Positions 1 through 64,000 of a stretch of 64,000 nt of DNA are shown here, in pieces. The translations under genes were made by a program, and so were the position numbers. The stretch's first letter is position 1. Every line of letters starts with the position of its first letter. This DNA is from Candidatus Latescibacterota bacterium (GTDB lineage: Bacteria; Latescibacterota; UBA2968), in assembly GCA_965198115.1 (NCBI GenBank), contig OZ240241.1, positions 7,712,001 to 7,776,000 on the forward strand, written 5' to 3'. Below the pieces are notes generated by a model, which worked only from the letters and a program-made list of their open reading frames with translations, searched no databases and had not been told where the DNA came from.

Positions 1-714
1 AATCTTCGGAGGCAAGTCCAGAACCTTGTTCTTCGTCCGTCGCAGCATGATGCCGTGGAGTTGAACGGTCAGTTCTTCGATGTTGCTGGCACCGGTTGCC
101 TGCCAGCCGTACTCCGTTCGGACACCCTCGCAATACCGACGTGCAAAGCTGACAAAGCTGCGCCCGAGTGAATGGTTTGCGAGTTGGAGCAGCGGAAAGA
201 GATCGCGAGGGCGATTCGTGAGCGGGGTTCCCGTGAGCATATGCACGGGCAGATCATCCGAAACGTGTTCCATCAGCTGACGGGCATACCGGTGCCGCTG
301 ACTGCGATGGTTCTTCAGGTAGTGCGCTTCATCGAAGACGACACCCCGCCAGGAGTGGGCCATCAGAACGGCGAGATGTTTTTTGAGGATGTCGTAGTTG
401 ATGATGACCCAACCACGATAGCCGATTGGGGGAGGGGGTGGGGGACCGACGATGACCGTCTCTGCTTCCCGCCGAACAATGAAGATTTCGCGTTCCCAGT
501 TGCGTTTGACCGTTGCAGGGCAGACGACGAGGTAGGGGCCCGTCTCCGACGCGTGATGCATCGCCAGGATCGATTGGCGTGTCTTGCCCAACCCCATGTC
601 GTCGGCGAGGATCGCCCGGTGTCGTGCGAGGAGAAACGCGATCCCCTCGATCTGGTGGGGATACAAACCAGCGGATAGGTCTTCAGCTTCGCGGATGTGG
701 GGAGAATCTGACAT
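1..714 (-). CDS. SNF2-family (HARP/SMARCAL1-like) helicase, N-terminal part; continues beyond the left edge
   Basis: Manual minus-strand translation from ATG 714: LYPHQIEGIAFL..AILADDMGLGKT (motif I), LVVCPATVKRNWEREI (Ia), VVFDEAHYLKN (II), LTGTPLTNRP (III), MLRRTKNKVLDLPPK. The + strand ORF 172..678 is its antisense shadow. Confidence 0.92.
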   Translation of the reverse strand, partial: MSDSPHIREAEDLSAGLYPHQIEGIAFLLARHRAILADDMGLGKTRQSILAMHHASETGPYLVVCPATVKRNWEREIFIVRREAETVIVGPPPPPPIGYRGWVIINYDILKKHLAVLMAHSWRGVVFDEAHYLKNHRSQRHRYARQLMEHVSDDLPVHMLTGTPLTNRPRDLFPLLQLANHSLGRSFVSFARRYCEGVRTEYGWQATGASNIEELTVQLHGIMLRRTKNKVLDLPPKI

Positions 715-791
715 TGGGAGACTGCTGATCGACCAGTGCACTTTCTGACCCCGAAGGGGCACACATCTTAGACCTGGGCCCGAAATCGCTC

Positions 792-1001
792 GATGACACC
801 ATCTGATCTGTCGTCGGACGTCGAGAGCAGAAACCGGGCCCCTCGGATCTCCGTTGCAACACATTGAAAGGTCGTCGGCGCTGAGGGCGCCGCAATTCTT
901 AGCCCAGGTCGCAGCCCTGGGCTTGCGATACAGGATGATGTCGTCTGATCCGCCGTCAGAACGCCACGGGCAGAAACCCAGCCCACGGATCTAGGTTGCA
1001 A
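792..1001. repeat. Two imperfect 68-bp direct repeats (792-859, 934-1001) upstream of the helicase
   Basis: Shared blocks GATGA..TCTGATC..CGTC..GCAGAAACC..GCCC..CGGATCT..GTTGCAA with near-identical spacing. Confidence 0.65.
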
Positions 1002-1061
1002 ATTAGGCACACGGCTCCGGAGTTTATCCCGAGCGAAGCCGAGGAGTGTAGTCCGTGGTTC

Positions 1062-1463
1062 CTATGTTTTCAGCCTTTCCATTGCCTCCCCATACGTCTT
1101 GATCTCGAGCTCGTTTCCGTCTGGGTCATTGAAATAGGTCGCGAGTCCATCTCCCTGGGCGCCTCGATTGACGGTCGGGCCACGAAGAATGAGATCGTCG
1201 TCCCGCAGACGATTCAGGACCTGCTCGTAATGATCACCTTCGAGATAAAAGGCCGTATGATCGGTGCCGAACGCCGTACCCTCTGGCACCGATTCGTTCT
1301 TCTCGCGACAGAAGAGAACGAGCAACGCCTCTCCGACTCGAAACACTGCCTGCGTCCCCTTCTCCGCCCGACTGACAAGCTCGAGCCCTATCGTGTCCGT
1401 GTAGAACACAGTAGCCCGATCGAGATTGGTTACCCGCAACGCAACGTGATCGAATGAAGCCAT
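1062..1463 (-). CDS. VOC/glyoxalase family protein
   Basis: FDHVALRVTNLDRATVFY, DHTAF, YFNDPDGNELEI motifs. Confidence 0.92.
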   Translation of the reverse strand: MASFDHVALRVTNLDRATVFYTDTIGLELVSRAEKGTQAVFRVGEALLVLFCREKNESVPEGTAFGTDHTAFYLEGDHYEQVLNRLRDDDLILRGPTVNRGAQGDGLATYFNDPDGNELEIKTYGEAMERLKT

Positions 1464-1519
1464 ACCCAGCTCCCCTTTGTGGCTGACTCAGACTCAATCG
1501 ATAGAGACTCACGGGACCT

Positions 1520-2230
1520 TCAATCCCATTTCCACTGCTGCCCGAGCGGCGTCAGCACGAGCTCGTCGATGCAGACGCCCGATGGTTGGTCGAGGATGTA
1601 CCGCACGGCGTCGGCGACTTCCTTTCGACTGAGGCGGTCGCGTCGATTCTCGACCCAGAGCTTGTCTCTGGATGGCTGTGGGATTTCCGCGTTGGCGGTG
1701 AGTCCGAGTGTCAGGAGGGTGACGTGTGACGCGGCCTCCCATCGGAGGCTTTCGCACATGCCGCGGGTGGCCGATTCGACGGCGGTATAAATCACAGGCG
1801 GACGCTGACGAATGTAAGCCTGGAGGCCGTTGATATGGATGACCCGACTTTGATTGCGTGACTCGAGATGCGGCACGATGGCGCGTGTCATCTGGAGTGC
1901 GCCCTGGACGTCGGTTCGGATGAAGCGCTCGAGTTCGTTGGGTGGGATTTCACTGAGAAGACCGTCGACCCAGTAGCCGGCCGCATGGACCAGGGCGTCG
2001 AGGTGACCGAAAGCGGATACGCCGGCCTCGACGGCGGACACACAGTCTTCCCATATGCCGACGTCACCGGCGGATACGATGGCAGGACCGTCACATCGTT
2101 CCGCGAGTGCCTCGAGACGGTCCTTGCGCCGGGCCTGCAGAACGACGTGATGGCCGGTCGACGCGAGGGATTCAGCGATGTGTTCGCCGATGCCAGAGCT
2201 CGCACCGGTGACGAGAACGTTCATACGCAC
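1520..2230 (-). CDS. Short-chain dehydrogenase/reductase (atypical catalytic motif)
   Basis: VLVTGASSGIG Rossmann motif, LDALVHAAG; YTAVE in place of YxxxK. Confidence 0.88.
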   Translation of the reverse strand: MRMNVLVTGASSGIGEHIAESLASTGHHVVLQARRKDRLEALAERCDGPAIVSAGDVGIWEDCVSAVEAGVSAFGHLDALVHAAGYWVDGLLSEIPPNELERFIRTDVQGALQMTRAIVPHLESRNQSRVIHINGLQAYIRQRPPVIYTAVESATRGMCESLRWEAASHVTLLTLGLTANAEIPQPSRDKLWVENRRDRLSRKEVADAVRYILDQPSGVCIDELVLTPLGQQWKWD

Positions 2231-2241
2231 GAGTCCGTCTG

Positions 2242-2877
2242 TTACACACCGCGTGCATTGCGGATGGCCAGGTCCCGCTCGTTAAGATGCGGGACGACGT
2301 CGGCCAGGAATTGGGATAGCAGCTGGTCGGGTGTGAGATCGGAGGTGTCGATCTGGAGCTTGCGCTTGAACCAGCACTGACCGAATTCGCGCTGGAATTC
2401 AGCCTGGCATTCCTCGATGTCCGATTCCGGGACGACCGGATACTCGTGCGGGTCGTCCTTCATGCGCTGTTTGATGATCTCCGGGCTGGCCGTGAGAAGG
2501 CACATAATGCTGTCTTTGGGCATGCCCTCTTCCCACGCTCTGGGTGTTTCCGCAACTCGCCCGATTTCGGGGTAGTAGTAGCGAGGACCGTAGATGACTT
2601 CCTCGATGTGGAACCCGCCCAGGAGGATGTTTTCATACTTGTTGATGAGGCGAACGTGATAAGCCACCTGGAAGCGTTGAAACCGCTCTTTGAGGACACC
2701 GGGCAACCCGACCATGATTTTTTGATGCTCTTCCGATTTCAACATCTGTCGATCGGGAATCGAAAAGTGATCGTCCAGATGGTGGCGAACCCCCAACTTC
2801 TCACCCGCCCACACTTGAATCGCATCGATGAGAGTGGTTTTGCCGGTGTATTCCGTTCCGATCACGATGAGTCTCAT
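2242..2877 (-). CDS. P-loop NTPase, nucleoside monophosphate kinase-like
   Basis: MRLIVIGTEYTGKTT Walker A, LLTASPEIIKQR lid-like motif, IDTS; GGAGG RBS upstream of ATG 2877. Confidence 0.7.
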   Translation of the reverse strand: MRLIVIGTEYTGKTTLIDAIQVWAGEKLGVRHHLDDHFSIPDRQMLKSEEHQKIMVGLPGVLKERFQRFQVAYHVRLINKYENILLGGFHIEEVIYGPRYYYPEIGRVAETPRAWEEGMPKDSIMCLLTASPEIIKQRMKDDPHEYPVVPESDIEECQAEFQREFGQCWFKRKLQIDTSDLTPDQLLSQFLADVVPHLNERDLAIRNARGV

Positions 2878-3138
2878 GGTTCCTCCCTCTGTAACTGCTC
2901 GCGTGGGTAGATGCCCGCTCATCCTGAGTAGCGACATCATGAACGTGTTTCGTTCAATGCTGTAGTGTAGGAAACAGTCTCGCGTATCGAAGGACGAGCG
3001 GTCTGTGGGCAATGTCCACCGTTCGCCCTTCGATATGGGGATTACAGCGGTTCGTTAGCGTTAGCACCAATGAGATTCCTCGATACCCCTACTCAGGATG
3101 AACGGTGCCCAGCGAAGTAAGCCAAAACACTCATCCCT

Positions 3139-3823
3139 TTACTGATAAAACACCTCCGCATTATGGATCGGGGCGTAGCCAATCTCTTCTCGCGGAATCT
3201 CGATGTCGAAGATATTGTAGTTGTTGTCAGAGACGACGAAGTAGTGGGCGCCGCTTCGGAGCGTTCCGTTGACGTGTGACGTGTAGCAGGCGTGGACGAA
3301 CCTCGCCGCGTCCTCCTGGTGCAGCCAGAGCGCGAAGTAGCCGTGTTCCTCGCGCATTTCGTTATCCTTGTTGACGCCGCCCCAGCGGGCGGCAACAGCC
3401 CCGTGGCCTCGATCGGCCAGTTTCTGACACCAGTCTTCGACGTGGGCTTTTTCACGGCCGTAATCGCTTGTAGGACAGGCGGGTATGGTTGCAAGGACGC
3501 GATCCGGAGGTTCATCATAGGCGGAGAAATTGCGATTCGCCCACTCCGCCCAGGTGCCTTCGTGCACGCTGTATGCGCCATCGCACGAGTGAACCGAACT
3601 GGCCGCCACGACCATGGGCACTGGGTCCCGTGCGAGTACGGTTTCAAACACGAGATCGGTCATCGCGTTCATCGCATCGTGCGGGTTCTTTCTCGCGAGG
3701 TAGACAACGAGATCGGCACCAACCATCTGCTCGGCGAACCGGCCGGGTTCTTCCGTGATGTCGAGATCGACGAAATTCCTCTGCGCGTCAGGCTGGGTCG
3801 CCCTGTCCTCCGCCTCCGGAAGG
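3139..3823 (-). pseudogene. NAD-dependent epimerase/dehydratase, N-terminus lost to an IS256 remnant
   Basis: DLVVYLA, VVAASSVH, YGREK (YxxxK), WLHQEDAA; no GxxGxxG and the 5' end is fused to IS sequence. Confidence 0.75.
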
Positions 3824-4216
3824 TCAAAACCTGTCGAACCGTCTCTGGCGCTTTCTGACGATCTGGGGCTCGAACTCACCATTGCGGTCCCGAGGCACTT
3901 CGATCGGGATCGCACCACGGTCGGTCTTCAGTGTCTTCGGAGTCTTGCCGTTGCGGGAGTTACCACTGTTCTTACCGTCAGAATCGTGCTTCTCGTAGCC
4001 CAGGTGGTCGGTTATCTCGCTTTCGAGCATCCGCTCCACCAGCCCGGCAGTCAGTTGCTTCAGCAGACCTTTCTCGCCCAGTAGGTCATCGGGACCGTCA
4101 CAGTTCTTGATCAGCTCATCGAGGAGACGATCGACTTCAGCATTCCTGGCCATAGAACCTCCTGTTTCTTCACTATAGGATTCTATCACCAGTTACACGG
4201 TTAATCTTACACACTC
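3824..4216 (-). mobile_element. IS256-family element B, left end and transposase N-terminal fragment only
   Basis: LVERMLESEITDHLGYEKH..NSRNGKTPKTLKTDRGAIPIEVPRDRNGEFEPQIV; terminal GAGTGTGTAAGATTAACCGTGTAACT. Confidence 0.88.
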
Positions 4217-4225
4217 GGACGCACG

Positions 4226-5599
4226 GAGCTATAATCAAAAGGTGTGGAAAAAGAGAAAGGGCGACCCTACCCTTCCCGTGAGATAGTTGATTCACACAAA
4301 ACCGGGTGAGAGGCCCGGTTGGGAAGGAGGATCGCCGTGAAGGAACATACGCATAGAGCCCCATTGAAGTCCATGCCGACGTGGGAGACGGTTGACGATT
4401 GGATCCGTGAAGAGATCCAGGGCCGGTTCCAGTCCATTCTGGAGGAGGAGGCGACCGCGTTCTTGGGCCGGTCGTGGTATGAGCGCCGAGCCGAGGTCGA
4501 TAGCTCCAGGGGCTACAGGAACGGCTACGGCAAGCCCCGGCGTCTCTCGACGAGCTGCGGAACGATCAAGGTCCGGCGTCCCCGGGTTCGTGGTCTGGAA
4601 GAGCGGTTTGAAAGCCGCATCCTCCCCCTGTTCGCCCGGAGAACCAGGGCCATTGGAGATCTGCTTCCCGACCTTTATCTCCACGGTCTCTCCCAGGGCG
4701 ACTTCGAGTTGTCTTTGCGTGCGCTGCTCGGTGATGGCGCGCCGCTTTCGCCGACCTCGATCGCTCGTCTTCGAGGGAAGTGGGAGGTCGACTTCCAGGA
4801 CTGGAAAGAAAGGCGTCTGGATAATCGCGAACTGGTCTACGCCTGGGCTGATGGCATCTACGTCAAAGCCGGGCTCGAGCGCGAGAAGGCGTGTCTGCTG
4901 GTCGTGATCGGCGCGATGAGCGACGGCAGCAAGGAGATCCTGGCGATAGAACCCGGTTATCGAGAGTCTACAGAATCCTGGCTCACGGTGCTCCGGGATC
5001 TCCGGGATCGCGGGCTCGAACATCCTGTCCTGATCGCCGCGGACGGGAATATGGGCATCTGGGCGGCCGTTGATCAGGTCTGGCCAGAGAGCCGGCAACA
5101 ACGGTGCTGGAACCACAAGATCCTCAACGTGCTCGACAAGGTCGCCAAGCGTGCACAGGCTGAAGCCCGCGCACTGCTCGTCCAGATCCCCTATGCCGGC
5201 ACGAAAAAGGAGGCCGAGAAGCTCCGGAAACGCTTTGCCGCACGGTATCGCTCACAGTTCCCTGCCGCCGTGGAGACGCTCGAAAGAGACTGGGATCGGA
5301 TGGTCACGTTCTACGACTTCCCGAAGGAACACTGGAAACACCTGAGAACCACGAACGTCGTCGAGAGCCCCTTTGCTTCCGTTCGGCTTCGCACAAACGC
5401 CGCCAGGCGATTCAAGAAAGTCAGGAACGCCACGACTCTCATCTGGCGTACGCTCAAGGTCGCAGAGAGCCGATTCAGGAAACTCACCGCGCCACACTTG
5501 CTACAACAAGTCTACGATCAGAAACACTCAACCGGACCGCAGGTCGAAGCCGGGAAGATGGCCGCCTGATTTCTTTTACACACCTATTGACCTGAACTC
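4226..5599 (+). mobile_element. IS256-family element A, copy 1 (1374 bp), 8-bp TSD GACGCACG, inserted in an IS1380 transposase
   Basis: Imperfect IRs GAGCTATAATCAAAAGGTGTGG / CACACCTATTGACCTGAACTC; GACGCACG at 4218-4225 and 5600-5607. Confidence 0.95.
4319..5569 (+). CDS. IS256 family (mutator-type) transposase
   Basis: GYRNGY, WADGIY, AADG, QRCWNHK, LRTTNVVES; real start probably GTG ~4337. Confidence 0.95.
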   Translation: MGRRIAVKEHTHRAPLKSMPTWETVDDWIREEIQGRFQSILEEEATAFLGRSWYERRAEVDSSRGYRNGYGKPRRLSTSCGTIKVRRPRVRGLEERFESRILPLFARRTRAIGDLLPDLYLHGLSQGDFELSLRALLGDGAPLSPTSIARLRGKWEVDFQDWKERRLDNRELVYAWADGIYVKAGLEREKACLLVVIGAMSDGSKEILAIEPGYRESTESWLTVLRDLRDRGLEHPVLIAADGNMGIWAAVDQVWPESRQQRCWNHKILNVLDKVAKRAQAEARALLVQIPYAGTKKEAEKLRKRFAARYRSQFPAAVETLERDWDRMVTFYDFPKEHWKHLRTTNVVESPFASVRLRTNAARRFKKVRNATTLIWRTLKVAESRFRKLTAPHLLQQVYDQKHSTGPQVEAGKMAA

Positions 5600-6112
5600 G
5601 ACGCACGGAAGGCTTCATCAAGGACCACAAAACATTCCTTCACTCCGATCGAACATCGTGCCACAAGTTTGAAGCCAACCAGTTCCGACTCTTTCTACAC
5701 AGTGCTGCATACGCCTTGCTTCACGCACTCCGATCACAGGGACTCAAGGGCACCGCGTGGACCAAACCTCAGGTCAACACGATACAGAACCGTTTCCTCA
5801 AAATCGGCGCGAGAGTCATTGAAAGCGCACGAAGAATCCGATTCCATTTTCCAACATCGTATCCACTCAAAAACGTCTTGGTGTCAATCATCACCAGGCT
5901 CGAAACGAACACGCAGTAACAACGCCGATCTATACCGGGGACAGCTATGTACACGTCGCAAAACAACACCTGTTCCGGACGAAAATCGTGACTCTTGCGA
6001 CTCGTAGAGACCGCTTACGGGACCTTGGACATCCGAAGAAGCCGAGAACAAATCCTGTGCGTGATCACATCACTCCAAAACAACCTAAACTCAAATTCAT
6101 GCATGATTCAGG
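5600..6112 (+). mobile_element. IS1380-family element, 3' portion and right end
   Basis: Matches the reverse complement of 45775-46277; ends ATTCATGCATGATTCAGG followed by CTAA. Confidence 0.9.
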
Positions 6113-6407
6113 CTAACGTTTAAGTCCTATCACTGCACTGGGGGTGTCCCGCAACGGTACGGGCATGACGATCGTTCGCACCCACTAGGTAGATTGCCGA
6201 AGGGGAGTTTGTTGTTAAACCCGGAGGTTATCAGCCTCGGGTGCTTTCTTTTTCCAGCGACTCGTAGAAATCACGAAGCCTTTTAACCGATCAGATGTGT
6301 GCACAGGAAAAGTTTTCCCCTCATTTCACCACCATTCCTGAACGGAAGTGCCAGGTCGTTTGCCTTGCCGAGCGTATGGACCCTGGGTGATCGCCCTCGA
6401 GATCCGC

Positions 6408-6445
6408 CCTGGTATCGCGCGCGAAGCACGACAAGTAAATATGGG
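6408..6445. repeat. Dispersed ~36-bp repeat, second copy at 41322-41357
   Basis: CCTGGTATCGCGCG(CG)AAGCACGACAAGTAAATATGGG at both sites. Confidence 0.8.
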
Positions 6446-6480
6446 GGAAACCTGAGGCGACCATCCCCTTCCCAGGCCGT

Positions 6481-7722
6481 CTAGGACCCCTGCCGGTTGA
6501 ACTCGTCACGCACAGTTTGCGCCAGTCTAGCGAGCACAGGGGCCGGCATCTGGTGAGAAAACGGCAGAAAGACCACCTCCTCGTGAAGGACTCGCGCGCC
6601 CACCGGCTCCAGTGCGTCCACGCTCTCGTCGTTCTCGACGACCTCGAACGCGCGGCCGCGCGTCGCATTGAATCCGCCCCTCCCGAGGCAGTCTACCAGT
6701 GCGCTCGGATCAGGCACCCGAACCGGGATCAGCCAATACGCGTGCGGGCGCGCGGAGGCCGTGGGCACGGGCACGTCACCCAGGTCGCTGACGAGTTTCG
6801 CCGCCGGACCCACGCGGCTGCGCAACGGCGAATCCCCCTGGCGCAGCCGTCTCTCCAGTAGCCGAAGCAGGGGTCCGGAGGGCCGCCGCCGGATCTGAGC
6901 GATGAGCTCCGGGCCCGAGAAGCCACGCGTCCATCGGTGGAGTAGAGCGTCGTGCCCAGGCCCTACCGCGGCAAGAGTCGCCACTAGGGGTCCAAAAACC
7001 GATGGGATTCCGGCGATGCTCAGCAAGCCATACTTGATGACCCTCCGCAGGTACTCACTCCGGGGTTGGACCGGGTAGCATGCAGCCACCTCTCTCATGC
7101 GCGTAAGGAGGCCGGGATCCCTGACCCGTGCCAGACCGCCACCGAATGCGGTGGCGGTCTTGATCGGACCGAAGGAGAACAACGTTAGATCGGAGGTCGC
7201 GTGTCCCGTCCACCCCGGCCCGGCGTACGCCTCGGCGCAATCTTCCACTAACTGCACGCCACGATCTCTCGCCATCGCCATGGCACCGGACACGTCCACC
7301 CTGGCTCCATACAGGTGGGTGAAAACGAGCACGCGCGTGCGCGGAGTCATGACCGCGGCCAGCGCATCGAGATCGGGTTCGGTGGAAAGCGGGTCGAGAT
7401 CGACCGACGCGACCTCGAGGCCGTGCTCCCGCGCGATGCGCGGCATGTCCGCCACCGTCAAAGCGGTGAACAGGATGCGGTCCCCAGGCGCCCATCGGTT
7501 CACGGTGAGATACAGGTCGAAGAGGCTGCGCACGGACAGACCGACCATGCCCTGGCCCTGTGGCGACCACAGGGCCTCGACTCGTTCCGTCGCCCCTTCC
7601 CCAGTCGGTGAGGCACACGCCCCTATAGCGAACAACCAATCATCGAAGGAGAAGTCGAGACGCTTCGATGCCCACGCCTTCACGGTGCCCTTGTGATTAA
7701 CGCAGTTCATTTTGTCCCGCAA
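6481..7722 (-). CDS. DegT/DnrJ/EryC1/StrS PLP-dependent aminotransferase family protein
   Basis: FTHLYG, LVEDCAEAY, FSFGPIKTATAFGGG. Confidence 0.88.
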   Translation of the reverse strand: MRDKMNCVNHKGTVKAWASKRLDFSFDDWLFAIGACASPTGEGATERVEALWSPQGQGMVGLSVRSLFDLYLTVNRWAPGDRILFTALTVADMPRIAREHGLEVASVDLDPLSTEPDLDALAAVMTPRTRVLVFTHLYGARVDVSGAMAMARDRGVQLVEDCAEAYAGPGWTGHATSDLTLFSFGPIKTATAFGGGLARVRDPGLLTRMREVAACYPVQPRSEYLRRVIKYGLLSIAGIPSVFGPLVATLAAVGPGHDALLHRWTRGFSGPELIAQIRRRPSGPLLRLLERRLRQGDSPLRSRVGPAAKLVSDLGDVPVPTASARPHAYWLIPVRVPDPSALVDCLGRGGFNATRGRAFEVVENDESVDALEPVGARVLHEEVVFLPFSHQMPAPVLARLAQTVRDEFNRQGS

Positions 7723-7803
7723 TCGCGGCCTCGACTATTTGTCATCGCTGTTGGCGAGGATCGCCGACTAAGTGTATGTGCAGAGTGTCAACTTGGTTTT
7801 CGG

Positions 7804-9177
7804 GAGCTATAATCAAAAGGTGTGGAAAAAGAGAAAGGGCGACCCTACCCTTCCCGTGAGATAGTTGATTCACACAAAACCGGGTGAGAGGCCTGGTTGG
7901 GAAGGAGGATCGCCGTGAAGGAACATACGCATAGAGCCCCATTGAAGTCCATGCCGACGTGGGAGACGGTTGACGATTGGATCCGTGAAGAGATCCAGGG
8001 CCGGTTCCAGTCCATTCTGGAGGAGGAGGCGACCGCGTTCTTGGGCCGGTCGTGGTATGAGCGCCGAGCCGAGGTCGATAGCTCCACGGGCTACAGGAAC
8101 GGCTACGGCAAGCCCCGGCGTCTCTCGACGAGCTGCGGAACGATCAAGGTCCGGCGTCCCCGGGTTCGTGGTCTGGAAGAGCGGTTTGAAAGCCGCATCC
8201 TCCCCCTGTTCGCCCGGAGAACCAGGGCCATTGGAGATCTGCTTCCCGACCTTTATCTCCACGGTCTCTCCCAGGGCGACTTCGAGTTGTCTTTGCGTGC
8301 GCTGCTCGGTGATGGCGCGCCGCTTTCGCCGACCTCGATCGCTCGTCTTCGAGGGAAGTGGGAGGTCGACTTCCAGGACTGGAAAGAAAGGCGTCTGGAT
8401 AATCGCGAACTGGTCTACGCCTGGGCTGATGGCATCTACGTCAAAGCCGGGCTCGAGCGCGAGAAGGCGTGTCTGCTGGTCGTGATCGGCGCGATGAGCG
8501 ACGGCAGCAAGGAGATCCTGGCGATAGAACCCGGTTATCGAGAGTCTACAGAATCCTGGCTCACGGTGCTCCGGGATCTCCGGGATCGCGGGCTCGAACA
8601 TCCTGTCCTGATCGCCGCGGACGGGAATATGGGCATCTGGGCGGCCGTTGATCAGGTCTGGCCAGAGAGCCGGCAACAACGGTGCTGGAACCACAAGATC
8701 CTCAACGTGCTCGACAAGGTCGCCAAGCGTGCACAGGCTGAAGCCCGCGCACTGCTCGTCCAGATCCCCTATGCCGGCACGAAAAAGGAGGCCGAGAAGC
8801 TCCGGAAACGCTTTGCCGCACGGTATCGCTCACAGTTCCCTGCCGCCGTGGAGACGCTCGAAAGAGACTGGGATCGGATGGTCACGTTCTACGACTTCCC
8901 GAAGGAACACTGGAAACACCTGAGAACCACGAACGTCGTCGAGAGCCCCTTTGCTTCCGTTCGGCTTCGCACAAACGCCGCCAGGCGATTCAAGAAAGTC
9001 AGGAACGCCACGACTCTCATCTGGCGTACGCTCAAGGTCGCAGAGAGCCGATTCAGGAAACTCACCGCGCCACACTTGCTACAACAAGTCTACGATCAGA
9101 AACACTCAACCGGACCGCAGGTCGAAGCCGGGAAGATGGCCGCCTGATTTCTTTTACACACCTATTGACCTGAACTC
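7804..9177 (+). mobile_element. IS256-family element A, copy 2, 8-bp TSD GTTTTCGG
   Basis: Near-identical to copy 1; GTTTTCGG at 7796-7803 and 9178-9185. Confidence 0.95.
7897..9147 (+). CDS. IS256 family transposase
   Basis: Differs from copy 1 by one residue (DSSTG vs DSSRG). Confidence 0.95.
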   Translation: MGRRIAVKEHTHRAPLKSMPTWETVDDWIREEIQGRFQSILEEEATAFLGRSWYERRAEVDSSTGYRNGYGKPRRLSTSCGTIKVRRPRVRGLEERFESRILPLFARRTRAIGDLLPDLYLHGLSQGDFELSLRALLGDGAPLSPTSIARLRGKWEVDFQDWKERRLDNRELVYAWADGIYVKAGLEREKACLLVVIGAMSDGSKEILAIEPGYRESTESWLTVLRDLRDRGLEHPVLIAADGNMGIWAAVDQVWPESRQQRCWNHKILNVLDKVAKRAQAEARALLVQIPYAGTKKEAEKLRKRFAARYRSQFPAAVETLERDWDRMVTFYDFPKEHWKHLRTTNVVESPFASVRLRTNAARRFKKVRNATTLIWRTLKVAESRFRKLTAPHLLQQVYDQKHSTGPQVEAGKMAA

Positions 9178-9943
9178 GTTTTCGGCCCACAAGATGCAGC
9201 ATCACGCCTGTGTCTCTGAATTGCATCAGTTCGCAGGTTTCGGCTGCCACCTTCAACACGTTCTCGTAGGCTTCAGGATAGGTTTTCTCCAGATCCTGAA
9301 TCGCCGGTTTTAGTCCTGAGGCGAAAATTTGCTGATCCTCTACCCACTCAGATGCCATAGGCCCCTAATTCGGAACGATTTCATCAAATCCGCCCCAGAG
9401 CACCGGCAGAAAAAGATCGTCCAAATTTAATCGAGTTTCTCATCCCCAAGGAAGGGAGAGCTACTCGGAGGGGTCAATCAAGAGGGTTTCAGTGATCAGA
9501 ACATCAAAGCCACCGTCCCCCGCTTCTCGGGCAGCAGCAACAAGGTCGGCGCGTTGAACCGTACCGAACTCCGGGCCGATAAAGATCGCGGCGCGCTTTT
9601 CCATCTCGCTTTCCATGTAGCGGCCTTCGGCGCAAACCAGATCACCGGGCCACGGCTTGAGTGTGGTAAAGGCGATTCGTCCCTCCTTGTGAGATTGTTG
9701 AACGCCGGCGACCTCAAGGTTCTTGAGGATCATCTGTGGGAATGACTGATTGGCTTCGTAGTCTCCGGCACTTTTTTGGAGATCGCCGATCAACCCATCG
9801 TCCTCGTCGACTGCAAGCATGCGGTGAGGGCTCAGGTTTTCCACGGTGAACGGGCCAGCAACGCGAACAATCTTCTCGACATTATATACTTGACGGACCC
9901 ATAGGATTGTAGTACTTTTCCCAGTGAACAAGCCATTACACCC

Positions 9944-10093
9944 TCACTTCTGCTTCTTCTCGCCCTTCTCTGGTGGCTCGTCCTTTCGATGGGCTGGCCC
10001 CGCATCCAGCGCCTTTTTCAGTGCCTCTTTCACCGTCAGCGGGTGTAGGGTGATGGGCTTATCGTAACCGTTCTTTCTATCACGCTTCTCCAT
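9944..10093 (-). CDS. 49-aa basic passenger peptide of IS1595
   Basis: MEKRDRKNGYDKPITLHPLTVKEALKKALDAGP..; similar peptide at 23380-23529. Confidence 0.55.
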   Translation of the reverse strand: MEKRDRKNGYDKPITLHPLTVKEALKKALDAGPAHRKDEPPEKGEKKQK

Positions 10094-10118
10094 AATAACC
10101 ATGCCCGTATGAATATCC

Positions 10119-10147
10119 TTGACACTATGCCCCTAAGCGGCTATTCT
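10119..10147 (+). promoter_or_regulatory. Sigma70-type promoter for the IS1595 cargo unit
   Basis: TTGACA-17 nt-TATTCT. Confidence 0.75.
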
Positions 10148-10198
10148 CTTAATGATGCGGTAAGACCAATTTTCCCACAAATCGAAGGAGATGGACAC

Positions 10199-10615
10199 GT
10201 GACAAGTAACCTTGAATTGTATATGCAAATCCGTAAAAACCTTCTTTATGAATTGGCTCAGGTTGATCGCAAGATCTCTGAACTTTCGGGCAAGAGTATC
10301 CCGGCACTTACTCGAACACGCCGCGTCAAGAAAAGCAGACGCAAAAACCCCAACTCCGTAAGCGCCCAAGTCAAGAAAGCGCTTTCCGACATAATAGAGC
10401 CCGAGGACGGTAGACATAAACCCCCGAAGGTTATCCAGTCGGAGTTGAAGGAGATTGGAATCATCGTTGACATGAGGTACCTCCGAAGTTTGCTGTCCAT
10501 CGAGAAACGGCATCATGATCGGCTCGCGAATGATCACGAAGGATGGTTCAAGCCAGCTGAAAACGATACGGCCCCGGAGGGCGCGGAAACGCCGACCGAG
10601 GCCGTAAATTCCTGA
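10199..10615 (+). CDS. IS1595 passenger protein: coiled coil, basic linker, putative winged HTH
   Basis: GAAGGAG RBS before in-frame GTG 10199; the fold is an inference from sequence pattern. Confidence 0.65.
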   Translation: MTSNLELYMQIRKNLLYELAQVDRKISELSGKSIPALTRTRRVKKSRRKNPNSVSAQVKKALSDIIEPEDGRHKPPKVIQSELKEIGIIVDMRYLRSLLSIEKRHHDRLANDHEGWFKPAENDTAPEGAETPTEAVNS

Positions 10616-10620
10616 TGGCT

Positions 10621-10691
10621 GGGGGTGGCAGGTTGCGGGCGGAAGGCTGTGGACCCGGCGCCCGGGGATTCAAGTTCCTCCACCTCCACCA
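10621..10691 (+). ncRNA. tRNA/tmRNA tRNA-like-domain mimic, 71 nt, Ala-type acceptor stem
   Basis: GGGGGTG/CACCTCC 7-bp stem with G3.U70, ACCA end, T-arm GGGGA-TTCAAGT-TCCTC, inner helix GGGCG/CGCCC. Confidence 0.7.
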
Positions 10692-10983
10692 AAATACCCC
10701 CCACATGCGTAGCGTAAGCAAAGGAGGCTAACTAAAAGATACCGACAAAAGTCCCACAAATCCAGTGTTTATCAGCGGTTATGGATAACTACATGAAAAA
10801 TCAATAGTTACAGGGGGTGAGGTCCGCCCGATCCCGCGATTCCACCAACACTTTTCCCGGGCAACTGGCCCAAAGGGGAGGTGAGATAGGCAATGACGAC
10901 TACAACTCGTTGCCGTGGACCACCAGTGATGTAATCGTTTCTTCGGACCCTAATCCGTGCGGGATCGGCGGTGCCTCACCCCT

Positions 10984-11916
10984 CTACGCCGTAAGTGGCT
11001 TGTACGACAAGCGCTTTCCGCCCGACGCCTTGATCGCGTTCAGGGTTCGTGTAACATCCGTGACCGCACGATTATTCCACCTGAACGTGGCCTCATCACA
11101 ATAACGCTGAAGGTGCTCTTTGCTGACGTGGTGCCACGATCCATAGACCGCACGTTTCAGCAGCGAGAAGAGGCTTTCGGCGGTGTTGATGTGAATGTTG
11201 CCGCGTGCATATTCGCGGGCGCTATGCTTCACAAAACCGTGGCTCTCAAACTCCCGATCCAGCCCACGATAGGACTGTAGCTCGTCCGTCATGATCGACG
11301 CTGACGGATCTACGTGTTCGCGGATGTTCTCTTTCAGGGTCACTGCCGTCACGTCAGGGACCACGCGCATACGGGCGTTACCGTCTCGCTCGACCAGAGC
11401 GGCAACGGGCGTCTTTTTCGTCTTAGGCTGGCGCTGACCCTTCTCACGCAACTCCGCTCTACGTTCGTGTGACACGCGCTCACGCGGCTTACCGCCCACG
11501 TACGCCTCATCCGCCTCGATGATGCCTTGCAGCTTGATGGTTCCATCCTCGGCCATTGCGTGCCTGATACGGTGACACATAAACCACGCGCTCTTGTAGG
11601 TGATCCCCAACTCTCTGTGAATCTGATGACTGGAAATGCCCTTCTTGGACGAGCACATCCGAGCGAAGGCGTATACCCAATCTTTAAGCGCTATGGGGCT
11701 GTTCTCAAAGATGGTGCCGACGCGGATCGTGAACTTCCGACGGCAGTCGCGGCACTTGCAACGCCCCTCAGCGCCGGCCTTGCCACCCATCTTGTAACCC
11801 TTTACAGACCCGCAATGCGGACAGATCGGACCGTCAGGCCAGCGTATGGATTCGATAAGGTGTCTGGCCTCATCTTCTGATAGGCGTGCGAGTTGTGCGG
11901 GATTCTCAATATTCAT
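10984..11916 (-). CDS. IS1595 family transposase
   Basis: CPHC..CRDC zinc ribbon, EADEAYVGG, MTDE..Y, HINTAESLFSLLKR..HHVSKEHLQRYCDE..FRWNNR; inward promoter TTGACG-17-TATATT at the right IR. Confidence 0.95.
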   Translation of the reverse strand: MNIENPAQLARLSEDEARHLIESIRWPDGPICPHCGSVKGYKMGGKAGAEGRCKCRDCRRKFTIRVGTIFENSPIALKDWVYAFARMCSSKKGISSHQIHRELGITYKSAWFMCHRIRHAMAEDGTIKLQGIIEADEAYVGGKPRERVSHERRAELREKGQRQPKTKKTPVAALVERDGNARMRVVPDVTAVTLKENIREHVDPSASIMTDELQSYRGLDREFESHGFVKHSAREYARGNIHINTAESLFSLLKRAVYGSWHHVSKEHLQRYCDEATFRWNNRAVTDVTRTLNAIKASGGKRLSYKPLTA

Positions 11917-12731
11917 GGCGTCTCTCCGTTTGTATTGACACACCCTGAATATACCACATCAATGTGGGTCCGTCAAGTATATAATGTCGAATCTTCTTAT
12001 GCTCGTAAGGTTTGTCATAGAGGTATTTAAACTCAGCCTTCACGGCGATCGAGGCGTCGATCTCCTTTTGTCGGGCGATCCGGGCCTCCCACCAATCGGC
12101 ATGTAGCTTCTTTGCTCCGTCCGACCAATTGCTGTCGGTATCCCTGGGTATTTCCCACTCCATCTGAAGTTTGGAGCCAATTGAAGTTCGGATCAGGCCC
12201 CGCGCCGCGTAAAAAGCTGGCGAAACTTATGGTGTCCTCGTCTGCGGGAGTACCAGAGGATATAATCGAGCCTTGCTGGGAGCCGATCGGTTGAGCCAAG
12301 CCCAGTCGCACCCTTGGTAAACGCAATCAGTGATACAAAGTTGTCTTCGGCGTCTGAGATCCGTCGACTCTGTCCGAGACCGTTTATAGGACGTGAACAT
12401 TCATCAATTTGTTTTACTCATCGCCATTTTTGAGTGAAGGCAGACGCCTCAGAAAACCCAGTGAGCACGACGCAGCCCTCGATGGTGAGTTCGACCGTCT
12501 TCAGGCTCTCGCTCAGCCTGGACTTCCTTCACGAGGGACGAAATTTTCGGCGAAGGCAACAGCGGCGGAAGGGGGAAGGCGGAATTCGAACCTTCCTGAA
12601 AGAATGGCTCACGCAAGAGTGCGTAAGCCATAGAAGGTGGGCGATACCGGCCTTGCCGAAGCTTCAGCGAAGGCGGGGATTCGAACCAAAAGAAATGGCC
12701 TGCGAATGAACGCAAGCCATTGATCATAATA

Positions 12732-12781
12732 TGGTGGACGATACCGGATTCGAACCAGCGACTTCCTGCTTGTAAGGTAGG
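12732..12781 (-). pseudogene. 3' half of tRNA-Val(TAC), probable att-site relic
   Basis: Minus strand CCTAC-CTTACAA-GCAGG AAGTC GCTGG-TTCGAAT-CCGGT ATCGTCC ACCA; 5' half replaced by AT-rich sequence. Confidence 0.82.
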
Positions 12782-12927
12782 AATTTATAATAGTATTTAC
12801 AATGAGTTATATAAACGTAACGTCGTATGTAACCCCATTCGGAGCCAGATCTAACCGGATCACAGCGCTCCACCACGACTTTGCTGGCTGGTCTCAGCCT
12901 CAGACTGATCTTGGTCTACCCGCCCTC

Positions 12928-12980
12928 GAGTGTGTAAGATTAACCGTGTAACTGGTGATAGAATCCTATAGTGAAGAAAC
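12928..12980 (+). mobile_element. Isolated 53-bp left end of IS256 element B
   Basis: Reverse complement of 4164-4216. Confidence 0.88.
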
Positions 12981-13633
12981 CCCAACGCGCGCAGGAAAGG
13001 AAGGACGTAATGCGCGACCAACTCGTCCTCCATGGGCCGCTCCCCGAAGGCATCCGTGTCCCAATAGAGTGCCGACAGGTCATGGACCTGAGCGACGAGC
13101 TCCTGTAACTCGGGTGGCGGCGCTTTGAGTGTCGTTTCCTCCACCGGCAAGCTCGGCAAGGCACGCGCTTGCCAATCTGTGGGTGGTGATTGAACAAACC
13201 GATTCGCGTATCCGACGACATCCTCCGACTGAACACGCGAGAGTTGAGGAGGATTGGCGCCGAACACCCGTCCGCCGAAGTCATACGGTTCGGGGAGCGA
13301 GCACCAACGCACGCGCCTGCCGTGCTGTAAGGCCCACCCATTCACGTCGTCGAACTGCGGCAGGTATTGATACTCGGATGCAACCAGGCCGACCGCACGA
13401 ATGGTCCACAGGCCCGTGCGAAGCAGCAGTACGTCACCGACGCGCAGCTCGGCGGCGAACCTCCGAACAAACCCGCCTTCGGATTCCTCGTCGGACCACT
13501 CGGAACACCACGGCCCGGTATCGCCGGGACCGATCAGCGCGACGCCGTGGTTCAAGAACTGATCGGCGTAGGAACGGTCGGACGGGCCCGCAGAAACCTG
13601 CCAGATTGCGTGCTCGTTCCTCTCCATGGTCAT
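12981..13633 (-). pseudogene. Hypothetical protein downstream of DUF1156, C-terminally truncated by the IS end
   Basis: Starts a few nt after the DUF1156 stop; frame runs into the IS256-B end after PFLRALG. Confidence 0.6.
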
Positions 13634-13637
13634 GCGG

Positions 13638-16600
13638 TCACCGTGGTACCACCAACAACATGGCGTCGAGGAGACGCTTTTCCTGGCTACCGCGCGGATA
13701 CAGGGCGGACAGCGCATTGGCAAGCCGCAGAAACTCCGGACCGCGATCCTGTTCGGCGCCGATCAGCGCCCGTAGCGCGTTGGCGTGGCCGCTGGCCTGC
13801 AGAAGCATGGCTGCATGCACCCGGTCCAGCGCCGTAGCGTCAATGGCCTGAAGTTCGGCATCGCCGTCGAGGATGGTCTTCGTGCCGCGGCGACGGCTCC
13901 GTATCTTGGGCGCGGCTTCAAATTCGGGGAAGAGCGTCGCCTGCACGCTCGCGCCCGGGTCGCTCTCGATCCAATCCGCGGCGGCACCGGCACCATCTTC
14001 ACCGAACAGATCGCTGGCGCGCTCCGCTACCGGCAGCAAGCGCACTGCGCCCTTTTCCTGTCCGATAATGCGGCCGGTCCAGACATCGAGGTCGATGCCC
14101 ATGGGTTGCGCGAAGCGGCGCACGACGTCGAAGGGCAGGCTGAATCCCTTGGCGGCTATCTTGGCGACCTCTTCCTCGTCCTCCTCTTCCTTCTTGCCGT
14201 TCTCCAAGGAGGTTTCCGTGCTCTGGAGGGTCCAGAGGAACAGCGCAGTCAGGCGGGCGTCCTCCTCTAGCGCACCGGCCATGCCGTTGTGGGTCTGGGC
14301 TTCGGCGGTACCGAGGACGGTTTCGAGCGCCGCGCGGCCGACCACTTCCCAGACCTTCTCCAGATACTCGGGCAGCCCGACCTCGCGGCCCTCGGCCGTC
14401 TCGACCACGCGGTAGCGGCTGAAAATTTCGAGCGCCGGCCCGATGCAGGCGAAGACCAAGTTCCGCGCCTCGGATGCCTTCGCCCTGGAGCCGTTCCATC
14501 CAGTGACTAACGCGCCTGGGGAGTTCACGCAGGACATCCGCCCAGTCGCCGACAGGGGCGTCCTCGGCTCGCGGGCGACAGATCAGGTGAACGCTGGTGG
14601 CGAGCGCGGCAGAATCCTGCGAACGTGGACGCCCTGGTCTTTCCGTGGCAATGGGCCACGATCCGGTGATGGTCCAGCCACCCCGGACAATCCCAGAGAG
14701 CAGCGCTTCCCATCCTTCGGTGGTCTTGTGCGCGAAGACGACCGAACCAATTCCATCTTCGTGCAGCACCCGCCGACCTTCTGCGAATGCGCGAGCCATC
14801 ATCTCCTCAAACCACTTGCGATCCTTGGGCCGACCTTCGACCTGCTTGGTCTCGTCCTGCACCGCCTCGGCCGTCTTGGGCGAGAGCGGATTTCCTGGAT
14901 CGAACGGGTCACGCAACAACGGGTGGTCGGGCAGCGCGCGCTTGAGCCAGACCAGAAAGAAATCGGAAAGATCGGAGTAGGGAATGGCGTCGTAGTAAGG
15001 CGGATCCGTGAACCAGGCACCGGCGGTTTGGTCGGGAAGTGGGTGGGCAGTCGCGTCGGAATGCTGCAGTGAACCAGTACTTCCTCGTAAGTGTCCCCAA
15101 GTTTCGAGGACACTGCCTACCCAGCCAATCGAGCTTTCGAAACACCACGATGCCTTGTCAAAAGGGTTAGGGTTCGCGAATAAATAAACGGTCGATCTCA
15201 ATGTTGAGCCATTGGCCGGATCGTGTAGTTCCAGTCGCCGTGGAAATCGTGCGGAGTGAGATCGATTTGGGTCATCTGTTCATCGGTCACCTTGACCCCG
15301 TTAGGGTAGGGTCGCTTGTCGATCTCGGAGCGTACTCGGAGACCGGCTTGAGTGGTCGTTCCGGCAATGAGATTCACGGTTGCAGCCAGGCTGACCAGGG
15401 GCTTGCCTCGCCAGTTCATAGCGATGAAGGAGAACAGGCGATGTTCGATCTTGTTCCACTTACTAGTGCCAGGAGGGTAGTGGCATACGGTGATCGTCAG
15501 GCCAGTGCGATTCGCAAAGCGCTGCAGCTCCCACTTCCACAGCCGCGTCTTGGCGCCGTTGCTGCCGCCTGCGTCCGCCGTGATTAGCAGATGCGTCGAA
15601 GTGCCGTAGGCGGGCCGTCCCATGTTCTTCCACCAACTTCGGATCGCATTCACGGCGAAGCTGGCCGTGTCGTGATCGATACCGACACTTACCCAGCCTT
15701 CATCACGGCTCAGATCATACACTCCATAAGGGATCGCCTTGCCCTGAGCAGGCACTATGAAATCGTGTACCTTCACACGCTCCGGGTCTCCCTTGGGTCG
15801 CCATTCTCGGCCAGGATTCTTGAAGTCGCCGATCAACTCTTTCTTCTTGGTGTCCACCGAGATAACGGGAAGGCCCTGCTGCTGCTGCTGGCTAATCCGA
15901 TCATCGAGGTAAACGAACTGAGCGTCCCGATCCGGGTGTGCAGATCCCTCCCTTGTCTTCCGATTCGCCTGCAGCGTGTAATCGTGTTCGTGCAGGAGAT
16001 TGGCAACGATCCTGGGGCTCACCGAATGCCCCATCGCTTGCAACTCGGCGGCCAGTTTGCGAGTGCTCTTCGATGTCCATCTCAGAGGATTGTCGTCAGG
16101 CGACCCCGCAGTCGTTGGCTCGACCAGATCATTCAGGTCCTGCCACAGCGTCGGGTCCGTGTCGGCCTTCCGCTTACGACCGCCGCCTGGACGCCGGATG
16201 CGAGCCGGGTCCAAAGGTTCGTCCGACCTCAACTCCTGAATGCCACGAAAGATCCGCTCTCTGGACATTCCTGTCGCCAGAGCCACAATCGCGATCCCAC
16301 CGTGACCCAACGCTTCGGCTTCCGTGGCGGCCCTCAGACGACGCGTGCGTTCCGTCAGCACCGGAGCCAAGGCTTCATACTTCGTTCGGAGAGTTTCGAC
16401 GTCCACACTCCGAGCGTAAGATCATTACCTTGAAAAGTGCAGCACTTATTTCGTGGCAAACCCTTAGTTTCGCAGAAATCCCATTTGATGGGCAACGCCT
16501 GAAGCGTGAACGTCGCAGCGGGTGTCTCTCGATCCATCCAACGTACCAGTGACGAAAAGTCATCTGCAAATCTCGAAAGGGACAAGGCCAGGAAGGGTTG

Positions 16601-17886
16601 CAACGCTTCCGTAGAAGACTCTTCGACGAACCGCCCCAACTCCACCAACGCCACCTTCTGCCGCGCCGTGAACAGGTTACCCCACTGCAGCATGCCGTAA
16701 CGCTGCACGCGAAAGCCCAGTGTCCCAATTGGCGGCAACGGCTCATCCGGCACTGGGCAAAGCCCCTGCTTCCCGCCACGCTCCCACTCGCCGAGGATTT
16801 CGACGAGGCGCGACTGCGCTTTGCGCACCGCCTCATGGTCCGCTTCGGTGGGCAACCGATAGTGCCGCCCGATCTGTCCTGGCCGAAGCGTCACGACCGC
16901 CGTCATCCGAGCGCCGCCTGTCCGGTGGTCCTCCTCATCGAAGACAACGTCCGCCCCGCCTCTTTGCGCCGCGAGGTGCGCCCGCACTCGTTCCGGTGGC
17001 AGCACCGCGCCACAGCAAAGGCATGTCGCCTTGGCGCGGGTCACGGTTCCACCATGTACTTCCTTGTCCACCTTGGGTTCGAACACCTCGAACTCGACAT
17101 GCGGAGGCGATCCATCGGGCCGCTCGACCCGGTGCCGCAACGCCCACTTCCGTTTCGTCTTCTTGCACAGCCAGAACGAACGCATCAGTGGAATCTCGGC
17201 GCCGCAGTTGGGTGCCTCGCAGCGCACCGTGCGCGCCCAAAGATAGGCGATTGGCGTTGCACTGTCGGGGCCCTTCGGGTAGAGATCGGCCAACTCCCGT
17301 TCGGCGTGCCGCTTGATCTTGCCGCCGACCTTGCGCAGTTCTTCGGCCAGCTCTGGTCCGTGGCGCGGGATGTCCTCCAGCATCACCTTGAGGATTAGGC
17401 AGGCCACTGGGTTGAGATCGCTGGCGAACGCCTCGCAACCGAGCCGCAGTGCCTCCAGCGGGATTGAGCCCCCGCCCGCGAAAGGGTCCACGACCAGGGG
17501 CGGCTCCTCGCCGTGCGCAGCCTTGACCAGGGCGCGGCCCACGTCGAGATAGGTGGGGTTCGCAGCATTGTCCCAGTTGGCGAAGTCGGCGATGAACTTG
17601 AGTATTTTCGCCCTTAGATCCTCGTCCGTCCGACCGACCCAACGACAGGCGGCAAAAGGTCGCGCGCCTTGCCCTTGAACGCCTCAGGGCAGTGCTCGTC
17701 GCACGGGTCCGGCAACAGCAGCGCCATCAGCACCGCCCGCGACGAGGCCAAGGGCCGCCGCGCCCACCACACGTGGAGGGTCGAGGGATGCCCGTGCCGG
17801 ATCGACTTCTCCCGCACCGCGTGCTTCGAGACTTCGGCAATGGGAAAGTCCACCTCGGCGAGGCGCTTGCATTCTTTAGGGATCAT
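13638..17886 (-). pseudogene. DUF1156-family adenine DNA methyltransferase, interrupted by ISAzo13 and two frameshifts
   Basis: [16 protein letters not shown] (DUF1156), DPFAGGGSIPLEA (SAM binding), TDPPYYD (catalytic); breaks at ~17620, 15170-16463 and ~14465. Confidence 0.9.
15170..16463 (-). mobile_element. ISAzo13-family element, copy 1 (1294 bp), TSD TTA; transposase 15198-16406
   Basis: Ends GGGTTCGCGAATAAATAA / TTATTTCGTGGCAAACCC; ISVDTKKKELIG, ADAGGSNG, PPGTSKWNKIEHRLFS; excision restores ..CET-NPFD.. Confidence 0.93.
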
Positions 17887-18512
17887 AGCTGGCCAGTCTT
17901 CCTGCCTGCTGTCTTGACGAGCCACTGCAGACAATTGATCGCGCGTTGAAGACTTTCGGCGCGCCTAGCGGCCACTACGGGCTGCCAGTGTTCCTGGACG
18001 TACTCGATGAGTCTCGACGGGTATGCCGGGCCTACGCGCCGCCCGCTCTTCGCCCGCGGCACCATGTCCTTGCGGATACCCTTGAGTCGCGAGTCACGCG
18101 CCAAGTCGACCATCTTATCCTTGGGGTGCGCCAATTTTTCGGGTTCTGCGGGTATTTTGTCTCGTCTCACCCTCAGATAGCGTGCGAGCGTTTGAGCATC
18201 CGCCATCAACCAGGCCTCGACTTCGCGCACGGCGATTCGGAAGCAAAGATGAGACGCGGGCGCCGGCAACCATGCATCGCGTATCGGTGGGGCGCAATCG
18301 GCATCGTTATCGAGATCGATGAGCACCACCCACGGTGCATAGCGAGCCGCATTGTTATAGCCGTCGATCTTCTTACGCAACGCGGGCTTGCCGTTTTTTC
18401 CGTACACGTCACCGGTTTGTCCGCCCGCGTGGGCGATGAGCCTTCGTACAACCGCTTCGTCGATGTCACCTTCGACCGCTGCGGAGATGATGGTAGACAG
18501 AGGCACGTTCAC
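17883..18512 (-). CDS. DUF4276-like TOPRIM-type protein
   Basis: [29 protein letters not shown]; overlaps both neighbouring genes. Confidence 0.75.
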
Positions 18513-19660
18513 GAATCTCCGAACAAGGAGATTTGTGCCGCGTGCACAGGCCGGGTTTTCGGGATGACGGCATCGGCAAGCGAGAGACCGCCCTCCAGCA
18601 ATTTGCGGATGTCCGTGTGCAATACAGCCGGAGTTACGGCGACGCCTTCCGTTTTGGGAACGATGAGCAGCGTCTCGTCGAGCCCGATTCCCTCATCTCG
18701 CAGCAGGTCCGGTGAGTGGGTGCTCAGAAAGATCTGCCGACCGGTTCTCCGCTGAACCCTGGCCAGCAACTGGGGCAACGCGCGCACGATCTCCGGGTGG
18801 AGCGAGAGTTCCGGCTCTTCGAGTAGCAACGGCCCCTCTTTTTCCATGATCGCCCAGAGAAGCCCCATGAGCCGCAATGTCCCGTCCGAGAATTGCTCCT
18901 CCATCTGCCAAGCCCCCTGCGGGCGCCAGTGTTGGTACTTGCCCCGCAGGTGCGGCGTGCCGCGGGCGTCGCGCCATAGCTCAATCTCTTCGAGTTGGGG
19001 AACCGCGACCCGAAGAGCTTTCTGTATGCGCTTGAGCCGCGCATTGCGGGTCCGATCCTGGGTCTTTGTTACCTGCTCCAGAAAATCGCCACCGAAGGGA
19101 TCGTTCGTTCGACCGACCGAACGATCAGGCTCACGCACGAGCTGCGGCACGATGTGCAGATACCGGATAGATGTAAAGGACTCGACAAGGTCGCGAAACG
19201 GCTTGTTGACGCTTACTTGTTCAAGATAGGTCTGTGTCAAGCGCGCAGGATCGTTCCTGTCATCGTCGTTGGGCCGATCGACAAGCAGACTCTGATCGAG
19301 TATGACACGTTCTTTGCGGAGTAGTGGCCGACGCTGGTTGTCCTGGTAGAAGGCGATTTCATACTTCCATCGAGACCCTCCTCCTCCCTCCTGCAATTCG
19401 ATATGAATCTCGATATCCGGCTTACTGCGTGCAGCCAGGCACCGGATGGCGCTCACCCCACCGCGTCGCCGGACCGCCTCCTGAAAACCGCCGCCGGAAG
19501 AAGCCAAGTCATGCAAGAACCGAAAAACATCAAGGAAGTTGGATTTTCCCGATGCGTTGGGCCCTACGAGAAAGATACGATCCTCTATGGCGACGTCGAC
19601 ATCGACGAAGTTCTTCCAATTGCGTAGGCGTAGCCTCCGAATCTTCAGGTCGCTGCTCAT
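18509..19660 (-). CDS. AAA_21/ABC-type ATPase
   Basis: GPNASGKS, FSDGTLR, LLLEEPELSLHP, STHS. Confidence 0.92.
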   Translation of the reverse strand: MSSDLKIRRLRLRNWKNFVDVDVAIEDRIFLVGPNASGKSNFLDVFRFLHDLASSGGGFQEAVRRRGGVSAIRCLAARSKPDIEIHIELQEGGGGSRWKYEIAFYQDNQRRPLLRKERVILDQSLLVDRPNDDDRNDPARLTQTYLEQVSVNKPFRDLVESFTSIRYLHIVPQLVREPDRSVGRTNDPFGGDFLEQVTKTQDRTRNARLKRIQKALRVAVPQLEEIELWRDARGTPHLRGKYQHWRPQGAWQMEEQFSDGTLRLMGLLWAIMEKEGPLLLEEPELSLHPEIVRALPQLLARVQRRTGRQIFLSTHSPDLLRDEGIGLDETLLIVPKTEGVAVTPAVLHTDIRKLLEGGLSLADAVIPKTRPVHAAQISLFGDS

Positions 19661-19798
19661 GGGTTCACCTTTGTGATCATTCTTCACATTCGTATCTTGG
19701 CGGAGCCTTCCTCACTTGCATCGGCTCGGTCTTCTGCTGACCGCCGAAGGCGGATTCGTACCGGGCATCAAGCCAGCCGGTTTTGACTCTCGGCTTCC

Positions 19799-22700
19799 TC
19801 ATGGCCTGCCCTTGCCGCCGTAGGGCTCTTCGTCTTCCCGAACCTTCATCGGCTGCTTCAGGGCATCAACGCTCAGATAGTAGTGGGCGACCTTGGTGAC
19901 CTCGCGCCAAGGGAACCGGGCGGGATCTCTGATCGGCTCCTGGAGTTCCGGGGCGCTCGCGCAGTGGGTCACCACGTAGAGCCAGTAGCAGTCGGGACGA
20001 TCCTCGGCGACGCGGCGCTCGTTCGGCGTGAGCAGGATGCTTCCGGTAGCCGCGGCGAGCCCCTTCACCTCGATCAAGCGTAACTCACCGGATTGGAGAT
20101 CGAGACTGGTCACATCGTAGCCGAGATTCTTTTCATGGACGTCACAGACTTGGCGCCGCTGGGCGGTCTCGTATTCCATGACCACCCGCATGGCCGTCAT
20201 TTCGGTTTCGGGGTGCGGGCGCAGGCGCCGGACATCCAGAGTGCTGCGTTCGGGGTGGGGCAAGACGAACACGCTTGCCAGCCGCTCGACTCCCTGCAGG
20301 GTCACCGCCTGTTGCCGCTTGAGTTCCTCGCGCCGGCGCTCCCGCCTTGCCAGCACTTCTGCATGGCGGGTTTCGGCCTGTGCGAGGCGTCCCTCTGCGC
20401 CAGTAACCTCATTGGCTACTTCATCGGCGGCGCGGCCGATCTCCTCGTCGATTCGTTGGAGAACCTCAGTTAAGGAGAGCTCAACGTGCTCGCCGATGCG
20501 CTCCACCTCGGCCAGGCGTTCCGCACGGACTTCGTCGATGAAGGGCACCAGGGCGTTCTCGTTGAGGGCGGTCGCCTCCGGAAGGGTGGCTACGGGCGGC
20601 AGATCATCAGACACGGCGGCGGGACTCATATCGCCGAGGACATCCGGCTCGCGGAGGCGCGGGGAACCATCGTTGGTCAGCTCCACGGTGAACAACCGTT
20701 CGTGGATGACTTGGCCGAGACCATCCACGACTCGCGCCCGGTAGAAGTCGAGCCGCGCCGGAGCTTCGTGCGCCAGCGAATGGAAGCAGGCGCCCCGTGC
20801 GAAGGCATCCTGACCGAGATCGAAGCTGTGCCGGCGCAGGGCCTCGAACAGCGGATGCCCGGGCGTCACCCATTCGAGGTTGTTCTCCTCGGCCGTATCA
20901 CGGTCCGTCGACAGGCGCGGATAGCGGATCGCCAGTTCCGCGAGTTTCCAGTTCGGCTCTCGCTCGTACTTCTTCAGGCTGGACGGAGTCCGGCCCGGTT
21001 GAAACGTGTGAGCCGGAGTGCTCACCGGCTTCAGGGCGAAAGCGGCATCTTGGGCGGACTCCTTGATGAATCGCGCAATGGTCTCGGGAACAACGCGTCG
21101 CTCCTGCGCCCGAGCACGGCGCTCGATGAGCATGTCGAGGTTGAGCTTCTTGGCGGCCAACCCTTCCAGCGCCGTCTGACAGATGGCTCGGAAGTGCCCC
21201 TCATCCACGTCCTTCAGCAGCCGCTCCTCAAGATCAGCGTCACCCAGCTTGCCCGCGTAGTAGTCCCGCAGCACGCGCTCCACATGCGCGGAGGGCAAGA
21301 CTTCACCCACGACGTTGAACACCGCGTCGTCATTGAGGGCATCGCGGATTTCCTGGAGCTTGTCCAAGAGGCGCTGGAGCACCCGGCCCTCGATGGTGTT
21401 GGTGGCAACAAAGTTGAAGATCAGGCAATCGTGCCGCTGTCCGTAGCGGTGGATGCGGCCCATGCGCTGTTCGAGCCGGTTCGGGTTCCAGGGAATGTCG
21501 TAGTTGAAAAGGATGTGACAACACTGCAGATTGATACCTTCGCCCGCGGCTTCAGTGGCTACCAGAACCTGAATGGCGCCTTCGCGGAACTGCTGTTCGG
21601 TGTAAAGCCGACTCCCTGGTTCGTCGCGTGAGCCGGGTTTCATACCGCCGTGGATGCACCCGACGCTGAAGCCCCAGGCTTTCAACTGATCCATCAAGTG
21701 ATCGAGGGTGTCTTTGAACTCTGTGAAGAGCAGCAGACGCTGGTCGGGACGGTCGAAGAATCCCTCGTCCTGCATGATCTCCCGAAGATGTCCGAGTTTC
21801 GCCTCGCTGCCCGAACCCTCGACGGTCTTCGCCTCTTCGGCCAGCTCCAGGAGCTCGGCCACCTCTTCACGCACCTGCTCGGCGTTGCCGGCCAGCGTGA
21901 TTGCCTCCAGTATTCGCTCCAGGCGCTCGCGCTCGGCGTCCTCAAACTCCTCAAGCTCTTCCAGGTCGGGAAGATCCGGCGGCGCCATCCGTACCAACTC
22001 CTGCGCGCGCTTGAGACCCTCCTCCAGTCGCCTTGCTCGATTCTCAAGCGACCGCCGCATGGCGTAGGTGCTCGAGGCTAAGCGCCTCTGGTACAGCGAC
22101 ATCAAGAAGCCGACCGCCCGAGCCCGCGGATCGTCGCCCTCCGCCGCGGCACGCGCGCTCTGACGCTTCACGAAGCGCGTGATCTTCTGGTAGAGATCAA
22201 ACTCGGGACCATCGATGGCAAAGTCGGCGGTGCGCGTGATGCGGTTGGTGAAGACCGGCTTCGCTCTCCACGCTCCGTCCGGTTCACGTTCCGGGAAATA
22301 GACCATCGCTTCCTTGGTGCGACGTAGGTAGAAGGGTGCTCGCCTTCGGTTCATGGCCTCATGGATCGATCTCACATCGGCGTAGGCGTCCCGGTCGAGC
22401 AGTTGCAGGAAGAGTGTGAAGTTCTGCGGGTCGCCCTTGTGTGGCGTGGCGGTTAACAGCAGCACGTGATCGGCGCTGTCGCGCAGCAATTCCCCGAGCC
22501 TGTAGCGCTGGCTCTTGTGGGTTTCATCACGTGCGGACATACGGTGCGCCTCGTCGACGATCACCATGTCCCAGTGCACCTGCCGTAGTCCGGGCAAGAT
22601 CTCGGTACGCTTGGCGAGATCAAGCGAGGTAATGATCTGCTTCTGCTCCATCCACTGGTTGACGCCGAATTGATCGCGGATGTCGCTGCCCTTAAGCACC

Positions 22701-23260
22701 AGGAATTTCTCGTCGAACTTCTCCTTCAGTTCCCGCTGCCACTGAAACGACAGGTTGGCGGGACAGACGACGAGAACCCGCTCAATAAGACCCCGCAGCT
22801 TGAGCTCGCGGACCAAGAGGCCAGCCATGATGGTCTTGCCGGCACCCGCATCGTCAGCGAGCAGGAAGCGCACGCTGGGAAGCTTGAGGAGGTGCTCGTA
22901 GACCGCTTCGAGTTGGTGCGGTAGCGGGTCCACGCGCGAGATGGAAAGCCCGAAATAGGGATCGAACTCGTAGGCGATGCCGAGCGAATAGGCTTGGAGG
23001 GCGATCCGCAAAAGCCGCCCATCGCCGTCGTAGGAGAGAGCAGAGTCGGCAATGGTCAGGTTCGAGATGTCATCTGAGGTAAGCGTGACCCGGCGGAACC
23101 GCTCTGAGCGCTGACCAACGAGGCCTGCCACCCAGACGTCGGGACCGTTGGCGCGAACGGTTTCCACCTGCATGGGCTCGCTGAACAGCGGTCCGGTGAG
23201 GATCTGTCCTTCGCGGATGGGCACTTCAGCACTCAACGGCGACTCCCTGCTCTCAGCCAT
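19799..23260 (-). CDS. SNF2-family helicase with C-terminal DUF3883 nuclease-like domain
   Basis: LLADDAGAGKT, DEAH, TATPH, EGINLQ, EQRMGRIHRYG, GYDVTS..IEVKG. Confidence 0.95.
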   Translation of the reverse strand: MAESRESPLSAEVPIREGQILTGPLFSEPMQVETVRANGPDVWVAGLVGQRSERFRRVTLTSDDISNLTIADSALSYDGDGRLLRIALQAYSLGIAYEFDPYFGLSISRVDPLPHQLEAVYEHLLKLPSVRFLLADDAGAGKTIMAGLLVRELKLRGLIERVLVVCPANLSFQWQRELKEKFDEKFLVLKGSDIRDQFGVNQWMEQKQIITSLDLAKRTEILPGLRQVHWDMVIVDEAHRMSARDETHKSQRYRLGELLRDSADHVLLLTATPHKGDPQNFTLFLQLLDRDAYADVRSIHEAMNRRRAPFYLRRTKEAMVYFPEREPDGAWRAKPVFTNRITRTADFAIDGPEFDLYQKITRFVKRQSARAAAEGDDPRARAVGFLMSLYQRRLASSTYAMRRSLENRARRLEEGLKRAQELVRMAPPDLPDLEELEEFEDAERERLERILEAITLAGNAEQVREEVAELLELAEEAKTVEGSGSEAKLGHLREIMQDEGFFDRPDQRLLLFTEFKDTLDHLMDQLKAWGFSVGCIHGGMKPGSRDEPGSRLYTEQQFREGAIQVLVATEAAGEGINLQCCHILFNYDIPWNPNRLEQRMGRIHRYGQRHDCLIFNFVATNTIEGRVLQRLLDKLQEIRDALNDDAVFNVVGEVLPSAHVERVLRDYYAGKLGDADLEERLLKDVDEGHFRAICQTALEGLAAKKLNLDMLIERRARAQERRVVPETIARFIKESAQDAAFALKPVSTPAHTFQPGRTPSSLKKYEREPNWKLAELAIRYPRLSTDRDTAEENNLEWVTPGHPLFEALRRHSFDLGQDAFARGACFHSLAHEAPARLDFYRARVVDGLGQVIHERLFTVELTNDGSPRLREPDVLGDMSPAAVSDDLPPVATLPEATALNENALVPFIDEVRAERLAEVERIGEHVELSLTEVLQRIDEEIGRAADEVANEVTGAEGRLAQAETRHAEVLARRERRREELKRQQAVTLQGVERLASVFVLPHPERSTLDVRRLRPHPETEMTAMRVVMEYETAQRRQVCDVHEKNLGYDVTSLDLQSGELRLIEVKGLAAATGSILLTPNERRVAEDRPDCYWLYVVTHCASAPELQEPIRDPARFPWREVTKVAHYYLSVDALKQPMKVREDEEPYGGKGRP

Positions 23261-23379
23261 GTCTTTGGGTCCCTCGCTTTGTCTTCATGAGTTACCCCAA
23301 ACCTTGGGCTTACTATACCAGCCCTCGGGCCACACTACAATACATGACTCCGCAGATGCCATGAAGGGCCGGTTGTGGA

Positions 23380-23665
23380 TCATTTCTTCGATTTCTTCTT
23401 GGCCTTCTCGTCGTCTGGCGGTGGCGTATTGAGGGCCGCTTTCAGGGCTTCCTCGGGGTCCACGCCGTAGAGAGATAGCCGCTTACTGGTCTTTTCTTTT
23501 TCACGGTTTCTGTCCGGGAGGCAAGTCAAGGCCAAGCTGAGACTGACTGGTGGGTTTTGTGACCTTCAGATTTCCAGCTACGAGGCTTCCGCTTAACGGT
23601 ATGAGGTCATCCTCATCGAAGGTGTGAAATTCAGTAGCTTGGTAGAGGATTGCGGTAGCAAGATG
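23380..23665 (-). pseudogene. Remnant cargo: PIN-domain C-terminus (23501-23665) overlapping a small basic peptide (23380-23529)
   Basis: HLATAILYQATEFHTFDEDDLIPLSG; KRLSLYGVDPEEALKAALNTPPP. Confidence 0.55.
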
Positions 23666-23761
23666 CATACTTGATCAGTTATTGGCCATCGTCGTGAGGA
23701 GCTGGACAGGATTCTGAGTTGGCTCGATAGAATATCTTGTTTTGTGGTAACTAACAAGTTA

Positions 23762-23840
23762 GGTCAAGTCCCATAGTCAGTTGAAACTCATCGGGCCCCG
23801 TAGTTTGGTCAGGCTCTCTTTTGAGCATTCTGTTCGTTGT
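23762..23840. repeat. 79-bp dispersed repeat, inverted copy at 50473-50551
   Basis: 75/79 identity by manual alignment. Confidence 0.85.
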
Positions 23841-23874
23841 CGAGATTCAGATCTTTGTTCAGTGCTTGCCTGAG

Positions 23875-24752
23875 TTCTGCTGCGGCAGTCGGCGGAGAAC
23901 GGCAAGTTCTTCAGACAGGCGTGTCTTCCGTCCTGCGTTCAGCTGCTCCAGCACCCGGCGGAGAAAGGTCGCGTAGGCTTCTCGATTCTCGAAGTCGCGG
24001 TGCCCACGGAGCATCAGGGTCTGATCGACGGCGCCGCGGAAACGAAAGTGCCGCTGCTCCACGTCGCCGTTCTCGTGAGGACTTGCTGGTGTCTTCCGGC
24101 CCTCGAGACCGTAGTGACGGAGGAGTGCCCCGTATCGCTGCGTGAAGTCCTCAGGATGGACGATCTTCTGGATCGCCGCGGAAAGACAGTCGGTCTGGTG
24201 TGCACGGGGCACGCCACCGAGCTCCCACAACGCGTTCTGAAGACCTTCCGAGAGCGCCTCGAAGCTCTCCGAAAAGCAGATCGTCGCGCTCTCCCAGTTC
24301 GAGTACGTCAGCACGAAATGGTAGACGAGATGCTCGAAGGGCTGGCCGCAGATCGTCACACCCAACGGGGAGAAGTCGGTGAAGTCGGACTGACTGAGAT
24401 CGCCGGGCTTGTGCACCTGCGGGAAGAACACTTCGCGAGAGGGTCCCTCCAGTCCACGCCAGGTCTTGACCCTGCGCTGCAGTGTCCGGAGCTGGCCGTC
24501 CTGGAACCGGCCCGGATAGGTCCGCTGGAGATGGATGAACAGCGTCTTAGCTTCCAGCCCGGGGTTCACTTCCAGATGTGCGCGAACCTCCGGCCAAACC
24601 TCGGTGAACGGGTCCGGACGGGTCCGCCAGGTGTGCTCGGCCTTCATGTTGCTGGGAAGACGACCCGACCTGCGATACTTGCGCGCTGTCTTCTCGTCCA
24701 TCCCGGTCTTGGCGACGGCGACAGCGAGTGTCTTTTCCTTCGGGTGGGAGTT
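23875..24752 (-). pseudogene. istA: IS21-family transposase IstA fragment
   Basis: MDEKTARKY, WRTRPDPF, QSDFT, LTYSNWE, ENGDVEQ. Confidence 0.88.
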
Positions 24753-24959
24753 CTAATTGTCGCTAATCAGTTCTTGCTGAAATTGGAGTCTAAAGCGTAT
24801 CGTACGGGATTCGTCTACGTATTTTTGACTATGAGAGATGAGCAATGCGGAGCAAGCTAGTTGCAAAAGATAATAGACCTTGATCTGAACCCACCGATCC
24901 GCACTTGGACTTATCACGCTTTCAGACTGTCGATATTGTCCAAGACGCTTCACTTTGAG

Positions 24960-25455
24960 CGAAGTCATCGATGATGAGCAAGGGCGCTTTGGCGAAGGTT
25001 TGGAAGCGGCGCTCGAAGGTGGCCGTAGCTCTTGCCGCGTGAAGCTGTCCCAGGAGTTTGGTTTGGGTGGTGAAGAGGACGTCGTAGCCGTTTCGGACGG
25101 CGATGTGTCCGAGTGCCTGTGCGATATGGCTCTTTCCGGTGCCACAGGGTCCGGCGATGAGGATGGCGACCTTTTCTTCCATAAAGCGGCAGGTGGCGAG
25201 GTCTTGGATCTGGTCCTGATTAATCCCGAGGTTGAAGTCGAAGCCTTCGATCGTCTTTTCGCCACGGAAGCCGGCCCGTCGCAGCCACCTGGTGAACTTC
25301 TTGTTCTCGCGTCGTGCGACCTCATCCTGGATGAGGAGCGCCAGGAACTCTGAGTAGGCGAGTTTTTTCTTGATCGCCTCCTGGTTTCTGTTGGGGAGGC
25401 TTTCGAGGATGCCGGAGAGGCGGAGGCGCTTGAGCATGGGTGCAAGTTCTGGCAT
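24960..25455 (-). pseudogene. istB: IS21 helper ATPase IstB fragment
   Basis: GPCGTGKSH, LLIIDDF, then truncated. Confidence 0.88.
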
Positions 25456-25459
25456 GGGG

Positions 25460-25567
25460 GAGCTCAGGTCAATTGGTGTGTAAAAGAAATCAGGCGGCCA
25501 TCTTCCCGGCTTCGACCTGCGGTCCGGTTGAGTGTTTCTGATCGTAGACTTGTTGTAGCAAGTGTGG
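25460..25567 (-). mobile_element. Right-end fragment of IS256 element A
   Basis: Matches the last ~108 bp of the full copies. Confidence 0.9.
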
Positions 25568-25901
25568 AAGCCCGCCGTCCGGCCCGGCCGCGCCCAGCGG
25601 TCCGCGGGCGTCGCATCCGAGCGGATGCGCGCCAGCCGAACCACCAAGCCGGTTGAGGAAGCTCAGCGCCATCTCGCGCTCCATGCCGCGCCGTAGCTCC
25701 CGGCCCTCGACGCCCGGCTCGCGCGCCGCCGCGATCCGTTCCTCGACGTGCTCGACCACGTGCACCGCCGCCGTCCGCCCGAACCGGGATCGACCGCCCG
25801 AACCCGGACACTGTTGTCCCATTTTCGAACAGTACGCAAAAAGGCCCACCGCTATCTATGGGTGGGCCTATCCTCTAATCGGGCTGCGGCGTCCTCTGAG
25901 C

Positions 25902-26552
25902 TCAGCCCGTTGCTTCGTCTCGGTCTACCCAGCCGTCGAGAAGGTGTATGATCCGTCTTCCATAGCCCGCGTTCTTCTCCGAGTGCGTACACTGAATAAT
26001 CGTGACGCCTTCCTTGTTGAGTTCGGTGAACCGCTCCATGATATCCGTACCTTGCTCGGAGTTGAGGTTGTCCGTCGGCTCGTCGGCCAGGATCAACTTC
26101 GGCTTGATGATCAGCGCCCGTGGCGACCCCGACGAGCTGCTGCTGCCCACCCGAAAGCTGATTCGGAAAGAGATCCTTTTTTGCACCGAATCGATCGAGC
26201 ATCTCCGCCACACGCCCTCTCCGTTCGGCCCCCTTGACTTTCTGGTAGAGAAGGGGGGTCTCGAGATTCTCCGCGATCGTCTATTCGTCGATCAAGTGAT
26301 AGCTCTGGAACACGAATCCAATATGATCGCGATGCAGCTCTGTCCGTTTCCGTTCGTTCATTTTCTGAACGGGTTGATCGTAAAAGGTGTACGTCCCGTT
26401 GGAGGGCGTGTCGAGCATCCCCAGGATATGAAGCAACGTCGATTTGCCAGCCCCCGAGGGTCCCATAACGGACACGAACTCGCCTTCATCGATCTCCAGA
26501 TCGATCTCACGAAGCACGAACGTCTTGATGAACTTGTTCGAGTAGTACTTTG
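25902..26552 (-). pseudogene. ABC transporter ATP-binding protein (LolD/MacB type), degraded
   Basis: GPSGAGKST, LSGGQQQ and ILADEPT lie in different frames; internal stop. Confidence 0.85.
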
Positions 26553-26559
26553 CGGGAAG

Positions 26560-28151
26560 CCTCGACTACGAGTCCACCGCCACCGGACCTGGAGTCCGGC
26601 CCGATGGGCTCGACTGCCACGGACACGCGCCACAATCTCGACCGTATCGCCCGCGGCCGCCTCATGGCCCGGCGCCGGGGAAACGAAGTACCCCTTCAGG
26701 GTTTCGACCGCCCGGTCGAACCGCTTCCGCGCGGCATCGTCCGCCGTCGGGTCGTTCGGGTCCCACCAATTGCCCACCAAGTTCAGGACCTCGCGCCAGC
26801 CGACGAAGACCACCGGGCCGGGTCCGGTCTTGCCGCTGTCCGGACGAAGGTCCGGGGCAATGCCTGGCTTGCCGTCCCACCGTGCGCCAAGACGGTATTC
26901 GAGACCGGTCACGATTCGGCCAGCCAACGACTGCTTGCCCGCAAGGAACCGCCGGGCTGACGCCGCCGAACCTTCGCCGGTCAAAGTCCACCGTTCCTTC
27001 GCCGCCAGTTGCCGCGCCCACAACGGGGGGCCGATCACGTATAGGCCGGACGCCGTGCTTTGCGCGTCCAGCAGCTCGACGGCGCGTCCGCCCGGGGTTG
27101 GGTCGTGCGGGTCGTAGACAATCAGGGCCCAGCGTCCAGCCACCCAGGCCCTCCGGAACCGCTCCTGGTCGCTTTCCTGTGGCCGCCGGAATTCGCCCGT
27201 GCGGGTCCGCGCCAGCAGCGCCGCGCCTTCGGTTTCGGTCAGGCAGATGGGCCGGTTCAGCGCGTAGGCCATCGTCACGATCATCGACAGGTCGCCCGCC
27301 AGGATCGGGGGCATTCCCTCCAGCGCGGTAAGGCGCATGTCGGGTCGAATCCGCGGCTTCAAGCCGCGAGGCCATTCGATGCCCATCTGTTCGCCGGGCT
27401 TCGGCTTCAGCATCCTCATCCGGGGCCGGTGGACGGCCGCCGCGTCCGGTATCCGTGCGGCCAGGGCCTCGCCATCGACCGTCGCCGCCTCGACGGTTCC
27501 GGCATCGTCCCAGGCCGTGCGGGCCAGGTCGGAAATCAGCGCCGGCCGCTTTACCATCGGGGAATCGCCCACGGTCGCGGTAACGATCGCGGCCGCGAGA
27601 CTGTCCGGCCGCTCCTGCCACGCCCGAACAATCGGGCTCAAAGGATGATGCCGGGGCCGTTCCGCTTCTTCTTGGGACGCGAGCCATGCGGCATGTACCG
27701 CTACGGTCTCATGGCCTTCGGCGATCCGGCCGGGGAGCCGCTCCAGTGACTCATCGGTGATGGGCTCCGGGTCGTTGATCCCATCCGCCGACGGCGCGCT
27801 TCGATGGACCGCCGTAGCCACGCGGATCAGACTCGAGAGCGACATGCTTTCGAACAGGTCGCGGGTCAGTGAAGCCGTCTCGCGCTTCGCCTCGTCCGGG
27901 CAGTTCGGCAGCCAGGCCGCCAGGGCCGTCTCGGTCGGGATTCGGTCCGGGGGGCAGGCCGCGCCATCGTGCGCGTTCGCGTGCTCGATCCGCGCCACCG
28001 CCCGGATGATTTCTTCTCCCGTCCGGGCCGTCTTCCGCGCTTGAATCAGCTTCTCGCGGGTCATGGAATCGGTTCCCATTCCTCCTGTTCGTATTCCGTG
28101 GCCGCATCGGTCGGGCTCATGCCGAGCCACTGGGGATAACCGCCGAGCCAC
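26560..28151 (-). CDS. High-GC hypothetical protein of probable phage/plasmid origin; C-terminus fused to ABC scrap
   Basis: Long ORF (track 26358..28151) downstream of a RepA-like scrap; no recognisable motif. Confidence 0.55.
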
Positions 28152-28340
28152 AGCGCCGCTCCGGCCAGTCCGTGGGACGCCTTCTCATTCCGCAGCCGGA
28201 CGGCCGATCGCGTGGACTCCCAGGGGATCGGGACCGCCCGCAGCTCCCACAGCGCCCGAACGGAATTGCGCCAGTCGGTCGCCTTCGATGGGTGCGAGAT
28301 CAGCAGGACCGCGCAACGGGCCGAACCGCCCAGGCGTCCA
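28061..28340 (-). pseudogene. C-terminal scrap of an AAA_25/RepA-like helicase
   Basis: CAVLLISHPSKA..WRNSVRALWEL..LRNEKASHG. Confidence 0.55.
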
Positions 28341-28734
28341 GCGCCGACACGAACGCCCGAATCCGCCGGTAGAACCTCCGGCACACGGCGGGCTGAAAGT
28401 GGGCGATGGCGATGGGGCTTCGGCCGGACTACGTCACGATTCACACTGTCGTAGGGGAAGGTCAATTCGCCTGGCCGAAGGACCGCGCGAGGTACATTGT
28501 AGGTTCGAGTGGAAGCTTGAGGCCGTCGGGAACAAGCGCGGCGAGCAGTAGGACTGCGGGGTTAATCGATAGATAGACAGGGAGGGTCCGTGCCCGAAAA
28601 TCGGCCGACAGCAAGCCGTAGTCCAGCACATGCACCCCCTCGCCAGGCTCCAATGTATCTTACCCAGGTCTCGAAGCAGCGTGGAGAGTCTGCTGAGCCA
28701 GCTAGGCCGCAAAGACCAATGAACTACCAGTTCT

Positions 28735-29268
28735 TCAAGGGTCCTCTTCATGTTGATCAATCCAGATCCAGTCGAAGTCAAACGGCTTAAGGGAGTTGAT
28801 CGTGTACTGGACTCTCTTCGTGGTCGTGACGGTTTCTTGTTCCAGCGCGTCAGAGTACTCGACCACGTACTCTACGAAACCGGTGCGTGGCAGAGCGGAC
28901 ATATCGACATTTGGGATCGTTCCATACCAAAAGAGCGTTTCTTCTTCAGGATAGATTGACCCGCCGCGAGTAGCAAACTGTGGGTTGTCGATCGTTTGCC
29001 CTCCAAAGGTCAACCGTAGCGATTTCACTTCGTACCGAATCAGAACTTTTCCGGGGTTGCGAAAAATGAGTCCGATCTTGAGGCGTGTTTTCTCTAGCCC
29101 ATCGTTCTTGTCAGACGGCTCCACGAATACTTTGAAATGGAAGTTCTTGAAAGCAAAATGCGGTTGGGTTTCTAGCTCGAATGCTTTCTTGTTGAGTTGC
29201 CAAGTCGCGCCGGCAAGCACAACAGTGGCAACGGCCAGGAGACTTGTAGTCCATTTTGCGAAGTTCAT
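28735..29268 (-). CDS. Hypothetical protein with N-terminal TM helix and beta-rich domain
   Basis: 177-aa ORF, lower GC, hydrophobic SLLAVATVVLAGATW. Confidence 0.6.
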   Translation of the reverse strand: MNFAKWTTSLLAVATVVLAGATWQLNKKAFELETQPHFAFKNFHFKVFVEPSDKNDGLEKTRLKIGLIFRNPGKVLIRYEVKSLRLTFGGQTIDNPQFATRGGSIYPEEETLFWYGTIPNVDMSALPRTGFVEYVVEYSDALEQETVTTTKRVQYTINSLKPFDFDWIWIDQHEEDP

Positions 29269-29342
29269 TTCCTTGTCCCATTTTTCTGAGGAGCTGCCCT
29301 GGGTGAGTGAAGCACCGCGATTGAGCCGGCTATGGAGCCGAA

Positions 29343-29967
29343 GTCATGACCTCCGGCAAAGCCGGAGGCTTGAAAACTTGTGAACCGCTCAAAGCGGTTG
29401 AAACCAAGCGCCACCTAAAGGTGGCGATTACCTGAAAATGTTGAGCTGGTCGAGACCGGTCTTCCCGCTCCTGGTTCTGGATATACTCCCGAACCGTCTG
29501 TTCATCCTTGCCAACGGTGGAGACCCAGTAGCCTCTTGCCCAGAAATGCTGCCCGGTGAAGTTCGACCTGCGTCCCAGATAGTTCCGAGCAATGTGAATC
29601 GCACTCTTTCCTTTGATGAACCCTACCGTCTGAGCTACTGAGTGCTTCGGCGGGATCGAAATCAACATGTGCACATGGTCGGATCGCAGGTGACCCTCTT
29701 CCACACGGCATTCCTTCTGTGCGGCCAGATCACCTCGCCCAGATAGCGACGAATTTCACCATACAACACTCTTCTACGATACTTCGGAACCCAAACAACG
29801 TGATACTTGCACTCCCAAAACCGTGTGACGTAGACTCCTTACGTTGTTCATTAGAGAGCCTTCCGTGTGCTTTGAGCGGTCCACGGCAAGGGAGGCTCTT
29901 ACATATTTCTGGAACTGTCAAACTCTGGGAGTCTCCCCGGGCAGAGCCGGGGGCTTACCAAGGTTTA
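29343..29967 (-). mobile_element. tnpA: IS200/IS605-family (tnpA only) element, copy 1, frameshifted
   Basis: DHVHMLI (HUH), FWARGYWVSTVG, EYIQNQ; subterminal hairpins; inserted after TAAC; indels relative to copy 2. Confidence 0.9.
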
Positions 29968-30095
29968 GTTATTTTTCTTCGTAGCTTCTGGCGTTTGGGT
30001 GCCGGTGATCCGGTCGTCCCCCGCGCGATCGGAGAGACGGGGTCTGCCGCGAAGAACCTTGCGCGCATCGCGCATGCCTCCGTAAGGGCAACGGA

Positions 30096-30956
30096 ATGGT
30101 GAGAACGAGTGCCAAGCCAAAGAAAAGAAGACGCACATCGGGTCTGCCGATTGCCGTCCCAAAGGACGTGGCCTCGATCCGGCTGTTGATCGATACCGTT
30201 GCCCGGACGAACGAGTTGCCCCTTCCCAGTGTCGACTCTGTGCGCGTCAGGAAAGCCTTCTTCGAGCGAGAGGGCACCTGGCCACGAGAAAGGCGGGTGG
30301 AGGGCCTGGACCCGATCGACTGGGCCAGACGGTTGGTCGCCGCTGAGCTGTACGCGCGGGAAGAGGACGTGGTCGGCATCGCGAGGGGGTTGGGGGTTGA
30401 TGGGCCCGTCGTAAGGGACGACCTGGAGGTGATCTCGGTCTACCAGGTGCTCGCAGAGGGTGTTGGGCAAGCGCAGGCAGCACTCTCCCAGATAAGGAGG
30501 CGGTTTGAACGTCTCCAGGTGGCGGCTTTCGCCGACCTGCGTGAGGCCGGGAGCTTCCAGCTTCGGCGAAGAATCAGGACCGAAATCGGCCGTCGGGAGA
30601 TGAGGCTCTGTAAGATGCTCCAGAAGGTCGGTTTCTATGGCCGGGTCACCGCCGGCTTACGCGTGGGCGAGCCCGTTGCTGACGAACGCGCGATGGATGC
30701 CGTGAGGCATCTGCCAGATGAGGGGGGGCCCTATGTGGACCGAGGCCACATCGCCGCGATCCACCAGTTGGTGAATGCGGTCGTCCACCCGAATCAACTG
30801 TCTCTGTTCGGCGCGGGCTCTGTGCAGGCCCTGAAGATCCTGCGTGAGGGGAGGGGCACGTGGTCCGCTGGGAGGAAGGAGGAAGGGTCGGGTGAGCACG
30901 CGGCCGTGTGGGCCAGGCGGCTGCTGATCGGCACGCTCCTGGCCAAAGGAGGACGA
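30096..30956 (+). pseudogene. Orphan protein, 3'-truncated copy of 58498-59547
   Basis: Near-identical to the second copy up to LLAKGGR, then unrelated sequence. Confidence 0.75.
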
Positions 30957-31107
30957 TCTTGCTCCAAGGTCGGCGGCCCGCCTATGGTTGAGGGTGTTCA
31001 GAGAACCAGGGGTGGCACAGCCTGCCCCACGAAGCTCGCGGTCCACGTCAGCGCTGTGCCCTCGGACTGTCCAACAAGGTAGGACCACCCCACTCGGACT
31101 CCTCTAC

Positions 31108-32256
31108 GTGAAACCACTCTACGTTGCCTGCGTCGCGGCCATCGTCTTGGCCTCATGTGCCGATGAGACTGCCCCGACTTCCGTTTTGGAACCCGGCGAT
31201 GCCGCCGTGAAAGTTGGATTCCTGGTTTCGGGCGACCGGATCACCTATCCGAACGGAGCCAGGATTGCGGTGGACGAAGTCAACGAGCGCGGAGGGCTGC
31301 TGGGTCGCTCCGTCGAACTGGTCATCCAGATGGACCTGCAGGAGGCGGAGGCTGCGGTTCAGGCCGCAGAGACCATGATTCTCACCGATGAGGTCGTTGC
31401 CCTCATTGGCCCCAACCGCTCGTCGCACGCCATCGAGGTAGGGGCCGTGGCCCAGAGCCATGGCGTGCCGATGGTTACGACGGCGGCCACCAACCCAGCC
31501 GTGACTGAAGCTGGCGACCTTGTCTTCATGGCCGCGTTCACCGACCAGTTTCAAGGGCGAGTCATGGCGCAATTCGCCTCGGAGACCCTCGAGGTGACCG
31601 CAGCCGCTGTCCTGACGCAGCAGGGGGAAGTCTATAGCGAGGGGATCGGCGAGTTCTTCATCGACCATTTCGGCGGCCTTGGAGGGACGATCGTCGCCGA
31701 CGAGTCCTACGAGGGCGGTGCGACGGAGTTTACCGCTCAATTGGCGCGCATCGCGGCGGCTACTCCTGGGGCCATGTTTCTCCCGGGTCTGCCGGCAGAA
31801 GTCGCGCTCGTGACCACGCAGTCGCGTGCCCTGCCGCTGCAAGACGGTGCCGGGGAACCGACGCTCTTTCTCGGGGCGGATGCGTGGGACAATCCGACGC
31901 TGCTGGACAGTGACGAAGCCGCCATCGATGGCAGTTTCTTCAGCAGCCATTTTTCGCCGGACACGAACGAGCCAAGCGGACGCGCGTTTGTCGACACGTA
32001 TCAGGGTCTGTACGGGACTGTTCCCACCGGCGGCGATGCGGTGAGCTACGATGCGGTGCGGTTGCTCTTGGAAGCCGCAGAGCGAGCGGGCAGCCTCGAC
32101 GCAGACGCCGTGCGCCAGGAACTGCTGGCTACCGAAGGATACGCCGGGGCAACCCACATCGCCCACTACAACGAACAGCGCCATCCGACAAAAAGCGCGG
32201 TCATTATGGCCATCGAGAACGGCGTGAAGAGGTTCCTTCAGCACGTGGATCCGTAA
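31108..32256 (+). CDS. Branched-chain amino acid ABC substrate-binding lipoprotein (LivK-like)
   Basis: Lipobox LASC, AVDEVNERGGLLGR, IGPNRSS, ATNPAVT, YDAV. Confidence 0.88.
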   Translation: MKPLYVACVAAIVLASCADETAPTSVLEPGDAAVKVGFLVSGDRITYPNGARIAVDEVNERGGLLGRSVELVIQMDLQEAEAAVQAAETMILTDEVVALIGPNRSSHAIEVGAVAQSHGVPMVTTAATNPAVTEAGDLVFMAAFTDQFQGRVMAQFASETLEVTAAAVLTQQGEVYSEGIGEFFIDHFGGLGGTIVADESYEGGATEFTAQLARIAAATPGAMFLPGLPAEVALVTTQSRALPLQDGAGEPTLFLGADAWDNPTLLDSDEAAIDGSFFSSHFSPDTNEPSGRAFVDTYQGLYGTVPTGGDAVSYDAVRLLLEAAERAGSLDADAVRQELLATEGYAGATHIAHYNEQRHPTKSAVIMAIENGVKRFLQHVDP

Positions 32257-32484
32257 GGAGGCGTGCTGGCACTAAGCGCGGGATCTGAGGGATCCTGAGC
32301 CGCTCGCCTTCAGGCATGCCGCCCAGAGCCCGGGTCGGACGGGGTCTGAGTACGGGTTACGGACCCCCAAGGGGGCCCTCCCCGCGGACGAGGGCCCGCA
32401 GGCGGGCGCGAAGAAACGACGCCCATCCTTGATCTTCGGGGCATCACCCAACGAGGCGTCACTAAAGGCCTCTCTTCTACCTTA

Positions 32485-33778
32485 GGGTTCGCGAATAAAT
32501 AAACGGTCGATCTCAATGTTGAGCCATTGGCCGGATCGTGTAGTTCCAGTCGCCGTGGAAATCGTGCGGAGTGAGATCGATTTGGGTCATCTGTTCATCG
32601 GTCACCTTGACCCCGTTAGGGTAGGGTCGCTTGTCGATCTCGGAGCGTACTCGGAGACCGGCTTGAGTGGTCGTTCCGGCAATGAGATTCACGGTTGCAG
32701 CCAGGCTGACCAGGGGCTTGCCTCGCCAGTTCATAGCGATGAAGGAGAACAGGCGATGTTCGATCTTGTTCCACTTACTAGTGCCAGGAGGGTAGTGGCA
32801 TACGGTGATCGTCAGGCCAGTGCGATTCGCAAAGCGCTGCAGCTCCCACTTCCACAGCCGCGTCTTGGCGCCGTTGCTGCCGCCTGCGTCCGCCGTGATT
32901 AGCAGATGCGTCGAAGTGCCGTAGGCGGGCCGTCCCATGTTCTTCCACCAACTTCGGATCGCATTCACGGCGAAGCTGGCCGTGTCGTGATCGATACCGA
33001 CACTTACCCAGCCTTCATCACGGCTCAGATCATACACTCCATAAGGGATCGCCTTGCCCTGAGCAGGCACTATGAAATCGTGTACCTTCACACGCTCCGG
33101 GTCTCCCTTGGGTCGCCATTCTCGGCCAGGATTCTTGAAGTCGCCGATCAACTCTTTCTTCTTGGTGTCCACCGAGATAACGGGAAGGCCCTGCTGCTGC
33201 TGCTGGCTAATCCGATCATCGAGGTAAACGAACTGAGCGTCCCGATCCGGGTGTGCAGATCCCTCCCTTGTCTTCCGATTCGCCTGCAGCGTGTAATCGT
33301 GTTCGTGCAGGAGATTGGCAACGATCCTGGGGCTCACCGAATGCCCCATCGCTTGCAACTCGGCGGCCAGTTTGCGAGTGCTCTTCGATGTCCATCTCAG
33401 AGGATTGTCGTCAGGCGACCCCGCAGTCGTTGGCTCGACCAGATCATTCAGGTCCTGCCACAGCGTCGGGTCCGTGTCGGCCTTCCGCTTACGACCGCCG
33501 CCTGGACGCCGGATGCGAGCCGGGTCCAAAGGTTCGTCCGACCTCAACTCCTGAATGCCACGAAAGATCCGCTCTCTGGACATTCCTGTCGCCAGAGCCA
33601 CAATCGCGATCCCACCGTGACCCAACGCTTCGGCTTCCGTGGCGGCCCACAGACGACGCGTGCGTTCCGTCAGCACCGGAGCCAAGGCTTCATACTTCGT
33701 TCGGAGAGTTTCGACGTCCACACTCCGAGCGTAAGATCATTACCTTGAAAAGTGCAGCACTTATTTCGTGGCAAACCC
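32485..33778 (-). mobile_element. ISAzo13-family element, copy 2, TSD TTA; transposase 32513-33721
   Basis: Same 1294-bp element as copy 1 (RRLWAA vs RRLRAA). Confidence 0.93.
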
Positions 33779-34077
33779 TTAGCGTCTGGATTCACGGGCT
33801 CGCCGGACGCGGCGAGACAGACTTGGCCCGGCCCGTATGAGTCTGCTGACCTCCCCGAAACCGGACCAGCTGGTAGAGGCGAACGCAGGACCGGATCGGG
33901 GAATCCGAACGCGGCGAATGCCCCGAAGTGTCCGAGTTCGTGAAGCACCACCGCGGGGAAGACGATCGCGCCGCCACATGCCCCGGCCAACCACCTGCCG
34001 GATCGGAACCACTCGCCGGGTCGCTGAGGGTGGGTGGTTTCGTCCACAGGTCGTCTTCCGCCCGGCGGGCCGTGCAT
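33779..34077 (-). pseudogene. Membrane protein fragment with HExxH motif, interrupted by ISAzo13
   Basis: VFPAVVLHELGH. Confidence 0.4.
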
Positions 34078-34399
34078 ATCGAATCCTGTCTTGGGAAGAT
34101 TGCGTGGTTGCCCGATGCCGATCTAAACGAATCTCCAGTAGGAGAGCGACAGGGCACGATCGGAGGAGGCGATCATCGTGAACGACCCATTGAACACGGA
34201 AGAGGGAATGGCCGCTTGGGCAACCGGTCAAGCACGTTGCTCCCCTGTGATTCGCCGGCTTCTGTTGAGGCAATTCTAACCAGTTCTTGTAGTATGCCTG
34301 CGCAGATCCAATCCCGATGGGCTCGATTTTGTCGAGCGTGATCTCATAGGCGGTTCGCGGAACTCATCGTGAACAGAGTGCGGCATTGGCCGTTCCTGG

Positions 34400-34738
34400 A
34401 CGCCCGAGCAGCCGTGGGAAGCAGCCCTGGTTCTTGGCTAGCGGCTGCGCATAGGTCAGTCCGAAGACGTTATCCAACAGCCATCGCCGGAACCCCTCGT
34501 TGTCCGTGAACTGTTGAAGAGTTGCATGTCGTCGTTGAGCACGGCAGTCATCACGCGCTTCAGGGCTTCGTCATGCTCGATCCGGGCGTTCTGCCTGTCG
34601 GAGTTCTCCCGGGCGTTGCGGTAGGCGGTGTCCCCCGCAACCTTGGCCGGAATCTCTTCCGTAATGAGGTGCGAACCCGGTCCGCGTCCTCCCAGGGGAT
34701 ATCCCCGAACTGGTCGTTGAAGGTCTTGAGGATGTTCG
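34400..34738 (-). pseudogene. hsdR: Type I restriction subunit R, C-terminal scrap
   Basis: NILKTFNDQFGDIPWEDADRV..EEIPAKVAGDTAYRNARENSDRQNARIEHD..FTDNEGFRRWL. Confidence 0.65.
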
Positions 34739-35189
34739 AGAGGCTTTACGAAGCAGGCAAGAATCTACAGGCAGAAGACGAAATCATTGCCTGGTTTCAA
34801 GAAGACACGATTAATCGATTTGCGATCGTGCGGGCCAAGAGATTCAACAAGGCAGGGAACAGATGGCATCAACTTCGAGAAGCGCTGAAATTAACATTCG
34901 AAGAGCGGTACTGGTCGGCGGTGCCTTTGATTCTGATCGCATGTGACGGCTTCGCCTCGGATGTTCTTGGCACCAGCCCGTTCGAAAAGGACGCCGACCT
35001 TACGGCATTCGACTCGATCACAGGACATTCGAATTCCCTGCCGGCCTTCTTCTCGCCCTCTGTAATCAGGAGCGCTACCGACGTGTCCTGTAGATCAACC
35101 TGATTGCCGCCACTCTTCAGCATGGTTAACGAACGCACCATCCTGCTCATGCTCAAGCTCCCACTTCATTGCCAGAAGCTCACCGATCC

Positions 35190-35275
35190 GGAGACCGGTC
35201 GACGTGTTCAAAGCTGTTGGTTCGATTGAAGAGGATGTCACCAGGAACGAGCCGATATTTGGCTGCGCAAGATGC
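35190..35275 (-). pseudogene. hsdS: Type I specificity subunit scrap
   Basis: KYRLVPGDILFNRTNSFEHV. Confidence 0.55.
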
Positions 35276-35447
35276 TGGTAGACGAGTACCTAGTCGCCGT
35301 TTGATCTTGGATGTCGATGACCTTCTGGCGTGAGGCTGGCCAATGTCATCGGCACTGTATCGCCGCTGCACTCGGACAGATGTCAGATCAAGGAGACCGG
35401 CCGGATCAGCCGGCATGGCCCTGTCCCGCTGAGCATCCCCCTTCACG

Positions 35448-36038
35448 ATGAAGGAAGAGATGATAAGAGACGTCCGGCGTTTTCCGTGGCCGTGCCGGTT
35501 GTTGCTGCTTCTGACGGTGGGTCTGTTTGCCGCCTGCAGTAACAATCCGGTATCCGTCGAGTCGTCCTCTCAGGATTTGAGGGATATCGGCCGGATTGAA
35601 GAGCTCCAGGAGATGTTCAACCGCGATGTTGGTGTATCCCGCCTGATTCTGCTGCTCTCGCCCACGTGAGGGGTTTGCCGGACAGGCGCCAGTTGGGTGC
35701 AAGAGGAGATTCTGGAAAAGAATCGTGCGGCAGAGGTGAAGGTTTACGCGGTCTGGCTTCCGATGATCGCCAGCGATGCCCGGTCGGAGTGGAAAAAGAG
35801 CCTGCTTCCGGACTCGAGGGTGATTCATCTGTGGGATGAGCAGCGGGTTGTGGGACGGTGGTTCGCGGCACAGGGGCGGTATGGGGAAGACGTGGATGTG
35901 GTCTGGGATATTTATTTTCTGTTCGGGCCCGAGGCGCGGTGGGAAGCGCTGCCAGACCCCCTGTTGAGCTGGGGGAGCACGGTTGTGAGGACCCGGGAGC
36001 AGCTCCGGAGGGATTTTCTGGCCCTTTTGGACAGGTAA
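35448..36038 (+). CDS. Putative selenoprotein: thioredoxin-fold lipoprotein with SPT-U-GVC (UxxC)
   Basis: ORFs 35448..35669 and 35697..36038 are in one frame separated only by TGA 35667-35669; GCC-GGACA-GGC hairpin just downstream; lipobox FAAC. Confidence 0.8.
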
Positions 36039-36562
36039 GTGGGAGTTGGCCGAGGCCGGAAACCCGGTAACGGTAAATCCAGCAACGCGACCCGGCCTTG
36101 AGAATCGAGATATCCAGAGCCTGGTCGGCCACTGATTGTCCTACACACACAACCAAGCGTAGGGAACGATCTATGACCTTGTCATTCTATAGTTTCACCG
36201 TTGAGAAACCCGGATAGAGCCATTTATTTGCCGCACTGCACTTACCGATGAAGGGCGACGATCTCGCCGCCGATCTGGCGCTCGAGAAGGTCGATCTGCT
36301 CCTGCAGCGCGGCGGCCATCCCTTCCACATCAGCCGCCGTCTCGTCTGCGATCTGCCTAAGAGCCCGCAGACGCGTGTCCGATTTTTCGTCCTCATCGTT
36401 CGCAATCCCGGCGATGACCTCGATGCGATCCCGGCGGTGCGTGAGCGGAATATCGGACAAGTCAACGCGGAATTCGGCCAAGGCACGGGCTTTTGAACGG
36501 ATCGCCGGCGGCGGTATTACCTGATGTTCCCGGTCTCGACTGCCCGTGTCTTTCTCTCGCGC

Positions 36563-37939
36563 CTACACGTTCTCTATTGGGATAACGAACATCTTCAGCC
36601 CATCGAAGAACTCCGTGCCCATGCGCATTGATTCTGGCGTTTCCTTAAAGGAAGGCATCAATATGGTCTCAAAGCCATTACGATCCTGGGTGTAATTCAC
36701 CAGCAGGCCCCGCGCCTTTCCATAGTAGGCCAGCCCACCTTGAATTAGGCCACAGCACCGCTTGATCACCTCGTTCCTAGAGAATCCTTTGCATGACGAA
36801 AGGATATACAGAAAGTCTGGCTTTGAATCCAAATGTGCTGCCCGATAGACCATTGATTCCTTCGAATTGTCTTCGCTGACCATCTTGACTGCATGAGACA
36901 GCGATGCCCCGAGCCTTCGTCTTTCATCCAGGACTAAGTCGCAAAGCTCATCCTGCATCAAAAGGTAGTTACTTCTGTCGGACGCTGGATCGAACAGATC
37001 GACAATCCACTCATCCAGTCCTTCGTCGTACTTGTCCAGCCTTTCGGACAGATCATTCGACACCCGTTCCAAGGCGCGGCCAAGTAAGTCGGCGCGCCCT
37101 TTCCTGTTGATAAGTTCCTCGACCGCACCTCTTCGTTCGTGAAGTTCTCGCAGGATGTCTTGCATCCCGTCTACCTCACGAGGTGATCCCCCGTAGAGAA
37201 CGAAAAACTCGAAAATGGCCTTCTCGATTCCAACGGTTCGTTGCAGCTCGGGACAGATTGAACAACGTGCGTCCAGATATAGAAGGAGGTCATTGATCGT
37301 TCTCAGTTCGTTCACAATGTTCAAGAAGTCGTTTACGGAGAGATAGGAAACGGGAACCGAATCGATCTCAAGTGGCATGTCCTGGCTGAGAGCTACTTCC
37401 TCCTGTGTTTCGACGACGACTACAGCACGGACGGGTTCGATTTGGTTAGGCTTGAAGGAGACCTGTCCTCGCCTCGGGTGGTTGCACCAAAACTCTCGCG
37501 TCTTGGATGTCTTGATGCCACCCCTCACTTGCCTCAATGCAGCTTCCGCACTCTTCTGTACCCACCAAACGAGTTTGTCTCCGGTCCTTTTTTCAGGGTC
37601 CTGCTGACATTTCATCGAAACGAAGATTCCCCTGTTCCTCAGCGCGAGTAGCAGGTCGACGACCTCCTTGTCTGACTTGACTGTGTACTGGGGACTTCGA
37701 AAGACGTTCTCCCAAGTCAGAGGCACGCTCGCCAGCCGCTCAAGAAACCTTTCGGCTTGATCCGTTCTTTGCACTCTGGAGTCCAATTTAGTAGGCGCTT
37801 CCGTGTGTTGCGTCGCAGCTGCCGATGATGGGCGCTCATAGCGCTCGACAATGACCTCACTAGCTCGCGCCCGCATCTGCGAGGCGTCGTACCAGGCCTT
37901 CATCCGCAGCAGCATGTCCAAGCGAACAAGGGCCGCCAT
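36563..37939 (-). CDS. Hypothetical protein with NERD/PD-(D/E)xK-like N-terminal motif
   Basis: EVVDLLL..IFVSMKCQ..AALRQV; lower GC; true start uncertain. Confidence 0.6.
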   Translation of the reverse strand: MAALVRLDMLLRMKAWYDASQMRARASEVIVERYERPSSAAATQHTEAPTKLDSRVQRTDQAERFLERLASVPLTWENVFRSPQYTVKSDKEVVDLLLALRNRGIFVSMKCQQDPEKRTGDKLVWWVQKSAEAALRQVRGGIKTSKTREFWCNHPRRGQVSFKPNQIEPVRAVVVVETQEEVALSQDMPLEIDSVPVSYLSVNDFLNIVNELRTINDLLLYLDARCSICPELQRTVGIEKAIFEFFVLYGGSPREVDGMQDILRELHERRGAVEELINRKGRADLLGRALERVSNDLSERLDKYDEGLDEWIVDLFDPASDRSNYLLMQDELCDLVLDERRRLGASLSHAVKMVSEDNSKESMVYRAAHLDSKPDFLYILSSCKGFSRNEVIKRCCGLIQGGLAYYGKARGLLVNYTQDRNGFETILMPSFKETPESMRMGTEFFDGLKMFVIPIENV

Positions 37940-37989
37940 GCGCCGCGACGGGCCAACGCCCTAACCATCAGCCTTTAGGTGTGTCTAAC

Positions 37990-40008
37990 TAAACCTTGGT
38001 AAGCCCCCGGCTCTGCCGGGAAGACTCCCAGAGTTTGACAGTTCCAGAAATATGTAAGAGCCTCCCTTGCCGTGGACCGCTCAAAGCACACGGAAGGAAG
38101 GCTCTCTAATGAACAACGTAAGGAGTCTACGTCACACGGTATGGGAGTGGAGCTCAGGTCAATAGGTGTGTAAAAGAAATCAGGCGGCCATCTTCCCGGC
38201 TTCGACCTGCGGTCCGGTTGAGTGTTTCTGATCGTAGACTTGTTGTAGCAAGTGTGGCGCGGTGAGTTTCCTGAATCGGCTCTCTGCGACCTTGAGCGTA
38301 CGCCAGATGAGAGTCGTGGCGTTCCTGACTTTCTTGAATCGCCTGGCGGCGTTTGTGCGAAGCCGAACGGAAGCAAAGGGGCTCTCGACGACGTTCGTGG
38401 TTCTCAGGTGTTTCCAGTGTTCCTTCGGGAAGTCGTAGAACGTGACCATCCGATCCCAGTTTCTTTCGAGCGTCTCCACGGCGGCAGGGAACTGTGAGCG
38501 ATACCGTGCGGCAAAGCGTTTCCGGAGCTTCTCGGCCTCCTTTTTCGTGCCGGCATAGGGGATCTGGACGAGCAGTGCGCGGGCTTCAGCCTGTGCACGC
38601 TTGGCGACCTTGTCGAGCACGTTGAGGATCTTGTGGTTCCAGCACCGTTGTTGCCGGCTCTCTGGCCAGACCTGATCAACGGCCGCCCAGATGCCCATAT
38701 TCCCGTCCGCGGCGATCAGGACAGGATGTTCGAGCCCGCGATCCCGGAGATCCCGGAGCACCGTGAGCCAGGATTCTGTAGACTCTCGATAACCGGGTTC
38801 TATCGCCAGGATCTCCTTGCTGCCGTCGCTCATCGCGCCGATCACGACCAGCAGACACGCCTTCTCGCGCTCGAGCCCGGCTTTGACGTAGATGCCATCA
38901 GCCCAGGCGTAGACCAGTTCGCGATTATCCAGACGCCTTTCTTTCCAGTCCTGGAAGTCGACCTCCCACTTCCCTCGAAGACGAGCGATCGAGGTCGGCG
39001 AAAGCGGCGCGCCATCACCGAGCAGCGCACGCAAAGACAACTCGAAGTCGCCCTGGGAGAGACCGTGGAGATAAAGGTCGGGAAGCAGATCTCCAATGGC
39101 CCTGGTTCTCCGGGCGAACAGGGGGAGGATGCGGCTTTCAAACCGCTCTTCCAGACCACGAACCCGGGGACGCCGGACCTTGATCGTTCCGCAGCTCGTC
39201 GAGAGACGCCGGGGCTTGCCGTAGCCGTTCCTGTAGCCCCTGGAGCTATCGACCTCGGCTCGGCGCTCATACCACGACCGGCCCAAGAACGCGGTCGCCT
39301 CCTCCTCCAGAATGGACTGGAACCGGCCCTGGATCTCTTCACGGATCCAATCGTCAACCGTCTCCCACGTCGGCATGGACTTCAATGGGGCTCTATGCGT
39401 ATGTTCCTTCACGGCGATCCTCCTTCCCAACCGGGCCTCTCACCCGGTTTTGTGTGAATCAACTATCTCACGGGAAGGGTAGGGTCGCCCTTTCTCTTTT
39501 TCCACACCTTTTGATTATAGCTCTGGGAGTGCAAGTATCACGTTGTTTGGGTTCGGAAGTATCGTAGAAAAGTGTTGTATGGTGAAATTCGTCGCTATCT
39601 GGGCGAGGTGATTCGGGATCTGGCCGCACAGAAGGAATGCCGTGTGGAAGAGGGTCACCTGCGATCCGACCATGTGCACATGCTGATTTCGATCCCGCCG
39701 AAGCACTCAGTAGCTCAGACGGTAGGGTTCATCAAAGGAAAGAGTGCGATTCACATTGCTCGGAACTATCTGGGACGCAGGTCGAACTTCACCGGGCAGC
39801 ATTTCTGGGCAAGAGGCTACTGGGTCTCCACCGTTGGCAAGGATGAACAGACGGTTCGGGAGTATATCCAGAACCAGGAGCGGGAGGACCGGCGTCTCGA
39901 CCAGCTCAACATTTTCAGGTAATCGCCACCTTTAGGTGGCGCTTGGTTTCCAACCGCTTTGAGCGGTTCACAAGTTTTCAAGCCTCCGGCTTTGCCGGAG
40001 GTCATGAC
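37990..40008 (+). mobile_element. tnpA: IS200/IS605-family element, copy 2; tnpA (38109-39922) interrupted by IS256
   Basis: MNNVRSLRHTVWE|CKYHVVW..DHVHM; preceded by TAAC, ends TGAC. Confidence 0.92.
38150..39523 (-). mobile_element. IS256-family element A, copy 3, 8-bp TSD TGGGAGTG; transposase 38180-39430
   Basis: TGGGAGTG at 38142-38149 and 39524-39531. Confidence 0.95.
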
Positions 40009-40203
40009 TAACTGTCAGTGCCCCGCTGATCTTAGGCCACCGATTCAGCCCGATAAGCTACTTATCAGAAGAAATTGAGCTGAGTCCCGCGAACAACAAT
40101 GAGCGTCAGGCCTCCAAGACCGCCGAAAATGAGGCGGGCGGGCCAATCGGATGGAAACTGCATTTTAGACATCGGGCTACCCTTCCTTTCTGGGCGCACT
40201 AAC

Positions 40204-41249
40204 CTATGAGCGCAATTTCTTACTGAACGCGCTTGTGCCGAAGTCGAACCAAGGCGGCCGTCGAATTTTGAACCGCGCCTCGCGCACATTGTATTTGGTG
40301 TCGGGTTTGGCTTCGAAGACAACCTGCCTGATGATCGACAGCGCGGCACCGTACGCGTCAACGGCCTTGGACAGCGTCATGTCGCCGCCATACCTCATGA
40401 CAGTCGCGTCGCGTCCGGACGGGATTAGCGCCAGCTTTACGCGATCAATGGCCTCAGCGCCCAGACTCTCTGCCCGATCTGCCAGCTTAGAAAGCTCGTG
40501 GGTATGAGGCGACGTCTGTCCTCTTCGCCAAATGAGAAGCTTCAGCGCCTTCTCCGTGGCCTGCGACGCATCCCACGCGGCCGAGCGCAAGCCGGCTTCG
40601 TTCCGTTCACAGAGATTCCGAGCGCTGCTTTGAAGATCCGCGCGAACCCATCCAGCTAATTCCGCGATGCTGAAATTCTTTTCATGCTCCAATGACCGGA
40701 CGTCGAAGCCGATGCTCCGAACCAGATTTGCGGTCTCCAAAGCCGCTCTCTCCTGAAAACATCCAGCTCTTCGCGTGACAACCTGCGGATCACGCCTCTG
40801 CTCTGAATCCAGCTAAGCGGGTCTTCTTCTGCCTGAACCGATGCCGGAAATCCGATCCAGACCATATTCGGCTCATCGGTGGATGTCTTAAAATCCTTGG
40901 GCACCCGCATGGCGAACGGCGTTCCATGGACAAGCAACATCGACACAAAGACGCCGTCTTCGTCATCATCGACGGCGTCGCCGTAGCGACCGCGATACCA
41001 GTTCTCGATGACGATCAGAATTCGTCCGTGCGCCTCGCTGAGAAGGAATGCCTTGTAGTCGGAAACTTCGAGCATCGTGTCCCGCACGACGTCGAAGGCC
41101 TTCAGTTTGCGGGCCGAAATCGGCACGTTCGCCTGACTAAGCGCTTGGTCGATTTGAGGAAGCGCTTCATGCAGGATCGCAGCGACTTTCTTCCAGTCTC
41201 TTATGTCATCGGCCACAAATATCGCCTTCTCTCGTTCACTAAGCTGCAT
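40204..41249 (-). pseudogene. HEPN-domain protein split by a frameshift near 40745
   Basis: ASQATEKALKLLI..PHTHELSKL..MRYG; N-terminal half from ATG 41249 in another frame. Confidence 0.7.
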
Positions 41250-41357
41250 TGAATGAAGCTCAACAACAGTAAGAAAGAAGCCACACCGGTGACTAGGCTC
41301 GAGGTTCATCGACACCGAGGTCCTGGTATCGCGCGAAGCACGACAAGTAAATATGGG

Positions 41358-41630
41358 AGATTCCCAGGCGGAAGAATGCGTTGGCATGTGCGCCCCAGAG
41401 ATCACCGGTGTCGGCGAGCAGCTCGGTGCAGAGTTCCGCAAATTCGCGCAGCGTGCCGTTGCTCGACGGATGGTCCGGGATGCGTGCCGCGCGTGTTGCG
41501 GCGTGGAGGGTGGCATGGCGATACAGGGAGAGGAAACGACGGTACGGATTGCGCAGGAACGTGAAGGTGAAATAGCCGGGGTAGAGATCGATCAGGCGCG
41601 TGACTTGCCGGATGCGCTCCGCAAGACCAT
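41358..41630 (-). pseudogene. Sulfotransferase-family scrap
   Basis: YFTFTFLRNPYRRFLSLY (3'-PB motif). Confidence 0.55.
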
Positions 41631-41703
41631 AAGCCTTGGTAACCGCTATGAACGCGGCAATATATCTATTTGTAATGTGTAGCGCTACGGGTATACTAAT
41701 CAA

Positions 41704-44700
41704 ATGGTCAAGAAAAATTCGACTCTTTCGCCGTTGGGCGACTACATCAGAAATCAAGTCATTCCGCCCGGCATGTCCGTCACCGAGGCGGCCAGAAAGC
41801 TTGGGATCGGACGACCGGCGCTCTCTAACCTCTTGAACGCCAATGCGACCCTATCGCCTGAAATGATCGTGCGTCTTGAGACGACCTTTGGCGCCGACCG
41901 CCAGAAACTGCTCGACCTTCAGGCCCGCCAGAACAAGGACCAGCGCCGCGATGCGGAGCGGGCCGTACCCGTCAGCGCCTACGTCCCGTCCTTCCTCCTC
42001 ATCAAGGCCCGCCAGATCGAAGACTGGGCCGACAAGGATCTCGACGCGCGCAGTCACCTGGCTGTCCTCCTGCGCAAGCTCGTTCATTCGACAGGCCGCG
42101 AACTTTGCCAGGTTGATTTTCCGGGATACGACAACGCGCAGCGCAAAGGATGGGATGGCCAGGTCGAAGCCGTCGCCGCCACGGCCTGGATACCCGAAGG
42201 GCTCTCGGGCTGGGAATTCGGCACAACCGCTGACCCGGAGAAGAAGGCCAACGTGGACTATGCGGGGCGCATCAAGGCCGTGCCGCAGCCTGAGGAGCGG
42301 GCCCAGATTACCCTCGTGTTCGTGACGCCGCGCAACTGGCCGGGAAAGACGAGGTGGGCCAAAGACAAGAACGCTGCCCGCGAGTGGAAAACCATCCGGG
42401 CATACGACGCCTCTGATCTCGAACAGTGGCTCGAGGCCTCCGTCTCCGCCCAAGTCTGGCTCGCAGAGAAGTTGACTATTCAAACCGAAGGCTTCAAGAC
42501 GCTGGAGCAGTGCTGGCGGGAATGGGCGTCTGCGAGCCAGCCGCCGATGAGCCCGGAGATCTTCGCGCCGTCGATCGCCGCTTACACCGATACGCTCAAG
42601 CGCTGGCTCACGCAGCCGCCGGAGCGCCCCTTCGTCGTCGCTGCGGACTCACGGGATGAGGCGCTCGCGTTCCTCGCGCGCGTGTTCCTCCAGGACGCTA
42701 TTCCCAGGCTCACGGAAGATCTCCCGGTCGTCTTCGACTCACCGTCGACACTGAAGAAGCTCGTGTCCTCGTCCGCACCCTTCATTCCGATCGTCAGCAC
42801 CGACGAAGCGGAGCGGGAACTCGCCACAGCCTACCGGCGTCTGCATTGCATTGTTGTGCGGCCGCGCAACGCCATCAACTCCGAGCCAGACATCGCGCTT
42901 GACCTTCTCCGCCACGAACCCTTCGAAAAGGCCCTGACCTCGATGAGTATCCAGGGCGACCGCATCGACCAGCTGAGGCGCGAATCAGGCTACTCGCCCA
43001 CGATTCTGCGCCGGCGTCTCTCAGAGATCGACGCCATCCGGACACCGACCTGGGCAAAGGACGTCGACACCGCAAGGGCGTTGATTCCGATGGCATTGAT
43101 CGGCGCGTGGCACGCGCGCTCAGATGCTGACTGCGAGATCCTGTCGCGGTTGGGCGAGCGTCCCTATCCTCAAATCGAAGAGGCCGTCGCGCGACTGCGT
43201 ACCGTTGACGACAGCCCTGTCTGGTCCGTGGACCAGTACCGCGGCGTCGCATCCAAGATCGATGCGTTGTTCGCCGTCAATGGCTTCGTCACGGAGAGGG
43301 ATCTCTCGAACTTCTTTGAGCTGGCAATGTACGTCCTTTCCGAAACGGACCCCGCCCTGGAGTTGCCCGTAGACCAGCAGTGGATGGCGGGAGTCTACGG
43401 CAAGATCCGCAACCATTCCTCGGCGCTGCGCCAGGGCGTCTGCGAGACGCTCGTCATTCTCGCCGTGCATGGCAACAACCTGTTCCGCGCACGGCTTGGC
43501 GTCGATGTGGAGTTGCGCATCTCAACGCTGATCCACGACCTCCTCACGCCGCTGACCCTTGAGAAGCTCCTCTCACAGGACGACGACCTCCCGCGGTACG
43601 CTGAGGCTGCCCCCGACACGGTTCTGACGATTCTGGAAGCCGACCTGCGTCAACCGGAACCGGTCGTGCTCGGCCTCCTGAAACCAGTGGAGTCTGGCCC
43701 CTTCGGACGCTGCCTGCGCACCGGCCTTCTCTGGGCGCTCGAGGTTCTCGCTTGGAAGCCGGACAACCTCTCACGCGTGAGCGGCGTGCTTGCCCAGCTT
43801 TCGCGAACGGCTGTCAATGACAACTGGATGAACAAACCCATCGCCAGTCTCGAGGCGATCTACTGCTGTTGCATGCCGCAAACAGCGGCGTCGCTGGACA
43901 CCCGCATCAAAGCCCTGGAAGCGCTTGCCAAGAACTTTCCAGACATTGGCTGGCAGATCTGCATCGACCAGTTCTCACCGGGCTCCCGGATTGGAAGTGA
44001 CAGCTACCGCCCTCACTGGCGAAACGACGCCTCCGGTGCTGGACAAGTACTCACGCGTGGCGAGATTCACGCATTTGCCCGAAAGGCACTCGATCTTGCC
44101 ATCGCATGGCCTCACCATGATGGCCAGACGCTTGGCGATCTCGTCGAGCGTCTGGACGGCATGATGGAAGAAGATCAGCAGGCTGTCTGGGATCTGATCG
44201 ACAGTTGGTCTGAAACCCAGACCGATGAACAGGCCAAGGCGACGCTGCGCGAGCGCATCCGCCGCTTCGCCTTCACCCGTCGCGGACGCAAACAGGGCCT
44301 CAACAAGGCGACCCGTGACCGCGCACGTGAGGTGAGCGCGGGGCTCACTCCGCATGATCCAATCACACGACACGGCTGGCTCTTCGCCAAGCACTGGGTG
44401 GAGGAGTCGGCCGAGGAAATCGAAGACGACGACCTCGACTATTCCAAGCGCGGTGAACGCCTCAATCAGCAGCGGCTGGTCGCCATGAAGGAAATCTGGG
44501 CCGATCGCGGTTTCGAGGGAACGATGGCGCTCCTGCAGGTCAGTGAGCCAGAGATCGTTGGTCAGTACACGGGGCTATGCGTCACTGATCCGGCACAAGC
44601 TGCGGAACTGATCGTCTCGCTCCTCGCCGTCCCCGCCGATCCGGAAGGCAGGGCCGACGGATACCTGCAGGGATTCCTGCACGCGGTAGAGCCGCACGTC

Positions 44701-45774
44701 CAACCGGTCATTTTGACGACCATCGCCAGCGCCGCCGATACCGAGACCGCCGCCAGGCTCTTCCGCTGCGCGCCCTTCGGCGACGCGACATGGCGCTTGC
44801 TCGACGCTCAGGCGCCGCAGATCAGGCAACTCTACTGGCGTGAGGTGATGCCTCAGTGGCACCGCTTCACCGAGACCGAATTGAATGAGGTGATTGATTG
44901 CCTGCTCGAAGTCCAGCGGCCGCGCGTGGCGTTTGACGCCGTCCACATGGACTTTAGGAGGATCGAAACATCACGCCTCAAGCGGCTCATGACGGCGCTG
45001 CCGCGCGGCACCGAGCCGGAAGGCACGTTTCGTCTCGAGAGCTACCACATCGCCGAAGCGCTCAAAGAACTGGACGGGCGAGCCGATGTTACTTACGAAG
45101 AAATGGCTCAGTTTGAGTTCTTGTACCTCCGCGCACTCGACCACAGCGGGCACGGCATCCCAAACCTCGAGCGACAGATGGCAGAGTCGCCCGCCCTGTT
45201 TGTGCAGGCTGTCACGCTGGCCTACAAACGCAGCGACGACGGACAGGACCCGCCAGGCTGGAGACCAGACGATCCAGAGCAGCGTGCCGCCGGCGCGCTG
45301 TCCGCTCACCATCTCCTGGAGAAGATGCAGCGCATTCCGGGGAGCAAGAACGACGTGATTGATGCGGACGCGTTGCGCAAGTGGCTCACGGAAGCCCGCC
45401 GCCTCTGCGCGGAACATGCCCGTGCCGACATCGGCGACCAACGAATCGGCCAGCTCCTGGCGCAGGCGCCGCCGGAGCCGAATAGCAGCCTCTGGCCGTG
45501 TCGCGCAGTATGCGAGGCTATGGAAGCTGTGGCATCCGAACACGTCGGCAGGGGCTTCCATATCGGCGTCTACAACAGCCGCGGCGTCTATTGCCGCGGC
45601 GAGGGCGGCGATCAAGAGCGCGAACTCGCGGTCAAATACAAAAAGTGGGCGCAGGAGACGGCTCCTGACTGCTCGTTCGTCAGCAGCGTCCTCGCCAGCC
45701 TCGCATCCTCCTACGAACGGGACGCGGAACGTGAAGATTCGGAAGCTCGCGTGAATAGACGCCTCAGGCATTAG
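41704..45774 (+). CDS. 1356-aa protein: HigA-type HTH fused to a putative nuclease-like domain and a large helical region
   Basis: MSVTEAARKLGIGRPALSNLLNANATLSPEMIVRLETTFG; GWDG..WIPEGLSGWEFG; intact ORF. Confidence 0.85.
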   Translation: MVKKNSTLSPLGDYIRNQVIPPGMSVTEAARKLGIGRPALSNLLNANATLSPEMIVRLETTFGADRQKLLDLQARQNKDQRRDAERAVPVSAYVPSFLLIKARQIEDWADKDLDARSHLAVLLRKLVHSTGRELCQVDFPGYDNAQRKGWDGQVEAVAATAWIPEGLSGWEFGTTADPEKKANVDYAGRIKAVPQPEERAQITLVFVTPRNWPGKTRWAKDKNAAREWKTIRAYDASDLEQWLEASVSAQVWLAEKLTIQTEGFKTLEQCWREWASASQPPMSPEIFAPSIAAYTDTLKRWLTQPPERPFVVAADSRDEALAFLARVFLQDAIPRLTEDLPVVFDSPSTLKKLVSSSAPFIPIVSTDEAERELATAYRRLHCIVVRPRNAINSEPDIALDLLRHEPFEKALTSMSIQGDRIDQLRRESGYSPTILRRRLSEIDAIRTPTWAKDVDTARALIPMALIGAWHARSDADCEILSRLGERPYPQIEEAVARLRTVDDSPVWSVDQYRGVASKIDALFAVNGFVTERDLSNFFELAMYVLSETDPALELPVDQQWMAGVYGKIRNHSSALRQGVCETLVILAVHGNNLFRARLGVDVELRISTLIHDLLTPLTLEKLLSQDDDLPRYAEAAPDTVLTILEADLRQPEPVVLGLLKPVESGPFGRCLRTGLLWALEVLAWKPDNLSRVSGVLAQLSRTAVNDNWMNKPIASLEAIYCCCMPQTAASLDTRIKALEALAKNFPDIGWQICIDQFSPGSRIGSDSYRPHWRNDASGAGQVLTRGEIHAFARKALDLAIAWPHHDGQTLGDLVERLDGMMEEDQQAVWDLIDSWSETQTDEQAKATLRERIRRFAFTRRGRKQGLNKATRDRAREVSAGLTPHDPITRHGWLFAKHWVEESAEEIEDDDLDYSKRGERLNQQRLVAMKEIWADRGFEGTMALLQVSEPEIVGQYTGLCVTDPAQAAELIVSLLAVPADPEGRADGYLQGFLHAVEPHVQPVILTTIASAADTETAARLFRCAPFGDATWRLLDAQAPQIRQLYWREVMPQWHRFTETELNEVIDCLLEVQRPRVAFDAVHMDFRRIETSRLKRLMTALPRGTEPEGTFRLESYHIAEALKELDGRADVTYEEMAQFEFLYLRALDHSGHGIPNLERQMAESPALFVQAVTLAYKRSDDGQDPPGWRPDDPEQRAAGALSAHHLLEKMQRIPGSKNDVIDADALRKWLTEARRLCAEHARADIGDQRIGQLLAQAPPEPNSSLWPCRAVCEAMEAVASEHVGRGFHIGVYNSRGVYCRGEGGDQERELAVKYKKWAQETAPDCSFVSSVLASLASSYERDAEREDSEARVNRRLRH

Positions 45775-47402
45775 CCTGAATCATGCATGAATTTGAGTTT
45801 AGGTTGTTTTGGAGTGATGTGATCACGCACAGGATTTGTTCTCGGCTTCTTCGGATGTCCAAGGTCCCGTAAGCGGTCTCTACGAGTCGCAAGAGTCACG
45901 ATTTTCGTCCGGAACAGGTGTTGTTTTGCGACGTGTACATAGCTGTCCCCGGTATAGATCGGCGTTGTTACTGCGTGTTCGTTTCGAGCCTGGTGATGAT
46001 TGACACCAAGACGTTTTTGAGTGGATACGATGTTGGAAAATGGAATCGGATTCTTCGTGCGCTTTCAATGACTCTCGCGCCGATTTTGAGGAAACGGTTC
46101 TGTATCGTGTTGACCTGAGGTTTGGTCCACGCGGTGCCCTTGAGTCCCTGTGATCGGAGTGCGTGAAGCAAGGCGTATGCAGCACTGTGTAGAAAGAGTC
46201 GGAACTGGTTGGCTTCAAACTTGTGGCACGATGTTCGATCGGAGTGAAGGAATGTTTGTGGTCCTTGATGAAGCCTTCCGTGCGTCCCCTTGCGCAGTAG
46301 ATACGATCATAGATAAAGCCGTCTCGATTACTCTGTAAATTGGTCACGCGGTATCTTGGATTTGCTTCGCCGTTTGTGACTTCAGCCTTGTGAATGATCC
46401 GGCGAGGCTGCCGGTAGGTGCCAGCCTGATATGAGAAGGATGAGAACAAGCGAATCGTCTCCTTATGCTCGCTCAGACGTAGCGCTTGGTCCATCAGGTT
46501 TTGTCCAGCCGCTTTGAGCTTGGAGTTGGCGCCCTGGCCCAGAACGTAGTAGATACCGTTGTCTTCGCAGAAATCGTGCATCTCTGGTGAGCTGAACTTT
46601 GAGTCTGCGCGAACGATGATCTCCACGTTTGGCCAAGATCCGCGTAGGTGTTCCACCAAGCGCTTGAGAATAGAAACGACCTGTTTACCGTTCGTCGGAT
46701 GCCCGGGTCTCAAGATCGTCGTAATGAGCTTGCCGCTTTGGCCTTCATAGATATGTAGCGGCATATAGCAGTGTTCATTGTAATACGCGTTGAAGAGTGA
46801 AAATTGTTGCGCACCGTGCGTTGGGTCATCCGTGTCGTCGATATCGAGAATGATGCTTGGGGGTGCCTGGTCATACGATGCGATGAACCCGTCTACAAAA
46901 GCCCGTGCGAGCCGATACAAATCCGAGCGTCGCACATCATTCTCAAGTCGTGTCATCGTTGATTGGCTCCCGAGATCAGGACCGGAAAGAGGAAGCCGAT
47001 CGCAGGCAGCCTTGACGCCCGGATCGTGGCGCAAATCATCACAATCGACGGCATCTTCATAGCCGCAAGCGATCTGAAAAACACGCTGCTTCACAAGATC
47101 CAAAAGCGTGTGATCGATATAGCTTGGGTGACGACGATCTCGCAAAGCATCTACCATTCTGGCGATCAATCCCATCTGAGACTCAAGGGCGCGAAGCAAC
47201 AGAACTCCACCGTCACTCCTGACGGCGCCACCGGCAAAATCAGCCTCAACTACCTTGCCCGAAATGCTTGCGAATGGTAACCGGATCTGACTAGGTTCTA
47301 TCACGGTAGTTCCTTCCAAGTGTTGTTTTGATGTGTCAGCCCTAATGTAGGGAAAAACAAACACTTGTACAAGGGGGCTACCTCTTTTATGCATAATTCA
47401 GG
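45775..47402 (-). mobile_element. IS1380-family element (1628 bp), TSD TTAG; transposase with a 1-bp deletion near 46255
   Basis: IRs CCTGAATCATGCAT / CCTGAATTATGCAT; SDGGVLLL, GYEDAVDCDDLRHDP, LDIDDTDDPTHGAQQ, VRADS; ACAAAC here vs ACAAAAC in the 5.6-kb copy. Confidence 0.93.
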
Positions 47403-47635
47403 TTAGTCTCTGAGATGAGCGGTGCCGTATCGTACGAGACCCGAATGGCCTCGGCTTGCACGAGCAATGTGTTCAGATACGTATCGCCGCGCTTGGTGCT
47501 TCGACGGCTGTGCGCCGACTACACAGCGCCGAACGTATGCAAGCTTGACAGTTACCTCACGAAGCTGGTGAGGTAGCTCGACCAATGGTCAAGGAGGGCA
47601 AGATGAGATCGAGGTTCTGGCTACTCACGTGAGCG

Positions 47636-47968
47636 ATGATGACGAGTCCTGCTTATACAATTGCGCAGGAGACGGCTGCCGAGCAGGAAGCCTGCGCGAC
47701 GTGTGCAGGATGTGGAGGGAGACTACTGGCGTTTCTCGTGGTCTGGACCATCCTCAACATCGTACTGCTTGTGTGGGTCGCCCGAGATGCGAAGGCCCGG
47801 AGCATGGACAGTGCGGTCCTGTGGATGATCCTGGTGATGGTGACAGGTCTGATCGGCCTGATTCTTTACCTATTCTCCCGTCCAAAGGGGAATCTCGACA
47901 GGTGCCGACACTGCAGAAACAAACGCCTACGAGCGAGCGCCATCTGTCCGCACTGCGGTAACCAATGA
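47636..47968 (+). CDS. Small membrane protein with C-terminal zinc ribbon
   Basis: WVARDAKARSMD..W..GLILYLFSRP; CRHC..CPHC. Confidence 0.8.
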   Translation: MMTSPAYTIAQETAAEQEACATCAGCGGRLLAFLVVWTILNIVLLVWVARDAKARSMDSAVLWMILVMVTGLIGLILYLFSRPKGNLDRCRHCRNKRLRASAICPHCGNQ

Positions 47969-48252
47969 TTCTGCCAAAAGTCTGTCTCGGGGTGGTGGAC
48001 CTCATCCTCGTCCTGGTGGTTCTTGACGCCACCCGCGATCCAACCCGTCAGATTTCCTCCCAGCTCTACACAGCCGCCGTTCGCTACGGCTACCAACCCC
48101 TCTCGTCTCGCCTTCTCAGAGGCAACGTGCAGTGTCGTTATGTTCCCTCCTGCTCCCACTACTCGATCGAAGCTGTGAGGCCGGGGCTGTCGTACCGCCT
48201 TGATAGCGCATACTTCCGGTTGGCTTGGCCTGAACCCCTCCCCAAGCCATAG
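47965..48252 (+). CDS. YidD-like membrane protein insertion factor, C-terminus probably degraded
   Basis: CRYVPSCSHYSIEAV; lacks the usual RCxP tail. Confidence 0.6.
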   Translation: MILPKVCLGVVDLILVLVVLDATRDPTRQISSQLYTAAVRYGYQPLSSRLLRGNVQCRYVPSCSHYSIEAVRPGLSYRLDSAYFRLAWPEPLPKP

Positions 48253-48275
48253 CCAAGGTAATGGAGGCCCGAAGA

Positions 48276-49940
48276 ATGACCGCGAAGCTCGAACTTCGAA
48301 TACCGCCATCATCATCGCGCCACCTGCTCAAGGCCCTACGTCTTGCGCGGACCTTCGAAGATTTCAGAGAACCCAGGGGACGGTCCGACTCCTACACGAT
48401 CCGCGTGGGGCAGGACGAACTACGCATCCGGTACAAAGCCGTCGAGCGACTCTACCGCATGACCCGCGGCTGGAGGGGCACAGAGCTACGGGTAGCAGGT
48501 AAACCGGCAGACCTGAAGGCGATGAACGCTATCGTGAGCGTCTTCCGGTGTGCGGAACATCGGGACCTCACGGCTATTCCAGATGCCTACTGCCAGCCAG
48601 GCGAAGAAGGCTGGGGATGCAAGCACCTGGACCAGATTCGCGCTGACCTGCCTGTGGTCGTGTGGCAGCTGGACCAGACAAACTACGCCTTCTGGTTCCA
48701 GTTTGGAGAGTTCACTCAGGACGGCAAGACGTGGAAAGTTGACAAGCCCGCCCTTCGCAAGGCGTTGATGCGGGAGGCATCTGCCAAGCATCTCACGATG
48801 TGTCCGTTCTTCAGCCGGGACCGGATCAAGCAGCGGGTGGCCGCTCTGCCTGCAAATCTGGAACTGGGGGAAGGATCAGCCTGGGCCCCCCGATGCAAGA
48901 CCGACATGACCGGAGCGGGGCAACGGCAGCCGTTCGGTATTCAGCCTCGGGAGCTGGACCGGGACGATCCTCTGTCCTTATCTGTATCCGTTGATCCAGA
49001 GCCCGACGGAACACCGAAACAGGAGCGGCAGATCCCCGTTGTCTCCTTCCAGGACATTGGTGGGATGGACGAGGTCGTGACTAAGGTCCGAGAAGTCGTC
49101 GAGCTGCCCATTCGGCATCCTGAGCTGATGAAGCACCTGGGGATCACACCGCACAAGGGTGTCATCCTCTACGGGCCGCCTGGTTGCGGAAAGACGTTGT
49201 TGGCCAAGGCCATCGCCAACGAGGTGAACGCCCATTTTGCCTCGGTGAAGGGACCCGAACTCTACAGCAAGTGGGTGGGAGAGTCCGAAGAACGGCTTCG
49301 CGCGCTCTTTGACCACGCGCGTGAGTTCGCTCCCTCCATCGTCTTCTTCGACGAAATCGACGCCATTGCCTCCCGGCGCTCGGGGAACGATGCTAATCGG
49401 CATAGCGCCGCCTTCCTCAACCAGCTCCTGACCCTGATGGATGGTGTGGAGACCTATACGAACGTGTTCATCCTCGGAGCTACAAATCGGCTGGAGCTAT
49501 TGGATGAAGCCATCCTGCGTCCCGGGCGGTTCGACTACGCGCTGGAGGTGAAGAGACCCTCCCCGGAGGGCTGCCGTAAAATTCTGGGGATCCACACGCA
49601 CCGTATGCCACTCGGCGCTGGCGTGGACTTAGATGCGATCGCAGCGGAGTTGGAAGGCCGCACTGGAGCTGAAATCGCCTATGTCGCACGGGAGGCCGCC
49701 TACAATTGCCTGCGGCGGCGTGTCCAAATCGAAGACCTGGTAGGGGAAGGAGGTCCAGAGGTCGACTTCTCGGACTTCGAGGTCTCTGAACAGGATTTCA
49801 TGACGGCGGTTCAAGGCGCTTCCACTGGACGGTCGGGAACTCGGGCATCGGAGCAGAACGGAAAGCCGGGCGTTCCGATAAGCACCGATCCAAAACCACT
49901 ACCCAAAACACCCAAAAAGACGCTTGGAAAGGAGGATTGA
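48276..49940 (+). CDS. CDC48/PAN-like AAA+ ATPase (single module) with an unrecognised Cys-containing N-terminal domain
   Basis: [48 protein letters not shown]; the extreme C-terminus probably derives from an IS21 end. Confidence 0.9.
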
Positions 49941-50005
49941 AAACCCTAAATACACACCCGTCCGAGACCCTGAAATCGCCGCACCTAAGTGGCTCCATTA
50001 GGCCG
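49939..50005. mobile_element. IS21 subterminal scrap; longer copy with terminal TGACA at 57088-57189
   Basis: Shared GAAAACCCTAAATACACACCC..GTGGCTCCATTAGGCCG; internal CATTAGG repeats. Confidence 0.7.
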
Positions 50006-50035
50006 CCTGGCAAGGTCAGGTGGTCGATGTTGGAG

Positions 50036-50131
50036 GTGTCGCCGGGGTTGACGCTCCGGCCTTCGTTGAGCGTGGGCTCGTCGCCTTCAAGCGGCGTTCA
50101 TCGCTACGTGTGTCGCCGGGGTTGACGCTCC
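50036..50131 (+). CRISPR. Orphan CRISPR fragment: one 37-bp repeat, 37-bp spacer, 22-bp partial repeat
   Basis: GTGTCGCCGGGGTTGACGCTCCGGCCTTCGTTGAGCG with GCCGG/CCGGC hairpin; first 22 nt recur exactly at 50110; no cas genes in the window. Confidence 0.75.
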
Positions 50132-50149
50132 TTTTTTGTTTAACGACCC

Positions 50150-50450
50150 GGGGGTCGGATACGTTGACTACGTGCTGTGGGGCGACGATGGCAAGCCGCT
50201 CGCCGTGGTGGAGGCAAAGAAGACAACTGTCGAACCGGCTGTCGGTCAGCAGCAGGCGAAGCTTTACGCCGACTGTCTGGAACAGATGCACTGACAGCGG
50301 CTGTCATCTTCTACACCAACGGCTACGAGACGTGGCTTTGGGATGACACCGCCTATCCACCTCGTAGGGTTGCTGGATTCTACAAGAGGGATGAACTGTC
50401 CAGCCTGATCGTGCGGCGTTCACAGCGGCAGTCCCTCGACGTTGCGGCGC
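50150..50450 (+). pseudogene. hsdR: Type I restriction subunit R (EcoKI-like) nuclease-domain scrap
   Basis: [59 protein letters not shown]. Confidence 0.8.
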
Positions 50451-51000
50451 GAGGAACTTGCCGCGAAAGAGCACAACGAACAGAATGCTCGGCAGAGAGC
50501 CTGACCAAACTACGGGGCCCGATGAGTTTCAACCGACTATGGGACTTGACCGCCCGAAGTGCGGGCATGATCTTACGAAACTTGTCTGTGAGATGAAGGA
50601 CAAGAGAGAACTCATCTGTCCGGGTTGCGGAAGCATCGGATCGGTGATATTCCAGGACTCCACCGGGGCCACCAGCAAGAGCGCGTCGGAGGTCGCAGAC
50701 GACATTCTCGGGAAGCTTGACGCTATCGTTAGACGGAAGAATGGGGCGATCTCAGCTCTTCAACTTCCGCATCAGGAAAAACGGTAATGGACAGTGTGAA
50801 ATCAGACATCAATAACTCGGTGGTCATCGTTGAGCCTCGGTATGTTATGTTTTTAGCCATCTTGTTCCTCCCGAGCCCGAAATGACCGGGAGGCTTCTAT
50901 AGGATTGTATATAATCCCCCCCAAGAGTCAAATTCATGAAGGAGAGTCCGCATGCAGTGCATTTGTCCCGTCAAGGATTGCGGTGCGGTAATCCAATTAA

Positions 51001-51507
51001 ATGGTTTTAGATTCAAATAAAGTAGATATTGAAAAGTTAAGAAAGCTTTATCGCGAAGATGATTCAGCAAGAGCGGTCTTGGATCATTTTGCGAGCCGCG
51101 AAAGGAATTGGGGAACGACAACCATCGACCGAATTCACTGGAATCTCTTGAACGAGGGTCAAAATGTTTATCGGGGAGACGTCATCAGGGTGTTTCGGAA
51201 GTTGGAAGATTGCGGTTGCGGAAGTTTCACGGTTGGGAGAAAAGGGTGGACGTCACGCTTTGAATGGGATGTTCAGATGGTTGGAGTTGGGCAGGCAGCA
51301 GCTGGTGAAACTGAACAAGTCGAAGAAGTATCTCAGGAGGAAAAGGGAGAAGAAAACGGAGGTAATAGCCTCTTCAAGCACACATTTCGCCTACGACGAT
51401 CCGATCAGTCCGTTACTGTTGAACTCCCAGTAGACTTAACGGCGCAAGAAGCTGCGCGGATGGCCCGTTTCATCGAGACCCTGCCGTTTCAAGGCGATGC
51501 GAATTGA
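51001..51507 (+). CDS. Hypothetical protein, possible winged helix
   Basis: 168-aa low-GC ORF; VIRVFRKLEDCGCGSFTVGRKGWTSRFEW. Confidence 0.65.
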   Translation: MVLDSNKVDIEKLRKLYREDDSARAVLDHFASRERNWGTTTIDRIHWNLLNEGQNVYRGDVIRVFRKLEDCGCGSFTVGRKGWTSRFEWDVQMVGVGQAAAGETEQVEEVSQEEKGEENGGNSLFKHTFRLRRSDQSVTVELPVDLTAQEAARMARFIETLPFQGDAN

Positions 51508-51566
51508 CCGAGCCAGCTAACTAACACCGCACCCAAAAAAACGGGTTAATAGCTTTTCGGATCGGA

Positions 51567-51875
51567 GTGGGAAGGAATATGGAAGAAAGTAGGGTTACTA
51601 CCATGAGTTCCAAGAATCGGATGGTAGCTTTGCTCCTTGCTTTCCTATTTGGGGGATTTGGAGGCCATCGCTTCTATGCAGGAAAGACGAAGACTGCGAT
51701 CATTCAACTTCTCACTCTTGGGGGCCTAGGATTTTGGACATTGGTCGACTTCGTCATGATCCTGTGCGGCGAATTCACAGACGCAGATGGAAAGAGGATT
51801 GGAGATTGGAGCCCGGGGCGTAACGGCGCTTTTTCGAAATTCCTCAAAGAGTCATTGGGGGCTTTTCGCGCCTGA
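51567..51875 (+). CDS. TM2 domain protein
   Basis: KNRMVALLLAFLFGGFGGHRFYAGK..TLGGLGFWTLVD. Confidence 0.88.
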   Translation: MGRNMEESRVTTMSSKNRMVALLLAFLFGGFGGHRFYAGKTKTAIIQLLTLGGLGFWTLVDFVMILCGEFTDADGKRIGDWSPGRNGAFSKFLKESLGAFRA

Positions 51876-52491
51876 GAGGAACGTGAGACGCGTGAATATG
51901 CAGAAGTAGCGGAGTTGGTCGCAGAATACCACTCCTCTGAGGAATTCAGGCGGACAAAGACCAACAAATCAAGCAACTAATATATTCGGCTATATCTGGA
52001 TCTCTCAACGAGATGAAGTGGGTGAAGGTGCCGTGGTTCCTGGCATGGGGGCGCGGTTAGAGTGTGCGGAACCTCTTCGGAATCTGCTCAGGGATGTTTA
52101 TGTCTCCGACGGTAAGGAAGATCATATCGTTGAATGCGTCGAGTGTGCGGAATCCGCTGGCTCGGTTCTTGACGATTTGGACGATTCGGTTGAGGCCTTC
52201 GGCGATGGCGTTGGTAAGACGCGTGTTCACGAATGCGAGGACGCCGAAGAAGTGCTGTCGCAGGGTCCTGACGAACTTTCGCAGGGGTTCAAGTCGACTT
52301 CTGAGTGCGGACGTCGTCCAGCATTTCAGGAAGCGTTCGGCAGCCCAGGGCGCTTTGTATTCCCAGAACTGCTCGAACTCGTCCTTGAGTCTCCAGGCTC
52401 TATAGATTCGGTAGTTCGCCTTCTCCAGTGCTTTGAGTGTCCGAGTATCCCCTCTGGAGCGTTATCTCCCCGATAGCCAGGAGGAAGGGGC

Positions 52492-52765
52492 ATGGCCAAT
52501 CGGAGGTTCGAGATGTATCAGTATCGCCAAGTGCTTGTCCGTATGCGGCTGGGTGAGTCCAGCCGCGCCATTGCCAGATCTGGTCTGATGGGGCGCACGA
52601 AGGTCGAAGTGCTCCGTGAGATTGCTGGTGACCAGGGGTGGTTGGACCCTGACCGTCCTCTGCCCGACGACGGAACGCTGGCCTCAGCGTTGCGATGTCC
52701 TTCAGCCCGGCCTCAGATGACATCCTCCGTCCTTCCCCACCAGGAGGAAGTTCGCAACTGGTGGG
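52492..52765 (+). pseudogene. istA: IS21 IstA N-terminal fragment
   Basis: MANRRFEMYQYRQVLVRMRLGESSRAIARSGLMGR; AGGAGG RBS. Confidence 0.7.
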
Positions 52766-53323
52766 CGACGATGTACTTCTCGAGGACGAGCTGTGGAACC
52801 GCATCCGACTGTCACCGAACACGTTGCCCACTGGGGAGCTGCGACTCCTTCCCGGTACGATCTTCCAACGTTTCAGTCACCGCGCGTGGGGTTCGAGAGC
52901 GGCCACAGCCCGTCTCGACAACGACCCCGACAATCCGGCCCTCCGTGTCTACACGGTGACCTACGAAGACGTTGGTCGCACGCTGTGAATCCATTTTAAC
53001 AAAGCCTTCCCACACGAAATCGAATCCTGGACGGAAACGAGCCGCAGTCGGCGCCCAGACGCGCCCGAACGTGTCACCCGGGCCACGCGGAAGAAGCGTA
53101 TCCGGCTCGACTACTGCGCAAGCACGACGCGGCCGATACGCACTATCGTCAGCAGCTGGGTCTTGAGTGAGGAGATGAGTCCGTGAGGTCGTGACCGTGA
53201 CGACCCATCAGCGACGGGTCGCCTGCCGACTTCCCCAGGAGCCTGTCCCGAGCATAGGCGAAGGATGGTCCCGTTCGTGTATTTCGTGTTTTTCGTGGTA
53301 AGCTTCTTTCTGTAGGAGACAGA

Positions 53324-54178
53324 ATGCAATTCGGTGCACACGAATCCATTTCCGGCGGCGTCTTCAACGCCATTACACGCGGGCAGACCGCCACTTGCGA
53401 CACGATTCAGATGTTCAACAAATCCAACAGCCAGTGGCGTGCAAAAAAGCTGACCGAAGACGAAGTCGACGAGTATCTCACGCGTATCGAAGACACAGGC
53501 GTCACAGTCGCGTGCTCCCACTCGAGCTATCTCATCAACATCGGATCGCCCGACAAAGCGCTCGGCACGAAATCCCGAAAATCGCTCCAGGAAGAAGTCG
53601 AGCGTTGTAATCTCCTACAGATCCCGAACCTGGTCTTCCATCCGGGTTCCCACGTCGGATCGGGCGAGGAACCGGCTATGGACCAGATCGCCGAAAACTG
53701 TAATCAGGTCCTCTCCGACGTGACGGACAACGATGTCACCCTGTGCCTCGAGACTACTGCGGGTCAGGGCACCAACCTCGGCTACAGCTTCGAGCAGATC
53801 GCCTATATGTTGGATCGCATCGACGATCGTGAGCACGTCGGTGTCTGTTTGGACACCTGCCATATCTTCGCCGCTGGCTACCCCATTATCGATCCCGAGG
53901 ACTATGAGAAGACGATCAAAGATTTCGACGAAGTCATCGGGCTCGACCAGCTGAAAATCATCCACGCAAACGACAGCAAGACCGAATTCGGCTCAAGAAA
54001 GGACCGTCACGAACACATCGGCGAAGGCCACATTGGGCTCGAAGGCTTCAGGAATTTCGTCAACGATCCTCGCCTGGAGAACGTCCCCTTCATCCTGGAA
54101 ACACCTAAAGAGGATGACCTCAAAGAGGATATCGAGAACCTCAAGAAGCTCCGCGCACTCGTGGAAAGGCGCCACTGA
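53324..54178 (+). CDS. nfo: Endonuclease IV
   Basis: GAHESISGG, HSSYLIN, FHPGS, LETTAGQG, CLDTCHIF, HANDSK..DRHEHIG, ILETP. Confidence 0.97.
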   Translation: MQFGAHESISGGVFNAITRGQTATCDTIQMFNKSNSQWRAKKLTEDEVDEYLTRIEDTGVTVACSHSSYLINIGSPDKALGTKSRKSLQEEVERCNLLQIPNLVFHPGSHVGSGEEPAMDQIAENCNQVLSDVTDNDVTLCLETTAGQGTNLGYSFEQIAYMLDRIDDREHVGVCLDTCHIFAAGYPIIDPEDYEKTIKDFDEVIGLDQLKIIHANDSKTEFGSRKDRHEHIGEGHIGLEGFRNFVNDPRLENVPFILETPKEDDLKEDIENLKKLRALVERRH

Positions 54179-54304
54179 GAACACTGAGAAAACCTTGAGA
54201 AAGACCAGGCACGGGGTTGAAAACTTCACCCTGAGGTCTATCCCCGGCTTCTCGCCGGACCATCGGGGTCTCGAACACACAGTGACCTCAGTGTCCTCAG
54301 TGGC
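54171..54304. repeat. 134-bp MITE/REP-like unit with 18-bp terminal inverted repeats overlapping the nfo stop
   Basis: GCCACTGAGAACACTGAG / CTCAGTGTCCTCAGTGGC (1 mismatch). Confidence 0.65.
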
Positions 54305-54326
54305 TGCCTTTTGATTGTCGGACCAA

Positions 54327-54947
54327 ATGTCTGACCCTTTGGAACTCCGCGCACCGGGGCGGGTCTTCCCGTTCGTCTTTCTTGTTGCCGGCGGAATCGT
54401 TCTGTTGAACGGCGTTGCGCTGCTCGTCGCGCCGTTGCCGGGCAAGGCGCGATGGTCTTTCGGGCCCGTCCTCCTGACGCTCGTCGGGGCGGTCGGAATC
54501 GCGACGGCCGTATGGTCGTTCCTAAAGCAGTTCCAGATCAGCCGCCTGATCCAGTTGCTCATCGCAGATCTGCCCTCGATCGGGACGGATCCCGCATCTC
54601 GCAACCACGCGTTGACGGCTATTCTGGACCATACGTCGAGTGTCGTGGACGCGACGAAGAGTCATCCTGAAGCGGGCGTGAACCTGAAGCTGTGGATGGC
54701 GGGTCGTGAGGCCGTAGTCGAGCGGAGTGCGTCGGGCACCTGGACACTTCGAGCAGACCTCTCCCGTCAGGAATCGTCAAGCATCGAAGCAGCTCGCGCA
54801 TCGGTCATCGACGGCGAACTCATCTGGTCTGAGGATGAAATGGAAGGAACGATCGTGGCGATCGATGTGCTGGCGACGAAGATCTGGCGGTTGCCGCCGG
54901 ACTATGAAATCAGAGCGAACCTCGAAGTCTATCGACGAGAAACATAG
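54327..54947 (+). CDS. Hypothetical membrane protein (two TM helices)
   Basis: Two hydrophobic segments followed by a soluble domain. Confidence 0.7.
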   Translation: MSDPLELRAPGRVFPFVFLVAGGIVLLNGVALLVAPLPGKARWSFGPVLLTLVGAVGIATAVWSFLKQFQISRLIQLLIADLPSIGTDPASRNHALTAILDHTSSVVDATKSHPEAGVNLKLWMAGREAVVERSASGTWTLRADLSRQESSSIEAARASVIDGELIWSEDEMEGTIVAIDVLATKIWRLPPDYEIRANLEVYRRET

Positions 54948-55619
54948 GGAACGAGGAGGCGTAGGGGCGAGCAGGCGTGGCGCCAGCCTTTCCACCAGAA
55001 TGACGCCACAGTGTTGTGATAGTATCGACACGCTCGCTTCGCCACCACGCCTGCTCGATATTTCGGGCGGGTTCACTTTTCGTCCTTCTTCCAGGGCAAC
55101 GCCCCAATTACAACCGCCTTCCTCATATTCCCCAACCACGCCCGCCAGAACCAGTTCGCTTTGCTTCCCGCCGGCAAGTACGCGGAATCGATCTTGTAGG
55201 TTTTTCCACGCTCAATATCTTCGTTCAGATAACCCACGACTGCTGAGAACGGAATCCACGCGAAGTTGCTTCGTTCGAGCAGGAGCAGGGCAGTTCGAGT
55301 TCTTTGACATATCCCAAGCTCGGCGACTGATCGCAGGAAGCCGCCGGATCGTGTTCGTGAGCCGCTCTTTTCGAGGAGCGGCTCTTCTGTTTTGGGCTCC
55401 GAGAACCATCACTTTTTGACATGGGACGTGTCCTTTCGGATCTTCTCCTCTCGCGGGGATAACCGCGATCGATAGACCTATTCCTCAGGGCAGTAAAAAT
55501 GACTTGGGGCGGTGGTTGGAACTGGTGAAATAAAGTTTACTTAGGAGTAATTATAAATGGCGAAAGTGGACCCCGAACCCGAACAGTAAAAATAATTTAT
55601 CTGTGCTGCCCTGTCCATT

Positions 55620-55890
55620 TTAGGGTCGCATCTGGGAGAGGGTCCTGGAGCCGGAACCGCCCATGGTCTCAAGGGCCTTTTGGAAATCCTGCGCCGTAAC
55701 CTCAAAGGGGGTCAGGTCGAGATCTGTTTGGTTTTCTTTGATGAGTCCATCGATCGGCGCACACCGGCGGAGGCAGTTGTAGGCACCCTCTCTGGCAACG
55801 AAGGCGATTTCCGATCCGGTGCAGCCAGCCAACTCACTCACGATGCTCTCCAGATCGATATCACAGGCCAGTGGCATCTGCCGCCCGATG
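55620..55890 (-). pseudogene. C-terminal AAA lid scrap homologous to 48276-49940
   Basis: MPL..IDLESIVSELAGCTGSEIAFVAREGAYNCLRR vs [35 protein letters not shown]. Confidence 0.75.
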
Positions 55891-56201
55891 CCCGCTCATC
55901 GCATGGGGTTACTTGATGGCTGGGCAAAAAGACTCTCACATCCTGGGCACGTCATAACCACGACCTCAGCGGATGGGCCCTGAGCCTTGCAGCGACCGTT
56001 ATTAGTGCCCCCGTTGCGGGCACGCTGGTTGATGAGAACAGTTGGCGGATCGCTCTGACGTCCTCCGAAACGGCCACACACAGACCCGACGTGGCCCGCC
56101 TCTTCTTTCCCACGGTCCCTCCTTGGGCTCTGAGTTTCGAAGATTGCGAACTAAAAACGCTCGGTCTCATCAATCCCTCAAGACAAAAAGCCCGAACTCC
56201 T

Positions 56202-56841
56202 GTTGGGAAAAGCGTCTCTCCATTCGGTGAAGTCGAGGTTGCTGGTCACGATGGTGGCCGTGCGCTCGTAGCGCTCTGAGACGAGGTCGTGGAAGTCTTC
56301 GTCGTGCGGAGGTGCCATCGGTTTGAGTCCGAAGTCATCGATGATGAGCAAGGGCGCTTTGGCGAAGGTCTGGAAGCGGCGCTCGAAGGTGGCCGTAGCT
56401 CTTGCCGCGTGAAGCTGTCCCAGGAGTTTGGTCTGCGTGGTGAAGAGGACGTCGTAGCCGTTTCGGACGGCGATATGTCCGAGCGCCTGAGCGATGTGGC
56501 TCTTTCCGGTGCCACAGGGTCCGGCGATGAGGATGGCGACCTTTTCTTCAATAAAGCGGCAGGTGGCGAGGTCCTGGATCTGGTCTTGGTTGATGCCGAG
56601 GTTGAAGTCGAAGTCGAAGCCCTCGATCGTCTTTTCACCGCGGAAGCCAGCCCGTCGCAGCCGCCTGGTGAACTTCTTGTTCTCGCGTCGTGCGACCTCA
56701 TCCTGGATGAGGAGCGCCAGGAACTCTGAGTAGGCGAGTTTTTTCTTGATCGCCTCCTGGTTTCTGTTGGGGAGGCTTTCGAGGATGCCGGAGAGGCGGA
56801 GGTTGCTTGAGCATGGGTGCAAGTTCTGGCATGGGGTTCAT
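56202..56841 (-). pseudogene. istB: IS21 IstB, frameshifted and truncated
   Basis: GPCGTGKSH, LLIIDDFGL, TIVTSN; very similar to 24960-25455. Confidence 0.88.
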
Positions 56842-57209
56842 TTTGTGTCTCCAGACTGACTGAGGGTCTTGCTTCGGGACTACATCCATCACACGTCCCC
56901 GTCTCTTTGGGTAATAACAGGTCTGGAAATAGAAAACTCAGCCGGAATGACCAGCGCCAGGAGCAGTTGCCCGCTCAGCGGGAGTTGTTCGACTATATCG
57001 AAGTGTTCTATGGCACTCGACGCTCGGCCAGACCGAGACAGTAAGGGATTCTCATGATTACAGGCGCACTCAGATCCAAAATCGATCGAAAACCCTAAAT
57101 ACACACCCCGTCCGAGACCCTGAAATCGCCACTTCTAAGTGGCTCCATTAGGCCGATCATGACTGGCCTCATTAGGGCGATCATTGACATCTTTTGCCAA
57201 AAACCCTAA

Positions 57210-58470
57210 GTACTCCTGTTCTCAAATACGGTGACGTATTCTAAGCAGACTTTGCCAAGGGCGTATCGTAGAACCTGAGTTTGTCGATCATCTCCGCGAG
57301 ATCTGTTCGTGTGAACTTCCATTTGAAGGGTGTGGCGATACGTCCGTAGCGTTCCTGAAAACCGAGGATTCTTGCCTCAAGCTCTTCGAGCGATGTAAAT
57401 TCGATAGGTGTCAGAGCCTTGCGTTTGAGGATCGAGAAGTAGATCTCGATCTGATTGAGCCAGCTTGCGTGGATCGGAAGGTGAACGGGGTGGATGTTTG
57501 GCCACTTCCCCTGGATACGGTCGATGCATGTTTGCCCTCGGTGCGAGGAGCCATTATCCACGATGAGGTAGACTTTCTTTGCCGAGCAATAGGGTTTCCG
57601 GCTCATGATCAGGCTCAGGAGCCGGTTGAAGGGCTCGATACCCGAAGAAGACTCACAGAGACCGAAGATTCGACCATTGTGCACGTCGAGAGCAGCCAGA
57701 TAGGCCAGGGCTCCTTTCCGCTCGTATTCGTGTTCAACGCGTGCCGCTCTGTTCGAGGCTGGCGGTAGGGTAACGTGCTTGCGAGCTCGTGCTTGAATAC
57801 TGGTCTTTTCGTCGGCAGAAAGTACATATTCCCTCGGCCCTAAAGGCTTTCCTTGCCATTGGCGGTGATACAGATCAAGGACTCTACCTGCTTTGGTTTG
57901 GAAGTCCGGGTCCCGTGGGAAAATCCAGGAGCGATGATACCAAGGACGAATCGCGTCCTCGTTCAACCAGCGCCAGACAGTGGCGCCGCTGATCTTGGCA
58001 ACGAAGCCCCTTTGCACTGCCTCGGCGGCAATCTCGGAACAGCTGAACCGCGAGAGCGGTATCCCGCTCTCGCTCGGTAGTTCACACGCCAGCGCCTTGA
58101 TCTGAACGACCACCTGAGGGGGGAAAACCGGGCGGGCGCCCGGGACGAGATCTATCTTCGAGTCCCGAAAGACGCTCTTCGAAAAAGCGCTTACGCCATT
58201 TGCTTACGATCGGACGCGGGACATCCAACCGTTGGGCGATAATCTTGTTGGATAATCCCTCGGCGGCGAGAAGCACGATTTTCGATCGGATCACTTGATA
58301 ATACGGTAACGTATATTGTCCAGCCATTCGCTCGAGGTCGACCCGTTCCTTCTCAGACAGTAGCACCACATAAGGCGAACGTCTTGGCATTGTTCTCCTC
58401 CTTTTGAAGGAGAACATAAGCTACAAATAATGTTCAAGACATACGTAATAATGTTTATGAAACCATGCAC
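57210..58470 (-). mobile_element. IS630-family element; orfA 58082-58390 and orfB 57241-58113 probably joined by a programmed frameshift
   Basis: SADEKTSIQAR, IVDNGSSH, HASWLNQIEIYFS; TTTTCCCCCC in the overlap; flanked by TAA on both sides. Confidence 0.9.
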
Positions 58471-58497
58471 TAAGGCACCTCATAGGCACCCATTTTA

Positions 58498-59547
58498 TCA
58501 CATCGCCCTGCCTCCAGGGCAATCGAAATCCCCCCGGCCAGGATGATCGAACGGCTGTGGGGTGTGACGATTTGGCCGCGCATTAGCTCTCCCCGTGGAC
58601 CTCCTAATCATTCGCCCGAAGAGCCCTGACATCATTGTAGACGACCGATCTGTCAACGCCCAGAGAGCTTCTGCGACCTGGAGAGGTCGTCCTCCTTTGG
58701 CCAGGAGCGTGCCGACCAGCAGCCGCCTGGCCCACACGGCCGCGTGCTCACCCGACCCTTCCTCCTTCCTCCCAGCGGACCACGTGCCCCTCCCCTCACG
58801 CAGGATCTTCAGGGCCTGCACAGAGCCCGCGCCGAACAGAGACAGTTGATTCGGGTGGACGACCGCATTCACCAACTGGTGGATCGCGGCGATGTGGCCT
58901 CGGTCCACATAGGGCACCCCCTCATCTGGCAGATGCTTCACGGCATCCATCGCGCGTTCGTCAGCAACGGGCTCGCCCACGCGTAAGCCGGCGGTGACCC
59001 GGCCATAGAAACCGACCTTCTGGAGCATCTTACAGAGCCTCATCTCCCGACGGCCGATTTCGGTCCTGATTCTTCGCCGAAGCTGGAAGCTCCCGGCCTC
59101 ACGCAGGTCGGCGAAAGCCGCCACCTGGAGACGTTCAAACCGCCTCCTTATCTGGGAGAGTGCTGCCTGCGCTTGCCCAACACCCTCTGCGAGCACCTGG
59201 TAGACCGAGATCACCTCCAGGTCGTCCCTTACGACGGGCCCATCAACCCCCAACTCCCTCGCGATGCCGACCACGTCCTCTTCCCGCGCGTAGAGCTCAG
59301 CGGCGACCAACCGTCTGGCCCAGTCGATCGGGTCCAGGCCCTCCACCCGCTTTCCTCGTGGCCAGGTGTCCTCTCGCTCGAAGAGGGCTTTCCTGACGTG
59401 CACAGAGTCGACACCGGGAAGGGGCAACTCGTTCGTCCGGGCAACGGTATCGATCAACAGCCGGATCGAGGCCACGTCCTTTGGGACGGCAATCGGCAGA
59501 CCCGATGTGCGTCTCCTTTTCTTTGGGTTGGCACTCGTTCTCACCAT
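58498..59547 (-). CDS. 349-aa orphan protein containing QLSLF
   Basis: ATG 59547 matches the start of the duplicate at 30096. Confidence 0.7.
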   Translation of the reverse strand: MVRTSANPKKRRRTSGLPIAVPKDVASIRLLIDTVARTNELPLPGVDSVHVRKALFEREDTWPRGKRVEGLDPIDWARRLVAAELYAREEDVVGIARELGVDGPVVRDDLEVISVYQVLAEGVGQAQAALSQIRRRFERLQVAAFADLREAGSFQLRRRIRTEIGRREMRLCKMLQKVGFYGRVTAGLRVGEPVADERAMDAVKHLPDEGVPYVDRGHIAAIHQLVNAVVHPNQLSLFGAGSVQALKILREGRGTWSAGRKEEGSGEHAAVWARRLLVGTLLAKGGRPLQVAEALWALTDRSSTMMSGLFGRMIRRSTGRANARPNRHTPQPFDHPGRGDFDCPGGRAM

Positions 59548-59890
59548 TCCGTTGCCCTTACGGGCGAAGGCATGCGCGATGCGCGCAAGGCTCTTCGCGG
59601 CAGACCCGATCGCGCGGGCGACGACCGGATCACCCGGCACCCAAACGCCAGAGCTATCAAGAAAAATAACTTTGGCGACAAGGCCGTTGGCGAAATAATT
59701 TTTCAACCAGGACAACTCCACTTTTTCGTGCCCGGTTTCCCACCCCAAAGAAATCACAATAAACGCCCTATGGCACTGTCTACCAATAGGTTAACCGTTC
59801 TTCGTGGTCCATGATTTTCCAGAAAATGGGGTCAATTATCTCTTCCCCTCGCCCAACAGCTTGTTCGGTGGACATACAGACTCCAGACGT

Positions 59891-60916
59891 TCAGGCGTAG
59901 AGTGCAGCAAGGAGTGCTTTGATGTATCCCACAGAGTAAGCGAGGCCCTGGCTGACGTCACCTGTGTCGCCCTCGATTTGGAAGATGTGATCGGGATTGA
60001 TGCAGCCGTCGAAGCCGACCTTATGCAGGGCCTCGAGTATATGGAACATATTCATGTCGCCGTCGTCGAGGTGCACCTCTTCGTAGCCTCCGGCCGTGGC
60101 AAAACTGCCCCGCACGTTCCGGAAGTGGACCATGAAGATGCGTCCCTTCCGCCCGTAGTTGTTGATCTCCTGCAAGACGAGTGGCTCGCTGCCGGCTTCG
60201 GCGCGCGTACCGATGCAGTAGAGGAAGCCGACGTTGGGGCTTGGGAAGGCGTCGATGATGCGATGGTAGCCGAGCCCGCCGAACGGGGTGTCCGGCAACG
60301 GGTTGTCGGAGGGATGCATGGCGAGTTTAACGTCGTACTCCTCAGCGACCGGTACGAGCCGGGCGTAGAGCTTGCAGAAGTGGTCCCACCAGTTGTCTAG
60401 CTCCTTTTGGCTCGGCGGCTTACCCGTCGTCACATCCCAGACGTGTACTCTCTTATTTCGCTGGTCCTCACGTGTGAGGCTGGCCAGTATCTCGGGCGTG
60501 ACGTGGGTGAGTGTGTTTCCGGACCCCAGGAAGCCGGCTCGGTGGACGGACCGATAGCGGGTCACAAAATGGTTGAACGTATCGCCCTCGCAACGCTGAC
60601 GGGCGATCGGTACGCCGGCTTCGCCAAACACCTTCAATGCGTTGACCGAGTTTTCGATGTATTTCTCGGCATCGTCGTGATCGAGGAAATAACCCTCGCC
60701 GACATCGGGGAGAGAAATGCGGTTGAACCTCAAGCCCCACCCGTGCACACGTTTCTTGATTGCGAGAAGGGCGTCCAGATCGGGATAGCCTTGCTCTTTG
60801 ACACCGGGAACGTGGGTCGCTTCTCCAATGTCAATACAGTCGATGCCGAGCTGGCTGTAACGCTTGAGAATCGAGTCGCTGACATCGCCGTTGATTCCGA
60901 ATGAAACACGCATCAT
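59891..60916 (-). CDS. uxuA: Mannonate dehydratase (UxuA) family protein, paralog 1
   Basis: LVPVAEEYDVKLAMHPSDNP, VHFRNVRG, EVHLDDGDMNM, NPDH, YSVGYIKAL. Confidence 0.85.
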   Translation of the reverse strand: MMRVSFGINGDVSDSILKRYSQLGIDCIDIGEATHVPGVKEQGYPDLDALLAIKKRVHGWGLRFNRISLPDVGEGYFLDHDDAEKYIENSVNALKVFGEAGVPIARQRCEGDTFNHFVTRYRSVHRAGFLGSGNTLTHVTPEILASLTREDQRNKRVHVWDVTTGKPPSQKELDNWWDHFCKLYARLVPVAEEYDVKLAMHPSDNPLPDTPFGGLGYHRIIDAFPSPNVGFLYCIGTRAEAGSEPLVLQEINNYGRKGRIFMVHFRNVRGSFATAGGYEEVHLDDGDMNMFHILEALHKVGFDGCINPDHIFQIEGDTGDVSQGLAYSVGYIKALLAALYA

Positions 60917-60993
60917 TTGTTTTCCTCACTTCGATAATCACGAGAACTTCAGTCGCTGAATGATTTTCGGTGGACATTGATACTCCGGTGGGC

Positions 60994-62016
60994 TCAGGCG
61001 TAGAGTGCGGCGAGGAGAGCCTTGATGTATCCGACAGCGTAGGCGGCGCCCTGGCTGACGTCGCCCGTATCGCCTTCGATCTGGAAGATGTGATCCGGAC
61101 TGAGGCAGCCTTCGAAACCGACTTTGTGAAGGGTCTCGAGAATTCGGAACATATTCATATCTCCGTCGTCCAGATGAACCTCCTCGTAGGCACCTGATGT
61201 CGGGAAACTTCCACGCACGTTTCTGAAGTGGACCATAAAGATCCGGCCTTTGCGGCCGTAGTTGTTGATCTCCTGAAGTACCAGCGGTTCGCTGCCGGCT
61301 TCGGCCCGTGTCCCGACGCAGTAGAGATAGCCGACGTTCGGACTCGGAAAGGCGTCGATGATCCTGTGAAATCCGAGGCCCCCGAAAGGCGTATCCGGGA
61401 GCGGGTTGTCCGACGGGTGCATCGCGAGCTTCACATCGTACTCTTCAGCGACGGGCACGAGCCTGGCGTAGAGATCGACGAAGTGCTGCCACCAGTTGTC
61501 GAGCTCTTCCTTGGTCGGGGGCTTTCCCGTCGTGACGTCCCAAACGTGTTCCCGCTGGGTAGGCTCCTCGGAAGTGAGACTCGCAAGGTCTTCGGGTGTC
61601 ACGTGCGCCAACGCGGATCCTGATCCGAGCATCCCAGCCCGGTGCACTGATCGGTAGAACGGCGTCAGATGGTTGAACGTGTCTCCTTCACATAGTTGAC
61701 GGGCGACGGGGACACCGGCCTCGCCGAAGACCTTGAGTGCGTTGACGGAATTCTCGACGTATTTCTCAGCATCGTCGTGGTCGAGAAAATAGCCTGCGCC
61801 GACATCGGGAAGGGAGATACGGTTGAACGTCAGCCCCCACGAGTAGACGCGCTTCTTGATCGCGAGAAGGGCGTCAAGGTCCGGATAGCCCTGCTCTTTA
61901 ACACCGGGAACGGAGATCGCTGCTCCGATATCGATGCAGTCGACACCAAGCTGGCTGTAACGTCTGAGGAGCGACTCGCTGGGATCGCCGGCAGCGCCCA
62001 TCGATACGCGCATCAT
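60994..62016 (-). CDS. uxuA: Mannonate dehydratase (UxuA) family protein, paralog 2
   Basis: Same motifs; close tandem paralog. Confidence 0.85.
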   Translation of the reverse strand: MMRVSMGAAGDPSESLLRRYSQLGVDCIDIGAAISVPGVKEQGYPDLDALLAIKKRVYSWGLTFNRISLPDVGAGYFLDHDDAEKYVENSVNALKVFGEAGVPVARQLCEGDTFNHLTPFYRSVHRAGMLGSGSALAHVTPEDLASLTSEEPTQREHVWDVTTGKPPTKEELDNWWQHFVDLYARLVPVAEEYDVKLAMHPSDNPLPDTPFGGLGFHRIIDAFPSPNVGYLYCVGTRAEAGSEPLVLQEINNYGRKGRIFMVHFRNVRGSFPTSGAYEEVHLDDGDMNMFRILETLHKVGFEGCLSPDHIFQIEGDTGDVSQGAAYAVGYIKALLAALYA

Positions 62017-62225
62017 TGTCTTTCCTCACTGAAAAACCGAACCACGAAAAAAGATTTTGGACCACGGAACACACGGAATACACGGAAGAAAACCACTTGT
62101 CACGGGTTCGGCGGTCATCCCGAAACTCCACACCCGTCAAGTAGAAGGGTTTCACTCCTGTCTGACGACTGATTCCCAGCGCGAAGCGCGTGGGAACACT
62201 GACGACTGGCAACTGGTTCCTTCCG

Positions 62226-63200
62226 CTACGTCTCCTGATAGTGCTTGGTGATGTGGGCGAGGCCATCGCCGACGCGGACGTTGTGGAACCGGCGAAGCAT
62301 TATAACGACGCCGTCCGTTTTGGCACAGATTTCTGTGACGACCTTGCCGAACAGGTTCCTAATCGTGCCGAGTCGCTGGCCTGACTGGACTTCGTCGAGC
62401 AGAGAGACGTCGGCGCGGAAGTAGCCGGCCACCGGGGCGAGCGTGGCTTCGTCCATATTCCCGTCGCCGATGAGATGATGCGTTGTCGGCCGTGGACTCG
62501 GGTCCCCTTCTTGCATTCCCAACCACTTCGCCACGTTCAATACACCCTCGAAGAAGCAGTCGATATCGTCGAGTCGGGCAAAGCCGCCACCGGGCGCTTC
62601 CGTGTAGAGACAGGGGACATCGAGGTCGATAGCTGCGCTGAGGGTGCGGCCCGGAGCCAGGCCGGGATGGCCCCATAGGACGGGCGCGCCGAAAGCACGA
62701 GCTCCCGCCTGAGACTCTTGTCCGAGAGGCGTGTCGCTATGGATGTAGCCGACGAGGGTGGGGATGTCGTAGGCCATCCCACCGCTGTGGAGGTCTATGA
62801 AAAAGTTCGCGTGCGGAAGGATCTGATCGGTAATCAGACGGGCGATGCGCAGAGTGATGCTGCCCTCGGCATCGCCGGGAAAGACGCGTGCGAGATTGAG
62901 GCTGTCGATCGGGCTGCTGCGAGTGATCGTTTCGTAGGCCGGTACGTTACAGACGGGAATGCTGAAGAAGGTGCCCTTGAGCGTAGCCGGGTCGAGATGG
63001 TCGTAGAGCCGAGGGATCGTCTCGACGCCTTCGTACTCATCACCGTGAACGCCGGCGACGACGACGAGTGTGGGGCCGTCGGTTGCCCCGGTGACACTCA
63101 GGTAAGGGAGCCGCCAGGTGCCGCCGTCCGGGCGATTGGCGACGTCGATCCAGCCTGTTTGTTTTTTGTTTCGTGGGAGGTTGGGGATGTCGATGGACAT
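62226..63200 (-). CDS. Succinylglutamate desuccinylase/aspartoacylase (M14) family protein
   Basis: GVHGDEYEG, NLARVFPG, IDLHSGG, C-terminal biotinyl-like domain. Confidence 0.92.
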   Translation of the reverse strand: MSIDIPNLPRNKKQTGWIDVANRPDGGTWRLPYLSVTGATDGPTLVVVAGVHGDEYEGVETIPRLYDHLDPATLKGTFFSIPVCNVPAYETITRSSPIDSLNLARVFPGDAEGSITLRIARLITDQILPHANFFIDLHSGGMAYDIPTLVGYIHSDTPLGQESQAGARAFGAPVLWGHPGLAPGRTLSAAIDLDVPCLYTEAPGGGFARLDDIDCFFEGVLNVAKWLGMQEGDPSPRPTTHHLIGDGNMDEATLAPVAGYFRADVSLLDEVQSGQRLGTIRNLFGKVVTEICAKTDGVVIMLRRFHNVRVGDGLAHITKHYQET

Positions 63201-63370
63201 AGTTGTAGTTTTCTGTGGTGTGAGTGAAGGGCGTCAGTTCAGACCCCTCGGCAGCTCAGATTGACTCTGTCGATGAAGCCATTCAGTGGAGCGAGGACCG
63301 ACACTTCGACTCCCGCTCAGTGTGACGGTGTCCACGGCTGAAGTGAACCAGCCAGGCACAACATAGACTT

Positions 63371-64000
63371 TCATCCCATCGGGTGGGTGATCAGGCCGAG
63401 GTCGGCGATGGGTTGCTCGATGCGTTCGACTTCCTCATCGGTGGCGGAGACCATCGGTGGACGCAGATGACGTGATGCTACGCCGTTGAGCTCGAGGGTG
63501 GCGCGCCAGAGCGCTTGGAAGCCGCCACCTACCCGCGCGGCAAGAGACTCGAAAGGTTTTTCGGTTTCACGGATGATGCGCCCCGCGGTGGCCACATCAG
63601 TGTCTTGGTACGCCTGCCAGTACTCCTTCGCGACGTGAGGGGCGAATGACGAGTAGTAGCAGAAGAAGGCGGGGCGCCAGGGCCACTGCGTGAAGTTGCG
63701 CCAGAGTCCTCCGCCGGTCATAAACTTCCAATGCGCTCCGTACTTCTGCATCGTGTTCGGGGCGTAGTCTACGGCGCCATCTTCCTTGAAGCAGCAGATG
63801 TTTTGAACATCGACGATGGCATCGAGGATCTCGTGCGGCGGCCAGCCGACGAGCATCACAGGCATCACTTCCGCGACGGCGCGATAGTGGGCGATCTTGC
63901 CCGCGGGAACGGAGTGATCGGACGGCAACACCATCAAGACGTCGACACCGAGGTCTTTGCAGAATCGGGCGAATTCGACGGCCTTGGGATCGGTCCAACG
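63371..64000 (-). CDS. Dihydrodipicolinate synthase family protein; starts beyond the right edge
   Basis: GVDVLMVLP, NICCFKEDG (Schiff-base Lys), LRPPMVS. Confidence 0.75.
   Translation of the reverse strand, partial: RWTDPKAVEFARFCKDLGVDVLMVLPSDHSVPAGKIAHYRAVAEVMPVMLVGWPPHEILDAIVDVQNICCFKEDGAVDYAPNTMQKYGAHWKFMTGGGLWRNFTQWPWRPAFFCYYSSFAPHVAKEYWQAYQDTDVATAGRIIRETEKPFESLAARVGGGFQALWRATLELNGVASRHLRPPMVSATDEEVERIEQPIADLGLITHPMG

Follow-up and report, generated by a model that had tools for sequence, protein, structure and literature searches.

A compact tRNA-like RNA with alanine identity and a variable anticodon-type triplet, carried by an IS1595 transposon in a Latescibacterota genome

The window, a stretch of 64,000 nucleotides, contains an IS1595-family transposon among whose passengers is a 71-nt tRNA-like RNA (Table 1). 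The element is as cleanly bounded as had been claimed, with perfectly matching terminal inverted repeats (TIRs), an 8-bp target site duplication (TSD), and an ISXO2-like DDE transposase with zinc ribbon whose nearest relatives share 42-54% identity. It is present in one copy in the whole genome. In a public run, possibly the source sample, one short-read contig is identical to the element with zero differences. In run X3, the element flanks are uncovered, but this is uninformative at ~3-fold depth. Among public runs, no RNA holder of the element was listed. Many IS insertions and broken genes characterize the region around the transposon.

Table 1. Features of the IS1595 transposon and of its tRNA-like RNA (window positions)
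Feature	Position	Strand	Evidence or detail
IS1595-family transposon with passenger genes	9877..11989	-	2113 bp, single copy; TIRs, TSD, Pfam
TSD, left copy, 8 bp	9869..9876		AATCTTCT on both flanks
TIR, left, 25 bp	9877..9901		25/25 identical to partner
Basic 52-aa ORF recurring in related IS1595 elements	9944..10102	-	tblastn
Sigma-70-like promoter candidate TTGACA-17-TATTCT	10119..10147	+	10/12 consensus matches
138-aa ORF, predicted helix-turn-helix regulator	10199..10615	+	GTG 10199; structure model, weak matches
GC-rich hairpin in last codons of the 138-aa ORF, just 5' of the RNA	10567..10606	+	fold
Compact alanine-identity tRNA-like RNA, 71 nt	10621..10691	+	sequence, family alignment, covariation
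Acceptor stem with G3·U70	10621-27/10681-87	+	sequence
2-bp D-stem with AGGUU loop	10628-29/10635-36	+	family alignment
27-nt arm	10637-10663	+	fold, alignment
Loop CU-GUG-GA	10647-10653	+	His anticodon GUG at 10649-51
T-arm	10664-10680	+	sequence
A73, then encoded CCA	10688 (A73)	+	sequence
Second structured element: 24-bp closing helix enclosing Shine-Dalgarno-like site and 13-codon ORF	10813..10983	+	fold, inverted repeat
IS1595 (ISXO2-like) DDE transposase with zinc ribbon, 310 aa	10984..11916	-	ATG 11916; PF12762 E 7.8e-43, PF12760 E 6.5e-12
TIR, right, 25 bp	11965..11989		25/25 identical to partner
TSD, right copy, 8 bp	11990..11997		AATCTTCT, repeats left copy

The promoter-like site is present, but 0.7 such sites are expected by chance in the region searched; a similar site precedes the upstream ORF of locus L253 and is absent from 7 other loci. 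The 138-aa ORF also exists as described, and DNA binding by its product is plausible but weakly supported. Its structure model (pLDDT 68) comprises a long N-terminal helix followed by a three-helix C-terminal domain, with no fold match at E<=0.001 and weak Fur-type rows only; feature matches to winged-helix clusters (0.87-0.88) serve as leads only. A full scan disclosed 3 distant relatives and no more, while the word search, viral contigs and PADLOC gave none. The ORF profile matches the ORF upstream of the homologue L257 (E 2.5e-5, with 17 proteins searched). The stop codon ends 5 nt before the RNA, and a hairpin (z<-2, <=65 nt upstream of the RNA) accompanies 18/41 members of the RNA family described below vs 1/41 control windows. 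As for the remaining passengers, the 52-aa ORF has tblastn matches in 7/85 related loci at E<=0.3 (best 4e-5). The second structured element is exceptionally stable (z -4.97; 0/200 shuffles as stable), and a search revealed neither a homologue nor a second copy in the genome.

The RNA has the sequence reported in the earlier note, including the acceptor stem with G3·U70, A73, CCA and T-arm, and its description as a mobile alanine-identity tRNA mimic is supported. The D region had been considered stemless; instead, it forms a 2-bp stem (G8-C, C9-G), with pairing in 38/38 aligned members and compensatory changes. Next to the loop, the arm has 2 Watson-Crick pairs and then three mismatches. The loop fits the 7-nt anticodon loop Y32-U33-NNN-R37-N38, with G at position 37, whereas U8, the 3-4-bp D-stem and the variable loop of canonical tRNAs are absent. 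Taken alone, the RNA is not unusually stable (z -0.40; 62/200 shuffles fold equally well), and ARAGORN, suggested as a check, makes no call. The Rfam tmRNA model scores it at 33.8 bits (E 2.9e-11; gathering score 47) and the permuted-tmRNA model at 21 bits (E 0.14).

Both acceptor strands are present and the RNA is not a near copy of either end of a host gene, in agreement with the view that it is not an att relic. The tag reading frame and pseudoknots of standard or permuted tmRNAs were not found. With the host tmRNA it shares 21/28 nt at the 3' end, and with host tRNA-Ala 16-19 of 28 nt. Derivation from host ssrA by deletion was rejected, given that the host tmRNA is intact elsewhere, similarity at the 3' end is limited to these 21/28 nt, and blastn gives no match to ssrA. 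A match of 29 nt at genome position 7204692 lies inside a protein gene and is due to chance. A split tmRNA, with a tag frame in 10813-10983, was also rejected: the permuted-tmRNA model matches poorly, nothing similar lies downstream of the RNA in any homologue, and the tag-like frame runs across the 13-codon ORF with its better Shine-Dalgarno.

The search for homologues disclosed 40 further distinct sequences of 70-73 nt, distributed in many phyla and in phage contigs; one locus, L239, belongs to a cultured carrier, Methyloligella sp. GL2. This compact RNA family is widespread and unannotated. Counts given here cover 41 members, i.e. the RNA and its 40 homologues, while the structural alignment comprises 38. 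The stems covary, as the earlier note had proposed to check (91% of cells paired, score 0.442, 0/500 shuffles), in an alignment that was not fitted to the structure. G3·U70 occurs in 20/20 well-paired genome hits and 10/10 well-paired viral hits, although search patterns left it unspecified, and in 41/41 members overall. The acceptor branch is 7/5 in 38/38 members. The D-stem of 2 bp, paired in all 38/38, is represented by 4 stem types and closes a GG-containing loop of 4-6 nt. The arm of 26-29 nt directly abuts the T-stem, with neither NAC linker nor variable loop; U8 and A14-type contacts are missing as well. Pairs adjoining the loop are weak (72% paired across the family), and CCA is encoded in 15/41 members only. 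The window copy scores 76 bits on the family model, of whose training set it is a part. With default settings, ARAGORN called 1/36 members. A blastn search with the cargo found it in 0/167 other genomes of the phylum and in no plasmids or phages, and queries with three homologues yielded nothing there beyond partial matches due to chance. Support in the tree built from the 70-nt sequences is poor, and the tree does not settle whether the family originates from tmRNA or tRNA-Ala.

The family loop follows the pattern Y-U-NNN-N-A at a fixed offset (Y32 in 38/38, U33 in 35/38, A38 in 28/38). Among the 41 members, 26 different triplets with 15 meanings stand at its centre: 4 read stop codons and 3 read Ala, while the window copy has the His triplet GUG. 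Amber anticodons were found in L325, L340 and L361, and ochre is also represented in the family. With A34 in 6 members, stop-reading and A34 triplets together account for 10/41, mostly without a host tRNA to mimic. U34 occurs in 25/41 members and 15/26 distinct triplets, counts that are not corrected for kinship. In a loop-masked tree, 32/38 nearest neighbours have another anticodon. Entropy at positions 35-36 is ~1.95 bits, which is compatible both with diversifying selection and with absent constraint. Translating tRNAs generally have a purine at position 37; this position is R37 in 23/41 members and C in 17/41.

Transposases of the IS1595/IS1 type adjoin 19/38 other loci, and in the genome scan a transposase lies beside 11/20 family loci vs 0/27 chance loci. 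Presence of the RNA does not follow kinship of the transposases, because a search of 82 loci from the 85 closest relatives of the transposase found no family member (best 30.5 bits). Related IS1595 elements carry long-arm Leu/Ser-like tRNAs with discordant anticodons; PIN/NYN-like cargo also occurs in related IS1595 elements. The same genome has a normal-shaped Ala-acceptor tRNA with the Ile anticodon UAU beside an IS1-like gene. Panacea/SocA genes are near 4/27 scanned loci, with NYN near 1 and TacA-like near 1. The DRT8 reverse transcriptase at L244 was discarded as cargo; it extends past the element end and represents interrupted host DNA.

Sequence comparison demonstrates that the family exists and is linked to transposons, that its structure is conserved, and that G3·U70 and A73 are constant and the triplet variable. 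The alanine signal is constant and the anticodons vary; therefore alanine would likely be inserted at wrong codons, here those of His. This option, one of several in the earlier note, is favoured by the comparative data. Our preferred reading, tentative and a little short of an even chance, is that the RNA, a member of this family residing on IS1595/IS1-type transposons and phages, acts as an alanine-charged mistranslating tRNA, a conflict cargo placing Ala at His codons. Transcription would start at the 10119 promoter and pass through the 138-aa ORF, RNase P and 3' trimming would release the RNA, and host AlaRS would charge it, in any host because AlaRS ignores the anticodon. The 10-pair arm would replace D-stem and anticodon stem, so that the loop could reach the decoding site. 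The upstream protein is a likely repressor; once derepressed, the cargo might cause growth arrest or abortive infection or, alternatively, rescue a codon whose host tRNA was destroyed.

Ala, Leu and Ser synthetases disregard the anticodon, according to PMC11028032, and the Leu/Ser-like and Ile-UAU Ala tRNAs mentioned above are relevant because of it. Allo-tRNAs with G3:U70 inserted Ala in E. coli, and Ser/Leu mismatched ones were lethal to cells (PMC5389517). The M. alvus tRNA-Pyl translates although its acceptor and D-stem adjoin directly, its D-loop has 4 nt and its anticodon stem is broken (PMC7609411). Yet, in the work of Mukai et al. (PMC5389517), several irregular tRNAs linked to transposons or toxin-antitoxin genes were charged or folded but went unused in E. 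coli translation. Features of the sequences that argue against mistranslation are the frequent C37, the weak loop-adjacent pairs, and the missing U8/A14-type contacts and variable loop. The element is also without a toxin, antitoxin or defence gene (Pfam, PADLOC), and no one partner gene is common to the whole family. A broader proposal, towards which we are more doubtful, sees a minimal tRNA scaffold, possibly from a tmRNA head, that would be Ala-charged in any host, changed in its anticodon by point mutation, and spread by transposons and phages as a programmable mistranslation or stop-suppression RNA weapon unseen by tRNA finders.

A decoy or antitoxin RNA is rather unlikely: a charged tRNA mimic would soak up anticodon nucleases or tRNA-modifying toxins, its triplet diversifying to match targets. 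Retained loop hallmarks and a fast-changing triplet suit this role, as do the Panacea/SocA, NYN and TacA-like neighbours and the PIN/NYN-like cargo of related elements, and C37 and weak stems fit an RNA that need not decode. However, stop-reading and A34 triplets mostly lack a matching host tRNA, a nuclease decoy has no need for invariant alanine identity, and the window element carries no nuclease. We regard as unlikely a charged RNA with a non-decoding job and an unconstrained triplet; such an RNA might, for instance, mark the upstream mRNA for RNase P/CCA processing, bind EF-Tu or the ribosome, or donate alanyl groups outside the ribosome. The start of the RNA 5 nt past a stop codon and hairpin, C37, and near-maximal entropy at 35-36 would accord with it; the fixed arm length, conserved Y32/U33/A38 and frequent U34 (uncorrected for kinship) would not, and 150 ORFs neighbouring family loci include no aminoacyl-transferase.

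It is improbable that the window copy is a decaying or silent passenger, in spite of a functional past of the family. Such a fate would be consistent with its single copy, stability no better than shuffles, three arm mismatches, and surroundings crowded with IS insertions and broken genes; against it, conserved pairs and motifs are all intact, the family-model score is high for this training-set member, TIRs and TSD are perfect, and mid-arm mismatches are similar in other members. The leading reading of the earlier note, a tag-less mini-tmRNA consisting of the tRNA-like domain (TLD) only, whose SmpB binding would block or shortcut trans-translation, is very improbable: tmRNA is the best Rfam match (also for 3 homologues), the D-region AGGUU(C)GC is similar to the 5' end of tmRNA, and RNAs of the TLD-only kind, described in phage DS6A (PMC4131195, PMC11915505), are common in the phages searched, but the family has no NAC linker (present in 64/83 comparison sequences not called as tRNA), a 2-bp D-stem with compensatory changes instead of a long unpaired D-loop, and a fixed arm with an anticodon-type loop, the TLD model gives the RNA 38 bits, in the phage tRNA-Ala range (untrained TLD-only members 47-65), TLD-only RNAs reach 36-43 bits on the family model vs 50-75 for untrained family members, and a transposase adjoins 0/120 loci of the TLD-only comparison. 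The RNA is thus probably not a mini-tmRNA.

Annotation tools miss the compact family, a further structural class among bacterial tRNA-like RNAs, as the single ARAGORN call and sub-threshold Rfam tmRNA scores indicate. If decoding is true, one 71-nt gene would let mobile elements change the host genetic code at almost any codon, with bearing on transposon persistence, phage defence, and the minimal shape tolerated by the bacterial ribosome. Since a single scaffold occurs naturally with 26 anticodons, amber and ochre included, the question is testable with standard reporters, and the scaffold may be of use in genetic code engineering. No description of it was found in Rfam or in the literature searched, a search outside which most subscription papers lie.

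With other passenger-bearing IS1595 transposons, the element shares the DDE transposase, zinc ribbon, ~25-bp TIRs, 8-bp TSD and variable cargo; the literature searched gave no instance of such an RNA as cargo. Allo-tRNAs and polycistronic irregular tRNAs (Mukai et al. 2017, PMC5389517) are alike in the mismatch between identity and anticodon, some with G3:U70 and some stop-reading; they occur in clusters of odd tRNAs and have transposon and toxin-antitoxin genes nearby. The compact family likewise combines this mismatch with such neighbourhoods. In the supplement of PMC5389517, the D-region motif matched one unrelated row, and part 24 of 26 shows no family member. Allo-tRNAs differ in their 8/4 or 9/3 acceptor branch and long variable arm, in contrast to the compact family with its 7/5 branch, 70-73 nt, 2-bp D-stem and 10-pair arm, in which the variable loop is missing. 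TLD-only tmRNAs (phage DS6A; CDS-less organellar; PMC4131195, PMC11915505) are also small alanine acceptors with a T-arm, reduced D region, no tag frame, and association with mobile DNA. Their 10-13-nt unpaired D-loop, NAC linker and free-length hairpin are absent from the compact family, which has an anticodon-type loop at fixed distance and a length of 70-73 vs 62-81 nt. Finally, M. alvus tRNA-Pyl and D-armless mitochondrial tRNA-Ser(AGY) (PMC7609411) share the shrunken D-arm, missing connector and longer or broken anticodon stem, and are ribosome-competent. They depend on their own synthetase or on organellar machinery and have a fixed anticodon, whereas the compact family couples a universal Ala determinant with a changing triplet.

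The borders and 8-bp duplication that the earlier note assigned to the IS1595 element were confirmed, as were its positions for the promoter-like site, the 138-aa ORF (ORF138) and the 71-nt alanine-identity tRNA-like RNA (window RNA). The terminal inverted repeats are identical at 25/25 positions, AATCTTCT is present on either side as the target duplication, and the transposase matches PF12762 and PF12760. Flanks joined after in-silico removal of the element give one continuous 214-aa frame, the pattern expected of a clean insertion. The element is single-copy in the 8.4-Mb genome and shows zero differences from a contig of public run X1. About 10 other IS1595 transposase genes, 28-45% identical, occur in the host genome, where one of the elements is present twice, and a search of these elements detected no RNA of the family described below. 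The surrounding region is a decaying defence island: the IS interrupts a long frame there, and fragments of HmaB/DUF1156-type methyltransferase genes lie nearby together with several further IS.

Folding of the window RNA is not better than that of shuffles (z -0.40). ARAGORN, a check proposed in the earlier note, made no call; tmRNA was indeed the best Rfam match, but at 33.8 bits, under the cut-off of 47. The host tmRNA is intact elsewhere in the genome and 21 of its last 28 bases are identical to the window RNA, which is thus not an att relic, in line with the earlier note, and not an ssrA deletion either.

The mini-tmRNA reading of the earlier note was not supported. Tag-less tmRNAs have been reported for phage DS6A, mitochondria and two plastids (available text of PMC4131195 and PMC11915505). 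A pattern scan of viral contigs revealed a large class of such genes, reduced to the tRNA-like domain (TLD-only), 62-81 nt long and with strong covariation, at no fewer than 120 loci (L001-L120; at least 99 distinct sequences). Among the matches listed, a NAC linker precedes the T-stem in 64 of the 83 sequences without an ARAGORN tRNA call, a set that includes the window RNA. Model R1 was built on aligned TLD-type sequences, 55 of them, hand-picked from the 99 listed. On R1 the window RNA, which has no such linker, reaches 38 bits, at the level of phage tRNA-Ala genes (36-44 bits), vs 47-65 bits for untrained TLD-type RNAs (L214, L011, L211, L032 and L084 among them); it does not belong to this phage class.

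Of the 10 loci that matched the D-region start GGCAGG, 5, representing 4 distinct sequences, are built like the window RNA, and an arm-geometry scan without D-region letters recovered the same 5 and one extra. The genome scan, which placed no constraint on the loop or on positions 1-7 and 70, gave 47 loci, of which 20 combine a 7/7 acceptor stem with at least 4/5 T-stem pairs and the remaining 27 are chance matches; G3·U70 is present in 20/20 well-paired loci, though unspecified in the pattern. In viral sequences, a pattern without acceptor letters matched 37 loci, and the 10 that pair well (7 distinct) invariably have G3·U70 and A73. Covariation among homologues, also suggested in the earlier note, bore out the stems: in an alignment of 28 distinct sequences that was not fitted to the structure, and whose D motif and arm base belonged to the search patterns, 91% of cells are paired, and none of the 500 shuffles or of the slid controls reaches its score. 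Another scan free of D-region letters (45 loci) and R2, a model of the family itself, brought in members with D-stems GG/CC, GU/AC and AC/GU and arm bases CGG/CCG and GAG/CUC. The final set comprises 41 distinct RNAs including the window RNA, with L360, from an unpublished genome, excluded. On R2, members outside the training set reach 50-75 bits, TLD-only RNAs and tRNA-Ala 36-43; L116 (51 bits) is the least certain member. Record titles name Acidobacteria, Alpha- and Gammaproteobacteria, Verrucomicrobia, Saccharibacteria, Peribacteria, Ignavibacteria, Thermotogae and phage contigs. The family is rare, with 1 clear member among 150 other genomes of the host phylum (two weaker matches are tRNA-Ala) and 2/150 (one in an unpublished genome), 2/90 and 0/150 in three other samples.

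Members are 70-73 nt long (n = 41) and 15/41 encode CCA. All 41 carry G1-C72, G2-C71, G3·U70 and A73, conserved tRNA-Ala determinants (available text of PMC9976931). In 38 members, aligned by fitting to the model, the acceptor is directly followed by a 2-bp D-stem with a loop of 4-6 nt, always with GG inside, and then by a 26-29-nt arm, the first three pairs of which abut the T-stem without a variable loop. When the arm loop is read at a fixed offset, Y32 occurs in 38/38, U33 in 35/38 and A38 in 28/38. The triplet at anticodon positions 34-36, with its register chosen per sequence (a choice that favours these letters and is ambiguous for about 4 members), has 26 forms and 15 meanings among the 41 (Gly 9, Ser 6, stop 4, Val, Arg, Ile and Ala 3 each, His and Leu 2 each, and six more a single time). 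At position 34, 25 members have U and 6 have A. On a weakly supported loop-masked tree, the nearest neighbour has the same triplet in 6/38 cases, where shuffles give 0.96 (p 0.0035), and a different one in 32/38, which indicates that the triplet is inherited yet fast-changing. Two loci each carry two members with different triplets.

Coordinates of the features discussed
Feature	Location	Strand	Remarks
Interrupted long frame and surroundings	window 9461-17542
IS1595 element	window 9877-11989
Promoter-like site	window 10119-10147
ORF138	window 10199-10615	+	ends 5 nt upstream of the window RNA
Window RNA	window 10621-10691	+
AT-rich stretch	window 10760-10812
Very stable RNA element	window 10813-10983		z -4.97; right at transposase stop; 24-bp closing helix
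L349, normal cloverleaf tRNA	host genome (G000), C1:5955046-5955121	-	Ala acceptor (G3·U70, A73), Ile UAU anticodon
Array of 20 tRNA genes beyond the normal set	host genome (G000), C1:2870558-2872531	-
Two members in one locus	L325:1998-2148		triplets UAA and CUA
Two members in one locus	L261:2998-3363		triplets UAC and UGU

Transposase genes are found in the retrieved flanks of 19/38 other loci (17 IS1595, 2 IS1-like), and in the genome scan alone next to 11/20 members vs 0/27 chance loci. Inverted repeats with an 8-bp duplication enclose 8/36 members in a strict search. A hairpin lies just upstream of 18/41 members vs 1/41 control windows, and a second tRNA-like gene, in some cases a tandem member, within 400 nt of 10/36. 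Neighbouring ORFs (150 of 159, from 27 loci) include Panacea/SocA at 4 loci and NYN, TacA-like, Fic and PaaX-like genes at a few. At L244, the member-carrying IS1595 terminates within a DRT8 reverse-transcriptase gene. Loci of the closest transposase relatives contained no members (0/82); several of these relatives carry long-arm tRNAs with discordant anticodons. The long-variable-arm tRNAs of IS1595 relatives (L123, L127, L132, L145, L146 and L178/L188) have anticodons such as UAU, GGA, GUC, UGG and GGG, often with PIN/NYN-like or other cargo genes nearby. In the host genome, L349 is flanked on one side by a regulator-like ORF of 227 aa, which has a hairpin, and on the other by an IS1-like transposase, and its locus is the same module as that of the window RNA on a different scaffold. 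The 20-tRNA array is probably either mobile or a stress operon.

Regarding the remaining cargo, the promoter-like site is, taken alone, within chance (0.7 such matches expected). ORF138 has three distant relatives and a predicted structure of one helix plus a three-helix part, for which fold comparison gave no significant match. As read by eye from the sequences, 9/41 members follow an ORF on the same strand that combines a long N-terminal helix with a helix-turn-helix-like end; these nine ORFs may be akin, with weak statistical support. Within the very stable RNA element, a Shine-Dalgarno-like site is sequestered and a Thr-rich ORF of 13 codons is present; a search for homologues of the element found none. 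Two short inverted repeats in the AT-rich stretch (GTTAT/ATAAC and TAACTA/TAGTTA) could be an operator.

Mistranslation or suppression, in which the alanine-charged window RNA would insert Ala at CAC/CAU codons, is ranked first, with confidence slightly short of even, on the basis of constant Ala identity, arm length, translating compact tRNAs and triplets reading stop codons or with A34. Constant identity with a free triplet would be expected for an RNA that needs charging in any host, whatever its anticodon, and the fixed length of the arm (10 + 7 + 10) would match that of a normal tRNA's D-stem and anticodon stem together. Compact tRNAs that have undergone comparable losses still translate (PMC7609411, available text). 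Counting against mistranslation are C37 in 17/41 members, the weak base pairs adjoining the loop, and the report by Mukai et al. of several odd transposon-linked tRNAs unused for translation in E. coli (accessible part of PMC5389517). A decoy RNA is unlikely; triplets that read stop codons or have A34 tell against one that stands in for a specific host tRNA. We consider a non-decoding role more doubtful still and a decaying copy improbable, while an SmpB-binding TLD has the least credence. Under the mistranslation reading, the window RNA would most likely serve as conditional conflict cargo. The family may derive from a tmRNA head or from tRNA-Ala via D-arm loss, the letters of the D-region being suited to both.

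The window RNA lacks three of the TLD-only tmRNA features for which it was tested. It is proposed to work like the allo-tRNA group, but fails the allo-tRNA structural definition. Rfam contains no family for its scaffold, and no description of it was found in the accessible parts of the literature, two reviews included. The family is placed among the mobile irregular tRNAs, as a variant of these.
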